Below, piece after piece: positions 1 through 64,000 of a stretch of DNA of 64,000 nt. Position 1 is the first letter of the stretch, and each line of letters opens with the position of its first letter. The notes under the pieces are model-generated. The model was not told the origin of the DNA. It ran no database searches and saw nothing but the letters and a program-made list of their open reading frames with translations. The DNA is from Oopsacas minuta (Eukaryota; Animalia; Porifera), in assembly GCA_024704765.1 (NCBI GenBank), contig JAKMXF010000008.1:50935-114934 (forward strand), written 5' to 3'. The translations under genes and the position numbers were made by a program.

Positions 1-42
1 ATATATTTGTGTGTTGAAATACTTTTGTACACTTAGAGTATA

Positions 43-1378
43 TACAAAGCGATTTCAAGTAGTTCGTAACCCTAGCTATTGCTATCATTGTTTAATCACA
101 TGTATTTACTATTTGCATCTAATTTATAGCTTAGATTTTCGTCTATTTAGGACACTCTACTTTGTGGAGATTGATCTAATATTTTTGAGATACACACTTT
201 TGAAGATAGGTTATAGCAACCACAGAGGAATTTATGGCTTCAAAATCTAATGAATTTCTACTTGAACAAAGAGCATACATCAAAATCCGCCCATTACTCG
301 GCGAAACGCCAAGGAATATTCACCAAGATTTAGTACAGGTATATGGTGGGGAGTCCTGTTCGGAATCAACCGCTATGAAATGGAGTCTACGTTTTCGTGA
401 AGGTAGGGTGTCGGTTGAAGATGACCCTCGGATGGGACAACCTATAATTGCTACCACTGCAAACAATATTGCTCTTGTAGCTGAAATGTGTGACTCTGAT
501 ACCCATATTACGATAGAGCAGTTAGCTACCAGCCTAACTTTGTCAACGGGAAGTGTTCATGCAATTCTGACCAAGCATCTTGGTATGTCCAAGGTTTGCT
601 CACGTTGGGTCCCACATTTGTTGAATCAGCCTCAAAAGAAGACCCGGGTGAGAATTGCAAAAATACTGCTTGAAAAGTATGATCAATGTGATGAGAGGCG
701 ACTATTTGAAATATGTACCGGTGATGAGACGTGGATAAGATATTCAGAGCCAACTCGCAAAGGACAAAACAAGGTATAGATTGTAAAAGGGAATTCTCCC
801 CCAGCACTACCAAGATCGGATCATTGGTTCACCAATGTAATGTACACCATATTTTTTATTCACATGGTCCAGTCTGCCAAATTCTGTACTCCTAAGGGGT
901 AATCAGTTACCGGGCACTTTTATGCAACAATTGTTCTTCCGGGAAGCGAAAAACATTATATTGAACGTCGGCCGGCCACGGGTCTTAGAGGAATCAAAAT
1001 TTTGCATGAAAATGCCAGACCGCACAAATCTAAGGAAGTCAAGGAAAAGATTGCTTCTATAGGTCTTGAGGAATTGGAACATCCACCCTATAGCCCTGAC
1101 CTAGCACCTTGCGACTTCTGGCTATTCGATGGGCTCAAAATGCACCTAGCGGGTACAGTTTTTGGAGAACAGATGCAAATTGGAAGGGCTATCCAACGGT
1201 ACCTCGGAGACATACCACAAGAAGAGTATGAAAAAACGTTTTTGAAGTGGATGGAGCGTTTAAAGCTTGTAGTTGAGCACAAGGGAGACTTTGAACATTT
1301 ATAGTAGCATTTGAGACTTATCTCACTTATATAATACAAATATTCTAAGAGTTACGAATTAAATGAATACCCTTTGTA
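43..1378 (+). mobile_element. mariner (DD34D-type) DNA transposon, full length, decayed
   Basis: Imperfect ~28-bp TIRs (TACAAAGCGATTTCAAGTAGTTCGTAAC at 43; reverse complement of 1351-1378 is TACAAAGGGTATTCATTTAATTCGTAAC), TA on both flanks, internal transposase remnants. Confidence 0.88.
234..1304 (+). pseudogene. mariner transposase pseudogene
   Basis: Motifs WVPHLL, TGDETW, LHENARPH (second catalytic D replaced by E), YSPDLAPCDFWLF; in-frame TAG at 777-779 and a frameshift near 840. Confidence 0.9.
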
Positions 1379-2670
1379 TATAATCACTAACCTAACAACT
1401 CTAAAGATTGACTTTCACATTACGTTGTCTATGAATATAATATACTAAGACAAATATGGATTATTTAAAGTGATCGATGGTATAAGATTAACATCTGAGT
1501 TTGCATAGAGCATCTCAGAAAGCTCGTATTCGAGATCTTCGTTTTCACTGGGAACGGTTGATTCCTTTGTGTGACTCCCTAAGCATTGTCACCAAAAAGA
1601 TGATCCTCAAGTTCAGTGAACAAATGTGGAATTACAATAAATATTCTGAAATTCAATGGCAAATATTATTCAGTTACTTGTTATATCATATTTAACCTGA
1701 ATTTGGGAGGAGTTCAGATTTTTCAGGAAAGAGCTGTGTTTTTTCCAATTGAAAATCCTTGTCTTAGAAATTCATTGAGTATTGCATCAGTTGCATCTTC
1801 AATTGCCTAATTTGAACAAAAGTACGTAAACAATAAAATAGGGAAATTGAGAGCAAAAGTAAACTCATTGTTAACAATGAGTATTCTAAAGGTACTAGTT
1901 GTATCAGACTGACCTTCGAGATTTCAACTTTAGGGCGAGTAACCTTTTCTATTCTGACTTTTTTAGTTTCCTAGGGGTCACTATCTCAATAATTGAGTCA
2001 CCTACTCTTTTTATCGGATATGGTCTTGACCATTTTGGTGACTTTAGTACCGGGCTGTTTTTTTAACTTAACCTCATTAACAAGCAATACAGGGTCCCCT
2101 GACTTGAATTTCCTAGCATTGAAAGGATCATAACGTATTCACAAGTGGGGATCAGAAACGGCTCTTTGCACCTAATTCAAGGAGGGTTACTTACCATAAT
2201 ATCAACTCAATTATCATAAACAGAGTGAGCTGTTGGATTATACTAATACTTATCATACTTGTGAATAACTTGTTGCAATCGGATATTGTCACCGAGGGTT
2301 TCATTGTGATATAATGTATGTAATACTTTGAAATTAAATCATTATTCGATGGCATGACTGCATCGTTCCAGTCATCCACTGAATAACGTCAAGTCTCTCA
2401 GCGTACCAGGACTTTTCTTCCTAAGCTATTGTATTAGCTGCAGACCCTAGATGACTTGAGAGGGAGTGGGGGTGGGGTGGCGGGAACAAGGACAAATATC
2501 AATGTATTTTAGATAAAGAAATTTGATATCAAGGACTCAAAGAGCAAATTGCAAATACTTTTAATACATTTAGTGCTATACATACTCTTTGCTAGTACAA
2601 TTTTTCTTGGCTTCCCTTAACCCCAGTCTAATGTCTAAATAAATCAGAAAAATTTGTACCATATACAAGT

Positions 2671-4446
2671 TCAGAGCTTTTGGTCATAAGATCTTTTCAT
2701 TTTCATTTGTGCACTAGTAAAGTTTTCTTTGGCCTCGGGATATATACTATCGATAATAATCTTTGCATTCTCCATTAATACCTCCAACTCGCAGTCCCAA
2801 TATACTGTTGAAAAAACATCGACATTATCGGCCTTTCCTCTAGATTCAACTTCAATTGGAAGTCTAGCTCTTCTTCCAGACATTAATTCAAATCCTGAAT
2901 ATTTGGTAGCCTCACTGACACGATTGTTAATGGAAAATCTTACAGCTTCTAAGTGTTCTGGCCAGATTTCCATATGATTCAATAGAATTTTCATGAGTGA
3001 CCTAGGAATTATAATTAACAATACTAATTTGGCAAACGTTAATGAAACAAAATACATACTTTAAAAAAAATGTAAATATTTTTGTTCAGCTAAGTATTGA
3101 TATATGGAAATTCAACTATTGAGAGTTTGATAGAACTCAAGAAAGGAATTCGTAAGGTGGTTCAGGATGAAGACTTAATAATTGTCATGAATTCACTCTA
3201 GAGTATAAATTTCTAACACTTACTGTTGGGCTGATTTATTGTTGATTCGTCTAATCCATTTGTCTGTAGGTGGTAAGGTGCAAATAACATAGTTAGGTGC
3301 CACCTTTTTAATGTAACTCTCTGTTAATCTATATATATATATTTAAATAGGTATATATACGTCAGTGAATTACCATGCCATATCGACTTGTTTCACAAGC
3401 GAATGATACTTACAGTGCTGGTAAAAATAGGTTCATTATCAGTAATAATTCTAACAGGTGCACCATAGTGCAATAGATAGAGAAAATTGCAGTAGATACT
3501 TCAGATACATACTTTGTTGTAACTGGTCGGGGGCACAACATATTTAGTAAAATAATCCGTCATAGTCAAAATATACTTGAATCCAACTGGAGAGGGTAAA
3601 AGTTGACCTATCATATCCATCTCACACGAATACCAAGGTTTATCAAGAACTTCTATTGGCAGTAATGGTCTGGTAGTTTTGATTGAGAAATTGAGATTGG
3701 ACTGATAGTTAATACAAGATAAAACCTTAAATATAAGAAAATGTATTGGTAAGATAGTTCAAATATAATTTTATCACCTCAGTTTGTATTTTTGAGGTCG
3801 TCATTAATATTTCTATTAATTTTCCTAAATGATAGTTCAAATGTATTTAGTTTACAACACTGAAATTGTAATTACTAATCGCGGGCCTTAGATAATAAAT
3901 TAGATTTTGGTTTGAAGTTGGGTCCACCATCAACGAATAAAATGATATGTTATTTGTATAATTATGATCACAATAATTTTACCACTTAATATAATAAACT
4001 TACATATTCTTATATTTCTCGAAACATGTGACCAATAGATCTATGTTTAATGATACTGTGAGTACCATGAATACCATTGTGTTACCCGATCTCATTATGG
4101 CATTCTTTGAGTATGTCTGGTACTTGATGGCGTCTTAATACCAGAGTTTCAAATTCGCCCTGCTTTATACAACAGCCATTCTTAAATGTAAGATTTTCAG
4201 AATTCCTCGGATCTTTTGTTTTAACGAATCAGAAAGAGTTAGACTGTATGTCTTCAAAGTGAGGTATTGTGCTATATACGAATAAAATTCTTCCTAAATT
4301 ATATAAACAAGCAAAATGACAAGGTATTCAACTGAAACATATAAAGTATACATGTAAACAAACTCTTGTTAGTAGTACTTTAGCAAAAATAACATTCATC
4401 AAGTCATTTTGTTATCGAGGCCTTGACAAAATGACTGTCTATAACA
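2671..4446 (-). mobile_element. Ginger-type (Gypsy-like integrase) DNA transposon relic C, spliced integrase
   Basis: Minus-strand exons: ILKECHNEIG.HNGIHGTH (HH of zinc finger), CINYQ...PWYSCEMDMIG...ILTMTDYFTKY...RIITDNEPIFTS|GTAAGT, APYHLQTNGLDE, WPEHLEAVRFSINN...TKYSGFELMSGRRARLP...YDQKL; candidate 5' end TGTTATAGAC... at 4446; stops and frameshifts; partner TIR not found. Confidence 0.8.
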
Positions 4447-4495
4447 AATGACCATATAAATAGTAGTGATTATTTCCAACAAGTGGTGCAACTAT

Positions 4496-5072
4496 AGAAT
4501 CCGACACCCCTCAACGATTTTAATATGGTCATGTCCCTATATGCACCGTTGAAGAACTCGTTGAGAGAAGCTGATAGAGCTTTCGGACTCAAAAATCGGA
4601 TGAGAACTGACGAAGTTACGATAAATCTCCTAAATAAGCCAAATTCTATGGAGAAAATTGTATTAGCCACTATACTGGAATAATGCTAATGAATTCTATA
4701 CAAACTACCATAGGAATGCACATATAATCAATCTTGCGGTTATGTCAACGCTTGCGTCAGTTGATTGATTCTTTTACGAATTTATTAGTTTGCGTAATTT
4801 GTAGTTATTACTATTCAGAACGGTCAATTTAACCTTGTGTGGCCTGGTTCCCAAAGGGGCGAAAACCTGGTCACACGGTATATCTCGAAAACTATAATTC
4901 GCATCGCTTAGCTTTAAAAAGGAAAAGATAGGTCTAGGCGTCATCTGGCCAAAAATACCACTTGGACCACATCCAGCTATCCTAACAATAGGTGTTATGC
5001 ACCATTAATGTTGCTAAATAATCATCAAGTACATATCAAAGATATCTTAACTAGGATTCATTTGTTGCTTAG
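4496..5072. repeat. left arm of ~575-bp inverted repeat
   Basis: Reverse complement of 9126-9699 with only about 9 differences counted by eye. Confidence 0.95.
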
Positions 5073-5885
5073 AAATATTCCAAATTGATATATTTAACCT
5101 AAGTAGAACTGGCCTCCTTGCTTGTTATTGTGTTGCACTGGCTTCAGAAACCCTAGAAGCAACAAAAGGAGGCATGCTACAACCTTCATGATTAATACGT
5201 TTATTCACCTATTTTCTAGCTGCAAATGACCGGATCCAACTTAGTATTCATGTTGTTATCCAGGTGCAAACGCGTTTGCAGTTTTTGAGACCTTTGAGTA
5301 TATACGCTAGCGATATAAGAACGGGATTAGATAGTGTCATGGTTGCTTCTGGGTCTGAGCTGATGTGAATGCACAAGTTGAATTGTTGCAGTTGGACTTT
5401 CTATGTATTATTGATTCGGTCCGTTTGCATGTAAACTGTCTGTAAATAGTAATCTCTTCTTTGAACTAGTTCTTCAGCTCGTTTGTGTAAAAATTATTTG
5501 TAAATATGTATGATCAGAAATACTTCCTGCGCCTACACAGGGATCACGACATCAATACGAAGGAATAGAAACAGCCCGGCAATAGCAGTTATTAGCCAAC
5601 GGAAGTTGCAATTGTTACTGTTAACAGCTAATAATAGTATGTCGTTAACAATAAACGACAAGCATTCTATCAACAACACTACGTAACTTCTAATGTTAGC
5701 CAGGGTGAGTGTTTATTTCAAGCTACCCTATGCCCTAGGGGCAGTTATTCGAGGCAATATGGGCGCATTTACTAGTTTCAATATCCCTTAGAATAGCTTA
5801 TGCTAACATTTACCAAGTATGTGATGTAAGAGTGTATAATGTAACTATTCTTAACAAAGTAATACTATATATATTAGCAACTAAA

Positions 5886-6760
5886 TTACACAACAGGATA
5901 TAATTCTCTAATGGACTTGACGATGCTGTTTAGGATGTTTCCTTTATTCTTTCTTCTCCAACAAGACTCGATAAGGTGGGATTCTAGCAATTCAGGATTT
6001 GTTGTTTGGCCTCTTCTTTGCCTTTTCTTGACCACACCCCAAGCGTTTTCTATCCCTTGTGTATGGGTACCGTCAATTGGAACCACAAAATTCTCAGAGT
6101 GGTTCACAGTGTGATGATCGTAGCCTACAGCTGGGACAACATTATAAGCAGCCCATTCGTCTGAATGGATGGTAGTTCCAGGTAATACATATCGCTGAAT
6201 GATGGGAAGTAGGGTTGCACCTGAGCGATCGGGAACTGGAATCATCAGTACGTTATCAGTACCTTGCTCATATATACCGAAAACCCATTGACCAGTGAGT
6301 AATCTACCACGGTTATATTTTCGTCTCCCAAATTTCGATTCATCAATCTCCACCACTGTACCGGGCCCACCTATTGGCTCCTGATTTATTATTAGATCCT
6401 CAATGCAAACATCTCTCATAAAATTCTTCCAGTCCACAACAGTATTCGGAGACCATTGCAATTGTTTCTCAAGAAATGCGTGTAACTGTATATCTTCACT
6501 CCAATAATACAAGAACTGCAATAGCGAGGGAAGAAATAGGTTTGAACCCTTGAAGGACTCATAACGAAGTGAACAAGTTGTCTTACACGCTCTACATCTC
6601 TATTTCTTATTGTTCTTAGAATCGGTAAATGCACCTACATACATTATTGAGCCGCATCTGCCCTGGACCCCTCGTGGTAATAAGCCATAATGCTTAAGTC
6701 AATCTATAGTATTTTCCAGAGAAGACAACTGAAAGAGATCCGAGAGTGAAAAGCTTGCTA
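5886..6760 (-). pseudogene. Merlin / IS1595-family (ISXO2-like DDE) transposase pseudogene
   Basis: ORF 5886-6521 has VVEIDESKF, RKYNRGR, WVFGI, TIHSDEWAAY, TVNHSENFV, HTQGIENAW; the same frame upstream encodes a zinc-ribbon-like RC...RCRACK..CSLR region interrupted by two stops (likely Trp codons). Confidence 0.88.
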
Positions 6761-7075
6761 AAATGTCAGGTATAATCGAGGGTTCGAGTAATATTGTGTG
6801 GTCCATTGTGGTTTGAATGATAGTAGCTTATTACGAAACAATGTACGAATGGTCTTTATATACTAACATACATTACAACGCATTCACTTCATTGGAATGC
6901 TTTTTACTTAAGCGACACAATTAAAGCTTAGATTATGTGGTTGTTTGTGGTCAACATTTTATTGCACAGTGTAACTTGAGTATAATTTGTTCAAAGGAAT
7001 GTAGATTTTATTAGTGATAAAAAATCATAGTGGTATCAAGTTACTATCAACGATTAACTATACGAGTAGTATATA

Positions 7076-8442
7076 CCGGGTGTTTCAAAAAAAACAGGCC
7101 CCAAAATCATGGAGCCATATTTCAGACGATTCTATGTATTCAGATATACCATTGATAACTAGTATAAATATACTACTTTTTAACAATATAACTAAGGGAA
7201 AAGGTTGAAATTACTGAAATACCCAACTTATAGCATATGTTCTAGGTGCCCGCCATTAACTTCCATGCATTTTCTTAGTCTTTTCACAAAATTCTTCATT
7301 ACATCCATGCACACTGACTTTGGAATCTTTCCCATTTCATTCTTAATGGATATTTTTAGTTCTCTGATGCTCTGGGGTTTGTTAGCATATACTTTATCCT
7401 TCAAATAGCCCCAAAGATAGAAATCAGGGGGGCTCAGGTCCGGGCTATGAGGGGCCCACTCAAAGGGGGTTAGTCGACTGATGATTCTGGTTCCAAAGTG
7501 GTTTTTAAGCCATTCCCTAGCAATTAATGAGGTATGGGCAGGGGCTCCATCCTGCTGGAACCATAATTTGGGTAGTAGAGAGGGGTAGAGTGATTCCACT
7601 TCTTTCCAGAACTCATTAAGCATCTTGACGTAGCGTTCCTTTGTCACAGTCACATTTCGACCATTTTCTTCGATGAAAATAGGTCCAATGATGCCTCTCG
7701 CCCCAATAGCAGCACACACGGTGCATCTTTCGGAATGTAATGGCTTCTGAACTATCTCTGAAGGCTTCTGAGTACCCCAAAATACATTGTTCTTACTATT
7801 GACCCGCCCATCCAGGTCAAAATGAGCCTCATCCGAGGTGAAGAGAAGCCCAAGGAATGAGTCACAACTTTCAACTTTGGCGACCAATTTCTCAGCCATA
7901 GCTACCCTCTTGACCTTATCTACATTTGATAGCTTCTGGCCTGTTTGTATTCTATAGGGGGAAAAGGACAAATCTTGTTTCAAGACTCTCCAGAGGGTGG
8001 TAGGGGTGATACCAAGAGATTGGCTCCTCTTCTGGATTGACCTTTTGGGGCTGTTTCCAACTGCCTCCCTGACATCATCAATAACCTCCGCAGTTCTCTT
8101 CCTAGGTCTCCCAGAATGAGTTGGACGCTTGGAATCCTTTGTATTTAGGTTTAGCACGGTCCCATAAGCCCTAAAATGGCTAACCCAGGATTGAATCACA
8201 CTCTTACAGGGCGAGGAAGCTGCCTCAAACTTTGCATGAAATAACTCATTGACCGTCGTAAACGACCCATGTTTGAAGTAGAATTCGACACAGAATATGC
8301 AGTATTCCAACTTCCAATTTGGCATGGATGTATTCACAGGAGTTGTTTCTGCCATATAGTGAAGAGAAAATATTGCTATAATAGAATACCTGTACATAGA
8401 GAGAAAAAGATGTAACTGGGGCCTAATTTTTTGAAACACCCG
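7076..8442 (-). mobile_element. Tc1/mariner DD41D (Visitor/rosa-like) transposon, apparently intact
   Basis: TIRs CCGGGTGTTTCAAAAAAAACAGGCCCCA (7076) and CGGGTGTTTCAAAAAATTAGGCCCCA (reverse complement, ending 8442), TA on both flanks. Confidence 0.92.
7228..8325 (-). CDS. DD41D transposase, 365 aa from MPNWKLEY (the longer ORF start lies inside the TIR)
   Basis: HTH region SGRPRK, FTSDEAHF, FQQDGAPAH, SPDLSPPDFYLWGYLK; 41 residues between second and third Asp; no stops or frameshifts. Confidence 0.92.
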   Translation of the reverse strand: MPNWKLEYCIFCVEFYFKHGSFTTVNELFHAKFEAASSPCKSVIQSWVSHFRAYGTVLNLNTKDSKRPTHSGRPRKRTAEVIDDVREAVGNSPKRSIQKRSQSLGITPTTLWRVLKQDLSFSPYRIQTGQKLSNVDKVKRVAMAEKLVAKVESCDSFLGLLFTSDEAHFDLDGRVNSKNNVFWGTQKPSEIVQKPLHSERCTVCAAIGARGIIGPIFIEENGRNVTVTKERYVKMLNEFWKEVESLYPSLLPKLWFQQDGAPAHTSLIAREWLKNHFGTRIISRLTPFEWAPHSPDLSPPDFYLWGYLKDKVYANKPQSIRELKISIKNEMGKIPKSVCMDVMKNFVKRLRKCMEVNGGHLEHML

Positions 8443-9125
8443 TATTCCAATTCATATACAATGATCATTGAATTGTTGGGTATTTCAGTCAAATCATACA
8501 CAGGTATAATATAACTTAAAGCCCACCATACACGATGCAATTTTGTTGCATACAACCGTTGCAATCAATCAAGTTGCATCATGCATGGTGGGCTTAACAA
8601 TGCACGTATTTCCCATGGATATTCCCTTAACCAATCTGAAAAATATATTGGGAATCAGTGCTGGAACCCAATTTGCACAAACTACATTATAACCAAACTG
8701 ACTTTAGCAAAGAAGGCGTTAACTATGAGCATATTGTGTTTACCTTGGAACATGGGCGAGGGATGGCGCTAGCAAACAAGGGTATAGATCCATAAATTAT
8801 GGGACGAATCTTAAAATCTTGTAATTTGGTACGAAATCATCGCTAAATTACCGTACATTATCACTAATTATTCAAAAGTGGGGGGACACTTCCTCCTCCG
8901 TCCCCCCGGGAATTACGCCCATGCTAACATGTTACGCCACTGTTTATCGGAGACTTACTATATACTTGTACTGTGGACTGTGAGGCTTGTAACAAACTTC
9001 TAGAATCATTAAATAAAGAAGCCGCATGTACAAATATACTAAACAACTAATATGTATCACCAACAGAGAATATTTGGCGATACTGAAATGTCTTTATCAT
9101 TAATCTTAGTTAAAGATGAGTTTTG

Positions 9126-9699
9126 CTAAGCAACAAATGAATCCTAGTTAAGATATCTTTGATATGTACTTGATGATTATTTAGCAACATTAATGGTGCA
9201 TAACACCTATTGTTAGGATAGCTGGATGTGGTCCAAGTGGTATTTTTGGCCAGATGACGCCTAGACCTATCTTTTCCTTTTTAAAGCTAAGCGATGCGAA
9301 TTATAGTTTTCGAGATATACCGTGTGACCAGGTTTTCGCCCCTTTGGGAACCAGGCCACACAAGGTTAAATTGACCGTTCTGAATAGTAATAACTACAAA
9401 TTACGCAAACTAATAAATTCGTAAAAGAATCAATCAACTGACGCAAGCGTTGATAACCGCAAGATTGATAATATGCGCATTCCTATGGTAGTTTGTATAG
9501 AATTCATCAGCATTATTTCAGTATAGTGGCTAATACAATTTTCTCCATAGAATTTGGCTTATTTAGGAGATTTATCGTAACTTCGTCAGTTCTCATCCGA
9601 TTTTTGAGTCCGAAAGCTCTATCAGCTTCTCTCAACGAGTTCTTCAACGGTGCTTATAGGGACATGACCACATTAAAACGTTGAGGGGTGTCGGATTCT
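9126..9699. repeat. right arm of ~575-bp inverted repeat
   Basis: Reverse complement of 4496-5072. Confidence 0.95.
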
Positions 9700-12600
9700 G
9701 CAATTGTACCTTATAGCGTACAATTGCAAAGGTTTACTTTTACGCTTTTCGGACGACTTGGAATTTAACTTATCGAGTATGCTCTCTTATTCTAAATTCG
9801 AGAGTGACTAAATAGCTGAAAGGTGCATCTTCGATTGCGCGTGCTTTATCAGGTCACCTTTTCACCTATATCATGTCTCAACTTGTGCCATTCTTTCGAT
9901 ATAAAGGTTAAATTGGAAATTTGACATTCAATAAATGTAACTGTTAGGCTTGTGCACAAAATGAACAGGATCCCAAGTTTAGCACCGGATCTTATTGTAA
10001 CCAGTTGTGAATACTCTGCCAATCTGGTCGAAATCTTCTCCCTCCATTCCCATGAGGAAATTGAAGTCAGTAAGTGCACCATCAAGTTCGGGGAGAAAAG
10101 AATTTCTGGGCGAGAAATTTCACTCCTCGTTTTCCCGAAATACTTATCTAATTTGCTCATTCCTGTGATGATATAACAAACGAATAAAGTAGTAATTTTA
10201 TCACAGGATAATAATCCCATTCGTATTATAATCGATGCATTAAAGATGGTTTGAATATTTTGAAGAACGAGTAAAATTCACAGTAAAATATTGAATAATG
10301 AATATAAAATAAATACTACGTATAATCATATTTTATTGAATAAATAATCTTTTAGTCAGGAAATATTTTGGATGAGAAATGTTCAGCAAAAGATTTGGGC
10401 TCTTAGAGACTGAACACAAAGATGCCAAAAACATCAACAAAACACATTTAAAGTATCAGTGCTGTAAATATAAAGAATATACTCAAATATGTTTAATGTC
10501 AATTATTTGTTCTTTGGTGTGATAAGAATCCGAGAAGATTACTAGATTTCAAAATTATACTCGCTTAAGTGATGTAATTAATCTATTCAATATGAATCCT
10601 GTAATTGAATATCAATTTCTAACAAATCTTGGTAGTATATTCCATGAATACTTGGCCTTGAAACTCAAAGCTGATTTTAAAATACTCATCCTGACTCGAT
10701 GGATAGAGAGGCCAGTATTCCTGGGATGGCTGGGTTCCTTGGTTGTGAACTTCTCTAGTTATATTGAAAAGTGCGTGGAAATTATTTGGTGCAAGGTGGT
10801 ATAATGCTTGAAGGTAATATATTTAAATGAAATTGAGTTCTAAGTCATTTAAATCCGATGAAAATTTTGAAAATTTCCTAGCTGCTTTTAATAGCATAAT
10901 TGGGTTAGTAGTCCTGCTGCCCTATATCCAAACGTGAAAATTTTCGGAAATTTGTTCTGCTTCTCTTTCCCCACCCAATCAATACACTAAAACAGGGGGA
11001 GAATCAATGATTTGTTAAGTACCTTAGATAACATGAGGGATGGTTTTCTCTTGCACAAAATTGGCACTTGTGACGAAAAATATGACGTAATTATATTCAA
11101 ATTTATTGGATTTTAGAAAATTCCTGAAAAATTCCCTTTTTATATAAGATAAACGTTATTCAATAAAGTGTGAGGCCGATAGAGTGTCAAAGTATTACAT
11201 GAATCCATTTGGGTTTATTAGCCAACTTCCATTGTATGAATGATCGTTAATCCCCATGCAAAGGTCAGTTATGGGATCTGCTATACTGGAAAAGATTCCA
11301 TCTAGCCACATATTATTATATAAATAACTTATAGATACAGTAGCTCAGTTATACAATTTTACAGTTTGTGTATTAGCTATTCTATCTTCGAGGAAAGGTC
11401 ATTTTTTCGGATAATGAAGGTCACCTTTCGAATGAAGAAATGAGGTTTTTATTGCGAAACACTACTATACTTTAGCTCCGCTAGAATATTTGGAATCTCT
11501 TAAATATGGAAGAAAACAAGATATCATCGTATATTCATCTCAAAATATGTAAGAAATCTCAGGGACATTTGGGGAACGTGAAGTTCAGTAATCCAAAATC
11601 GTGTATAAAGATCATTTAGAAGGTCTATATTTGAACAACTACATCAGCTAACCTAGCTACGTCGAACAAGGGTCACTCAATTAGTTTCGGACAAATTAGA
11701 GATGGAATGTTGATTCATTCTTGATAAATTTTTGCTTTGCTGATGAAATAATTTCGGCTTGTAAGACTTAAAATGAGAAAATTCCCTGAGGTACCCCTCC
11801 CCCGGATTCATTAGTGGAAACGCTGCTGGACTCCTTCCTATGGGTTTCTAGTTACTCCCGTCATTTATCGAAGCTTCACAGCTATTACCACATAAGTGCC
11901 TATTTCCGCACATTGTGGGTTTTAAAAATTTTCACATGGTAGTCAGTCCTCGAAGTAATCTATATATACATACCTATTTCTTTTTTATTTCGTGAAAGAG
12001 GATCCCAGCCGCCTTTGCATGTCTAGAAATTTATGATATTTAAATTTTTGGGTGGTGCTACTCCCTCCGCTTATTCGAAGCTCGGCTCTTATTCTGTGAA
12101 TTACGGTATAGGGGATATGTTATCCTAATTGGGCAAATGTATCATCTCTTAATTATGTGTTCTTGTGGGCATGTATAGTAATCATAATACTGTACATTGT
12201 TGATTAAATGTCCAGTACCTTATGCCCCTAACTCGACACAGGGCACATCCCAGTTATTGGTTGTTGTAACATGATATTGAGTTTAAGAAGTAAGCGAAAC
12301 GAGCCCATATTTTATGTACAATTTTGCGAAATATATCAATGCATTTAACATATAATGATTCTATTGCACAATATGTTTTATCTTGCTGGAGGACATTCTC
12401 CCCTACCTATCCCCCTTTAGCCATCACAGAGGTTAATTCCCTCCTTCATATATTTGGTCACTATTTCGATTATCATCCCACTGCTTGTATAACTATATCA
12501 TACAAGGCCAAGGAGAGAATTTATTGACCCCGGAGCAGAAAAATTGTGGTCCAGGGTAGCCGAGAAAATCCAATCAACAGGGCAGTTCTTAATGTACAAA

Positions 12601-13245
12601 TCATTCTCCAAACTTCGGAATCTAAGCAATATCAATTGCAATGCATATCCACCCTTTGTCATGTGCTATGACAGTTTACTTACCTCTATTATGTGGCTTC
12701 ACATTACAAACACTGGAATTGTAAAATCCACCTATTAGCAACTTTTCATAGACATAAAGGTTTGTATGGTAATCAGTGTGCATAATAGCAAAAAAGCTTG
12801 GATAATTCTGTCAAATTACGAGTTGCTATTTGTCGGTTTCTATTGTAATCCCAATTACACATCGAATGAATTGCATTATATTCACAACGTAAATTTTCAG
12901 GGATGGTGGAAATGTTGTTAACAGTCAATTTGGCTGTTTGCTGTTAATAAGCCGGTAATGGTTGTTAACTACAATTTTTCAGCATTTATGTGTCAGTTTA
13001 GCTTGATAGTTATTTACTTTTAAGCCAAATTGTCGCAGTAATAGCCAAATTTGAACTGCCAACAACCTATTACTCAATTTAGATATTATACAGTAGAACC
13101 TCGTACAACGAATATGGTTAAGGTCCCACTGCCATGTCCCGGGGAAATGCCTCACCTGACCCCCCTCTCGTTCGCCCTATTGTTAAATCACTGTCTTTGA
13201 GGATATTTTACTTAATCAATGAGATTTTACTTTTATTTCTGTTAG

Positions 13246-16203
13246 ATGAATCGTAAGAATGCCTGTTTTGTTCCACCTATTTCTTCACATAGCAATCTTC
13301 TGTATGATACCACACTAAGGTCAAATTCCAAAGTTGAAGAATTATGTATCAACGAACAACAAAACCTCAGCAATGCTTCTAAATATTCTCCAGCTACGAC
13401 TAGCAAATACCAAATTCTTGGTTCTGTAGTTAATGTCCCTGTACACTTACCTAAATCGTTATCCCAGTCTTCTAGTTCAAAACATAGTAACACCGATAAT
13501 TCTGTACTTGTAAGTGAACTCAATTGTCGACCATCTTCTCAAACTTTATCATTCTCTAGTATCTCCTCTGGGAGCTCTACATCTGAATTTCTTTCGAACA
13601 ATTATTTGGAATCAAATGTACAGGCAAAGGGTAGTATATCCCCAACCTCTTTCAAATGTAAATTAAACTTTTGGGAAGAAAAACTGAAACCTACCAGACC
13701 AACTGATTATTCACATGTAAACCCTGTTGTACAAAAGCCCTGCTTCAATTCTCCTTATTCATCATTGAAGTTAAGATTGAAACGGTCTAGCTATTGTGCA
13801 GATTCACCTCATGAAGATATATTCCATGAACACTGCCAAGATTCCAATTTTTATTTTAATGCATCACAAATGGATGATAACTATGGAAATTCCAAAAATA
13901 CGCGCCTAAATTGTATTTCTCCACCCCCTACTTCAACGACTTGTAATAACGTCCAAATTGGGCTGTATGTTGCAAATAGTATGAGAGAGGCAAAAATGCA
14001 GTCACCTATTGATTCACTAATTTTGCGGATAATCCACCATTTCAGCTCACCTGTACACGATGTTATTGACTCTATGTCAACTACACCTTATTCTTTTTTC
14101 TTATCTTATAAGTGGATTTGCATTGCTCCTGATGTTCTTGCTTGTAAGCTAAGATTACTATTTACTTACCAGCTTTGTTATAGTCCTGAAGGTAATCTAA
14201 AACCTTTATCACTATTGCAATTAGCAACTCCCAAACAGAAGTTGCTTGTTACTCAAACATTTCGTTATTGGATAAGATTATTTCCAGAGGACTTCCCTCC
14301 TAATTCTTTAGTTCTAGATGTAATGCACTCACTGAAAGTAGTAATGAAGAAGGAAAATATGACTCACTTATTAAGTTTGCTTGAATTACAGTACTTCGAC
14401 ACTTTCTCCTATAATAGAAAACTGAGTCTAGTAACTAAAAATAGTAATCTGGAGAACAATTCCTGGAATAGCAATTATATAGTTCCAGAAGCTTTTGAAA
14501 TTTTGAAGGTTTCTCCTGCCGAGCTTGCTAAAATTATTATTTGGATGGAATATTCTCTCTTTCTTGAAATCCCCTTCGATGAATTTAGGCATTATACAAA
14601 AATGCAAAATTCTACCGAAACACCGCATATTCAGCATTCAATTAAAGAATCTAATTCTGTTGCTATGTGGGTAAAGAGCAGTATTTTGAACGTAGATGCT
14701 CCAGATGAACGTGCCTTGATAATTGAGAAATTCATTGATGTGGCAAATGAAACTAGAAAACTGCATGCATTTCAAACTTTAATGTCATTGATAGGAGCAT
14801 TGAATTCTGGTTGCGTATGTCAACAAAGATTAACATTATCATGGTCTCTAGTTCCTAAAGAAAGAATACGAATATATGAGGAAATGTCAAATTTACTTAC
14901 TGTGAAAAACAATTATTGTTCATATCGAAATGAGCTAGAACATATAAAGAAACAAGAAAAGAATTTTTATTTTCCAATTTTAGGTGTTCTGTTCAAGGAT
15001 TTAATCCAGTTAGATGCAAAGTCCAATACTATCGATACAGGGCGACAAATTGAGATTAATGAAGCAAAACTAATACTAGTTGCGAAAACTATAGAAACTT
15101 GGCGGAATTCACAAAATTCTACCCTTCCAAAATTCCCTAATTTAGGACAGGTTGAGTTGGTGAAAGCAGCCATTCAGCTCTGTTCGATAATAGATGAAGA
15201 TGAGTTGTATAAGAAATCGTTTTTGCAAGAGCCTGCTTCGATTCATCTTGGTGATGTCCCTTTGAAAGAGAATGAAATCTTTTCACAATTTATCAAAAAC
15301 TTTGATAAGGAAAAGATTGATCCAGCTGTAGTTAAATTACATGTTAAAGCGATGACGAGAGCAATATTTTCAGCTTATGATAAGAATCATAATGGTTATT
15401 TAACCGAATTAGAATTTGTATCTATCAAGAAAAATTTTCCGTTTATTAAAAACTTTAGTGAACTGGATAAAAACAAGGATGGATTTATTTGTGAAGATGA
15501 ACTTTATGTCTTCCTATTTACTTCTCTTGGAATTCTTCGCAATTTCTTTACTCATGATTTTAAGGAATTCCATGAATATCATCCTGCAGTCTGTTCTCAT
15601 TGTAAATCAATTATGTGGTGTCCGATAGAAGCCGCCTGCAAATGCAGAGACTGCGACATTATTTGTCATAAACAATGTAGACAAAAATTGGTTGCAGAAT
15701 GTAAACCCAATATTCTTAACTTAAGAAGACATAAAGTCCCTAAGGATACATGCAAAAGAACAAAACTTTTGGCACAGACACTAGATCGTGATCGCCATCA
15801 TTCTGCTACGGAATTGACGGAATGTTGTGTTGCTGAAAAGGTTAGCCTCGCAAGTAATAGGGACGCCACTTGCGAATCCGGTTTACTTAGCACCTCTGAT
15901 TTTCCTTCTTCAGAATTTAGCAATACTTGCGACGATAAATCAAAACTCTGTGCTCAGAATGATCGTTTGACATCTCAGTTAAGTACTGCCCTCTCGATTA
16001 TTTCCCAACTAAAATCCGAAAATCGTTCACTACTCAGTGAGTTAGCTGTTGTGAAAGCTCAATTGTATTCAAGCACACATGATTTACAATTAAATAATTT
16101 TGAATTACAAAGACAGTTTTCAAATGTACGTGATGCGACTGGAGAATTTTTGCTACAGCAATTTGCTTTAATAAACACTTCGAAATCACAATCATATGTT
16201 TAG
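13246..16203 (+). CDS. RASGRP: RAS guanyl-releasing protein (RasGRP/CalDAG-GEF family), 985 aa, single ORF
   Basis: Ser-rich N-terminus, REM-like region, CDC25/RasGEF domain (SPAELAKII, FQTLMSLIGALNS, PILGVLFKDLIQL), two canonical EF-hands (DKNHNGYLTELE, DKNKDGFICEDE), C1 zinc finger at 15553-15702, C-terminal coiled coil; this domain order is diagnostic of RasGRP. Confidence 0.93.
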   Translation: MNRKNACFVPPISSHSNLLYDTTLRSNSKVEELCINEQQNLSNASKYSPATTSKYQILGSVVNVPVHLPKSLSQSSSSKHSNTDNSVLVSELNCRPSSQTLSFSSISSGSSTSEFLSNNYLESNVQAKGSISPTSFKCKLNFWEEKLKPTRPTDYSHVNPVVQKPCFNSPYSSLKLRLKRSSYCADSPHEDIFHEHCQDSNFYFNASQMDDNYGNSKNTRLNCISPPPTSTTCNNVQIGLYVANSMREAKMQSPIDSLILRIIHHFSSPVHDVIDSMSTTPYSFFLSYKWICIAPDVLACKLRLLFTYQLCYSPEGNLKPLSLLQLATPKQKLLVTQTFRYWIRLFPEDFPPNSLVLDVMHSLKVVMKKENMTHLLSLLELQYFDTFSYNRKLSLVTKNSNLENNSWNSNYIVPEAFEILKVSPAELAKIIIWMEYSLFLEIPFDEFRHYTKMQNSTETPHIQHSIKESNSVAMWVKSSILNVDAPDERALIIEKFIDVANETRKLHAFQTLMSLIGALNSGCVCQQRLTLSWSLVPKERIRIYEEMSNLLTVKNNYCSYRNELEHIKKQEKNFYFPILGVLFKDLIQLDAKSNTIDTGRQIEINEAKLILVAKTIETWRNSQNSTLPKFPNLGQVELVKAAIQLCSIIDEDELYKKSFLQEPASIHLGDVPLKENEIFSQFIKNFDKEKIDPAVVKLHVKAMTRAIFSAYDKNHNGYLTELEFVSIKKNFPFIKNFSELDKNKDGFICEDELYVFLFTSLGILRNFFTHDFKEFHEYHPAVCSHCKSIMWCPIEAACKCRDCDIICHKQCRQKLVAECKPNILNLRRHKVPKDTCKRTKLLAQTLDRDRHHSATELTECCVAEKVSLASNRDATCESGLLSTSDFPSSEFSNTCDDKSKLCAQNDRLTSQLSTALSIISQLKSENRSLLSELAVVKAQLYSSTHDLQLNNFELQRQFSNVRDATGEFLLQQFALINTSKSQSYV

Positions 16204-17059
16204 AATTCAGTGTATTATTTATTTAATGTTATTAACTATTAACACTATATTTGGTTTGCTGTAATTATACATGGTTAGTTCATATAACTTTGCCTAAATT
16301 CATCACAATTTGGTTACAAAACTACTATATTCTTGTACTAAGACTAAGTAGTAAAAAGGGGGTCATTCATAAGTTTCATAACGCTTCCAGGCGCACCATA
16401 GCCTACTAAAGGTTGGGGTTATATGGAAGTGAAAATATTTTGATGGTACAATTCTATGGATTCTTGTTTCTACACCAAAGGATTCTTACTACCAAAGAAA
16501 TATTACTTTTAGGCAGATTTTGAAATATAGCTTCTGATCTTTCAAATCTCGTATTTTCTTTAAACGATATGTTTAACATGTTAAATTGTAATTATTTTGA
16601 TTATCAACGGTTCCAACGGATTCGTACTGCCAAAGAAGTATCACTTTAGGCAGATTTTGAAATGTACCTTATGTTTGTATCAAATTACATTTACAACAAC
16701 CTCCAAAATCAGTGTTAACAATGTCATTTTCTTTAATTCGTGAATAGCCCCAATTTCTTCTGAGGTGATTAAGTTAGATTTAGTAAATCTGGCTGATAAT
16801 GCCTGCGACTTTTTAATAAGTGAATAAGTATTAATTACTAAGCTTTATATTTTGTAGATAGTAATTTAATTAAGAGAAGATATATATAGAGCACAGTTTT
16901 CCCCCAATTAGTGGTGCGTATAATACTATATATAATATGAGGGTCTGTGTAATTTGTTTCGATTAATTGATTATGCCTCCTGATTGTGGTTGTGTTCTCT
17001 TGCTATTCATTGTGAACTTGAGCTTTTATACCGCATTGAGTGGTTGTTGTCCACAATGT

Positions 17060-17125
17060 TTCATTGGCGTAGTAGTAAACATCATTGTTTCATTACATAC
17101 TTCCTTCGGTTCGAATCCTGTTTCG
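17060..17125 (+). pseudogene. tRNA-like Pol III promoter remnant (tRNA pseudogene or SINE head)
   Basis: A-box-like TGGCGTAGTAG followed ~35 nt later by B-box GGTTCGAATCC; no convincing cloverleaf. Confidence 0.35.
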
Positions 17126-17149
17126 TAGACGAGTATTATCATCTTCACT

Positions 17150-17800
17150 TGAGAAAAGCTCCTTTCTATAGACGCTCTCTGTAGTGGCAGGAATCATCAA
17201 ATACTTGAAGAGTTGCATGGACAAGACTGGATAAGATATACAAGTATAATTGCTTTGTCTGGAGAGTTTTTGCTGAGATTAGTTACCTGAGGAAGAATGT
17301 AATCAAGTAAGAAAATAGCTGCTGATATTTCCTTCTTCCTAAGAATTTTACTAATTTTCAGTGTTTCCGGCTCATGCGTGGGTTTATATATGTTGTCAAA
17401 GCAATAACAATTGCAGCATAACTTGTCTTTACTCCTTTTACTCATCATTCATGTGCAAGCCAGCGTGTATCTGATTTTTTAAGGTTTAATTACCTTCAAC
17501 TCAGACCCCCCTCAGCCTCCCTTTACACCAAAATTAGCTATATTAGCCTTGGCATTAATATCGCTCTTCTCTACAGCTTTCTTCCAATTTACAAATGGCT
17601 TGGTAACCTATATTTCTCCTGTTTGCTGAAGTGGTTTTCCAGATCTTCTGTAAACCTTACAGAAGGTACCTCTATAGTCCTCATCATATTCAAGCCTAGG
17701 GAAGTTACTTTCCCAATTCATAAAGTATTTTCTTTTGCTAACTGAGTAATACGACTCATTGCATTTCATTTTTCTCAAAATGGGGATTTATTGTTGCAGA
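17150..17800 (-). mobile_element. hAT transposase relic, internally deleted
   Basis: Fragments RKYFMNWESNFPRLEYDED...KPFVNWKKAVEK (TTF-type zinc finger region), KKSDTRWLAHE, AIFLLDYILPQV..LSK; many stops and frameshifts. Confidence 0.7.
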
Positions 17801-19017
17801 ATTTCAAGGGAGCATTAATTTGTTGATCTCAGACTCAGCTTCACACTGATGCTACATCTCAAGTTTCATCAGTGTGAAGCTGAGTGTGAGATTTATTACT
17901 ACCACCAAAATAAGAACGAATGTTAATATCACAGAAGTATATACTTTCTTTAAAAAAATTAGCTTATAATGTTTGCCCTTCACAGTTGTGCACGTATATA
18001 CATATGTCAGATTCCTTATATATAGGTCAACAATAGTATAGTACAGTTTTTTGTAATACAAAACCCCATACCATCATTCTAAAAAGGTCACTCTCATTAG
18101 GCCTAACAAATGACCTTTCCTCGAACATAGAAAAGCTAATACACAAAACTGTACTATAGTATAATTGAGCTATATATAAGTTATTTGATATATATATATA
18201 TATATATATCACACTTGGGCACAATGTTATACATTTGACAAGTTCAGTACAGCTGTCATAGATGAATATAATAAACCACAAAATACTATCAGATATAATA
18301 GAAACCACAAAATAGTATCGAAAATGTGCAGCTTCACGATGCATATAGCATAAAGTCTTCAAGCTAGAAAACAGTCTACTTTGGGCCTGTATGTCTAAAT
18401 TTGAGATAAGAGAGGTTATCACCAATCTGTGGTCCCCAAATACTCTTAGTGCATTTTCGCACCCTTTTCGTTTTCTCGGAATGAAACCCTGCAAGCACTG
18501 GAATAGGATTGCAAAATTATTTGAATTTCAGACATAGATTATACAAAAACATAATTTGAAAAAAGGAGGATTTGTGGCTTGGCGTGAGGATAATTATATT
18601 TGTCTAAAAGCGACAGGGTTGGCAGGCCTGGATAAATACACTTTTGTACAATACGAAGTCGGAGATCGGGATCCAATTTATTGTAACTAATATATCTCAG
18701 GTCTCGTACATTTTCGATATTGCAGATACGCGCCGTCGCATTTGGCCTACTATATGCATTGAATATTTATAAAATGTCAGAAAGAATATCTGACTGTTTT
18801 GATACCAAATATACACCATAAAGCATATTATTCTATAGGCGTTGGTGAGAAAAACCGCCACAATAACTATATCGTGAAAATATATACAGATAGTAAAATA
18901 TATATATATATATATATAGATATATAGTAGAACCTTGATATGTAAGCCTGAATTCACTGTTACTGGACATACTCTATTATAGAATGATCATATAATGAGA
19001 ACATTGTTAATGTAGTT

Positions 19018-20208
19018 CTAAAGTATTACATCTTCAGATGGCACATTGCTAAGAACCTCCAAATGCTGAAAACATAGCTCCTCTACATCATCTTTGAGCT
19101 TTAGAAAACTTTTTTGCAACATTTGCATCTTTTCTTCCCAATCATATTTATCTCGATCAATAATTTCCATAATGATGCGAGCAATATCACTTTCCTTTAC
19201 ATAATTGTTACTAGATTCATAGAAAGAATTCATTTGTACACTTGTTTCGGAATACTGAGGGATTTTGGGTATAATAGAAGTGGTCAGTATATTTTGTTGC
19301 AGGTATAAGTATGATTGATCTTGAAAACGACTTGTTTCTGAACAATTATCAATTGCAGAAGAAAACGTTCTATTTAAAGAAATTTCGTCGTTACTATTTT
19401 TCTGAATATGTTGAACGTTAGTTGGTTTTTCACTCAGAACAGTTTGCTTGAGATTGCTAATGTCAATATCAGTGAGTGAAGAATGCCTAACTAAGGATAT
19501 ATTATTTGTATCAGAACTTGAAGATTGTATAGCAAGAGAGTTTCTGTTAGATGCATTTATCACAGAGCTCGGCCGAGAAATAACAGACTTTTGAACAATA
19601 GGTTCAGTAAACTTAGAAGGAAATAACTCATTACACTGCCTGGATGGAGGTGAAACCTTTGAATTTATATTTTTTGATAGATATTTGTGAGAATGAAACC
19701 TTTGTGTGTTGACCGATTTTTTATCATCGTTAGAATACGGAACATCTGTCGAAATTGTACTTAAAATTTCAAATAAATTGGAATTCGGGGGAATTTGCGT
19801 TTCTTGAGAAATTGTATCCTTATGAACCCGAATTGTTGATTGGCCAATTGAAATTTGAACATCACTCTGAGCTTTTTTAAGTATATTTTTATGATTAACA
19901 CTATTAGAGGGAACATTAGATCTGTTCTTGGAATTAGGATCATAATAAACTTTTTCTGCAGGGACAAATATTCCATGATCAGGAGTGCATTGGAAATACC
20001 TAATCCCTTTAAAAGAACCATTATGCTTGCCTTGAGGAGCATTCAGTTCTATACCACAAAACTGACCACTTGCAAATTCGACAGTACCAAAGAATCTCAA
20101 TATCCCACGACGTACTTTGAAAGGCCCTTTATCGGAAAGTACAAGAACTGATTTACCGACAGAACGAAGGGACACAAGTTCTAAGTTTTGTAGACAAGAC
20201 TGTTCCAT
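19018..20208 (-). CDS. CAP-Gly domain protein (microtubule plus-end binding family), ~396 aa
   Basis: N-terminal CAP-Gly: RGILRFFGTVEFASGQFCGIELNAPQGKHNGSFKGIRYFQCTPDHGIFVP; Ser/Asn-rich linker; short C-terminal coiled coil; first ATG at 20208. Confidence 0.85.
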   Translation of the reverse strand: MEQSCLQNLELVSLRSVGKSVLVLSDKGPFKVRRGILRFFGTVEFASGQFCGIELNAPQGKHNGSFKGIRYFQCTPDHGIFVPAEKVYYDPNSKNRSNVPSNSVNHKNILKKAQSDVQISIGQSTIRVHKDTISQETQIPPNSNLFEILSTISTDVPYSNDDKKSVNTQRFHSHKYLSKNINSKVSPPSRQCNELFPSKFTEPIVQKSVISRPSSVINASNRNSLAIQSSSSDTNNISLVRHSSLTDIDISNLKQTVLSEKPTNVQHIQKNSNDEISLNRTFSSAIDNCSETSRFQDQSYLYLQQNILTTSIIPKIPQYSETSVQMNSFYESSNNYVKESDIARIIMEIIDRDKYDWEEKMQMLQKSFLKLKDDVEELCFQHLEVLSNVPSEDVIL

Positions 20209-20949
20209 ATGAACCAAATAGTAAATTAAAGTATAATCTAAAAGAAAGAGTATTTAACAAATTTTAGTTAAACAAAACCAAAGTTGTTAGCTTATTCGTT
20301 TATAACATAGTTCAAAGTTACATATGTAATATTTTCTTTTGGAAATTATTGGATTCCTAAAAATTGTCGATTAATTTGAAATAGTGGTCGGTTTGAATGG
20401 AATGTGAACACAAGATAGTGTTGCTAAGGTAATGTGTTAGCTGAAGCTTTAACTAACAGAATATGAGCCCTATTACTCAAATAAAACAAGTAGTTCCGCC
20501 ATAGTCAACTTCATATTCACTAATAATAACTGTCAAGCATTAAAGAAACTGTACATAATTTGAACACAACTTGAAAAGCAGCAATTTTCTCTCTAAAAAT
20601 AGCTTTACGGAACTACATGATGAGATATGATAATATAGGCGATTGAAACGCATACTTTGATACTATAATTCTATGTGCCTTAATACATACAGCTCTGGTG
20701 TATGATATTTTGAGGCACTGTATTATAGTACCATGGATATTCAATATCTATAATATTTTGAGGCAGTTGGAATCCAGAGAAATTTGTGCGATTAATTTAG
20801 TTTCAGTTTGACTTGATGATAATCTCAGTTATTACCAGATGTATATGAAGGTCTTTAGTTTTCATCTAAAATATAACCTTTTTTCAAAATGTATATTTCT
20901 GACTTTCTATATATTTATTTATTAGCTACTTTTTTTGTGAAATTTTTGC

Positions 20950-23900
20950 ATGGAGGCAAAAGAATACGACAATATTTGTAAGTTCCTGCAGGATGGCTCC
21001 ATTCTGCCACAACTACCAACATCAAATGCCAGATGGAACTTTAAGCGGAAAGCGACAAAATTCTTCATCAAAGCAGAGACACTTTACAAGGTAAATTCAA
21101 GATTTTGATATTGAATACAATCATTATTCGATTGATAAATACTTATGCCTGACTTATACATATCTCGCGGAGGAATAAGGAAGTTCATTAATATAGCGGC
21201 TCTAATAAGTCTTTTGAATTTAACTAATCTCATGAATTCAACAATTACATTGAAGATATGTTCCTTGAGAGTAAGTATTAAAAATTCGAAATTATTTTCT
21301 AGACAGTCAATATTGATGGCAACCTTTCCCAGGTTAAATTTCCAAGGAGAGAAGAATTAGCAGAGGTCCTTCATATGTTCCATGACCAGGTTGGTCATCC
21401 TGGAATGAATGCTACTTCTACTTCCATTCAAAAACATTACATGTGGAAGGGAATGCACGCGGAAATCATTGAATATGCAAGTATATTGTACATTAGACCA
21501 ATATTACCTCATTTCATACTAACTACCGTTTCTTATAAAGGTGAAAATGTGTGATGTATGTCAGCAAACTGCCTCATTGCCACCACAACCACAAAAGAAA
21601 TTACACCCGATTCCACCTCCTGACTATCCCTGGGTGCATATAGGCATGGACCTTGTGTGTGATCTTCCTATGACTACGGAAGGATATAAACATATATTAG
21701 TAACTGTTTGTTACCTAAGCAAATATGTTCTGGCAAGGCCCCCTGAAGACGAAGACTTCAGAGGAGGTTATAACGGCGCTCCAAGATATTTACCTTGAAG
21801 TAGGAGTGCCAAAAGATCGTTCAACATGATCAGGGAAAAGAATTTACCAGCAATGTAATGGTGATGTTTACTTTATACTACATATATAGGATCAAAACGT
21901 GTTGCTTTTTAGATATTTCAAGAATGCAACCGTAATCTTCAAATTGATAACAGAAGCACCCGGCTTACCATCCAATGGCTAATGGTTTAGTCGAGCCACA
22001 CAATAAAATTCTTAAAATGTGAGGAAATTGACTTAGTATTGAATTCGATTTGTTTGAGTTTTTAAACCAAGTTCATTTGATGTAGGAAATTGAACAAAAT
22101 GGGCCGTCAGACATGAAAGGAGTGGTCAATTTTTCTTAAGTCTGCCGTATTGTCCATGAACAGTACGAAAAAGAGATTTACAGGTCACACTCCGTTCAAA
22201 ATCATGTGGGGGAGGGAATCACAGTACGAGTTACTTCTCCCAGTTGTTAACAACGCAAGCTCGACACCTGAGGAAGATTTTATTGAGGAGGAAGAAGTAT
22301 TCGCACGTTTAGATCTAGATAATCTAGATGATCTAGATGATCCCTCCCTCGACACACCCGTGCTCGAAGAAGAGAGATTTAGCACATATGATTCTGCATC
22401 TCAATCAATTGCTTCAGAACAGTTGAAGCAGAAAAGTCAATATGATAAAAAAAGTGACCGGAAACAGGTGCGCTTTGCTTGTATAAATCAGTATGTACAT
22501 TATCTTACTATCTATACATGTATTGATTATAGATTATCTTCCTTTTAGGAAACCCATTGTTAAAGGAGATGTGATTATGTTTACGAATATTCCCAAGATG
22601 AAGAAAATGCCAAACACCAAAAAACAGCCCAAATACTTAGGCCCACACATGGTAGAAAGGGTATCTGGGGAAAACATCATTATTTTCATGACTGTGGCTG
22701 GAAAAAATCGAGAAAAACGCGTTCCTATTCATATAGTACGCCCATACTTTGAACGCGATATAAGTCATCTGGAACGAAAGCTGAAAAGACCATCAAAACG
22801 AAATTCAGAAGATGCAGACATCAAAAGAGTGCATACATCGGTATGACTATTCGCAATACTTACCCAAGAAACTACAAGTATTGAAAAATATATATATATT
22901 CTTTTAGATCGAGAAGGTTTATGGGTTTTCTTGCGAATCTTTATTGGACCATCTAAACAGTCTAAAGGTATTAGCACAAGACATGTACCTTTTTGCGTGT
23001 ATATTAATACATGTGGTTATAACTTTTTAGGATATCTTAGGTGGTCATATCCAAAATGGTACCTATTTGACATGTGTGCACAAAGTTCTTCACGAGATGT
23101 TTCACCAAAACCACAAGTACGTGCCAAACACATTTCTCTTTACTTTCCTGAAAGATATAAGTGAATATGATATGCTAAATATCTTTCTTATACAGTAGAA
23201 CTCGAATAAGACGTACCCGCTCGGGAAACAGAAATTAGTACGTCTTAACCGAGTGTACGTCTTATCCGAATATGTTTGCATTACAAATAATGATGACTGA
23301 TATTTTGGGATATAAGAAATGGTACGTCTTAACCGAGTGTACATCTTAAGCCGAGTACGTCTTATCCGAGTTCTACTCTATATATATACATCATTATTAT
23401 TATTATATTTACTCGTATCTTTAGAAGAGGCAAATTCGAGAGACATTATTGTGTTGGTCACATATATTTTACCCCAAGTTTGGTGATTCGTTAGCAGCCA
23501 AATACACTGAGAGTGTACTATACCCAGTCGTAAGTTTCTATTAATGTTTATGAGTTCAAGACATATTTTCTCAACTCAAAATTATTTCATTGTTCTTTTC
23601 TAAAAACACATTGAATAGGTTTTATCTCTATCATATTTTAGGCCATCGAATATCTCAATACTGTAGTTTGGGACAACATTGACAACAATAGCTCTCCTAT
23701 GCCACCTGTAATTCACGACAGTCCGCGAATATCTGTAATTAACGAAGCTTGGCAACGCCAAAAATACGAGATGTTAGAACTTATTTTTCATTCTGTTAGT
23801 AAACAACCCTCACAGGTGAATCAAACCCTATCTGATTACAGACCGTGGGAAACTGCTAATATTGATAAAGACGGAAATTGTTTCTTTTGTTGTCTATCTC

Positions 23901-24333
23901 ACATAATTACTGGAAATCAAGACAGTCATAGCGAACTGAGAAAGCTGATAGCCCACTTCATCGCTAGCCAAGGAGCAAGCAAACTAGGATGGTATTTGAA
24001 GCACAGTGGCTATACACCATTTAGTTATTTTCAAAAGGAGAGTATGGTAAATATGGATGGAGTATGGGGAGGAGATGTAGAGATAATGGCAGCATCCGCA
24101 ATTCTCCACCACCAAGTAGACATATTTGTGCCAACAACGAATATCGACGGGATAGCCAAGAGAAAGTATACCAAATTATTTCTTGGAAATTAATGAGAGC
24201 CAACGCACTGAATGAAGAAGCAATCTACGTAAAGAATTTTGATTTACATTTTGAGCCAGTAACTTCACTGGTAAACAACCCTACACCAACCTTTGGAGTC
24301 GTCGTTGACCAAATTACTCTTGATTTCGATTAG
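20950..24333 (+). pseudogene. multi-exon Ginger integrase-OTU fusion gene, frameshifted
   Basis: Exons MEAKEY...LYK | FHDQVGHPG...YMWKG | CDVC...PWVHIGMDL...HDQGKEF | YHPMANGLVE | GHTPFKIMWGR...YDKK | KYLGPH (GPY/F) | linker exons | OTU DGNCFF (Cys 23879-23881), WGGDVEI, HFEPV (His 24247-24249); donors at 21091, 21477 (GC), 21855, 22019, 22468, 22841. Confidence 0.88.
23193..23378. mobile_element. pogo/Tigger-like MITE inserted in an intron of Ginger A
   Basis: TIRs CAGTAGAACTCGAATAAGACGTAC and GAGTAGAACTCGGATAAGACGTAC (reverse complement), TA flanks, internal CGTCTTAACCGAG repeats. Confidence 0.85.
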
Positions 24334-24383
24334 CCTTTCTATTTATGAGACTCGACTCCTTCTACGTACCGTTGTGTAGGATT

Positions 24384-24410
24384 TGTGTGTGTGTGTGTGT
24401 GTGTGTGTGT
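24384..24410. repeat. (TG)n microsatellite
   Basis: About 13 perfect TG units between the OTU stop and the right TIR of Ginger A. Confidence 0.95.
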
Positions 24411-25786
24411 TTATTATATATGAGCTTGATTATCGATTAGTAAATTTATATTATTGATTCAAATAAGTTGGGGATGAAAATAACTGAAATAATGGACAAA
24501 GAGGAGTTAGTAATATGAGTTGTTATAATATATATCTGGTAATAACTGAGATTATCATCAAGTCAAACTGGAACTAAATTAATCGCACAAATTTCTATGG
24601 ATTCCAACTGCCTCAAAATATTATAGATATTGAATATCCATGGTACTATAATACAGTGCCTCAAAATATCATACAACAGCTCTATCATGCTTATTTCTTG
24701 AGATATGTGGTAATAACACATTTTAAGTCGGCCTTCTTGCGGACATATTTAACCATACTTATGAATTTAGATAAAGGGCCTAAATATCGCAGGATTAATG
24801 CAACATGCATTCCAAATTCGTAAGATATAATCTATATTTAGTATTTCTAAAGTCTTTAGAACTTTAGATTAGTTATAAGGTTATCGTTGTGGTTTCTAGA
24901 CGAAATCACTTAGATTATATTAACGAATGGTAAATCTTGCATAAAGTCAATATTTTAAATTCGTCACTATAATATCGTGTAACTATTGAGTATAGAGGTG
25001 GGGAATATCTAAAAGTAGTCTAGTAAATTATGCAATATTGATATCATATGTTGCTCAAGGTCATTTGTAAATGTGTAGCATCTATCAACTGCATCGAAAA
25101 TCTAAGAGAATCAAAAATATATATTATTGCTTAATCTAACTTGAATGAGAAGTTATCCGAAGGCCAAGTTCTAATCGTCATTCTAAAACAATAATTGGGG
25201 GTAAAAGAAGCAATAGAAAATTGAAAACATAACAAATACTTTGAGTAGTAGGGTAAGAGCCCGAAACATTTCGTCGAAATACAAAAGTCAACTTTTCGCA
25301 AAAGAAAATTCTTCCAGAGATAAAATTTCAGGAAAAATGCGAATTAATGCGCAGCAGAAAAAGCAACAACCACTGTATTGAAAATTTCGAGTAGGGCCGA
25401 GTTATGTTAATTTTTTTTGTGCAGGATCCGTTTATAGTACATATATACAATCCTAAACAAATCTAACTCCTAATCTAAATCCTCAAGTTAGTTAAGAATA
25501 CGGCTTTAGTCTTATAATCAGATGCTACTGATTTCCTAATTAGTACCTCCTTATTGTTCCATAAATTATTTTATTAGGCTCTTACAGCACAACGTTATGA
25601 GCACAGTTGCGTAGGATTTTGACCCGCAAGTAGCAATTGCAAATCAAGTAATATCAACATTTCATCCCTAGTCACATAGTATTCGTATTTATACATGTGT
25701 GACTTCCTGAATGCACACACTAACATTTACTTTATTTCTAGATTTCAACTTCAACACTTATATTTACTTTTGACATTTTTCATTAT

Positions 25787-28700
25787 GGATGCGACAGAGC
25801 ATGAAGCAATTCGTGGATACCTACAGACGAATATTATCCACCAGAAATCAAGAGTGGTCGCTACAGAAAGAAGAATTTTGTCAGAAAATGCAAGGGGATT
25901 TACTTTCAAGAGAATAAGCTAATGAAGGTATATTCTTGAATGATATCTTGATTTTTACTTATTTCCGGGACTTAATTAGAAATCTTGAGGCAACTACATA
26001 TCTGTGAGGAGGCAGATAAATAGTTGCCTCATTAAATTTGCGTACCATAGGGAGATGAGAAGGGCGAAAACACTAGGGGCTCCTCTGCCCTCCAATGTTA
26101 CCTACAACCTCTGAGTTTAACTAAAATAACTTGTAGATTTTCAGAAAGAAAAATGGCTGTGTGAAATACTTGGAGATTCCACTAGTCTCAGAAATTGAGA
26201 ACATTATCGGATTCTATCACAATGTCACTCATCCTGGAATCAACACTACCATTGATGGAATTCGAAACAAATATGATTGGAATGGCATATACAATGATGC
26301 TGGATTCTACGTGAGTACTAAATTACGTATTTCTTTCATATATGATTTTCCAAGAAAATGTGGCTGAGAACACAGACTTACTAACCCTCCCGGGATCCCT
26401 GGATGACAAATTTTGATAATCCAGGGAAATTTGCAAAAGGGGTTGGTAAGTCTGAGAACAACATGTAGTTTATAGTTTGAGGTTATTCACCTTGTATTTA
26501 TTCTACTGTATACAGCTTTAATTGTGCGATTGTAAAATTAATATTGTGCGATCTGATGATATTTAGTATACCGGTATACAATTTTATCATATGGAAATCT
26601 ATTTGTGCAGTACAACCAACCAACCAAGTATCTAACAACTAATGATCCTTGCGGTAGTTAGTAATCGGGATAGGTAGTGGGACTATTTCACATAAACATA
26701 TTTGCCAACCTGAGTGAAGAAAAAGCGGGACGGAATGCTAATTTAGCGGGACATCTGGGAAGTAGCAAATTACGTTAGACTGGACTACAAACTGACAATT
26801 AAATCATTTCCCGTTCTAGATCTGAACTTGCCATAACTGTCAAACCTCTGCTCCTCCTGAAGAACCACGGTGTCATTGTGGAATTGATCTCATATGCAAT
26901 ATGTCTCGCACTGTACTTGGATTTCAGCACATTCTTGTAATCGTGTACTACCTGAGTAAATTTGTAATTGCCCGACCACTCAAGACTAAAACTTCTAAAG
27001 AAATATTGGATTATTTACAGGAAATTTATCTCTCATTCGGTGTACCTAACATCCTCCAACATGATCAGGGAACAGAATTCTCAAGCAAGGTAACTCATAT
27101 TTTTACATACTTGAGATTAGTAATTGTAAATATACCAAAGAAATTATTCCCGATACACAATGCAACTTACTATATTGGATATACTTACGTAACATGTTGC
27201 ATTGTCAATTGTCAGCGTATTGCTTCAATATATACCCTGGTAGGAAATTGTGCGTCCTCATGGCTATATTTAGGAAACCGTGTGGAAAATTGGATTATAA
27301 TTTATGTTAAATACTAATAAATGAGAATTTCCGAATTGATGCTATAACCTTCGGATGGAAAATTTACTTTATTAATTGTTTTAACTTTCTAACTATTGTT
27401 GTACAAGACTAAATACGTGCGCGTAGTAGATTGTTATCGTTCTCTTATTTACATTCAAAATAGGAATTTCAAGAATTTCACAAAAAGATAAATGTCAACA
27501 CCAGAAGAACCACATCATACCACCCACAAAGTAACAAACTTGTTGAGTCACACAGCAAAATATTGAAAACGTGATTATTGATGCTAAATATAAATATATA
27601 TATATATATTATAAGCCTAACATACGTTTAATACACGTCGTTTATAATTAGATAGCTTTGAATTAATTTAACACTTTTACAAATAGAAAAATCAACAAGA
27701 TGCAATCTGAAGGGGACACTGAATGGACAGAGAAATTACAAACAGCAGTACTAGCAGCAAATACTCAAACCAAAATCTCTACAAGCTACACACCCTTTTA
27801 TCTCATGTTTGGGAGAGACTTTGATTCATCTAACCTTCTCAATCTTATCACTTCTCCAACTAACCCCGGATTATTAACCGAAGCTGATATCTCAGAGGCA
27901 GAAGTATCTGAAGATGAGAATATTCAAATGGATGCAAACGAACCACGCTCATTTGACTTTCCTATAATTGCTAACGAATGGATAGAAAATCTTTCTTCCA
28001 CACGTAAAGCTGACAGAATGAATGCTATTAAAAACATCAAAGCAGGTCAGAAAGTTCAAAAGAATACATATGACAGCAAAGTTAAACACAACAAGTAAGC
28101 AATAACGAAACACATTCTTGTTGTGATGTAATATATTGGAATTTCATACATCATCTCTTACTAAAATTAAATTAAATTCACTGACTGTTGTATAATCCGA
28201 TAAATATGAAATAATCTTGAATCGGAACTAATTTATTGTTTCCTCAATTATATGAATTCTTAAATTCCAAAACACTTACTTTTAGTTATATAATTAGCAA
28301 AATTACAAACTGTACATAATGGCACATTATAATTCTTTGGATATTTCTTTGTATAATCATTGTTTTAACTTTAGATTAGAATTTGTGGAAGGAGATGAAG
28401 TACTTGTACATAATATAAAGAAAGCCAAGCGACTCCCAGGAACAAAAGATGCAAAGAAATATTGGGACCATATACGATGGAGAAAGTTAAACCAAGCCAC
28501 CTAGTTGCTCGCAAAGACCCAGATAGCCAGACAACAAAATTACCAATCCACCTCTCAAGAAGATATCATTCTCGCATGAACGAAAAAAGGCAGGTTCGAA
28601 AGAAGACAGGCAAATCAAAGAAGCCCAAAAGATCTTGCAAATTCCCTTCTAGCGGTAAATATATAGCGAGACAATATTGTACTGAACTACAACTAATTGA

Positions 28701-30054
28701 CTCAGCCCATGATTAAGTACATATAAACTAGTTGTGTTCTGTATTAATTCGATTAATACGTAATAGCAATCCTACATTTCACATATTTATTATGTATTTA
28801 GATTCATTGGATAATATTTTGAACATGGATACCATGGAAGAAACATTTGAAACACTGCAACAACACTCCATCTATGAAAATATCGACTCTGAGCTACTTC
28901 AATTGAAACCTCGAATACTATCAGCCCTTGTCAATAACACCTACTTAACCCAACTACCCGTAAACTCGCTACAAAAGCTGCATCTCTAACTTCATTGAAT
29001 TTACTATATTCTTACCATCCACCCAATGAACTAAATTTTGAGATTAAGGAGAAACTTGCTGTATCAGCCGGTAGTTGGTACGCAGAATATCGTTCCTCCT
29101 ATCCTACTGAAATACCTGAAGAGACACGAAGAGATCTTGACTATCCAATTGCTGTTCTATTACCAGTAATAATTGAGTTAATATTCCCAACTGAGCAAGT
29201 TCATGAGATCATTGAAATACCAGAACAATCTATACAAATGCATCAGATCTTATCCCATATCCTAAATGGGGAGGAGAGTATAACAACATCGTGCAATCTA
29301 ACACCTGTTCTATCGACAATATATTGGCTATTCTTAGTTCGAATAAAGCAACCATCATAGACTCACTGAAGTTAATCGGAAGTACACATATTGAAGCTGA
29401 ATTCCACTACATATTCCAATTGGCCGCTAATTGTGAATTTGAGAAACTTCGAGAATATGTTGCTACTAAAATTGGACTTGAAGTTATTTATGATTCCTCA
29501 GGATTGATACGGTCTTATGATTTCTTTGGATCAGAGGGTAACATCATCAAATATTTACGAACAGAAGATTTGTGTAACGACAAATATTTCACTATCTTCC
29601 AATGCCACCAATGCACCAATATCTTCGAGACACAATCCATGATTAGTATTATAGGAGGCGTTAGTACAAACCTGGAACCATCTGTTAATCGAAGTCTCGT
29701 TCCTATTAAATGCAAGTCTTGTGGATCAACTACTGCTGTCTTAGAGAGGATATCTGGTCAATTCAAGTCAATAGCTGTCATGCTAACAATTGAAATCGGA
29801 CATCTACCCGAATTGCCAGACATTTTTGCAAGTGATATTGACAACACTTTACCATCAGTCATAACTAATGGGCACTTGATTACCAACTTGCTGGCTTTAG
29901 TATATTGAGTAATAGACACTTCTATTCAATCCTATACCAAAACGGGCAATTCTATAAATATGACGGAATGAGAGAACCAATTATCCAACTTTGGGACTGT
30001 GACACCTTCATCGGGTCACTCAATACTGTATTCTACATCTTTGCACTCTTCTGA
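25787..30054 (+). pseudogene. multi-exon Ginger integrase fused to a USP/peptidase C19-like domain, decayed
   Basis: Exons MDATEHEAIRGYL | YHNVTHPGIN...YDWNG | CHNC...GIDL...HDQGTEF | YHPQSNKLVE | SYTPFYLMFGR...YDSK | LGPYT | long last exon with SNTCSIDNIL, CHQC...CKSC, then (frameshift) HFYSILYQNGQFYKYDGM...LNTVFYI; donors at 25928, 26311, 27090, 27571, 28095, 28655. Confidence 0.8.
26373..26454. mobile_element. 82-bp MITE with 6-bp TSD
   Basis: TIRs CAGACTTACTAACCC and CAGACTTACCAACCC (reverse complement); AGAACA duplicated at 26367-26372 and 26455-26460. Confidence 0.75.
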
Positions 30055-30236
30055 CTAATTCTTATTGATTCACGACTCTTTCCATCATTCGAAAGCACTC
30101 AAAGGCAAGGTACATCGAACTTTGTGGGGACCTCTGCCCGAGGTTATTCAGGCAACGTAATCCCTATCATGGTGAGTCCAGATAATGGAAACGCGACCGG
30201 CAACAGACATCCCCAGTGGCGAATATCATCACTCTA

Positions 30237-30304
30237 CCATCTACGTATATTGCGAGAAAGGCAGCACAACTGACGAGTCTACGCCGAGACGAAATACAGC
30301 ATGG
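30237..30304 (+). ncRNA. type III hammerhead ribozyme fold
   Basis: Triplet ATA (30247-30249); stem I TTGCG/CACAA (one mismatch); core CTGACGA 30270-30276; stem II GTCT-ACGCCG-AGAC; GAAA 30291-30294; stem III GTA/TAC plus CCAT/ATGG. Confidence 0.7.
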
Positions 30305-30899
30305 AATCAGATACAAGCGAGTTTCTTATCTATTTTTATTTTTTAATCTCTCCTTGTCTGTGGCCGTTCGGGGTCCGTTAGCTCCTCACGTGTCTGTTAA
30401 TTACGATTTATTGTACGTATTCGTTTATGTTGTAGCTTAGAGTCAAATTTGGTGTGATCGCAATCACATTAAACTCGCTCCAACACTGACACATAAACAA
30501 GGTGAGGTTAACGTTAAACGTTTAGCGTTAGAGGTGGCTGTAAGGGGAAGGAAGAGGCCACCGCAGCTGACTTGTTTTGTTTATAGAAATCTAGTGTTTT
30601 CAGGAGTATGCAGCGTGTCAGAGGCTCGCGGTTTTCGCCTCAACTCTATATGTGTATCAACATTATACCAAGACTCTCGTAACAAATGCATAGTCTACGC
30701 TTGTCCAATAGATGAACATATTTCAGTGGTATATTCCTTAAAGCTTGTTAGGAAGTATAGAGAAATGGGCAAAGATGAACTCGCCTACAATTCGTACTTA
30801 AGATATTCCGAATATTCATTATCATGCTAATGCTTGTAAAATTTTTGTTATTTGATAGAATATATTGCAATATATAGATTGACATGTTAAAATATATTA

Positions 30900-33525
30900 C
30901 ACTACGTAACACAATTTTTGTTTGGCTTCAATATTTGATGTCCCCTTATGTTTTTTTGGGTCGCTGAATTCAAAAATCGTGTTAGTTTTTCCATATCATC
31001 AATGCTTTTTGACGTATTTACACTTTTTGCTTTTTCCGAACAAGTTGTGTTGTTCATTATATGCAAATTTACCTACAGCTCTTGTAATAGATTTAAACAC
31101 GTAGCGATGTGTTGATAAGTTAATTTGAACCTGAAAATCACTATAAAACAGTACATTGCTGATTACAAGTCCTAAAGAAAACAAAACGCACTCATGTTAG
31201 AGAGTTAAAATACTTCAAAAATGAACTGTTGAACGAGCTTTTCTTTTGTGACCAGAAATGTCTTCCCTTATCAAAAACCACATGTAATCGCCCATCATTG
31301 CACTGTCCCAGCGGCCCTGAAACCGTCTTTCCATTAGCTGAATATCTTGGTAAAATCTCTCGCCATGTTCCTTGCTGAAATCCCTAAATTTTCTTGAAAG
31401 AAGTCAAGATGAGAGCATAGAAAATGAAGTTTCAACGACATGCGATATCCCATCTTTTGGTGGCTTGTGATCAGAGTATTCACTATCTCTTCATAAGTAG
31501 GATCTTTGTTATTTCCTAAAAAGCCATTAACTACATCTCGAAATGCCTGCCATGCTCTTCTTTCTGTTTCGGTCATTTTATCCTCCACGGTTCTTGACTT
31601 TAACATGGTGGTAATTTGGGGGCCAACAAATATTCCTCCCTTTAGTTTATCATCTGATAATTTTGGAAACATTGCACGAATTTCTTGAAAAGATTCTCCT
31701 TCAAAATCCAAAGCTTTAACAAATTGCTCTACTAAACCCAGTTTTATATGAAGAGGTGATAGTAAAACTTTTTCCCGACCTACAAGTGGCTCTTTGATGA
31801 CATTGTACTTTCCTGGCATTAATTCTTTCTTGGCGGCCATTGAATCTTCTTGTAGTGCTCTCCATCAGCTCTGCTGTTCCACAAACAAAGAAAACATGAG
31901 TATTTGGTGTAACCACCCTGCAGTCCCAACAAAAATCCCAACATCTTAAAATCACCACAGAGCTGCCAGTTAAATTCAGCATAGTTTATTTTAAGCAGTA
32001 GTTGCTTGACATTTCATAGTCTTCTTTCATTTGTATTGAATAAGCAAGTGGAATTGACGAATATTTGTTGCCATTATGAAGTAAAACTCCTTTAAGACTT
32101 TTGGTGGAACTGTCAATAAAAAGTCGCCACTGAGAAGGGTCATGTTCAATTCCAACAGCATCAAACAAACCATTCACATCTTTGCAATAGCACAGTTCCT
32201 GTATTACATCAAAGTAAACAGAATAGTACAAGTACCTTTTCCTGTAAGCAGTTATTTTGCAATCATCACGCAGCAAATTCCACTCGCTTAATCTTGACGT
32301 CAATAGCTCTGCTGCAGATTTTGTTAGTTGCAGATCTCGTATTAAGTATCTAATTCTCTCTTAGAAGGATAATGACGATCTGCACTTGTTAATTGGAGAT
32401 ACTCCTCCTCAGCATCCGAAGTTTCACTTGATATCGAGTCTTCACATTCAGTATTAAACTCCAACTAAAATGACAAGACTAAAACATAAGATGCAGATTG
32501 TGGGTCACCCTTACAGCATATAAGCTAGCGTAGCCTTATATTATAAAACATAAAACTACTTACATTTGCTGGTGGTTTTGGAACTGGTAAAGTTTCACTA
32601 TGAGGAACAGGTGCAATGGATGATGGTATACTTGGATAAGTCAGTGCTCTTCTTCCCTTAACCTTGCGGTACTTAGCAATATTTACCATACCAAAGTAAC
32701 AATCATCATGATGGTTTTGTGGCTCTCTCCAAACTCTTGGAATAGCAAATGGTATAACTCTAGCGGAACCCCTCAACCAAGCTTCAAGATTAGATCGACA
32801 GCTGCCACAAATCACATGTGAGGCCCAGGCATTTTCCTGATCCCCAATGGACATCCCAATATACAGTCTATACGCTTCCCAATACTTAGCTTCTTTTGAT
32901 ATTTTATTTGAAACATGTTTGTCACCAACATAATATCCACAAACATAGCAAAATGAGTCAGGTGAATTCTTGCATTGTCTACTAGCCATTGCAATTTCTA
33001 AATTTTGAAAAACACTAACTTAACGTAAGAACAACCAGCAAGTTATTTCTGCCTCTCTGCGAAAGGCAGTTATACTTATGCTTATGCTAGCTGGTGGTAG
33101 CTTATAGTCTTAATATAAGTAAATACTTTCCAAGTGAAGGTATTGGATAGCAAATAAACTATACACAAGAACGAAATTTCTAAGTTTTGCAATCCTACCC
33201 CAGCCTGGAATTCTGATGCTGTTTAAGCTGTGCATTCGCAGACACTTTAAGTGCCTCCCAGAGCTTAAAAAGACAAGAGACAATGAAGGGAGTACAAAAT
33301 GTTTGTTATCTTTATTGTTATGGCACAAAAGATTTTGATTGTGATGTACATTTTTACTGGGTTGGCTAAGTGTGTAACCTGCTGATATAAATAAGCTTCC
33401 TGAAAGTTAACGATCGATGATAGAAAAAAACTAATTGCATTTTCGGAATCAGCGCCTCAAAATTATCCATAAACAATCAAAATATCAAGCCAAACAAAGA
33501 TTTCATAAAAATTTGTTACGTAGTG
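30900..33525 (-). mobile_element. Chapaev3 (CMC superfamily) DNA transposon nested in Ginger B
   Basis: Termini CACTACGTAAC(A) on both ends, 3-bp TWA TSD TTA (30897-30899 and 33526-33528). Confidence 0.88.
31150..32989 (-). pseudogene. Chapaev3 transposase pseudogene (one intron after PKPPAN)
   Basis: Chapa domain MASRQCKNSPDSFCYVCG...WREPQNHHDDCYF; WRLFIDSSTKSLKGVLLHNGN; PLHIKLGLVEQFVKAL; KLKGGIFVGPQI; MSLKLHFLCSHLDFF; frameshifts. Confidence 0.88.
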
Positions 33526-34279
33526 TTATTTATTATGAGTTAATAAATCCAATTATCAAATATCTACCACCTTCTATACAAGTAATATTATTATAAAATA
33601 TTTATATACACTGTCTATTTTTGGCATTTTGGATAATTATGCAGATTGTAAATTTGTAATACGTAGTGGGAACATAATTTACATGTTATCAAACAAATTC
33701 ACTACTTTCTAGAATCCAACTCTAAATTGACTTGTTTATTCAGTTATGTATAAGTATAGCAAGTCTAAAATTGAATTACATTACGTACATTTAGGGGTAT
33801 ATACGCAATGATAGTGCATGGAATTCGAAAAAGTCAAATGACAGAGAAGTAAGATTACTTTAGGGTCAAAATCCTACGACAATAATACATTTTGATGCAG
33901 GTCAAAATCCTACGCAACAGGCCTCATATTGTGGCATTGCCTTCGCAAAAAGATGCAGGACTCATTTTCATAAGTGAGAGAGCCTCGACCTATCACTTTT
34001 GTCCAAGTTTACTTCCCAAATATAATCCAAAAGTAAATCCTATTGGCCTTGGCCCGATTCCATTTATATATTTCTTTGGAAAACATCCCCGAGACTTCAT
34101 CTCTGCATTCTCTATTAACCGAATACTGCCGGAAAAATGTGTCATTTTATGACGTCAAAAGGCTGATGAAACCTCGATTTGGGTCCCGGAATTGGCTAAA
34201 ATAAAGCGGTAAAATAATCGTGTTTCTTTTCGTTACGAATGTAACACTTCCCCAGGATTTTTCCAATTTCACTCAGATT

Positions 34280-35900
34280 TTCTTGATCACTTTTGATTCA
34301 TCGAAGAATCACTTTTTCTTCCTGTCTTTAAATTAATTTCAATACCAAGATTGTTTGCTACCTCCTTTGCTTCAGACCATATTCTTTCACAATCAATTCT
34401 TAGATTTTGCACGTTGTATATCAGAATTCATATTACTAACTTCACTATCAACTGTAGCATTTCTTGCCTTGATGATACAGTTACAAGTATGAATAGGCGT
34501 TAAAATTTGGATCTGATTGATAACGTTAGGATTCAACGGAAGGACAAGACATATATAATAGCCCCATTCACTTCAGCTCTAGTTTTAGAAGATAAATACA
34601 GCTCCAAAAGTTCTTAAATACCTCTTCAATACCATTTAGGTTAGCTACAACGGCTTCGCACTACTTATTCTCTCTGACCATCTAGTCTCAGATTGACTAT
34701 GTAGGGATTCATTACGACAGTATTTTGGATAATTTTTCATCTTTTTGGACTGGTCTGAAATATAATATATAGATTGAATGCTGTCAAATATAGTAATTGC
34801 TTCTAAACAACACTCTGCGGAATGGGTGCCGCATAGATTCAAAGTGGGACAACCATAAGGTGATAAAATAGCAAACGAATTTACTTTAATTATATAGATT
34901 TGCATACCTTTGTATTTCCCCACCATGTTTGTACCATTATCACATCCCTGTCCTCGGCAGCCTGTTAACTTAATTTAATTTTCTTTCAAAGTAATTAATA
35001 TCAAACTGTATTCCGGATCCGGTTTTTCACTAAAATCTACAAACGTAAGCAATGTCTCTACTAATTCAATTTGATCATAATTTTATATGATATATCGAAT
35101 CATGAAAGCAGTTTGGTCATCATGAGAAGAATCAGGTGTTGGATCAACCATTATTATGGAAGAATATTTGCACTTGTCCTCATTAGTATACGAACAAACT
35201 ATTTTCTATAAATTGAGATGATTTAAATCTTAGTTCATGTTCTCTCCAAGACAAAGAATTATTTTTGTGATTGTGTCTCCTTTCATGCCCTGGAATTTTA
35301 TCACTTAATTCCTCCAATTTAACAGATGAAGGCCTTTCTTTTGAGAAGATAATGCGATGACTTGAAATCTACACCCTTACTAAATAGACATCATGGGAAG
35401 CTAAATTGTAAGTCTATTTTCCTGCTCTATACCAACCAATCTCTCTAAGTTATATCTCCATTATGAATTCTATACTTAAAATTGAAATTGGAAATGCTTG
35501 ATTACGACTATCTTCAAGAAACTTATCCAGTAAAGGGATATGACTGTCGAATACACACCTTTCATTAGTTTCATTCGTTAGTGTGGTAAATATTCTAATA
35601 GCGAGTCCACTAACGAGATCAGATATCTTCATTTGCAGAAGGCAGTGATATAATATTTGTTCGCAGTAATGTTTCTGTTGCTCGAATATCATCTTCAAAA
35701 TTCAGTGTTATCATTGGAAATATTGCAACTGCAAGTGACATTGACTTAGAGTCAACAGGTAAATTTTAAAGATTTGAAGAATCTGCGAATTGAGGCTTGA
35801 AAGATGTAATATCTATTTCAAATATCGAGATTGTGACTGTGACTGAGGTTACAGTGGTTTACCGTGTACAATTTCGAGGAAGGCCATAATGTATTTAGAG
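34280..35900 (-). mobile_element. hAT (Tip100/ZMYM-like) transposase relic
   Basis: Fragments YSSIIMVDPTPDSSHDDQTAFMIRY, MVGKYKGMQ...LNLCG.HSAECC, SLHSQSETRWSERI; heavily degraded. Confidence 0.72.
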
Positions 35901-37034
35901 AATTAAGTAACAACTCTTGTTTGATCATGTGGAGCTATATCATGTAATTCTGGAATATTCATTACTTCAATAATACAAAAATTCTGTAACTTATGCAGGT
36001 CTGTGTCACATATACGGTTGGTATTTGAGTCTATGGATTATATCCTGTGCCTCTTTCGGATAGCCATTTACTGTAAATTTGATAATGTTTATGAAACTGG
36101 TAGAATAATTTAGTATCATTTGGATTCAACTGAGTATATATGTGCTGTGGATAGAAAGTATACACCAACACCTACTAGGTGGCCTGCTTTGTGAGAAATG
36201 CTTACATTCCTAAAAAATCCTTATTATTGAAAGAAGCCGTATATATGCAATCGCCTACCTCTTCCGCGGGAGATGAGCATCATCTTCCAAAAGCCAACAT
36301 CTTCGGTAATATATAAAACGAATAAAGAAATAATTATCAAATCCTAAATTCAGGAATTAAGTATTTGAATTATACGAATAACATTTGGATATGGTGTATT
36401 AAGGAAATTGGATCATGTACAACTGTAATATAGGTAGAGGAACAAATGAGTAAATTAAAGGAATATAGAAAATAATGAAAAGAAACATATTCTAACCCTT
36501 TCTCATGGAAAGAATTCCATTAGTTGATTAGGTGCTTTACCAGAGCAGTGTTAAAGGCCTGTAAAAAAAAGCCTTCTACTCAACAGTTAATAAATATATT
36601 TTGTCGTAGTTGAATTCACTGAGAATATAGTGAAATAGCGATAACAAAATTCATGAGACATGGCTTAGATGTCCGACAAACAGTGACCTAAAGGAAAATT
36701 GCGTCGAACAGTAGGATATTAGAGATTATTTATCATTTTTTATATGTCATCCTAGATATCGTAACTAAAATGACAAATCTTGTCTATAGAAAATTTTTCC
36801 AGTTTGTATTAGATCTAACTACATCATAGTTTAAAATCCTCTCAGGTTTACATGACTACTTGCTATTTCTGTGTAGAAACTTTGAGAGTAGAATTCGATA
36901 AGGAAACACGTTAATTTTTATATAATCATACCCATGGGCATATTCCATGTGTTTTTATAATAATTAACAGTTAAATAACCATTATACAAGTAAAAGTTAT
37001 TCCTTGAAAACGTTTATGAAATTATGACCCCTAA

Positions 37035-37113
37035 GTGAGGCGATTATTTAAAGGGGGCGAATATTCAAGGGAGACGATTATTCGAGTGCGGCTACTATTC
37101 AAGGAAATACAGC
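37035..37113 (-). mobile_element. isolated pogo/Tigger-like terminal segment
   Basis: Reverse complement reads GCTGTATTTCCTTGAATAGTAGCCGCACTCGAATAATCG with repeated GAATA motifs; partner end not found. Confidence 0.4.
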
Positions 37114-37289
37114 ATAAATGTTTCAACTTGAGAAACCTAGAAGTGTGTAGCCATAGCTAAATTGTACCTCACACGATAGAATCGTGAGATTTTGACGAAT
37201 TTTGAAGGTTTCCAGGGTGAGAGCCCTGTTATTTAATCATGAACACGAGTGAAATTTGTAAATTTGCACTATCATGCTAGAATCTCTAT

Positions 37290-37398
37290 AGATGTATCAA
37301 ATAAAATTCCTCATTAACAGAAAAATATTTTCAGATAGGCACTAGTGCTTAAGAATGACCCCTGAAAATAATGGTTGTTCCCAACCCTCTCCACTGTG
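37290..37398 (-). mobile_element. isolated Transib-like terminus
   Basis: Reverse complement begins CACAGTGG (37398-37391); no partner end or ORF linked. Confidence 0.3.
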
Positions 37399-40229
37399 AA
37401 GGTTTAAATCAAATCCTGATGGATCAAGTCATTTTGAATAACGTATGATAGTTCGTTGAGTTGAATTGTAGCATCAGTTTTATGTCCTATTTGTCCCGCA
37501 ACGCACAATTTTACTAACACGCTCTATACACAATCTGTTCTTCGTTGTGTATTCTTAATACAATATGACGATAAACCGTTAGTAAAATTTCTGAGCAATC
37601 TATCAGATGTTTTATTCACAAAGCAGTATTTTAAGAAAGATAGGACGAAAAAACCTCAGAATTTGATGTACAACCGCTTTGTTCCCAACGAGTCTCTCTG
37701 GAAATGTATAATTAAGCCTTTCAATTAACCTAAAATACCTCCATAATTTGTATATTATCGATTTGAAACAAGAATAACAATTGTTATGATCCTTTTCGGA
37801 AATTTCTCGAAAAAGCTTTTGCTTCATGATTTTATACACTCACTTATGAGTATGTAATCGTCAAATAGGAATTCATATACTATGGAGATTTGATTGGTGA
37901 TGTAGACATGTCTGAAACATATGTAGTCCAGGAGTGTTTGCGATTTTCACACAATCCCATTTATGGTAAATTGGTAATATTGATAATGACTCGTAATTGG
38001 ATATTATTAATACAAGTGTTATATTGTCGGATATGAAGTCGTATAAGAAATATATGCTTTGTTTTGGTTGCCTTATCCATGGACTTCTGAATTGCCCGAC
38101 AGTCAACTCGTGTAAACTCATATTGACCCTATACCAAATTAGTCCAGTGTGGTAAAATTCAAATCTCGAAAGGATTTGTTCTATTGGTATTACCATATAA
38201 TTCTTGAATATGAAGCTACGCAAGGGGATTTCATTGGTCATATTGACATACTTGAAATGTTTGTGATTTATAAAAATTTCCGAGCACGTTCCAGAGTTAT
38301 AATTGCAACCATGAATGCCACATTTTTGCTGATATTCACCAATATCTTGACAATTTTACGTAGGAAAATCATTAGTCGTAGGCGCGACATATAATCGATA
38401 CATAAATTTCGAAAATGATGATAAGAATTTCCATTCTTGTACCAAATCAAGAATATAGATTATTGAATTAATATAAAGACTCAGCTATAAATTTTTAAAA
38501 ATTGCATGTATATAGAAGGTGGTATTTAATTTGTGCTTTGCGGGACAGATAGTCCCATAACTCAGAATTGATAACACATCAACTCTACCAACTAACATAT
38601 GTTATTCAAGAGGACTCACCAGAATCTGACACAAACCTTTACTATGGTGAGAGCTGAGCATAACTACTCATGAAATTTTGTAAGAATATAGAACAATAAC
38701 AAAAAAGGTCAAGCCAACAGACTGGGAGTGCAGCACAGGATTATATGTTTGTGCTATGATTAATCATGCTGATACAGATTCGTAGATGTGAAATTTGAAA
38801 TCTACTTACACGATTACCCCTAACTAGCAGTTGAAACGAAATCTCTAGCATCATTTCAACAATATACAAAAAGGTGTGAAATAATATTAATCATATGAAA
38901 AATTTTGTATATATCTAAGTTGTATAATACGTATTTACGTTATACGTGATCTATTTTAACGAATTATAGGTCTAAGTTAACCTCGAAATATGAGATTTGA
39001 GATTCTTAGACTAGTATAAGTCATATGATGATCAAGTACGAGCGCGAATATTTGCTCGCGCTACGCGGTTAAGAACGCTTCTTGTCCGCACTCGGGGCTA
39101 CGACCCTCGAGTACATAAACGCATAATATTATCTGTAGAAAACATGATACTGCTATAATCTTTAAATCTGCTTACTTTATGCCCTCAAAAGTGAACAACA
39201 TAGGTGTCGTTGCAGGGGGAGGGAGACTGGGCCTATCTCGCACCAGGATTTGTTACCTGAAGTAGGGGTTTTCTTTAAAATGAGTTGATATAGATAAAAT
39301 TATAGTGCTCCGCTCCCCCAAGATTTTCATAAAAATTCTGAAGTTCTACACCTATGGTGAACAAATATTTATGAAATGTTGTTTACAATATCATATTCGG
39401 ACTCAGTATATTCGATTACTCCAGTATAATCGTTGAAAGTATGAATGTACAATGAATTCTAAATTTGTTTACGTTATATATATATAAAAACATCAATAAA
39501 TTTACATGTGACTATTCCAAAAGTGTGAAAATCGGATTCAGCATGTTCTTTATATTTAGTGAAGTTTTATTGAATTCAATTTACTTCCTTGTAAATACGA
39601 TAAATAGATAATATTGCGACAATTTCAAAATAGCATATCGGAAATTCTTTCCCTGCCAACTGACAAACAAACAGACAACAATTAAGATTAAATATTAGAG
39701 ACTATATAATTTGGTCAACTATGTTAAGATTTCTTATTAACAATTCGGGAACTACTGTTTTGATGCAAACTATTTATTGCAGAAATAAAGTTTATAGAAA
39801 TTAGGGCCACCAAAAATTGTAGATTGACCGCATAATGTGTTATTAAATATGTATTACACGTAATACATCTTCATAGAAAGAATTATTACACAAGATTTGA
39901 AATTGTGAGACTTGAAATTTATTTACTCGACTACACCTAACTAGTAGTTGAAACCAAATCCCTAGTATCATATTCAAGAATATGCAAAATTGTGTGAAAT
40001 ATGATTAAGCTGGGGAAAGGAAAATGGAGAGATCTTAATTATTATGTCTAATCAAAAGGCCTCGCTTACTACTTGGGAAAAACATACGTGAATTAGAAAG
40101 TCAATAGTTCCAACATTTAACTGATATCCAAATGTTTCCAATCCTATAGGGATCTACATATCTTACTCGTCACATGTAATTTCTCTGTTTGACCGGTTGT
40201 TAAAAGAATGTGTGCTAAATTTCCTGCAC

Positions 40230-41512
40230 CACAATTCTATTCATTAACACTCAAAATCAACCATTGACTGGATAACTCTGGATTTCATTCCTCTCCTGGG
40301 TTATTGTCAGACTTGAATATAGACCGATCGAATTATATTGTCTTCATGGTTTCACCTCTTCAGGTAATAGATTGATTGGAGAATCTACTGTAGAAAAATA
40401 GGCATCCTAACTCGTGGGTTCGAACCAACCAGTAGCACTTATTTTCCAAAAGGAGGATATTGACACAGTTATAGAATTGAGCAAGTTACTTAACCGTGAA
40501 ATTGTTTCACTTAATGAAAATGGATTTGATCACCTAAATGGCCATGTTAAATTAGAAATCAAAGCTTCAATGTGTGCCGGAAACATCTTAGTAACGATGA
40601 CAGGTAAAGGAGTAGTGCCATGTATTACCTGCAGCAACCCGAAATGATATAAATAGTATTACGAAAGTTGTTTGCATGTTTCCTTTGGATTGATCAATAG
40701 AGGGTATCACAGAAACAATCCGTCAGTTAACCTCTGATTAAAAAGAGCTGATGAGCTACAATACAAAGCAACGCTGTGGGATTACACCTCCAAGTGGCAT
40801 TGATGTATTTCCTGCAGCACCTTTACATCATTATCTAAGGATTTTAGATTGGCCCTTGAACCTCATCTACCGAGTTGCAGCAGGAAAGTCCAAGCGTACT
40901 GAGAATCAAATTGTGCGAGATTATCGAGGTTTGGTATGCAAGCGTATCCATGAGCTTACGAACTTATTATTCGCAAGAACATTTTCGTATCAAAACCGTG
41001 TTTTAGGATCGCTTTATCGTTTCTACCAAATGTTTATAGAGAATCTCTAACAAAGATTCACAGGAATTTCTCTGCATTACTGAGAGTTGCTACTATTAGT
41101 GAAGTGTCGATGTACACACATTTCGTGTAGTAAATCAAGAAACCAACTGACTGATCTCGCCAACCTTTCCCTAGGTATCTATTAGCAATACGCTCCACAA
41201 ATTTTTGGCTCATACCTATCTGTTTATTGAGAGAAATGACATAGTAGGATTGTGTAGTCTTTCTGAAGTAGGTTAGAACAAGGACATAAGTTGAACCGAG
41301 AGTTCTCAACACATTTGAGCAGGAAATCAGATTTTCTAAGTGGGTTAAGTGATGTTGCAATGAAGCTCTACATCTATGGTTGTACAATTCTGGATGAAAA
41401 ATTCAGAAAGATCATCATTTGTTCCACCTCTTGTCAAGTAGGCCATCAAAAGAATTATGTAAAAAACAGGCAAGCAGAAAATGTGACAGATAATATTGTC
41501 AAAATTCCATAG
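40230..41512 (+). pseudogene. Transib (RAG1-core-like) transposase relic, catalytic region
   Basis: Fragments NQPVALIFQKED, ASMCAGNILVTMTGKG...CITC, APLHHYLRILDW.LNLIYR, LSDVAMKL...ARK-like; collinear with the 46345-49686 element. Confidence 0.7.
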
Positions 41513-41849
41513 ATGAATTCTCCTTGTATTAAACAATAATTTATCAATAAGATACTCGTATGTTAGTTATTCTTCAGTTACCATAGTATATTCTTATATT
41601 CAATTATATTCGAATAAAACTAAGTTAAGTGAATACCTAGATTTCTGTATTACTGTATATGGTAATTAAGATTACGTCATTTATTGAAGTTGATATGTTA
41701 AGAATGTTAATTTTCTGGTGAAACTATGTTACTGAGGGTTGGTATCGATTCTTCTTTATAGATTTTCCAAGCGATTATAGCGATGCCTTTAAATCAATTT
41801 GTCCTACAGCTACAATATTCAAGAGGATAGCAACGTAGCGAATAACAGA

Positions 41850-42890
41850 AATATTTTCAAGTTGTGCTAACTGACGGATGGCAGTAAGTATCACAGTCTG
41901 ATCAAACCTGATCTATTTAGAATGAACTTGAATGTCATCAATCGACTTTTTCTCTCTACATTCGGAACCAATATATCACCGCTTTCCACATTACAGCCTG
42001 AATAAGAAAGATATGATTGGGTGCTCTTAGGTTTAACAGGGATCCATGAAATACTTGCACTCCACCACTCACCATCTAAGTTCTCAATAGATTTCTTACT
42101 CTTTTTTGACATTAGATGATATTTTAGAAATTAGAGAGTATAAAGAATGTCTCTTGCCTTCCTCGGGATTTAGCAAACGCACCACTTCATCTGCTGCTTG
42201 ATTGATATCATAGTCGTGAGCCTTCAATATGATAGCCAAGTCAAGACGTGTTTACGGGCTTTCAGATAATATTGTTGCTTCAGCCATTTTTAAATTGATA
42301 AGTAGAGGTTCAATAGGTTATCAAGTTAATGAACTTGTACGTTTCCTCGTAATATACAACATATATACAAAATATTATGCGTCATATTGCTGAAATATCA
42401 GCATGTTGTTACATTATATTGTACCATTAGCAAAGTAGATGTGAAAATGGAGTTTGACAAAATTTAATATGTTGTGCAATGAAGCAGCATTTGTACTTTT
42501 AATATAATGTTTATATACTTGACAAGAATTTTACTAATAATTCATGGTGGAAACTAGTAGAAACAAATTTTGTTGCCAACAGGATGGCTTATGGCCGAGA
42601 GAAATTTCTACTAACTTTTCACAGCATAGTACCCGTATTATCTGATTAACCTTTTCGTTCCTGAAGTTCAGTGCAATTCAGCGCACTCACTTTACTTGGA
42701 AAGCTTGAATAATATAGAATACAGCAATGAAGTCCTACATTTGATTGGCCACAAAAATAGAAATACTGAAATATTTCATCTGATACTTTACAAATTGCTC
42801 AATGAATATATCTAGAATCTAACTCATAATTCAAAATGGTATAAATTGAAGGTGAGAATTTGGGCCAATGCACCCTAGCAGCCCACTGTG
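41850..42890 (-). mobile_element. Transib 5' fragment (terminus plus N-terminal coding region)
   Basis: Minus-strand CACAGTGGG terminus at 42890; ATG at 42287 gives MAEATILSESP*TRLDLAIILKAH...SKKSIENLDGEWW, homologous to MAEPIIPMTCPESRLDLAGILKAN...SKKSLESLHG.WW of the 46345 element. Confidence 0.72.
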
Positions 42891-45524
42891 TAACACAGGA
42901 ATATGTCCACATTCCGTTCATACCTACCACTTTTAAAATAAACTATTCAAAATTTCCTTGCATTTGCTTATTATTCTCATCTTTGCTCCTGGATGTATCC
43001 AGTTATCTGATTACCAATAGTCGTTGATTAAAATTTTGACTACAGAATTCTGACAAATGCCTACATCAGTTTGGCAAATGCATATAGCTTGTATAACAAA
43101 TGGATACACCTTGTGACAAATGAATACTATAGAAATTCTGATAAATGCATGTGGCTCAATAAATTCCAAGAGTTTGGTATATAATCTTTAAGTGCTATTT
43201 GATAAGTTAATCAATATATTATATACTTAGGTCCAAATTGTAAATGTGAGGTTCTAGAATTATCACATAATACAATACAACTATTAACCGATTACTTACT
43301 ATTTGAGACACTGTACCCACAAGTAAGTCCTAATCGAAGACCTTGACAAAATGGTGATTGTTACATATATATATTTGTCACGTGTGTCTATTCGAATAGA
43401 TATATAATTTCCAACAAAAATAACATCTCTGAAAAAATGTTTTGAGAATAAATTCTCATTTATGACGTCATAGATATTTCAACTTCAAAGTTGATGACGT
43501 CACCTCAAAATCGCCATATCTCGGATTATTATGAACAATGAATCGCTAGCTTTTTCCAGGGATACATAGATTCGTGCTATATAATATATAACGTGTGCCA
43601 CCTAATATAGTGCCTTGGGTTAGGTTCAGAAAATGGACCAGGGATATGTCACCAGATCAGGTAATAAAAGGGTAACTAAATAATTCAAAAGCAAAATGTT
43701 TGTGCTCGAAGAAATGTATTGCATGTTTGTAAAACAACAAATTATCGAGCATATAACATTCGAGAATATACAGAAAATGGCAAAAGATGTGTTTAGTAAA
43801 CATTGATTAAGTAAAATTACATTCTTTGAAACGTAACATTGGGTTTATTGCATCCTTTATTTCAAAATCAATATACAGTATATACATAAACTATATGTAT
43901 ATAAGATTAATATATTGTACCAAGAATAAAAATTCGTATAGCGAAACTGGTAAAAGAATATTGAAACTAGAGAAAGAAACTAATCCAAACTATATAAGGG
44001 ATTGAAATATGCAAATATTGTACAGCGAATCTGTATAAGTAGTACAATAAAAATTTGTCTCTAGATAAGTAGAACATTAGAACCTTATAATAATGTAATT
44101 ATTGCGAATCTAATCAAGTTAGACCAAAATGATTGTAAATCACTGTTTCCAAACTCGGATCGGCCATAGCTACACTTGGATAAAATATGTATCATGCCCA
44201 TTTCAAAATCAATTGGCCTGTTCACATTTGGTTAGGATAGAGAGGATGACCAATTGGGGTCAAATTGATCAATAAACGATGGAATTATCTCTGGTGACAG
44301 GTTGGTAAAGCTATGTCACCATTGCTTGGTAGACTCTTTATTACATCGTAATTGTGTCAGAATACACTCCTTGTATGCATCAGTGAACACAGTAATAACA
44401 CAAAAACTTTGCCCAAACTTTTGTTGCTATCCATCAATTATTATTGCAACGAATAAGGATTGTCCAACATTGTATCATCAGATAACCAACCATTGACGGA
44501 AGTTTATAATGAATAATTACAAAGAGACAAGGCATATGGGTTAATAAAAAAGTCACTACATACATAAAAACAGGGAATAGAAATATATAGGCAATAATAT
44601 AATAAGTGAGCTATAGCTGGTCGTGCCGCTGTGTATCTATCTAAACAAGTGAGAGTGACTCGAAATAGCAAGGGTTCATGCTGTGTGGACCAAGGAAAAT
44701 AATTTTTTAAGATAACCTTGTTATCACACTTAGAGATGTAGCCGAGTAAACAGATATAAGTATGTGTTGTTGCAGAGTTACTTCCTTAGCATTCCACAAA
44801 TTGTTTGGATGAGATGAAATTGAAGGAGTCAAGGTAGGGTTGGTGAGATCATCTGGTGAATAAAGTGACTGACGTACTATGATGGCAAGCCTACCACGTG
44901 CATTCCGATTTTTGCTAATCTTCATTGAATTCAAGATAGTGATTTTGCATAGGGCGGATAATGTTGGTGGTCTATTCAGTTCCTGCTGGACAGTATGCTT
45001 AAATAATCTCAGGGGTAGTTGGCCAGGCAGAGAAAGCCCAATACATTGTTCGAGGAGTGAGTAGAGGTGATGATTCTGATAAATCTCTTCTCTAAGTGTG
45101 CATGGACTATCGCTACATCGAATAACTGCAGAGGCTTTCTGACTTTGGCTCGTGCTATTAATGTGCCCTTTAGATTTTAAAGTTCCTTACTGGTAACCTG
45201 ATGTGATATTTTATGCTGCTGGTCTACAATATACTTCCAAGTGGAGTGGTTAGAATAATTGGAGTCATTTGATAAACATATATCTGTTTAGAGCTATACA
45301 TACATTGCATATGTAGCATTATATATGTACATACATCATGGCTGTATATAAAGATGTGATCTGCGAATGCGAAAGGGTGTTGTAGTGATTGTGTTGATGA
45401 GGAACACAATAATGAAGAGAAGCACAAAACCCCTCAATTTATAGATTTTACATTTGAAAGAAAATGTGTAAGCAGACAGTCAGTTGAAAGCATTAACCCA
45501 GGTATTCTATTTAGAAGGAACTAT

Positions 45525-45682
45525 GGGACCGTTCATACGTTTGCGTAATGCTTCCAAGGGGGTGGTGCAACTACAGCATGACAGTGCCATCCTTTTGTAC
45601 TACAAATGGCCTAAGCCTGACACAGGGGGAGTGAGTGGTAATTTTCGGGAAATTTGCGTTAATGTAACGTTTGAAAGGCCCC
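45525..45682. mobile_element. small MITE with GGG-starting imperfect TIRs
   Basis: GGGACCGTTCATACGTT versus GGGGCCTTTCAAACGTT (reverse complement); a related terminus GGGGGTCATTCATAAGTTTCATAACGCTTCC occurs near 16358. Confidence 0.4.
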
Positions 45683-46344
45683 AATGAAGTATAAACTACA
45701 CACTGTAATAGACATAATTTGAAGGAACCAGAGTATAAACTATCTCCTTGCTATCAAACTATACCGAAATATTCGGCCTCAAAGGACCCATCATAAAACC
45801 ATGTAAACTGTAAAGCACACATCCCTTGTATTTCACATCTCAACCATGCACTTCTAAGAAACAGGGCAGGCAAATCAGAGGAAAATATTGGAGATTGCGT
45901 GGCCGAGTGGTATAAGTGATTGGTAGGTAGCAACCCCAGTAATCCAGAGACAGGGGCGTAGACTCGAGGTGTGGATTGGTAGGGCCATGAAATTACTCTC
46001 TATTAGTCCGCATGGTGAGCGTAAAATTATTGGTAGGGAAATGGCGCATTTGACCTCACCAAGCCTACTGTTGCCTACTCGTATGAGGGGTTATTGTGGT
46101 TGCTGATAGTAGCCCAGGGGTTTCAGCTACCCTTAGTAACCCACTAACTTCGCCTACGCTTACATATACACTTCAGGAAAACAATTGAAAATGCAATAAT
46201 TTCGAGAAATATCTTCAGGAAACAGCGACTAGGGGGGGTTGGTAGTCATGGTAGTGTAGATATATTGAAAAAAGAAAAATTTGTGTGTATAATTTAGCAG
46301 TCAACATGATAGTAAATGTTCAATCCTTCAATTATTCAATACAT

Positions 46345-49300
46345 CACAGTGGCTTAGTAGTAGAGAATTAAGAAATTTTTATAGTAATGCTTTCATTCCT
46401 TTATGGTTTCATTGTGTTTCTAAACATTCAAGTAGCATCCATTCCAATTTTCGAATCATTTGGTAGCCAATAGTTATGTAAATTTGAATCAAAACTTTGT
46501 GGTTTTTGATGCTGAAATTATCGTTTCGGAGAATTCAAAATATAAAAGATTTTCACAAAGATTCCGATTCTTTATAGAATATACTAGCGATCTATTGTTT
46601 CATCTATTCTAGACAATTTTGCATGCTGAGTTCTAATTTTGTATCAGATATATTCTAAACTGTGTACTTTTCATGCGAAGGATTAATGTACCCAGGGCAA
46701 AAAATGAATCCCATTTTTCCATCGATAAAATTTTGAAAGTGTCTGAAAAAATGTCAAGGAACGTCAAGGCGAAAATAATACCAGTTGTTATTTACAATTT
46801 ATGCTATGTTATATGAAGATGACAGGCCCCAAACAATGCGCACTTTGATTTTTTGGTCACATTCTATTGTCTGTAATCTTTGCTATGGAAATTCCTAAAG
46901 TGATATCTGTAACTAGGTAATTGAATACCCGTCTAATCCTAATTTTTCTTGGAAATTACTGCACAAAATTAAACATATATACGTGTACTTATGTTTTCAA
47001 TCATACACCTTTATTTTCTCATGGATAGTTTATCCGGGATCAATGGCTGAACCAATTATTCCGATGACTTGCCCCGAATCCCGTCTCGATTTAGCGGGAA
47101 TCCTGAAAGCAAATGGCAATTGCATTCAAACAACTCTCTGTTATCTTAGCGACCTCCATGGATTAGACGATGCCAAGCAGGCTAAACTTGAATTGATTCT
47201 ACGTAGAATGCGAGATATGATTAGAACTTCAAAAAAATCACTTGAATCTTTGCATGGGAGATTGGTGGCATTCTGAAATTTGCTCAGAATTACTTATAGC
47301 TTCACAAGCTCCACAAAAACTAAGTCGGTGCGCCAAAGAAAGAACTTACCAATCTTTCATTGCAACATCAGCGTTCCTGGATCTCTAGTGTCCTTGAGTC
47401 TATCAGGTCCATCTCCGTAATCAAAAAAACTTCTGAAATTACAATTGCAGCTCTTGCTTTGCAATTATTGTGCAATAAAGAAGACAATCAAGAAGTTGCA
47501 AGGGTATCTAAATCAATTGTGCAGGTGAAATTCTCTGATCAATTCAGGCGTGCATCTAAAAGCAAAGAATTGGATGTGGACAAGGCATTATTTCTTTTGG
47601 ATCTACTAGAGATTGGCAAGAGGAAGTATACTCTACTACGACGACTTTTGTTATCTAATGAAATTCACTTTCCTACATATCAGAGGGTGGCCGATCATAG
47701 AAATAATTTAGTACTACGAAGTATGATTCAACTATACCCGAATGCTACAGCCCCAGTTGGTGTGTGTGTGCCATACGCTCAATTTGTCCACCATACATTT
47801 TGTAGAATTATGTCCACTCTACCGTCCCCTTCAAATGAGGATTTTCTTCTCCGATTTCAGATTGCTGATGGCTTAGATGGATTTGGAAAGCATACCTTAT
47901 ATAATCAACCAAATACGAATACGTCTACCAAATCGTTCATCCTATTTTGCTTCAAAGCAATACACATTGTCAATTCTAGTGGAAAGGAACTTTGGAAAAA
48001 CAACTGCCCGAATTCTCCATTCTCCCAATGTCCAATTTCCTTCTTGCTGCCACAGAAAATCATGACAATATTCATCGATTTATGAAAGATATCATCAATC
48101 CCGAAACAGATCAAATGAAGGACCAAGGTTTCTATTTTGCCGATGATAAACATATATTTGTCAATGTTGTGCGGTCAATGCTTGATGGCAAAATGGCAAG
48201 TATTGTCTCAGGAACAGGAGGTGCGAGTTGTCAACTATGTACTGCAACGCAGAAAGAACTCAAAGATCGTGATTTAATTTTGCAAGGCTATCCCATCAAT
48301 AGAAACATTTCAGACGCAATTCAATTATTTGGAGAACTGGAAGACATTGATGCTTTCTTTTCATTACCAACAAATCAAAGATTTAACCTGACTCACCAAC
48401 CATTGTAAACAATAGATGTTTTACCTGCTTCTCCCTTACATTCCTATACGTGCATTATTAGATGGTTTAATTTACTTGTGTACCACCTGAATTGTAACAA
48501 GCTCACATGGTCAGCGTCATCAAAAGAAATTAAGGACTCTATGATGGATGTGCGAACCATAGTTCAAGAAGTAACAAGTCTAAGAATTGGCCAACCAGAC
48601 CCCAAAGGAGGTACTACTTCCACTGGTGGTGTGGCTCGAAGAGCTTTTTAAAATGACTCCAAGTTTATTGAATGCGCAATGTCTTTGGTTAAGATTGATC
48701 ATAGAGACTCACTCTGTAAATTGCACACACAATTATCTGTCATTCTGAGAATAATAAATTCAGACAGAAAAATTTGGTAACCTTTGTACAGACACCTATC
48801 TCCTTATTCTTCAATCCTTTCCCAGGGTGAACATTACACCGACTTTACATAAATTACTAGTCCATTCTGAAGAAATACTGAGAGAGATGAACTTTGGGTA
48901 TGGATTGAAGTGCTTTAGCAAAGGATCCGAAGCCTGCAACAAATTAATCAGGAAATATAGGGAACATCTAGCAAGGAAAACTTCCTTCGAGGATAATGTC
49001 ATTGATATATTTGTCAGGCTCTCATCTGAAAGCGATCCTGTGTTAATGAAATATCGATCGACAGTGGTGTGCGAAAAGTGCGGAGAACACGTCATACCCG
49101 AAGAGCTAAGTGCTGTAGAGGCAATGCAACAGATTTATTAGAATCATCTATTGATAATATCATCAACGGCCTTATTATTGATACGATATTGTAACAATGT
49201 AGTTTGCTGAACGTTAGTGGATAAATAATACAATAAAACATCGCTTAATATAAGTGCTTATTGTTTTTATTCAGAAATTGTTAGAATTGATATATATATG

Positions 49301-49686
49301 TATTAGCAAAAAAGATATGAATAATAACTAAAAACACATTTAGAAGTATGAAGTACAAAAGCAGAATTGTGTATGACGTCATTTTATAAAAATTATGAGT
49401 AATTTTGAAATTCTAACAGTTGTAATTGCTTACATGGATATGATATACTATACCCAAATAATACAATTTATAGGGCTAACATTGTTATACAATCAGATAT
49501 TAAAGAAAAACAAAATTCAGCATAAAGCTATGACGTCAGAACATGATATATAGAAACCTTATAAAAATTTTGAATGCACCAAATGATTCCTAGCATAGGA
49601 TAACCTATATGCTGAAAATACATTATATATGTCTATTTCAAATGAAAATACCCATTCTTTACTAACTCCCATTTTAAGCCACTGTG
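46345..49686 (+). mobile_element. Transib DNA transposon, full length
   Basis: Both ends CACAGTGGCTTA; perfect 5-bp TSD TACAT (46340-46344 and 49687-49691). Confidence 0.95.
47043..49141 (+). pseudogene. Transib transposase (RAG1-core homolog) pseudogene
   Basis: ADGLDGFGKH (first D), RSMLDGKMAS (second D), SCQLC, SPLHSY, TPTLHKLLVH, KGSEACNKLIRKYREHLARK (E), C-terminal CEKC; several frameshifts and stops. Confidence 0.9.
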
Positions 49687-49957
49687 TACATGTTGAAATA
49701 TCTTTACTTACAAACCCTAAATTTTACCCATGCTAACCTCATTGAAACATATTCATTATTCAGTTTGTACATTCACTTATCACACATGCAAGATACAATT
49801 ACAATCGACACAATTATGACAATAAGTAATTAGCAGAGTCTTTATTAGAATATACGTAAGTTGATGTATCAATGCAATAAGGTACACATTTATGTCCTGA
49901 AGTAAAAACTAAAATTTTCTTTATGACTCATGGAATTAATGGAAGCAGTATATACCA

Positions 49958-52700
49958 TTACAAGTCAGGAGTTTCATCAGATCCACTCAACTCGTTATGT
50001 TGAATTGTTTCTATTACTTCCTCTGTCAGATCAAACTCATCAAGTTGATTCGGAGTAATATCTCCAGATAGATTGTTTTGTTGACTGGTTTTTAAGTCAG
50101 GGGGTAGAATTGATTGAATCTCTTCATCAACTAAATGGCTAGGTTCATTTTGAGCATTCGGCATCAGAAGTTGCCTGAGATGTTCTCTGCCACAATTATA
50201 GCAGTAAGGCTGTTGACAGGCTAAGCAAGCTGTGCGACTGGTAATTTTACAAATGAGGCAATGTCCCTTTCTAAATTGACTTTTGAGATCAGTCATTTTC
50301 ACAATTGGTTGCACCTGATGATGAATAATAGCATTGGTTGAGTTTTGTAATGGAAGGACTGGATTGAAGGCGGATGTTTTGTATTTTTTGATGTAAAGTT
50401 GCTACAGGACGTGATAACACATTCTTTGAACCAGGCTAGCGTGTGTTTTCTGTTTGCGGCGCTATTCCATTGATGTTTCGCTTGCTTTGAAGTTTCTCAC
50501 AGTATGTAGGCATTTACACCTGCTGAATCAAAGATGTGAAAAAATATTTCGAGATAACCGCGTTTAGACGAGCTGAAGAACGTGGTGTCCTCCCATGCGA
50601 TAATTATAAGCCTTCAGTATTGGTGGGCTTGGTATAGGCTTTCTTTCTTATTGTAATTCGGCGTCACGAATATTCTGTGATGAAATTGTTTATTGTGTGA
50701 TGTTGGAATTGCTGGAACACAGTTTGTATTGAATACTACTTCCTTATCCTCGGTTCTATACTTCTTATCATTCCATACGAGGAGACAGAGAGGCTCACAG
50801 GCTTGTAGTTGTATGGTGGATCCTATTTTGGGCTTGTGCTGGGTTGTAGCCTGGAACATGAACCAGTTATAAGCCCAAGTGAGAGGATGCATATTGGTGA
50901 CGAATATTCTAGATCAGGTGATAGTTTTTTGATAGATGAAGTGCCGTCCATGCCAGTTCCTCGTGATCCTAGGTAGGCCGCCAGGTCAAGATGGGGGAAG
51001 AATCTATCACAATAGATTATATGGCCTTTATCAAAGTATAGGTTGGCTAGCTGTAACACCACATCACGTCCACCAACATATTCTACAGTGGAGCCTAAGC
51101 ATATGTCCTGGGCTAGACTGTAATCGCTACAGGCGCAACAGATGGACCAGATTTTGACGCCATATTTAGTTGGCTTCGCTTTGATATACTGAAGCAGTAC
51201 ACTCCTGGCATAGAATTTGACCATGATCTCGTCAATGGAGAGTGATCTAACTGGTTGAGTAGATTTGACGAGTTTTTATTGGCTGCGGTAAGTAGTGTAC
51301 CAAGTTTCGCCTCAAAACGTTCTGCAGTGTTTAGGGATGGGCTCATTTGCTGATTGTTTGCAAAGTGCAACATCGTAAATTACTATTCAAATCGATTACG
51401 CGATGAATGCGTTTGAAGTAGTGCAAATGGAATATGTTTGAATCTGTAAAGTAACTACGACGATTAAGCATCTGTACAAGGGAGGTCCATAAGATGAGGC
51501 CAATAAAGCAACGAATCTCTTCATAGGTCGGCTCTTTCCACTTGCATGGTGACAGATGAAATTTCATTTGTGCTCGCTACAACATTGTGTGTTGTAGAAT
51601 GCTCCTGAAATCATAGGGTCGGAATATGGCGGCAAAGAATTGGATTGGTTCATCACAGTCTAACAGGTAGATACCTTGGATGAGAGAGAGTGTTGTTGTG
51701 TTAGGGGAGTAGGATGTAATTGGTGAGTCGGTTCTGGAATGGCTAGTGGTACATTTTGGAACATTTACTCTGGTTCCGTGATCACGTGTGCTGCATCCTC
51801 GAAAGGTTCGTGATAGCATGGGGCTACTTCTAGCTCTTCCGGTGTAAATATTGGATTTCCAATGTCAACAGTATGTTCTGAATCCAACAACTGGGGATAG
51901 AATCGTTCTATGGGTGTTCCCAATTGGCCATCCTTGTGTGTTTGCTTGTCTTCCCAATTTGTATTCCAGTCTCTTCATTGGCGTACACTTGAAGATCGAT
52001 GCGTTCCTGTCCAAATGGAGATTGTCAAGGGTACTTTGTAACAAAGATGTGCCCTTTCTCCCAGTTCCTTGATTTTTCAGGATGATACGTGGGAAATGGT
52101 TATCTCGGATCATAAATAGACACAACGCTATGTATTACCACTGATTGTAGGGTATGCGAACCATCGACAGGATCACCAATATAGTTAATATATGTAAAGC
52201 ATTTCACTGATTTGGATGATGGATTGTGGTGAAACGAAAGAGTTTAGATTTTTAGATACAGCTGGACTGGAAGAGCGCTCTCCTTGATAGGTGTGCGTGT
52301 GTCGGAAGTTTGTCCTGTTGAAAACGTTGTTACTGACTGATTGAGAGCCTTATAATTCTCTGTTTCAATATTCGTGTCAGGAAACTGGGATGAAGGGGTT
52401 GATTGGATGTAGAGTTGTGGTAATGAGAATGTTAGTTGAGTAGTTGGGCTAGCAAGTGGTGAATGTAAGGGATGCATGCAGTAGGTAAGATTGGGTGTAG
52501 TAGGAGAGGTGAGGGAGTTTCTAGAAAGCTATACAATTCATAATCTTCACTAGACACATCTAAATCTTCATCATAGGATTGATGGCAATCTTGTATTTGG
52601 GTGGACTATAGGGAAATGTCGTTACTACTGATAGCTCCTTGATCTGCTAGAAACTGATACGAGTATGTCGGCTGATTGGGTTGATTCACTTGATTAGCCA
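49958..52700 (-). pseudogene. piggyBac-family (PGBD-like DDD) transposase relic
   Basis: WKEPTYEEIRCFIGL, LHFANN, SIDEIMVKF...YIKAKPTKYGVKIW, IIYCDRFF, YNYRMGG, C-terminal Cys-rich CLICK...CLAC...YCYNC; many frameshifts; TTAA-bounded TIRs not found. Confidence 0.82.
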
Positions 52701-53115
52701 TCTGTGTACTAATTAGGTATATTTACTGAATAATGTTGTAATTTGTAAATGGATAGGGTAATGAAAGTTATTGTTTTAAAAGTAGACTGCAAACATGTTT
52801 ACCGGCTGGGCTCTATATATAGTAATTAAAGGTGTTTACTTGTGTCTATTCAATATGGCATAAGGAGTACTAAATGGTTTGAGTATTGTTTGTGCCATCA
52901 TATGGCATAGGAACATGTCCTCATCTGACACAATCTATATTTGTTCTGAGATATTACTAGATTTGCTATTTTAGGATTGATTTTTGTTTCATCATATGTG
53001 CTTGTTCTAATATTACATAACCCATAATTATGCTAATGCATCAACAGGGTGGAGTTCGACCAAACCCAAGGTCGTATTTTGCAAGAATGTCTTTGCTAAC
53101 ACCAAACATGCTATA

Positions 53116-54438
53116 TCAGGGCGTTCAATAAGTCTTCCGGGTCATGATATATCTTAGGAATTAGTCAAGTAATATATCTAAATTTTATATATTATAAGCC
53201 CATATAGTTAAACTCCATATACTGAAAGTTTCAAGTTTATTCAATACAAATTATGAATGTTGGAGATAATTACGTGTAGTCAATTTATACCTACTGTTGA
53301 ATTATGGCTTCAAAGGATGATAATTTCAACCTCAAATGGCGAGCTTACATGGAGTTTCGCACAATACTCAAGATCTAGCTCGTACAGATCTTCAGCGAGT
53401 TACAGGAGATATTATACATGGATTGCCCTTCCAGATCTACTGTATAGCGATGTGCTGCCCGTTTTAGATCTGGTGATGCTGATGTCACAGATTTGCCTCG
53501 ATCTGGAAGACTGGTATCCGCCACCACTTCAGAGAATATCGCACTCATTGAAAGTATTGTCATGGAAGACAAGTGCATTACTGTCAATCACTTAGAACAA
53601 AGTATGGAGATTTCATCGGGAGCTATTCATACAATTCTGACGACTGAGCTTGGCTACCGATCGATTTGTGGGAAATGGGTCCCGCATAAGCTCAGTGAGA
53701 ATCAAAGGTTGGCACGACTGAATATTGCCAAGAAACTCTTGGAAACTTATGAGAACTGCGATTCTAGACGCCTAACAGAGATTACTACTGGTGACGAGAC
53801 GTGGGTGTACTATTCAACACCATATAGCAAGTATAAGAAGTGATCATGGGTGAGGGGCGACGAACAACCGGCGAAAATTCCTAGGCCCGACTTCAGAAAA
53901 CCTAAGATTATGTATACCATCTTCTTCAGTAGTCATGGAATTGTCTTGCAATTACCTTGTGAGAGTGGCAAGGCTGTCACTGTTACTTTCTTTACAGGGC
54001 AAATGCTTCCAAATTTTATAAAAAATACAGAAAGTTCCGCCCGAAAACCGGAACTCGAGGAATTAAGATTTTAATTGATAACGCCAGTTCCCATACAGCT
54101 AAGCTTACCAAAATTTCTTGGATGTAGAAGGGTTAGAATTACTTCTCCATACTCATCAGACCAACTTTGTCTGATTTTTGGCTATTCCCCAAGCTTAAAA
54201 TCTACCTTCAAGACAAAGATTTTAACACTTCACAAGCACTCGGAACGGGCCTGTACTAACACTTCAAATCCATCCCCGAAGAAGATACATAAATGTGTTT
54301 TACAAGTGCGTGGAAAGGTTAAAACCTTGTGTATCTGCAGGAGGGGATTACTTTAAATAAATAATATAGTGAATTAGTGTGTATAGTGTTTGTATCATAT
54401 TCTATGATATCGCACGCAAGACTTATTGAACGCCCTAG
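53116..54438 (+). mobile_element. mariner (DD34D) transposon, full length, decayed transposase 53304-~54356
   Basis: TIRs AGGGCGTTCAATAAGTCTT at both ends, TA flanks; WVPHKL, TGDETW, IDNASSH, eroded YSPDLAP; N-terminus MASKDNF resembles the element at 43-1378. Confidence 0.9.
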
Positions 54439-56674
54439 TAGATGGACTATTTCTTCTAAAATTTGAAATTTGATGTCACGGACAAACAAAGCTATTTGGT
54501 GAATGTGCGATTTTAGAGGAATTACTAAGAGGCCAAACACTATACTCCCTAAGAGGTGTCCACCCCACTGTAATATATGTATCACGATCTTACTCAATTT
54601 GCAATCATAATAATTGAGCGGCTACATTGTCAGATATAAGAACATCATACTTAGAACCGGCTTACTCTAAATATATGCACCTATAATGTATACATGTTAA
54701 GAGAACATAGCTTGAGGCAGTGAATATCGCATATAGGAACCATTGAAGGGACGCAGTCTTCACGTACTTATATATATATATGTATATTCAAGAGCATACT
54801 GTTGATAAAAATATTCTGCTACCACAAATGGCATTCTTATAAGCGACATAGGGGGCAAGTTTTGTGCCTGGAGGGGTCTGAGCGCACCTCCCTAGTTTGG
54901 GATTCAATGATAAGCAATATCCATTATATTTATCACATTGCGATATGTCAGCTATAAGAACATGCCGGATATAAGAACGTTCTATGCGATTCCCAATGAT
55001 GTTCATTTAAAAGGTATCCACTGTAATGGAAAGACGAATTTATCACTGAGCTTGGCTCATTCTCAGTCTTTCAGTTTGACTTTCGTAATATCAGTAAGAA
55101 TAATAAGATTGATTTCAGGTATTGCATCTAGAAACAGTGATACGCTATCCACCATTTGGAAGATGATGGTCAGCCACTTCAACGCAACATCTTTAGTAGT
55201 GAATATCTAAATGGATTGATGCTTATGAAAAAATATTACGTATCTACATTTTCACAATATGGAACAATTCAAGCGCATTACAATAGCCGAAATATCATAT
55301 AAGTTAGGGGGATTGGGAAACAAAGGTAAGCCTAAAACACTAACTCTCTGGATGTAAGATATATACAAAATGCTACGCAAAAATATCATATGAAATCGTT
55401 TTTAGCAGGAAATGTCGCCAACAAAACTTTGTAACTATTTTGAAAACAAAAACATGCCAATATATTTTATAAATGTCAAATAAATAATTCATCAACTTGG
55501 TATTGATTGAATGCAATTAGCAGACAAGAGTCCAAGATTGGTAGAAACATGTAAGAATCATTACATAACCAAACGAAGGTAATGCAATATACTAAAAGAC
55601 ACAGAGGTAAATCTAAATGTGCATTTGAGAAAACCCTCAAAGACTGATCAATCCAAATTTAGAATTTCGTGTATTTTAGTCATTATCTACGCTTCGCAAA
55701 TGAATCAACTGTTTTAGTTCTTTCTTGATTCAAGTATATACATATATTTATAATTATATTTATATAAACTCCCTATCCATAAATATTGGAACTCCCTCCC
55801 CAATTAGCACATAATGCCAATATACACGCCAGTATATTTGCATAATCTATGTTTATAAACATTTATGGCCATTATTACACCTGAAACGATGAAAAAACTA
55901 TATTGTTATACATTCTGTCAAATCCACGAAGTATTCCACATAATTTCGTAGTTGTACCACTTATTCCACAAGTGATAGAGTATCCCAATACTCCAAGTAG
56001 TAGTATATGTATATATATATAAATACATACATATCACTAATACACTGCACGAATATCTTATTTCATTATTGTAAACTAGCACAACAGCATTCTTTATTTT
56101 ATATACCCAATATACGAATGCGAATAAAAATCTGTAACAATGCATTATTCGGATATTAGGGTATTCCAATAATGTAATGTTGTTTCTGGAGCATGGATCT
56201 AATTCAATGAAATTATAAATCAATATTTGTGTTGATAAACGATGAATAATCATTTCTTTAATATTTCTTCCTTTTTGTAATTGGGTTATTTCTGAATCGT
56301 TTGAAACTTTCGGAGGTTTTACTATATACCAATTGAAACGTTACGACCGTATATGTGGAAATTTTCATTGAGTTTCCGTGAAATTGAAATCGTTTTAGAG
56401 TATAATTATTCGTTAGTTATTTTACTAAAATATTGGATTCCTGATTCATAATCACTCTCAGGGTGTATGGGTTTTTCGGAAATTTCAAAATGTAAACACT
56501 CCTAAAAATCCAAGGAGCTGTAGCATTTTGAAATTACACCAAATTGATGGAACGTACTCGGTTAAGATAAAATACAATAATATATACATTCAGGTACAGT
56601 ACCATACTCAAATTGAAATTTAGCATCCAGAGACAAAAGATATCAAATCAAAACCAAGGAATGTCTTACAAATG

Positions 56675-57646
56675 CTAAAGAAACATTAGAACCAAGAAAA
56701 TTAGATAATAATTAAAGTTAATGCAATTGCTTCCATTTGTAGGTTCCAAATTGGTTGTAACAATAAAATTACAATAGGAGTTCGATACACAACCCGTAAA
56801 CCCGGGAATTGATGAGGTAATATTGATAAAATATTCAGAACCAGGGATTAGTGAAGTAATAGTATATGAAAATGAATCCGAAACAATAAATTGCTGATAG
56901 TCAGAATTGTAAATTTCAATGCTCAATGAGAGATTGAACTGGGAAAATTCGAAAGAAGCATTTGATAATATACTCCAAGAAAGTGATATTGAATTTTGAG
57001 TAATATTGTCGATCATACATAAAGCAAGCGGAGCTTCTGTTGGAAATTCAAAAAGAAGAGGTAAACTATACATTCCCTGGCCTATCTGATTGACTGCGGA
57101 TACAGAAACTTCATAGGGTACGCCTCCAAGAATATTATGCAATAAGAGAGAATTATTATTGGCCGATGTATTGAAAATGGAGTTTGTATAGTTTTCAGTC
57201 AGTAAGATCATATAATACTGAACAGGTTTATGATTATTAAACGGAGCAATCCATTTGATAACAACAGAACAACCAAATTCAATACTATAAACTGGGGTTT
57301 CAATTTGATCAGGAATCGCAGCTACAATGATCTCTGACCTCAATCCACGAGAGAGATCGAAATGGTTACTAGTTGTATTGTAGGTGAGTGTAACACATTG
57401 AAAAGTTGTTCCATTCAAATCGGAATGAATATTTTTCACCACTAATTCGCCATTGGGAAAAATTGAATAAGGTTCTCCAGAGGTAAGCCCATAAGAAGAA
57501 TAAAGTTTGTCATTAATTTGCCAGCTCGGAAATTGGCAAGAAAAGGGAATTGTACAATTGAAGGAAGTAGTACTATTTGGTAAAACAATTAATGAATAGC
57601 ACAACTGAAATAAAAATATCACATAAAATACCAAGACAAATGCCAT
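56675..57646 (-). CDS. secreted, probably GPI-anchored Ig-like + 2x fibronectin type III cell-surface protein, ~323 aa
   Basis: Hydrophobic signal peptide MAFVLVFYVIFLFQLCYS; Ig-like C..W...LVVKN....NGTTFQC; FN3 IKWIAPFN...Y.VSVSAVNQIGQG; second FN3 ISLSWS...LIPGSEYFINITS; hydrophobic C-terminus with no cytoplasmic tail; many N-x-S/T sites. Confidence 0.85.
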   Translation of the reverse strand: MAFVLVFYVIFLFQLCYSLIVLPNSTTSFNCTIPFSCQFPSWQINDKLYSSYGLTSGEPYSIFPNGELVVKNIHSDLNGTTFQCVTLTYNTTSNHFDLSRGLRSEIIVAAIPDQIETPVYSIEFGCSVVIKWIAPFNNHKPVQYYMILLTENYTNSIFNTSANNNSLLLHNILGGVPYEVSVSAVNQIGQGMYSLPLLFEFPTEAPLALCMIDNITQNSISLSWSILSNASFEFSQFNLSLSIEIYNSDYQQFIVSDSFSYTITSLIPGSEYFINITSSIPGFTGCVSNSYCNFIVTTNLEPTNGSNCINFNYYLIFLVLMFL

Positions 57647-59839
57647 CAAAATACTGCTACATAGAGACAAATTAAATAAATCAAGATTAGTATCAAAGCT
57701 ATTAAAATTAATTGCAAAAATCTCAAATCACAGTCTGTGCAGAAGTAATTTTCCTTGGCCCACCGGTTAATTCAATATTTAGGTATCACGTGTATAATTC
57801 ACAATAATGTTAACATACAAGATTTAGTGTATTTTTAGTAAAGAGTGTTTGTTTCACCTAAATAACGTAAAATTGCAATTTGAGTGTATCTCTTAGGGTA
57901 TTTGCATGTCTGGTATTTGTCGACATTCATGGCCCAAGTGATTAATAATTGCGAAAACGACTGAAAAATAAATTGTCAAAATGATGAAATTATATATTAG
58001 ATTAGGTGTCATGCTGAAATCATTAATTTTAGTCGTCTCTGTACTACCTAGACTTATTCAATTAACGCGAAAACTGAGAGTTTCACCTTCTTAAGAATAT
58101 AATGATCCTCTATTAGAATAGGGATATTTCTCTATTATCGAGCATTTGGGGGGAAAAATAACAATTTTATTGAAAAACTCTCCCAAGTCATTCAGGATAT
58201 ACCCAAAGTTCCTATAGTAGATACTGTCAATCCCATAGCTATTATTCAAACTGTGTTTAAACTTATTCTCAATGTGTTTGAATGCTTGATAGTTCTATAA
58301 TGACAGAGGCGAATACCTATACACTAATAATATAGCTCATCGTCTTTTTTGTTAATAGTTATTGAGATATTTTGACATATGCTATAGGAGAGGTCATATA
58401 AAATCTGAGAAATGTCAAAATATTTCGAGGATCAACTGAAATAAAATGAAAAATATCATTTGTGAATATGAAATTGACTATTACGGAATGATTAGTAAGA
58501 AGTTGAGAGTATAGCGTTCATAGTTTTTTATAGCCAAAATAAAATAAAACACCTATTCTTAGCAACACAGGAAGGTGTCCATATTCTAACCATAAAAACC
58601 ATTGTTTTCAATCAAACTGCTCTCCTTTGTCATGATATACACCAATAAAGCATTAAAAACACTGTGAACATGCTGTAATAAAAGATTGAAAAGCAGCATT
58701 TTTAGTTCGAGATAGCTTTTTGCGACTCCGCATTATAATATCACATATTTTGGACAGTTTCGAAAGCATACTTTGATACCATATTCCTAGATGTCATAAA
58801 TACATATCAAAGCTCTATAATATTTCTCTCTCGAGATATGTGAAAAAGAACATTTCTTGTCATCATTTTTGTTTTGAATTCTAGTCGGAAAAGTACACCC
58901 GTGTGTCAAGGAGGTCATGTGTGAAGATTCAGAAAAATGGGAATGAGATATGTAACCAGGCTGCCGAATAATTAGGGTAACTTTATATCTCAAGATCCAT
59001 TCGTTTAGGCTCAATATACGTTTGCATATTGGTAGAAGAGAAAATAATCAATATTATATTAAACTGTGATGGATTTGTTTGGGACCAACTTCAACATATA
59101 CTGAGTGTCTTATCTTTCCTTGTCTTAGGTCAACCCTAATTTTCTGAAGCATGTAGGCAGAGACGTCGATAGCTAGAAAGGCCCGCGTTAAGTTTTTATG
59201 CGCACCCTAGTATTTACAACAATATTGAGTCTTTACACTCAATAATGATGTGAAATATAACAAGATCAACAAAACTGGAATTTACTGATGTTCTAGAAGT
59301 TAATTCTATCTAGATAAATTTAATTACTTCAGAATTCAAAACGAATATAATATTATCTAGCCAACTGAATTTAACTATTTTGACAATCGAACTGAAAAGC
59401 CAGGCAGGCCCAAAAGAGGGAATTGTTATTCATTTGATTAGGAGCGTTACCTTAGAGAGACACTATTAACGAGGATTTGTTAATGTAGAAGAATATCTAG
59501 TAATTAAACATATTTTCTATTTCAGAATTACTTGCCAGTAACTATTGACTGTTTAGGACCCAACCCAGAAGTTATGGTGTCTAGTGGCGAAATTTTGGCC
59601 ATTTTTAGACAAATTTGTTTTAATGAGTTTATTATATAGAAACATACTCACATCTATTGTAATCATCCCTACATTGAAATTTTTCAAATCCGAGTATTCT
59701 AGAGTGAGTTATGTGACAATTTGTGACGTCATTTCCTCTAAAATAGCATTTTTTGGTAAAATTTTCGAATTTCCTTCAATTTAACATTCTTGGCAAATAA
59801 TTCTCCTATATAATGTATATAATTATTTATTTCTATTAT

Positions 59840-59910
59840 GGGTCCTGCTGGCCCAGTGGAAAGAACTACTTCCCACTCAGAAGCAGGTCATGGATTCGAA
59901 TCCTTAAGCA
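59840..59910 (+). mobile_element. tRNA-derived SINE-like head (Pol III A and B boxes)
   Basis: A box TGGCCCAGTGG 59849-59859; B box GATTCGAATCC 59893-59903; not a canonical cloverleaf. Confidence 0.6.
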
Positions 59911-60023
59911 GTACTCTCTTTTATCGATCAGAATTTTATCAGCTGATTTAATTATCCCCCTCTTGATTGGAGATTATCACACCTTTTTACTGCTTTGTAT
60001 TGTTTGTTATCCGTCAAAAGTAA

Positions 60024-60084
60024 GGTGATGTCCTAAGACAAGACATAACTTAACTGATGAGTCCTAGCGGGACGAAACACCACT
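60024..60084 (+). ncRNA. type III hammerhead ribozyme fold
   Basis: GTC triplet 60030-60032; stem I CTAAG/CTTAA (C.A mismatch at the base); core CTGATGA 60054-60060; stem II GTCC-TAGCG-GGAC; GAAA 60074-60077; stem III GGTGATG/CACCACT with one mismatch. Confidence 0.75.
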
Positions 60085-63000
60085 ATAATATGTATGTACC
60101 CAAAAATATTTTTTATGAATCTTTAGCCTCAATTATCTCAAAACTATGTTTTCGCCATGTGACAGGATATTTTTGAAGAATGACTGATTCTTATCCACTG
60201 AAAATCTATGGTAAGTATTTATACAATGTTATCTGAAATCTGGACCACATTTGGAATGAATGAACGAATAATTTTCATGTTATAACACCCCAAGCCCTGC
60301 GGACTCCGGTTCTTAGCTTATTTTTGCCAGACCCCACATCAAACGTTAATATCTTCTTATTGGCGAGGCACTCGTGCCTAATTTTGGTCCAGATATTAGA
60401 ACTACATATTGTTAGCATATATAACAATTTATAGGTCTTAGGCAATAGTCCTTCTTCAAATATAACCTGTGATATGTACCGAACTTTAATGTTACGCCTA
60501 TGGGAGGACTTTTGCCCCCTTTTCATGTCCAATTCGTAATACACACTAGATACATCGGGGTTTATGACTATTATCTCTTAGTTTGGCTAGTCCAACGAAC
60601 TGGAAAACACTAAACATGTATAATAGCATATACTTTAGAAAATAGCCCATACCGTAATACAAAGATCGCGGCAAGACTCCTTAATAATGTAAATAATGTT
60701 TCTATACATTTATAACATTCTGGTCTGAGTATATGAATCCACACTCTACAAAGGGAAATGGGAAATGTTGAAATCATACCAATATATAGGGCGTATAATT
60801 TTAACCATTTGTCAAATTAATTGCTTTGTTTGCTAGAAGAATTGAATTTTCAGTTCAGTTGACAAAATAATTGAATTCATTTGTCAAGTTAATAGTGCAT
60901 CCATTCAAAACAACTGAGACAATTTTTTGGACTGTCATGATGGCGTAATAATCTCATGATGAGTTAACGTTCGGTCAGAATCATTACGTCTGGGCATTTG
61001 TTACATTGAGGGTACCGGTGATTAAATTTCAACCTTCTATCATGTATTTTGACCGAATAACGGCTAATAATGTGATATTTCTTAAGTGCAAAAAGAAGAC
61101 AATTATGTCATAATTTCTTCATAGGTATGAATTTTTGTCCAAGACTCGAACAGGCTCGAGCCAGGCGGAAAATACCCCTGTGGCCAATATTCAGCACTGT
61201 GGTCTTCCACTTTCTTCAATTAATTCTGAACATACAAATATATAGATACACAGTTATAAATTAATTGCATTTGAATAGTATAGATTAGCGCGTTTCGCTT
61301 GCTAGAAATCAGCCGTGGATTCCTTCGCTTGCTAAAACTCAGTCATGGGATTCCTCTGCACAGAGTCGCTGAATTTTCCATATAGGGACATTTTCGACCT
61401 GGTTCGGACTAGTTCGAGTCTTGAAGGAATTTCAAAACTATGACGCCATTGTCACCTTTTGGATTATGGAAATAATCACATTATGTATCACTGCTCATTC
61501 AATATACATGATAGAAGTTTCAAATATGAATCATAGGTACCGCACGAAGTGACACTATCCTGACGTCATAAGTCTGCCAAAAATCTAGATCTTTATAGGA
61601 TTATTGCATCATGGTTGTAAGATATATCCAAATTATCCAAATTTCGGAAAATTTCAGCATTTCTTGATAATTGAAGCACGGGGGTGCCCGAGATTTCTGA
61701 CCAATAGCGACATAGTAGTTCCAGTGCCACCATAGAAGGCCATTAAATGGAATTTGGATGGAGCATGGAGAATATATAATACAAATTTCGCAAAAGATTT
61801 TCTTCGAGGCATATTGTGCCGAGTATAATACTAGGACGCGGAGCCAAGCCAACCATCCAAAATTTTAGCTATTTATGACTTAACCCGAGCTAATCCGAGA
61901 TTTTATACTGTCGGGCAGCGACCTGGGGTGCGAAGCGCGCAAGTACTTACTGCTAATGGGCAACCGCACAATGATTTGCCTATTTCTGTTGCTATATACA
62001 GTAGTACATGGATATAGTAGATTTTTAAATAAATTTTGTTGAGACAAACTAATTGATTCCGTGTGACCAATAACCTGAACTCCCAAAGTATTTCCATTAT
62101 GTTGTTTGAATCAACAGTTCTAACTCTAATGTAGATGGATCCTCTATAAAGTCTATATATTTCATGTTTTCACCTTTCCAAATTGTATAAGTGTACGCTC
62201 ATTGCTCTTCTGAACTCGCTCGCTACGCTCTGAATAAAATTTTGTGGTTGTGCACGATTCTGGTTAATGCCAAGGGAAATATGAGAGCTGATACAGTGAA
62301 CATAAATATATTTACACACTTCTGCCCGAAGTATGTAATATTTTTGAATATGCGCATAATGATTTAGTGGCAACTATAGAAACGCTATTGAAAAAATTTC
62401 AGAATATTTGACCTGTATTTGGTGCAGAGAGAGATAACATTTTGTGAGCAGGGTCCTGGAGATCTTTTGTCTGTTCACACTCTCGATGCTACAGCGTATA
62501 CGAATAGGGCGCAAGGAGTCCGGGCGACGGTTCGGTTTCGGGCCGTTAGCCCTTCAATCTGGATCTACATCTCAGACAGCAGTTAGTACAATTTCTCAAG
62601 CGATTTCCTTAGCTTCAACCTCATTCGGTTTGTCTCTTACAACATGTCAAGAACTAGGTTGTCTTCGAATTGATAAACGATGGGATGCCCCTGAAAGCGT
62701 TGCTTCTATGGAAATACTATGTATACAACTTGTACACCTTCTCCTACGATGTGCAACACTCTACCAGGTCACTACGTAAATTTTAAGGTTTCAAGAATTT
62801 GTTACTGTATATAAATAAAACAACAAATATTTTTACATAAGAGAAACTTAAAAGCCAAAATCTGATTCAGCTTACTTTGTTACCCCATTCTACTTGTATT
62901 ATAAGATTTCAACTAATTGTTGAATTTATATTCATAATTCATAATCAAACAAAAGACAACAATAAATTTACATAAGGGAAATTTGATAATGACAAAATTG

Positions 63001-64000
63001 TATTCAGCTTAATTTGTTATCCTATTGTAGCCGACTAGGGCAGGTCTTTACATATATTTAAGATTTCAACTAACTGTTTACTATATGTTCAGAAAGACAA
63101 GTATTTTACAACATCATATTTTACCTCAGGATACTCGATTACCTCAGTATACCCATTGAATGCATGTTTCTACAAAAATTTTGAAAGTTTGTAAATTGAT
63201 AAAGCTAAAAGTAAACTGATATTTACAATATGATTGCAATATCTTATTTGAAATCATCCTACCGATTACCTAGTACAGAGGTTGAAATTACGAATCCACT
63301 ATGTATTTGGAAATTTACTAACTTTATGTACTTATAAGTAAACAAATATTCACAATATTTTGTCGAAAATTTAGGATCTTTGAGTATAACGTACCACAAT
63401 TTTAGTAATTAGGCTTGTATAATTCGGGAGGAGGAGCGCAAAGAATACACAGAAAACTCTGTATTCCCCCTGGGCCCTTTCCCGAAGGAGACATGGCACT
63501 AGGATACAGGTGGGTACGTGATTTACTAATGCAAGAACAACATCAAATGAAGTCCAATAGCAGCTCGCGCTCGCTTCCAATAACTAAATCCACCCTTTGG
63601 TGTGGTACAGAACCCTGAGAAGACCTCCCAGCGCAATTCGGGAAAACTAGTTCCGTTCAGTATCTAAGAGTATCTAAGAGTCAGATTGGATATTACCACC
63701 TGAAAAGTGGTGACAATGTCCACTTTCATAATTAAATACAACCATAATTAGTAAATATTATTTTGTCAAACTAGAAACTTTGAAACAAATTTCTTAATTA
63801 TTTGATAAATAAATAAATTTATGTGGATCTTCGGAGCTATATATTATCGATCTCTGTAAATTCCGTACTGCGGATTGCAACTATCCAAAAAGTAACGATC
63901 AAATTACACAACTCAACAAGATTTCTCATCAGAGATCACATACATTTATCTTAGCATACTTTTGAATGCTGAACTCGAATCTGCAATCAGAATTTCTCTA

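Follow-up and report, generated by a model that had tools for sequence, protein, structure and literature searches.

The modular protease tails of Ginger1 transposons, belonging either to the OTU or to the Ulp1 class, were described in 2010 by Bao, Kapitonov and Jurka (PMC2836005). Protease domains of the OTU, UCH, Ulp1 or tegument-like (VTD) type are also carried by Helitron-like elements, and it has been suggested there that any one of these classes can supply the needed activity (PMC11417382, PMC9741609). The elements reported here resemble Helitrons in that one transposon superfamily recruits several classes of deubiquitinase or ubiquitin-like (Ubl) protease. However, Helitrons are rolling-circle elements with a RepHel protein, while ours are Ginger elements of the integrase-type cut-and-paste kind, and the Helitron protease lies upstream or downstream of RepHel, often as a separate ORF, unlike the tail seen here. 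Mutator-like elements with Ulp1 (cited in PMC2836005) are likewise DDE transposons to which a Ubl protease is attached, but they differ from our elements in both transposase superfamily and protease family (C48).

Our window, a stretch of 64,000 nucleotides from the glass sponge Oopsacas minuta, contains two Ginger-type DNA transposons on the same strand, separated by a gap of 926 bp: element 1 at 20696-24678 and element 2 at 25605-33919 (here and below, plus strand unless indicated otherwise). The database proteins closest to theirs are likewise entries of Oopsacas minuta. A sequence-only reading of this DNA had recognised them as adjacent same-strand elements; its observation is partly confirmed, being borne out in most parts, and its interpretation is partly supported. 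We consider it likely that the interval holds two independent, now inactive Ginger1-type cut-and-paste insertions whose protease tails have been exchanged. As in Ginger1 (PMC2836005), the transposase is Gypsy-integrase-like, with an H2C2 finger, a DDE core, a GPY/F motif and introns, the inverted ends start with TGTNR and are flanked by a 4-bp target duplication, and the C-terminus is a clan-CA cysteine protease, the OTU of element 1 being one of the two published types. The tail of element 2, unlike these, has a USP fold and is neither OTU nor Ulp1. Both window copies are dead, each with frameshifts, a breakage on which the earlier reading was silent; intact copies are present at other genome sites. 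Each search took one exon or one ORF as its query and each tree was built from one exon block, the joined-exon view coming from the public gene model P0273 alone. A scan with Rfam of window positions 19000-35000 and of three intact copies of element 2 found no hammerhead or other family.

Element 1 is a degenerate integrase-plus-OTU copy, delimited by inverted ends of 152 nt (left 20696-20846, right 24528-24678) that are complementary at 97% and flanked by the target-site duplication GCTC, read directly at 20692-20695 and 24679-24682 (unstranded). Its other copies in the genome are few and mainly deletion derivatives. The first half of the H2C2 zinc finger is encoded by the exon at 21315-21476 (Pfam Integrase_H2C2, E = 3.1e-8), which corresponds to residues 54-106 of P0273. 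This exon is followed by the integrase core exon (21541-21870), which holds CxxC and the first two acidic residues and is broken by 1-bp insertions at ∼21739 and ∼21811 relative to the C166 copy, so that the frame passes from A to B to C. A small exon at 21966-22016, found by tblastn with an intronless sponge integrase as query, covers the catalytic Glu region (YHP.ANGLVE), and the middle and GPY/F exons occupy 22087-22846 (∼22087-22480 and ∼22547-22846), with an alignable LGPH/LGPY motif. A short extra exon candidate at 23067-23190, between the GPY/F and OTU exons, is ∼40% conserved in related OTU families; it is based on residues 87-150 of the C166 ORF, which match eight further loci. At 23190-23385 (unstranded) the element contains a MITE of ∼186-195 bp with 31-nt inverted ends, missing from the C166 copy (a 186-bp gap) and present in dozens of genome copies at 94-98% identity. 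The tail had been read as OTU, and Pfam agrees: the exon at 23640-24333 matches OTU at E = 1.7e-8, the Cys region reading DGNCFF and the His region HFEPV, and an intact 228-aa ORF at L002:3430-4113 matches at E = 9e-9 (profile PF02338, 35.5 and 36.3 bits, cut-off 23.3). The window exon is frameshifted at ∼24106-24128, which places the Cys-box motif and HFEPV in two frames. The Cys box reads DKDRNCFF in the intact C166 ORF and DGNCFF in the window and C126 copies, and HFEPV is present too. Element 1-like loci on C21, C344 and C316 are truncated, with no C-terminal domain assignable.

Element 2 combines an integrase with a USP-fold exon. Its family numbers at least 35 copies, and 11 of the others are collinear with it at 90-95% identity. 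Its own sequence is interrupted, comprising 25605-30899 and 33526-33919. Between these lies an unrelated nested element of 2626 bp on the minus strand (30900-33525), missing from other element 2 copies, with ends CACTACGTAAC... and a duplicated TTA at the junctions, which we read directly; its minus-strand ORFs have no Pfam match. The interval given in the sequence-only reading includes these 2626 bp without mention. Integrase exons 1-6 span 25785-28654 (tblastn with P0273; Pfam Integrase_H2C2 and rve), approximately at 25785-25933, 26137-26313, 26826-27104, 27464-27571, 27670-28095 and 28373-28654. From the sequence we placed a phase 1 GT-AG intron of 147 nt (28655-28801) between the integrase and the protease exon, and P0273, a public Oopsacas model, splices exon 6 to exon 7 at exactly these borders, reading ...CKFPSS-D-SLDD.... 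The last exon, at 28802-30054, consists of a conserved linker and the USP-fold domain (∼29250-30054); it has 148 homologues. It is broken near 28960, 29237 and 29905 in the window and intact as a 430-aa ORF in the copies L014, L018 and L021, the domain lying at 5143-5985 in L021.

The termini of the two elements had been called related, and this holds at the level of the families: both start with TGTTG and both make 4-bp GNNC target duplications. The terminal strings quoted earlier correspond to the right ends, reverse-complemented; on the left, the window copies read TGGTG... (element 1) and AGTTG... (element 2). Eight complete copies of the element 2 family end in TGTTG...CAACA with GNNC duplications, while the left junction of the window copy is mutated (GCAC followed by A, where GGCC followed by T is expected). 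Further copies of element 1 show the matching duplications GGTC, GACC and GGCC. Sub-terminal motifs, a different one in each family, are repeated far more often than expected by chance. In element 1 this is ATATTTTGAGGCA, present twice in each inverted end (four matches in the window versus 0.19 expected). The terminal repeats of element 2 (25605-25628 and 33896-33919) are accompanied by a sub-terminal copy at 33864-33878 (three matches versus 0.08 expected). In two features these ends differ from those of Ginger1 (PMC2836005). Target duplications are GNNC rather than CCGG/CCGT, and among those seen (GGCC, GTAC, GGTC, GATC, GGAC, GCTC, GACC) only GGCC resembles the published sites. Also, the element 2 terminal repeat is ∼24 nt with sub-terminal copies, compared with 40-270 bp in Ginger1, a range that includes the 152 nt of element 1.

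The integrases themselves are closely allied. Their core exons share 58% identity over 67 aa (E = 3e-28), and both are Gypsy-integrase-like, with an H2C2 finger, a DDE core and a GPY/F region divided into six exons with shared intron positions. The same exon structure, as had been proposed, is found in both: block boundaries fall at P0273 positions 106/107, ∼215, 246/247 and 382. Pfam detects Integrase_H2C2 in elements 1 and 2 and rve in element 2; sister families and the database protein P0165 show the two domains clearly. Regions around the catalytic D, D and E are alignable across the integrases, and the core is followed by a GPY/F motif reading LGPY in element 2, LGPH in element 1 and WIGPYP in the intronless families. 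A conserved block at the N-terminus, where Ginger1 has a published YPYY motif, reads MD..EY....YL......P and is followed by basic residues. The ORF and Pfam scan of the elements found no reverse transcriptase or RNase H ORFs. The weakly similar linker that had been proposed does not stand, as its tblastn match (E = 5.1, 25% identity over 20 aa) is at chance level; the string quoted from element 1 falls beyond the region that related OTU families conserve, and the one from element 2 belongs to the conserved sequence of the USP exon.

The USP-fold domain truly belongs to the transposase, since it shares an open frame with the integrase in other sponge families and in database proteins. Single frames of 642 and 594 aa span integrase and USP-like domain in such families, and P0165 (897 aa) has H2C2, rve and, at 581-894, a USP-like domain matched by hhalign with 100% probability and E = 4.7e-71.

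The earlier description of this tail as USP-like is upheld by its fold but not by sequence searches. Pfam gave no UCH match for the window ORFs or the intact 430-aa exon, with nothing recognised for the tail; among 52 homologues the best UCH match was E = 0.04, in two of them and below significance. Neither phmmer against PDB nor a PDB profile search gave a significant match for the tail. AlphaFold, run on the alignment of 52 homologues, returned a model with pLDDT 92.2 and pTM 0.88 (the run from a single sequence, at pLDDT 34, was of no use). All the Foldseek matches listed are USP-family deubiquitinases (E ∼1e-8) except one, the PAN2 pseudo-ubiquitin-hydrolase at rank 50. VIA-align superimposes model residues 7-280 on USPs over 211-240 residues with Z 13.4-15.7, at 9-15% identity to the solved structures, and the language-model neighbours of the domain include UCH clusters. 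In the model the candidate Cys32 lies at the N-terminus of a helix and His236 at the start of a strand; these two and the candidate Asp251 occupy the secondary structure expected for a USP. Among those of the 52 homologues that cover each site, Cys32 is kept in 22 of 23, His236 in 27 of 31 and Asp251 in 21 of 25; the Asn preceding Cys32 is kept in nearly all that cover it, and the zinc-ribbon Cys in 34-39 of 41-46. The fold matches USP/UBP enzymes (MEROPS C19, Pfam UCH) and USPL1 (C98) over the whole domain (Z 13-16). The elements follow the USP order along the sequence: N-T-C box, CxxC...CxxC zinc ribbon, Y.L.G...H box, Y.YD and a final hydrophobic FY.L strand. The domain is unlike known USPs in its 9-15% identity, in falling short of a significant Pfam or PDB sequence match, in its compact size of ∼265 aa and in its Ginger association: so far it occurs only on, or beside, Ginger-type integrases. 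On the model, then, element 2 ends in a strongly divergent domain of USP fold that contains a zinc ribbon and conserves the candidate Cys, His and Asp.

From this fold and these motifs we infer a putative protease activity and its substrate; SUMO is an equally good candidate for the latter, given that USPL1 ranks with the best structural matches. The tail may then be an isopeptidase for SUMO or another Ubl rather than a deubiquitinase, and the three kinds of Ginger tail would not all be directed at ubiquitin. We regard this reading as possible, though on the doubtful side. USPL1, a SUMO isopeptidase with the USP fold, has Z 14.0-14.3 and the highest identity (14-15%), but in Z it is tied within 1-2 units with USP30, USP35, USP46 and CYLD. 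The top sub-threshold Pfam match is Peptidase_C98 (E = 0.0024, in one of the 52 homologues), and Ulp1, a SUMO protease, sits at the same position in fish relatives (also PMC2836005). Against this, specificity is not readable from fold similarity, and the OTU tails of sister elements usually point to ubiquitin.

It is improbable that the tail is no host-directed isopeptidase at all and instead cleaves the transposase polyprotein itself or serves as a catalytically silent module that binds ubiquitin, in the manner of the PAN2 pseudo-USP. Self-cleavage of a polyprotein is known from some viral papain-like proteases, and the PDB profile search touched a coronavirus papain-like protease chain, at a non-significant E = 2.8; the presence of PAN2 among the Foldseek matches and a sequence too divergent for Pfam also point this way. 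However, the candidate Cys, His and Asp and the preceding Asn are kept nearly throughout, for which a silent module has no need, and we saw no conserved cleavage motif between integrase and tail.

Across Ginger1 relatives one C-terminal position is filled by an OTU, Ulp1 or USP-fold domain: besides the elements of the window, relatives carry Ulp1 there in fish and OTU in Ephydatia. The sequence-only reading saw in this position a swappable slot that is repeatedly filled. Exchange of the tail is supported by the integrase trees. Element 2 groups with OTU-bearing elements with support 100/100 in the core-exon tree, built without the integrase cores of the other OTU families (their loci being ±1.5 kb around matches) and without Repbase Ginger1, and with support 100/99 in the GPY/F-block tree; these are single-exon trees of 109 and 68 columns, respectively, whose deep nodes lack resolution. 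The remaining sponge families with a USP tail make up a clade of their own. A topology that forces all USP-bearers into one group is rejected by the AU test (p = 5.18e-5), with a USP group that was named after pairwise identities had already hinted at the outcome. Among named relatives the nearest are fish proteins that are GIN1-like or carry Ulp1, together with Ephydatia proteins that carry OTU, as far as the poorly resolved deep nodes of the 109-column tree go. Since the integrase lineage of element 2 lies among OTU-bearing lineages, the tail was replaced at least once; as to "repeatedly", what the data show in this clade is one replacement.

The same trees bear on the alternative that there is no swappable slot but a single ancient split within Ginger, with the closeness of the integrases due to later recombination or conversion of the integrase region. 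The reliance on single exons and the position of element 2 in a polytomy inside the intron-bearing clade of the GPY/F tree leave some room for it. Nevertheless, three blocks (core, middle and GPY/F) each tie element 2 to the OTU-bearing families, as do all shared intron positions, and swapping the 5' two-thirds of an element formally equals swapping its tail. We therefore rate this alternative as quite unlikely and retain replacement of the tail.

The sequence-only reading withstands the refuting test that it set itself: the protease exons are multi-copy, not isolated single insertions, and between families the USP ORF is constrained (dN/dS ∼0.18-0.19, at a dS near saturation of ∼1.4-1.5). Within-family values of 0.39-1.4 mix selection with neutral decay after insertion; the larger OTU family gives 0.32-0.6 and the small element 1 family ∼1.2-1.4, so that the latter looks dead.

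Tail replacement probably took place by recombination between Ginger families co-resident in one genome. The recurrence of three protease folds at one position makes it probable that the transposase requires an attached isopeptidase for ubiquitin or a ubiquitin-like protein. Its most likely use would be to strip ubiquitin or SUMO, at the site of excision or integration, either from the transposase or from factors of chromatin or repair. The purpose proposed in the sequence-only reading, to shield the transposase from degradation or undo ubiquitin marks on chromatin, is speculation, and similar ideas are already in print (PMC2836005, PMC9741609). Our own proposal, put forward tentatively, is that the last exon of element 2 represents an unrecognised, Pfam-invisible family of USP-fold isopeptidases, with more than 100 homologues on Ginger-type integrase transposons, and that families sharing a genome have traded it for OTU tails. 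Taken with the occurrence of Ulp1 tails, this would make removal of ubiquitin or a Ubl a required, transposase-linked step of integrase-type cut-and-paste transposition, to which each fold is a convergent solution.

Interchangeable OTU and Ulp1 tails are already published, therefore the USP-fold tail is a new third type while the concept is not new; in the literature searched we found no earlier report of it in Ginger, and its function is putative. Profile libraries miss this USP branch, and sponge proteins that carry it are therefore now annotated as hypothetical. Three cysteine-protease folds are now known at one position of one transposase lineage, and in this clade tail replacement has occurred between integrases whose core exons still share 58% identity over 67 aa. 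The comparative evidence is thus stronger than before that the de-modifying activity of the tail is important to the element rather than just carried along. With intact natural copies at hand, the compact USP-fold domain is a candidate for biochemistry. The role of ubiquitin or SUMO removal in integrase-type transposition has been a question since 2010, and it bears on retroviral and Gypsy integrases as well.

The window is eukaryotic in character (G+C about 35%, with short, intron-split ORFs), and the database proteins that match it best are entries of Oopsacas minuta, a glass sponge, annotated as hypothetical. Its plus strand carries, 926 bp apart, the two neighbouring same-strand transposons described in the sequence-only reading: element 1 (20696-24678), a Ginger1-type DNA transposon with inverted ends of 152 nt (97% complementary) and GCTC duplicated at its flanks, and element 2 (25605-33919), whose own sequence is 25605-30899 plus 33526-33919. 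Flanks of element 2 (25596-25605 and 33920-33928) form a palindrome, TATGA-GGCC-TCATA, the presumed target; the left junction is mutated, reading GCAC then A versus the GGCC then T predicted from the palindromic target, that is, three changes in five bases at the left transposon end (GCACA, GGCCT expected). Just upstream of element 1, on the minus strand, a 399-aa ORF (19018-20217) contains a CAP-Gly domain (Pfam E = 2e-22) and is probably a host gene exon.

The genome searched was the window's own assembly (61.46 Mb, 365 contigs). The element 2 family has at least 35 copies with 89-95% identity to the window copy; the complete ones (n = 8) measure 5.85-6.0 kb, start with TGTTG, end with CAACA and are flanked by perfect 4-bp GNNC duplications. 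The element 1 family is small, the window copy being the only full-length one found and the rest truncated or internally deleted. Since TGTTG ends and GNNC duplications occur in this family too, and in each family a sub-terminal motif of its own recurs far more often than by chance, the relatedness of the TIR starts is real. By Pfam, both elements contain Integrase_H2C2, and element 2 contains rve. The core exons share 58% identity over 67 aa (E = 3e-28) and the blocks after them 60-67%, and in both elements the catalytic Glu region lies on a small exon. The proposal of a common integrase exon structure holds, because block boundaries coincide at 106/107, ∼215, 246/247 and 382 of P0273 (public Oopsacas gene model LOD99_1838). 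The suggested weak similarity of the linkers does not: it has E = 5.1, the string of element 1 falls past the stretch of its ORF that related OTU families conserve, and many homologues conserve the motif of element 2 (R/K-D-Y-P...LLP) within the last exon.

The last exon of element 1 encodes an OTU domain (35.5-36.3 bits, Pfam cut-off 23.3), as had been read from the sequence. At five near-identical loci of assembly G000 (C277:345792, C188:514159, C199:110256, C310:454235 and C323:223643) a 549-aa open frame contains an OTU domain that is more distant (35% identity); these loci probably belong to another family of mobile elements with OTU domains. The last exon of element 2 has no significant sequence match in Pfam or PDB; full-library phmmer found 148 homologues, 52 of which formed the alignment for an AlphaFold model (pLDDT 92.2, pTM 0.88). 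The Foldseek matches listed (E ∼1e-8) are USP-family deubiquitinases such as USP46, USP18, USP1, Ubp8, USP35, USP12 and USPL1, with the PAN2 pseudo-ubiquitin-hydrolase at rank 50 among them; VIA-align aligned 211-240 residues, spanning residues 7-280 of the model, with Z of 13.4-15.7, and UCH clusters are among the language-model neighbours. Residues conserved among the 52 homologues are Asn30 and Thr31 (both 24/24), Cys32 (22/23), His236 (27/31), Asp251 (21/25) and four zinc-ribbon cysteines (34-39 of 41-46). In the model a helix starts at Cys32 and a strand at His236, which we take to be the USP arrangement. Because of these structure matches, conserved residues and arrangement, the 'USP-like' designation is supported at the level of fold and motif, but not as profile membership. 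By fold and motifs the domain is a putative protease.

The USP-fold tail belongs to the transposase. In other Oopsacas families integrase runs into the USP-fold domain in single open frames (642 aa at locus L032, 594 aa at L037), and the 897-aa database protein P0165 combines H2C2 (57-113), rve (136-225) and the USP-fold domain (581-894). In the element 2 family exon 6 is joined to the last exon across a 147-nt, phase 1 intron with canonical GT-AG borders, and the junction is identical in P0273. All searches were run on single, unjoined exons or ORFs.

Both window copies are dead. Relative to the copy on contig C166, element 1 changes frame twice in the integrase core, through 1-bp insertions at ∼21739 and ∼21811, and has an internal frameshift in the OTU exon and a 186-bp MITE insertion. 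This MITE (∼190 bp, 23190-23385, with 31-nt inverted ends), absent from the C166 copy, has dozens of scattered genomic copies that are 94-98% identical, and was therefore recently active. ORFs with a hAT-like C-terminal dimerisation motif (L002:1-1345, C166) lie upstream of and adjoin the 5'-truncated element 1 copy there, whose truncation was probably caused by another transposon. The last exon of element 2 has at least three frame breaks, and the element is interrupted by an unrelated nested element of 2626 bp (30900-33525, minus strand), absent from every other copy. The ends of the nested element (CACTACG...) are inverted over ∼20 nt, starting CACTACGTAAC, and TTA is duplicated at its flanks; its three minus-strand ORFs (105-168 aa) have no Pfam match. 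The ends and 3-bp duplication of this unclassified element are reminiscent of CACTA/EnSpm-type elements. Rfam gave no hammerhead match in 19000-35000 (E up to 0.1), including 30237-30304 downstream of the USP-like stop codon, or in three whole intact element 2 family copies (L021, L014 and L018; E up to 1).

Intact last exons exist elsewhere, of USP type at L014:4699-5988, L018:4695-5984 and L021:4696-5985, and of OTU type at L002:3430-4113. About 100 genomic places match each tail, so the protease exons are not confined to single copies. Within families, USP copies give dN/dS of 0.39-0.78, the larger OTU family 0.32-0.6 and the small element 1 family ∼1.2-1.4. Between USP families the ratio is 0.18-0.19, with dS near saturation. 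Neither of the outcomes named beforehand as refuting the swappable-slot reading, single-copy protease exons or a lack of purifying selection, was thus observed.

Ginger1 elements with OTU or Ulp1 tails were defined by Bao et al. 2010 (PMC2836005), who already suggested that transposition involves the ubiquitin and SUMO pathways. Such tails are known. None of the papers covered by our literature search, which did not extend to Repbase reports, describes a Ginger transposase that ends in a USP-fold domain.

When tails are mapped on the integrase trees, element 2 groups with OTU-bearers and not with the intronless USP families. In the core-exon tree (109 columns) elements 1 (OTU) and 2 (USP) form a clade with 100/100 support; separate clades comprise the intronless USP-bearing families (95/94), fish Ulp1/GIN1-like proteins (100/98) and Ephydatia OTU-bearing proteins (100/100). 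A constraint uniting every USP-bearer lowers the log-likelihood by 56.6 units (AU p = 5.18e-5). In the GPY/F tree (68 columns) element 2 joins four or more families with OTU tails (100/99) and is separated from the intronless USP families, and in the middle block its nearest relative is the OTU-bearing C59 family (50% identity). Because of these trees, the AU test and the middle-block identity, the tail was replaced at least once within the clade of elements 1 and 2. Erven et al. 2022 (PMC9741609) argued that Helitrons and herpesviruses profit from having a deubiquitinase, whichever of several classes provides it, and the HELIANO study (PMC11417382) reported that Helitron-like elements carry OTU, UCH, Ulp1 and tegument-like domains.
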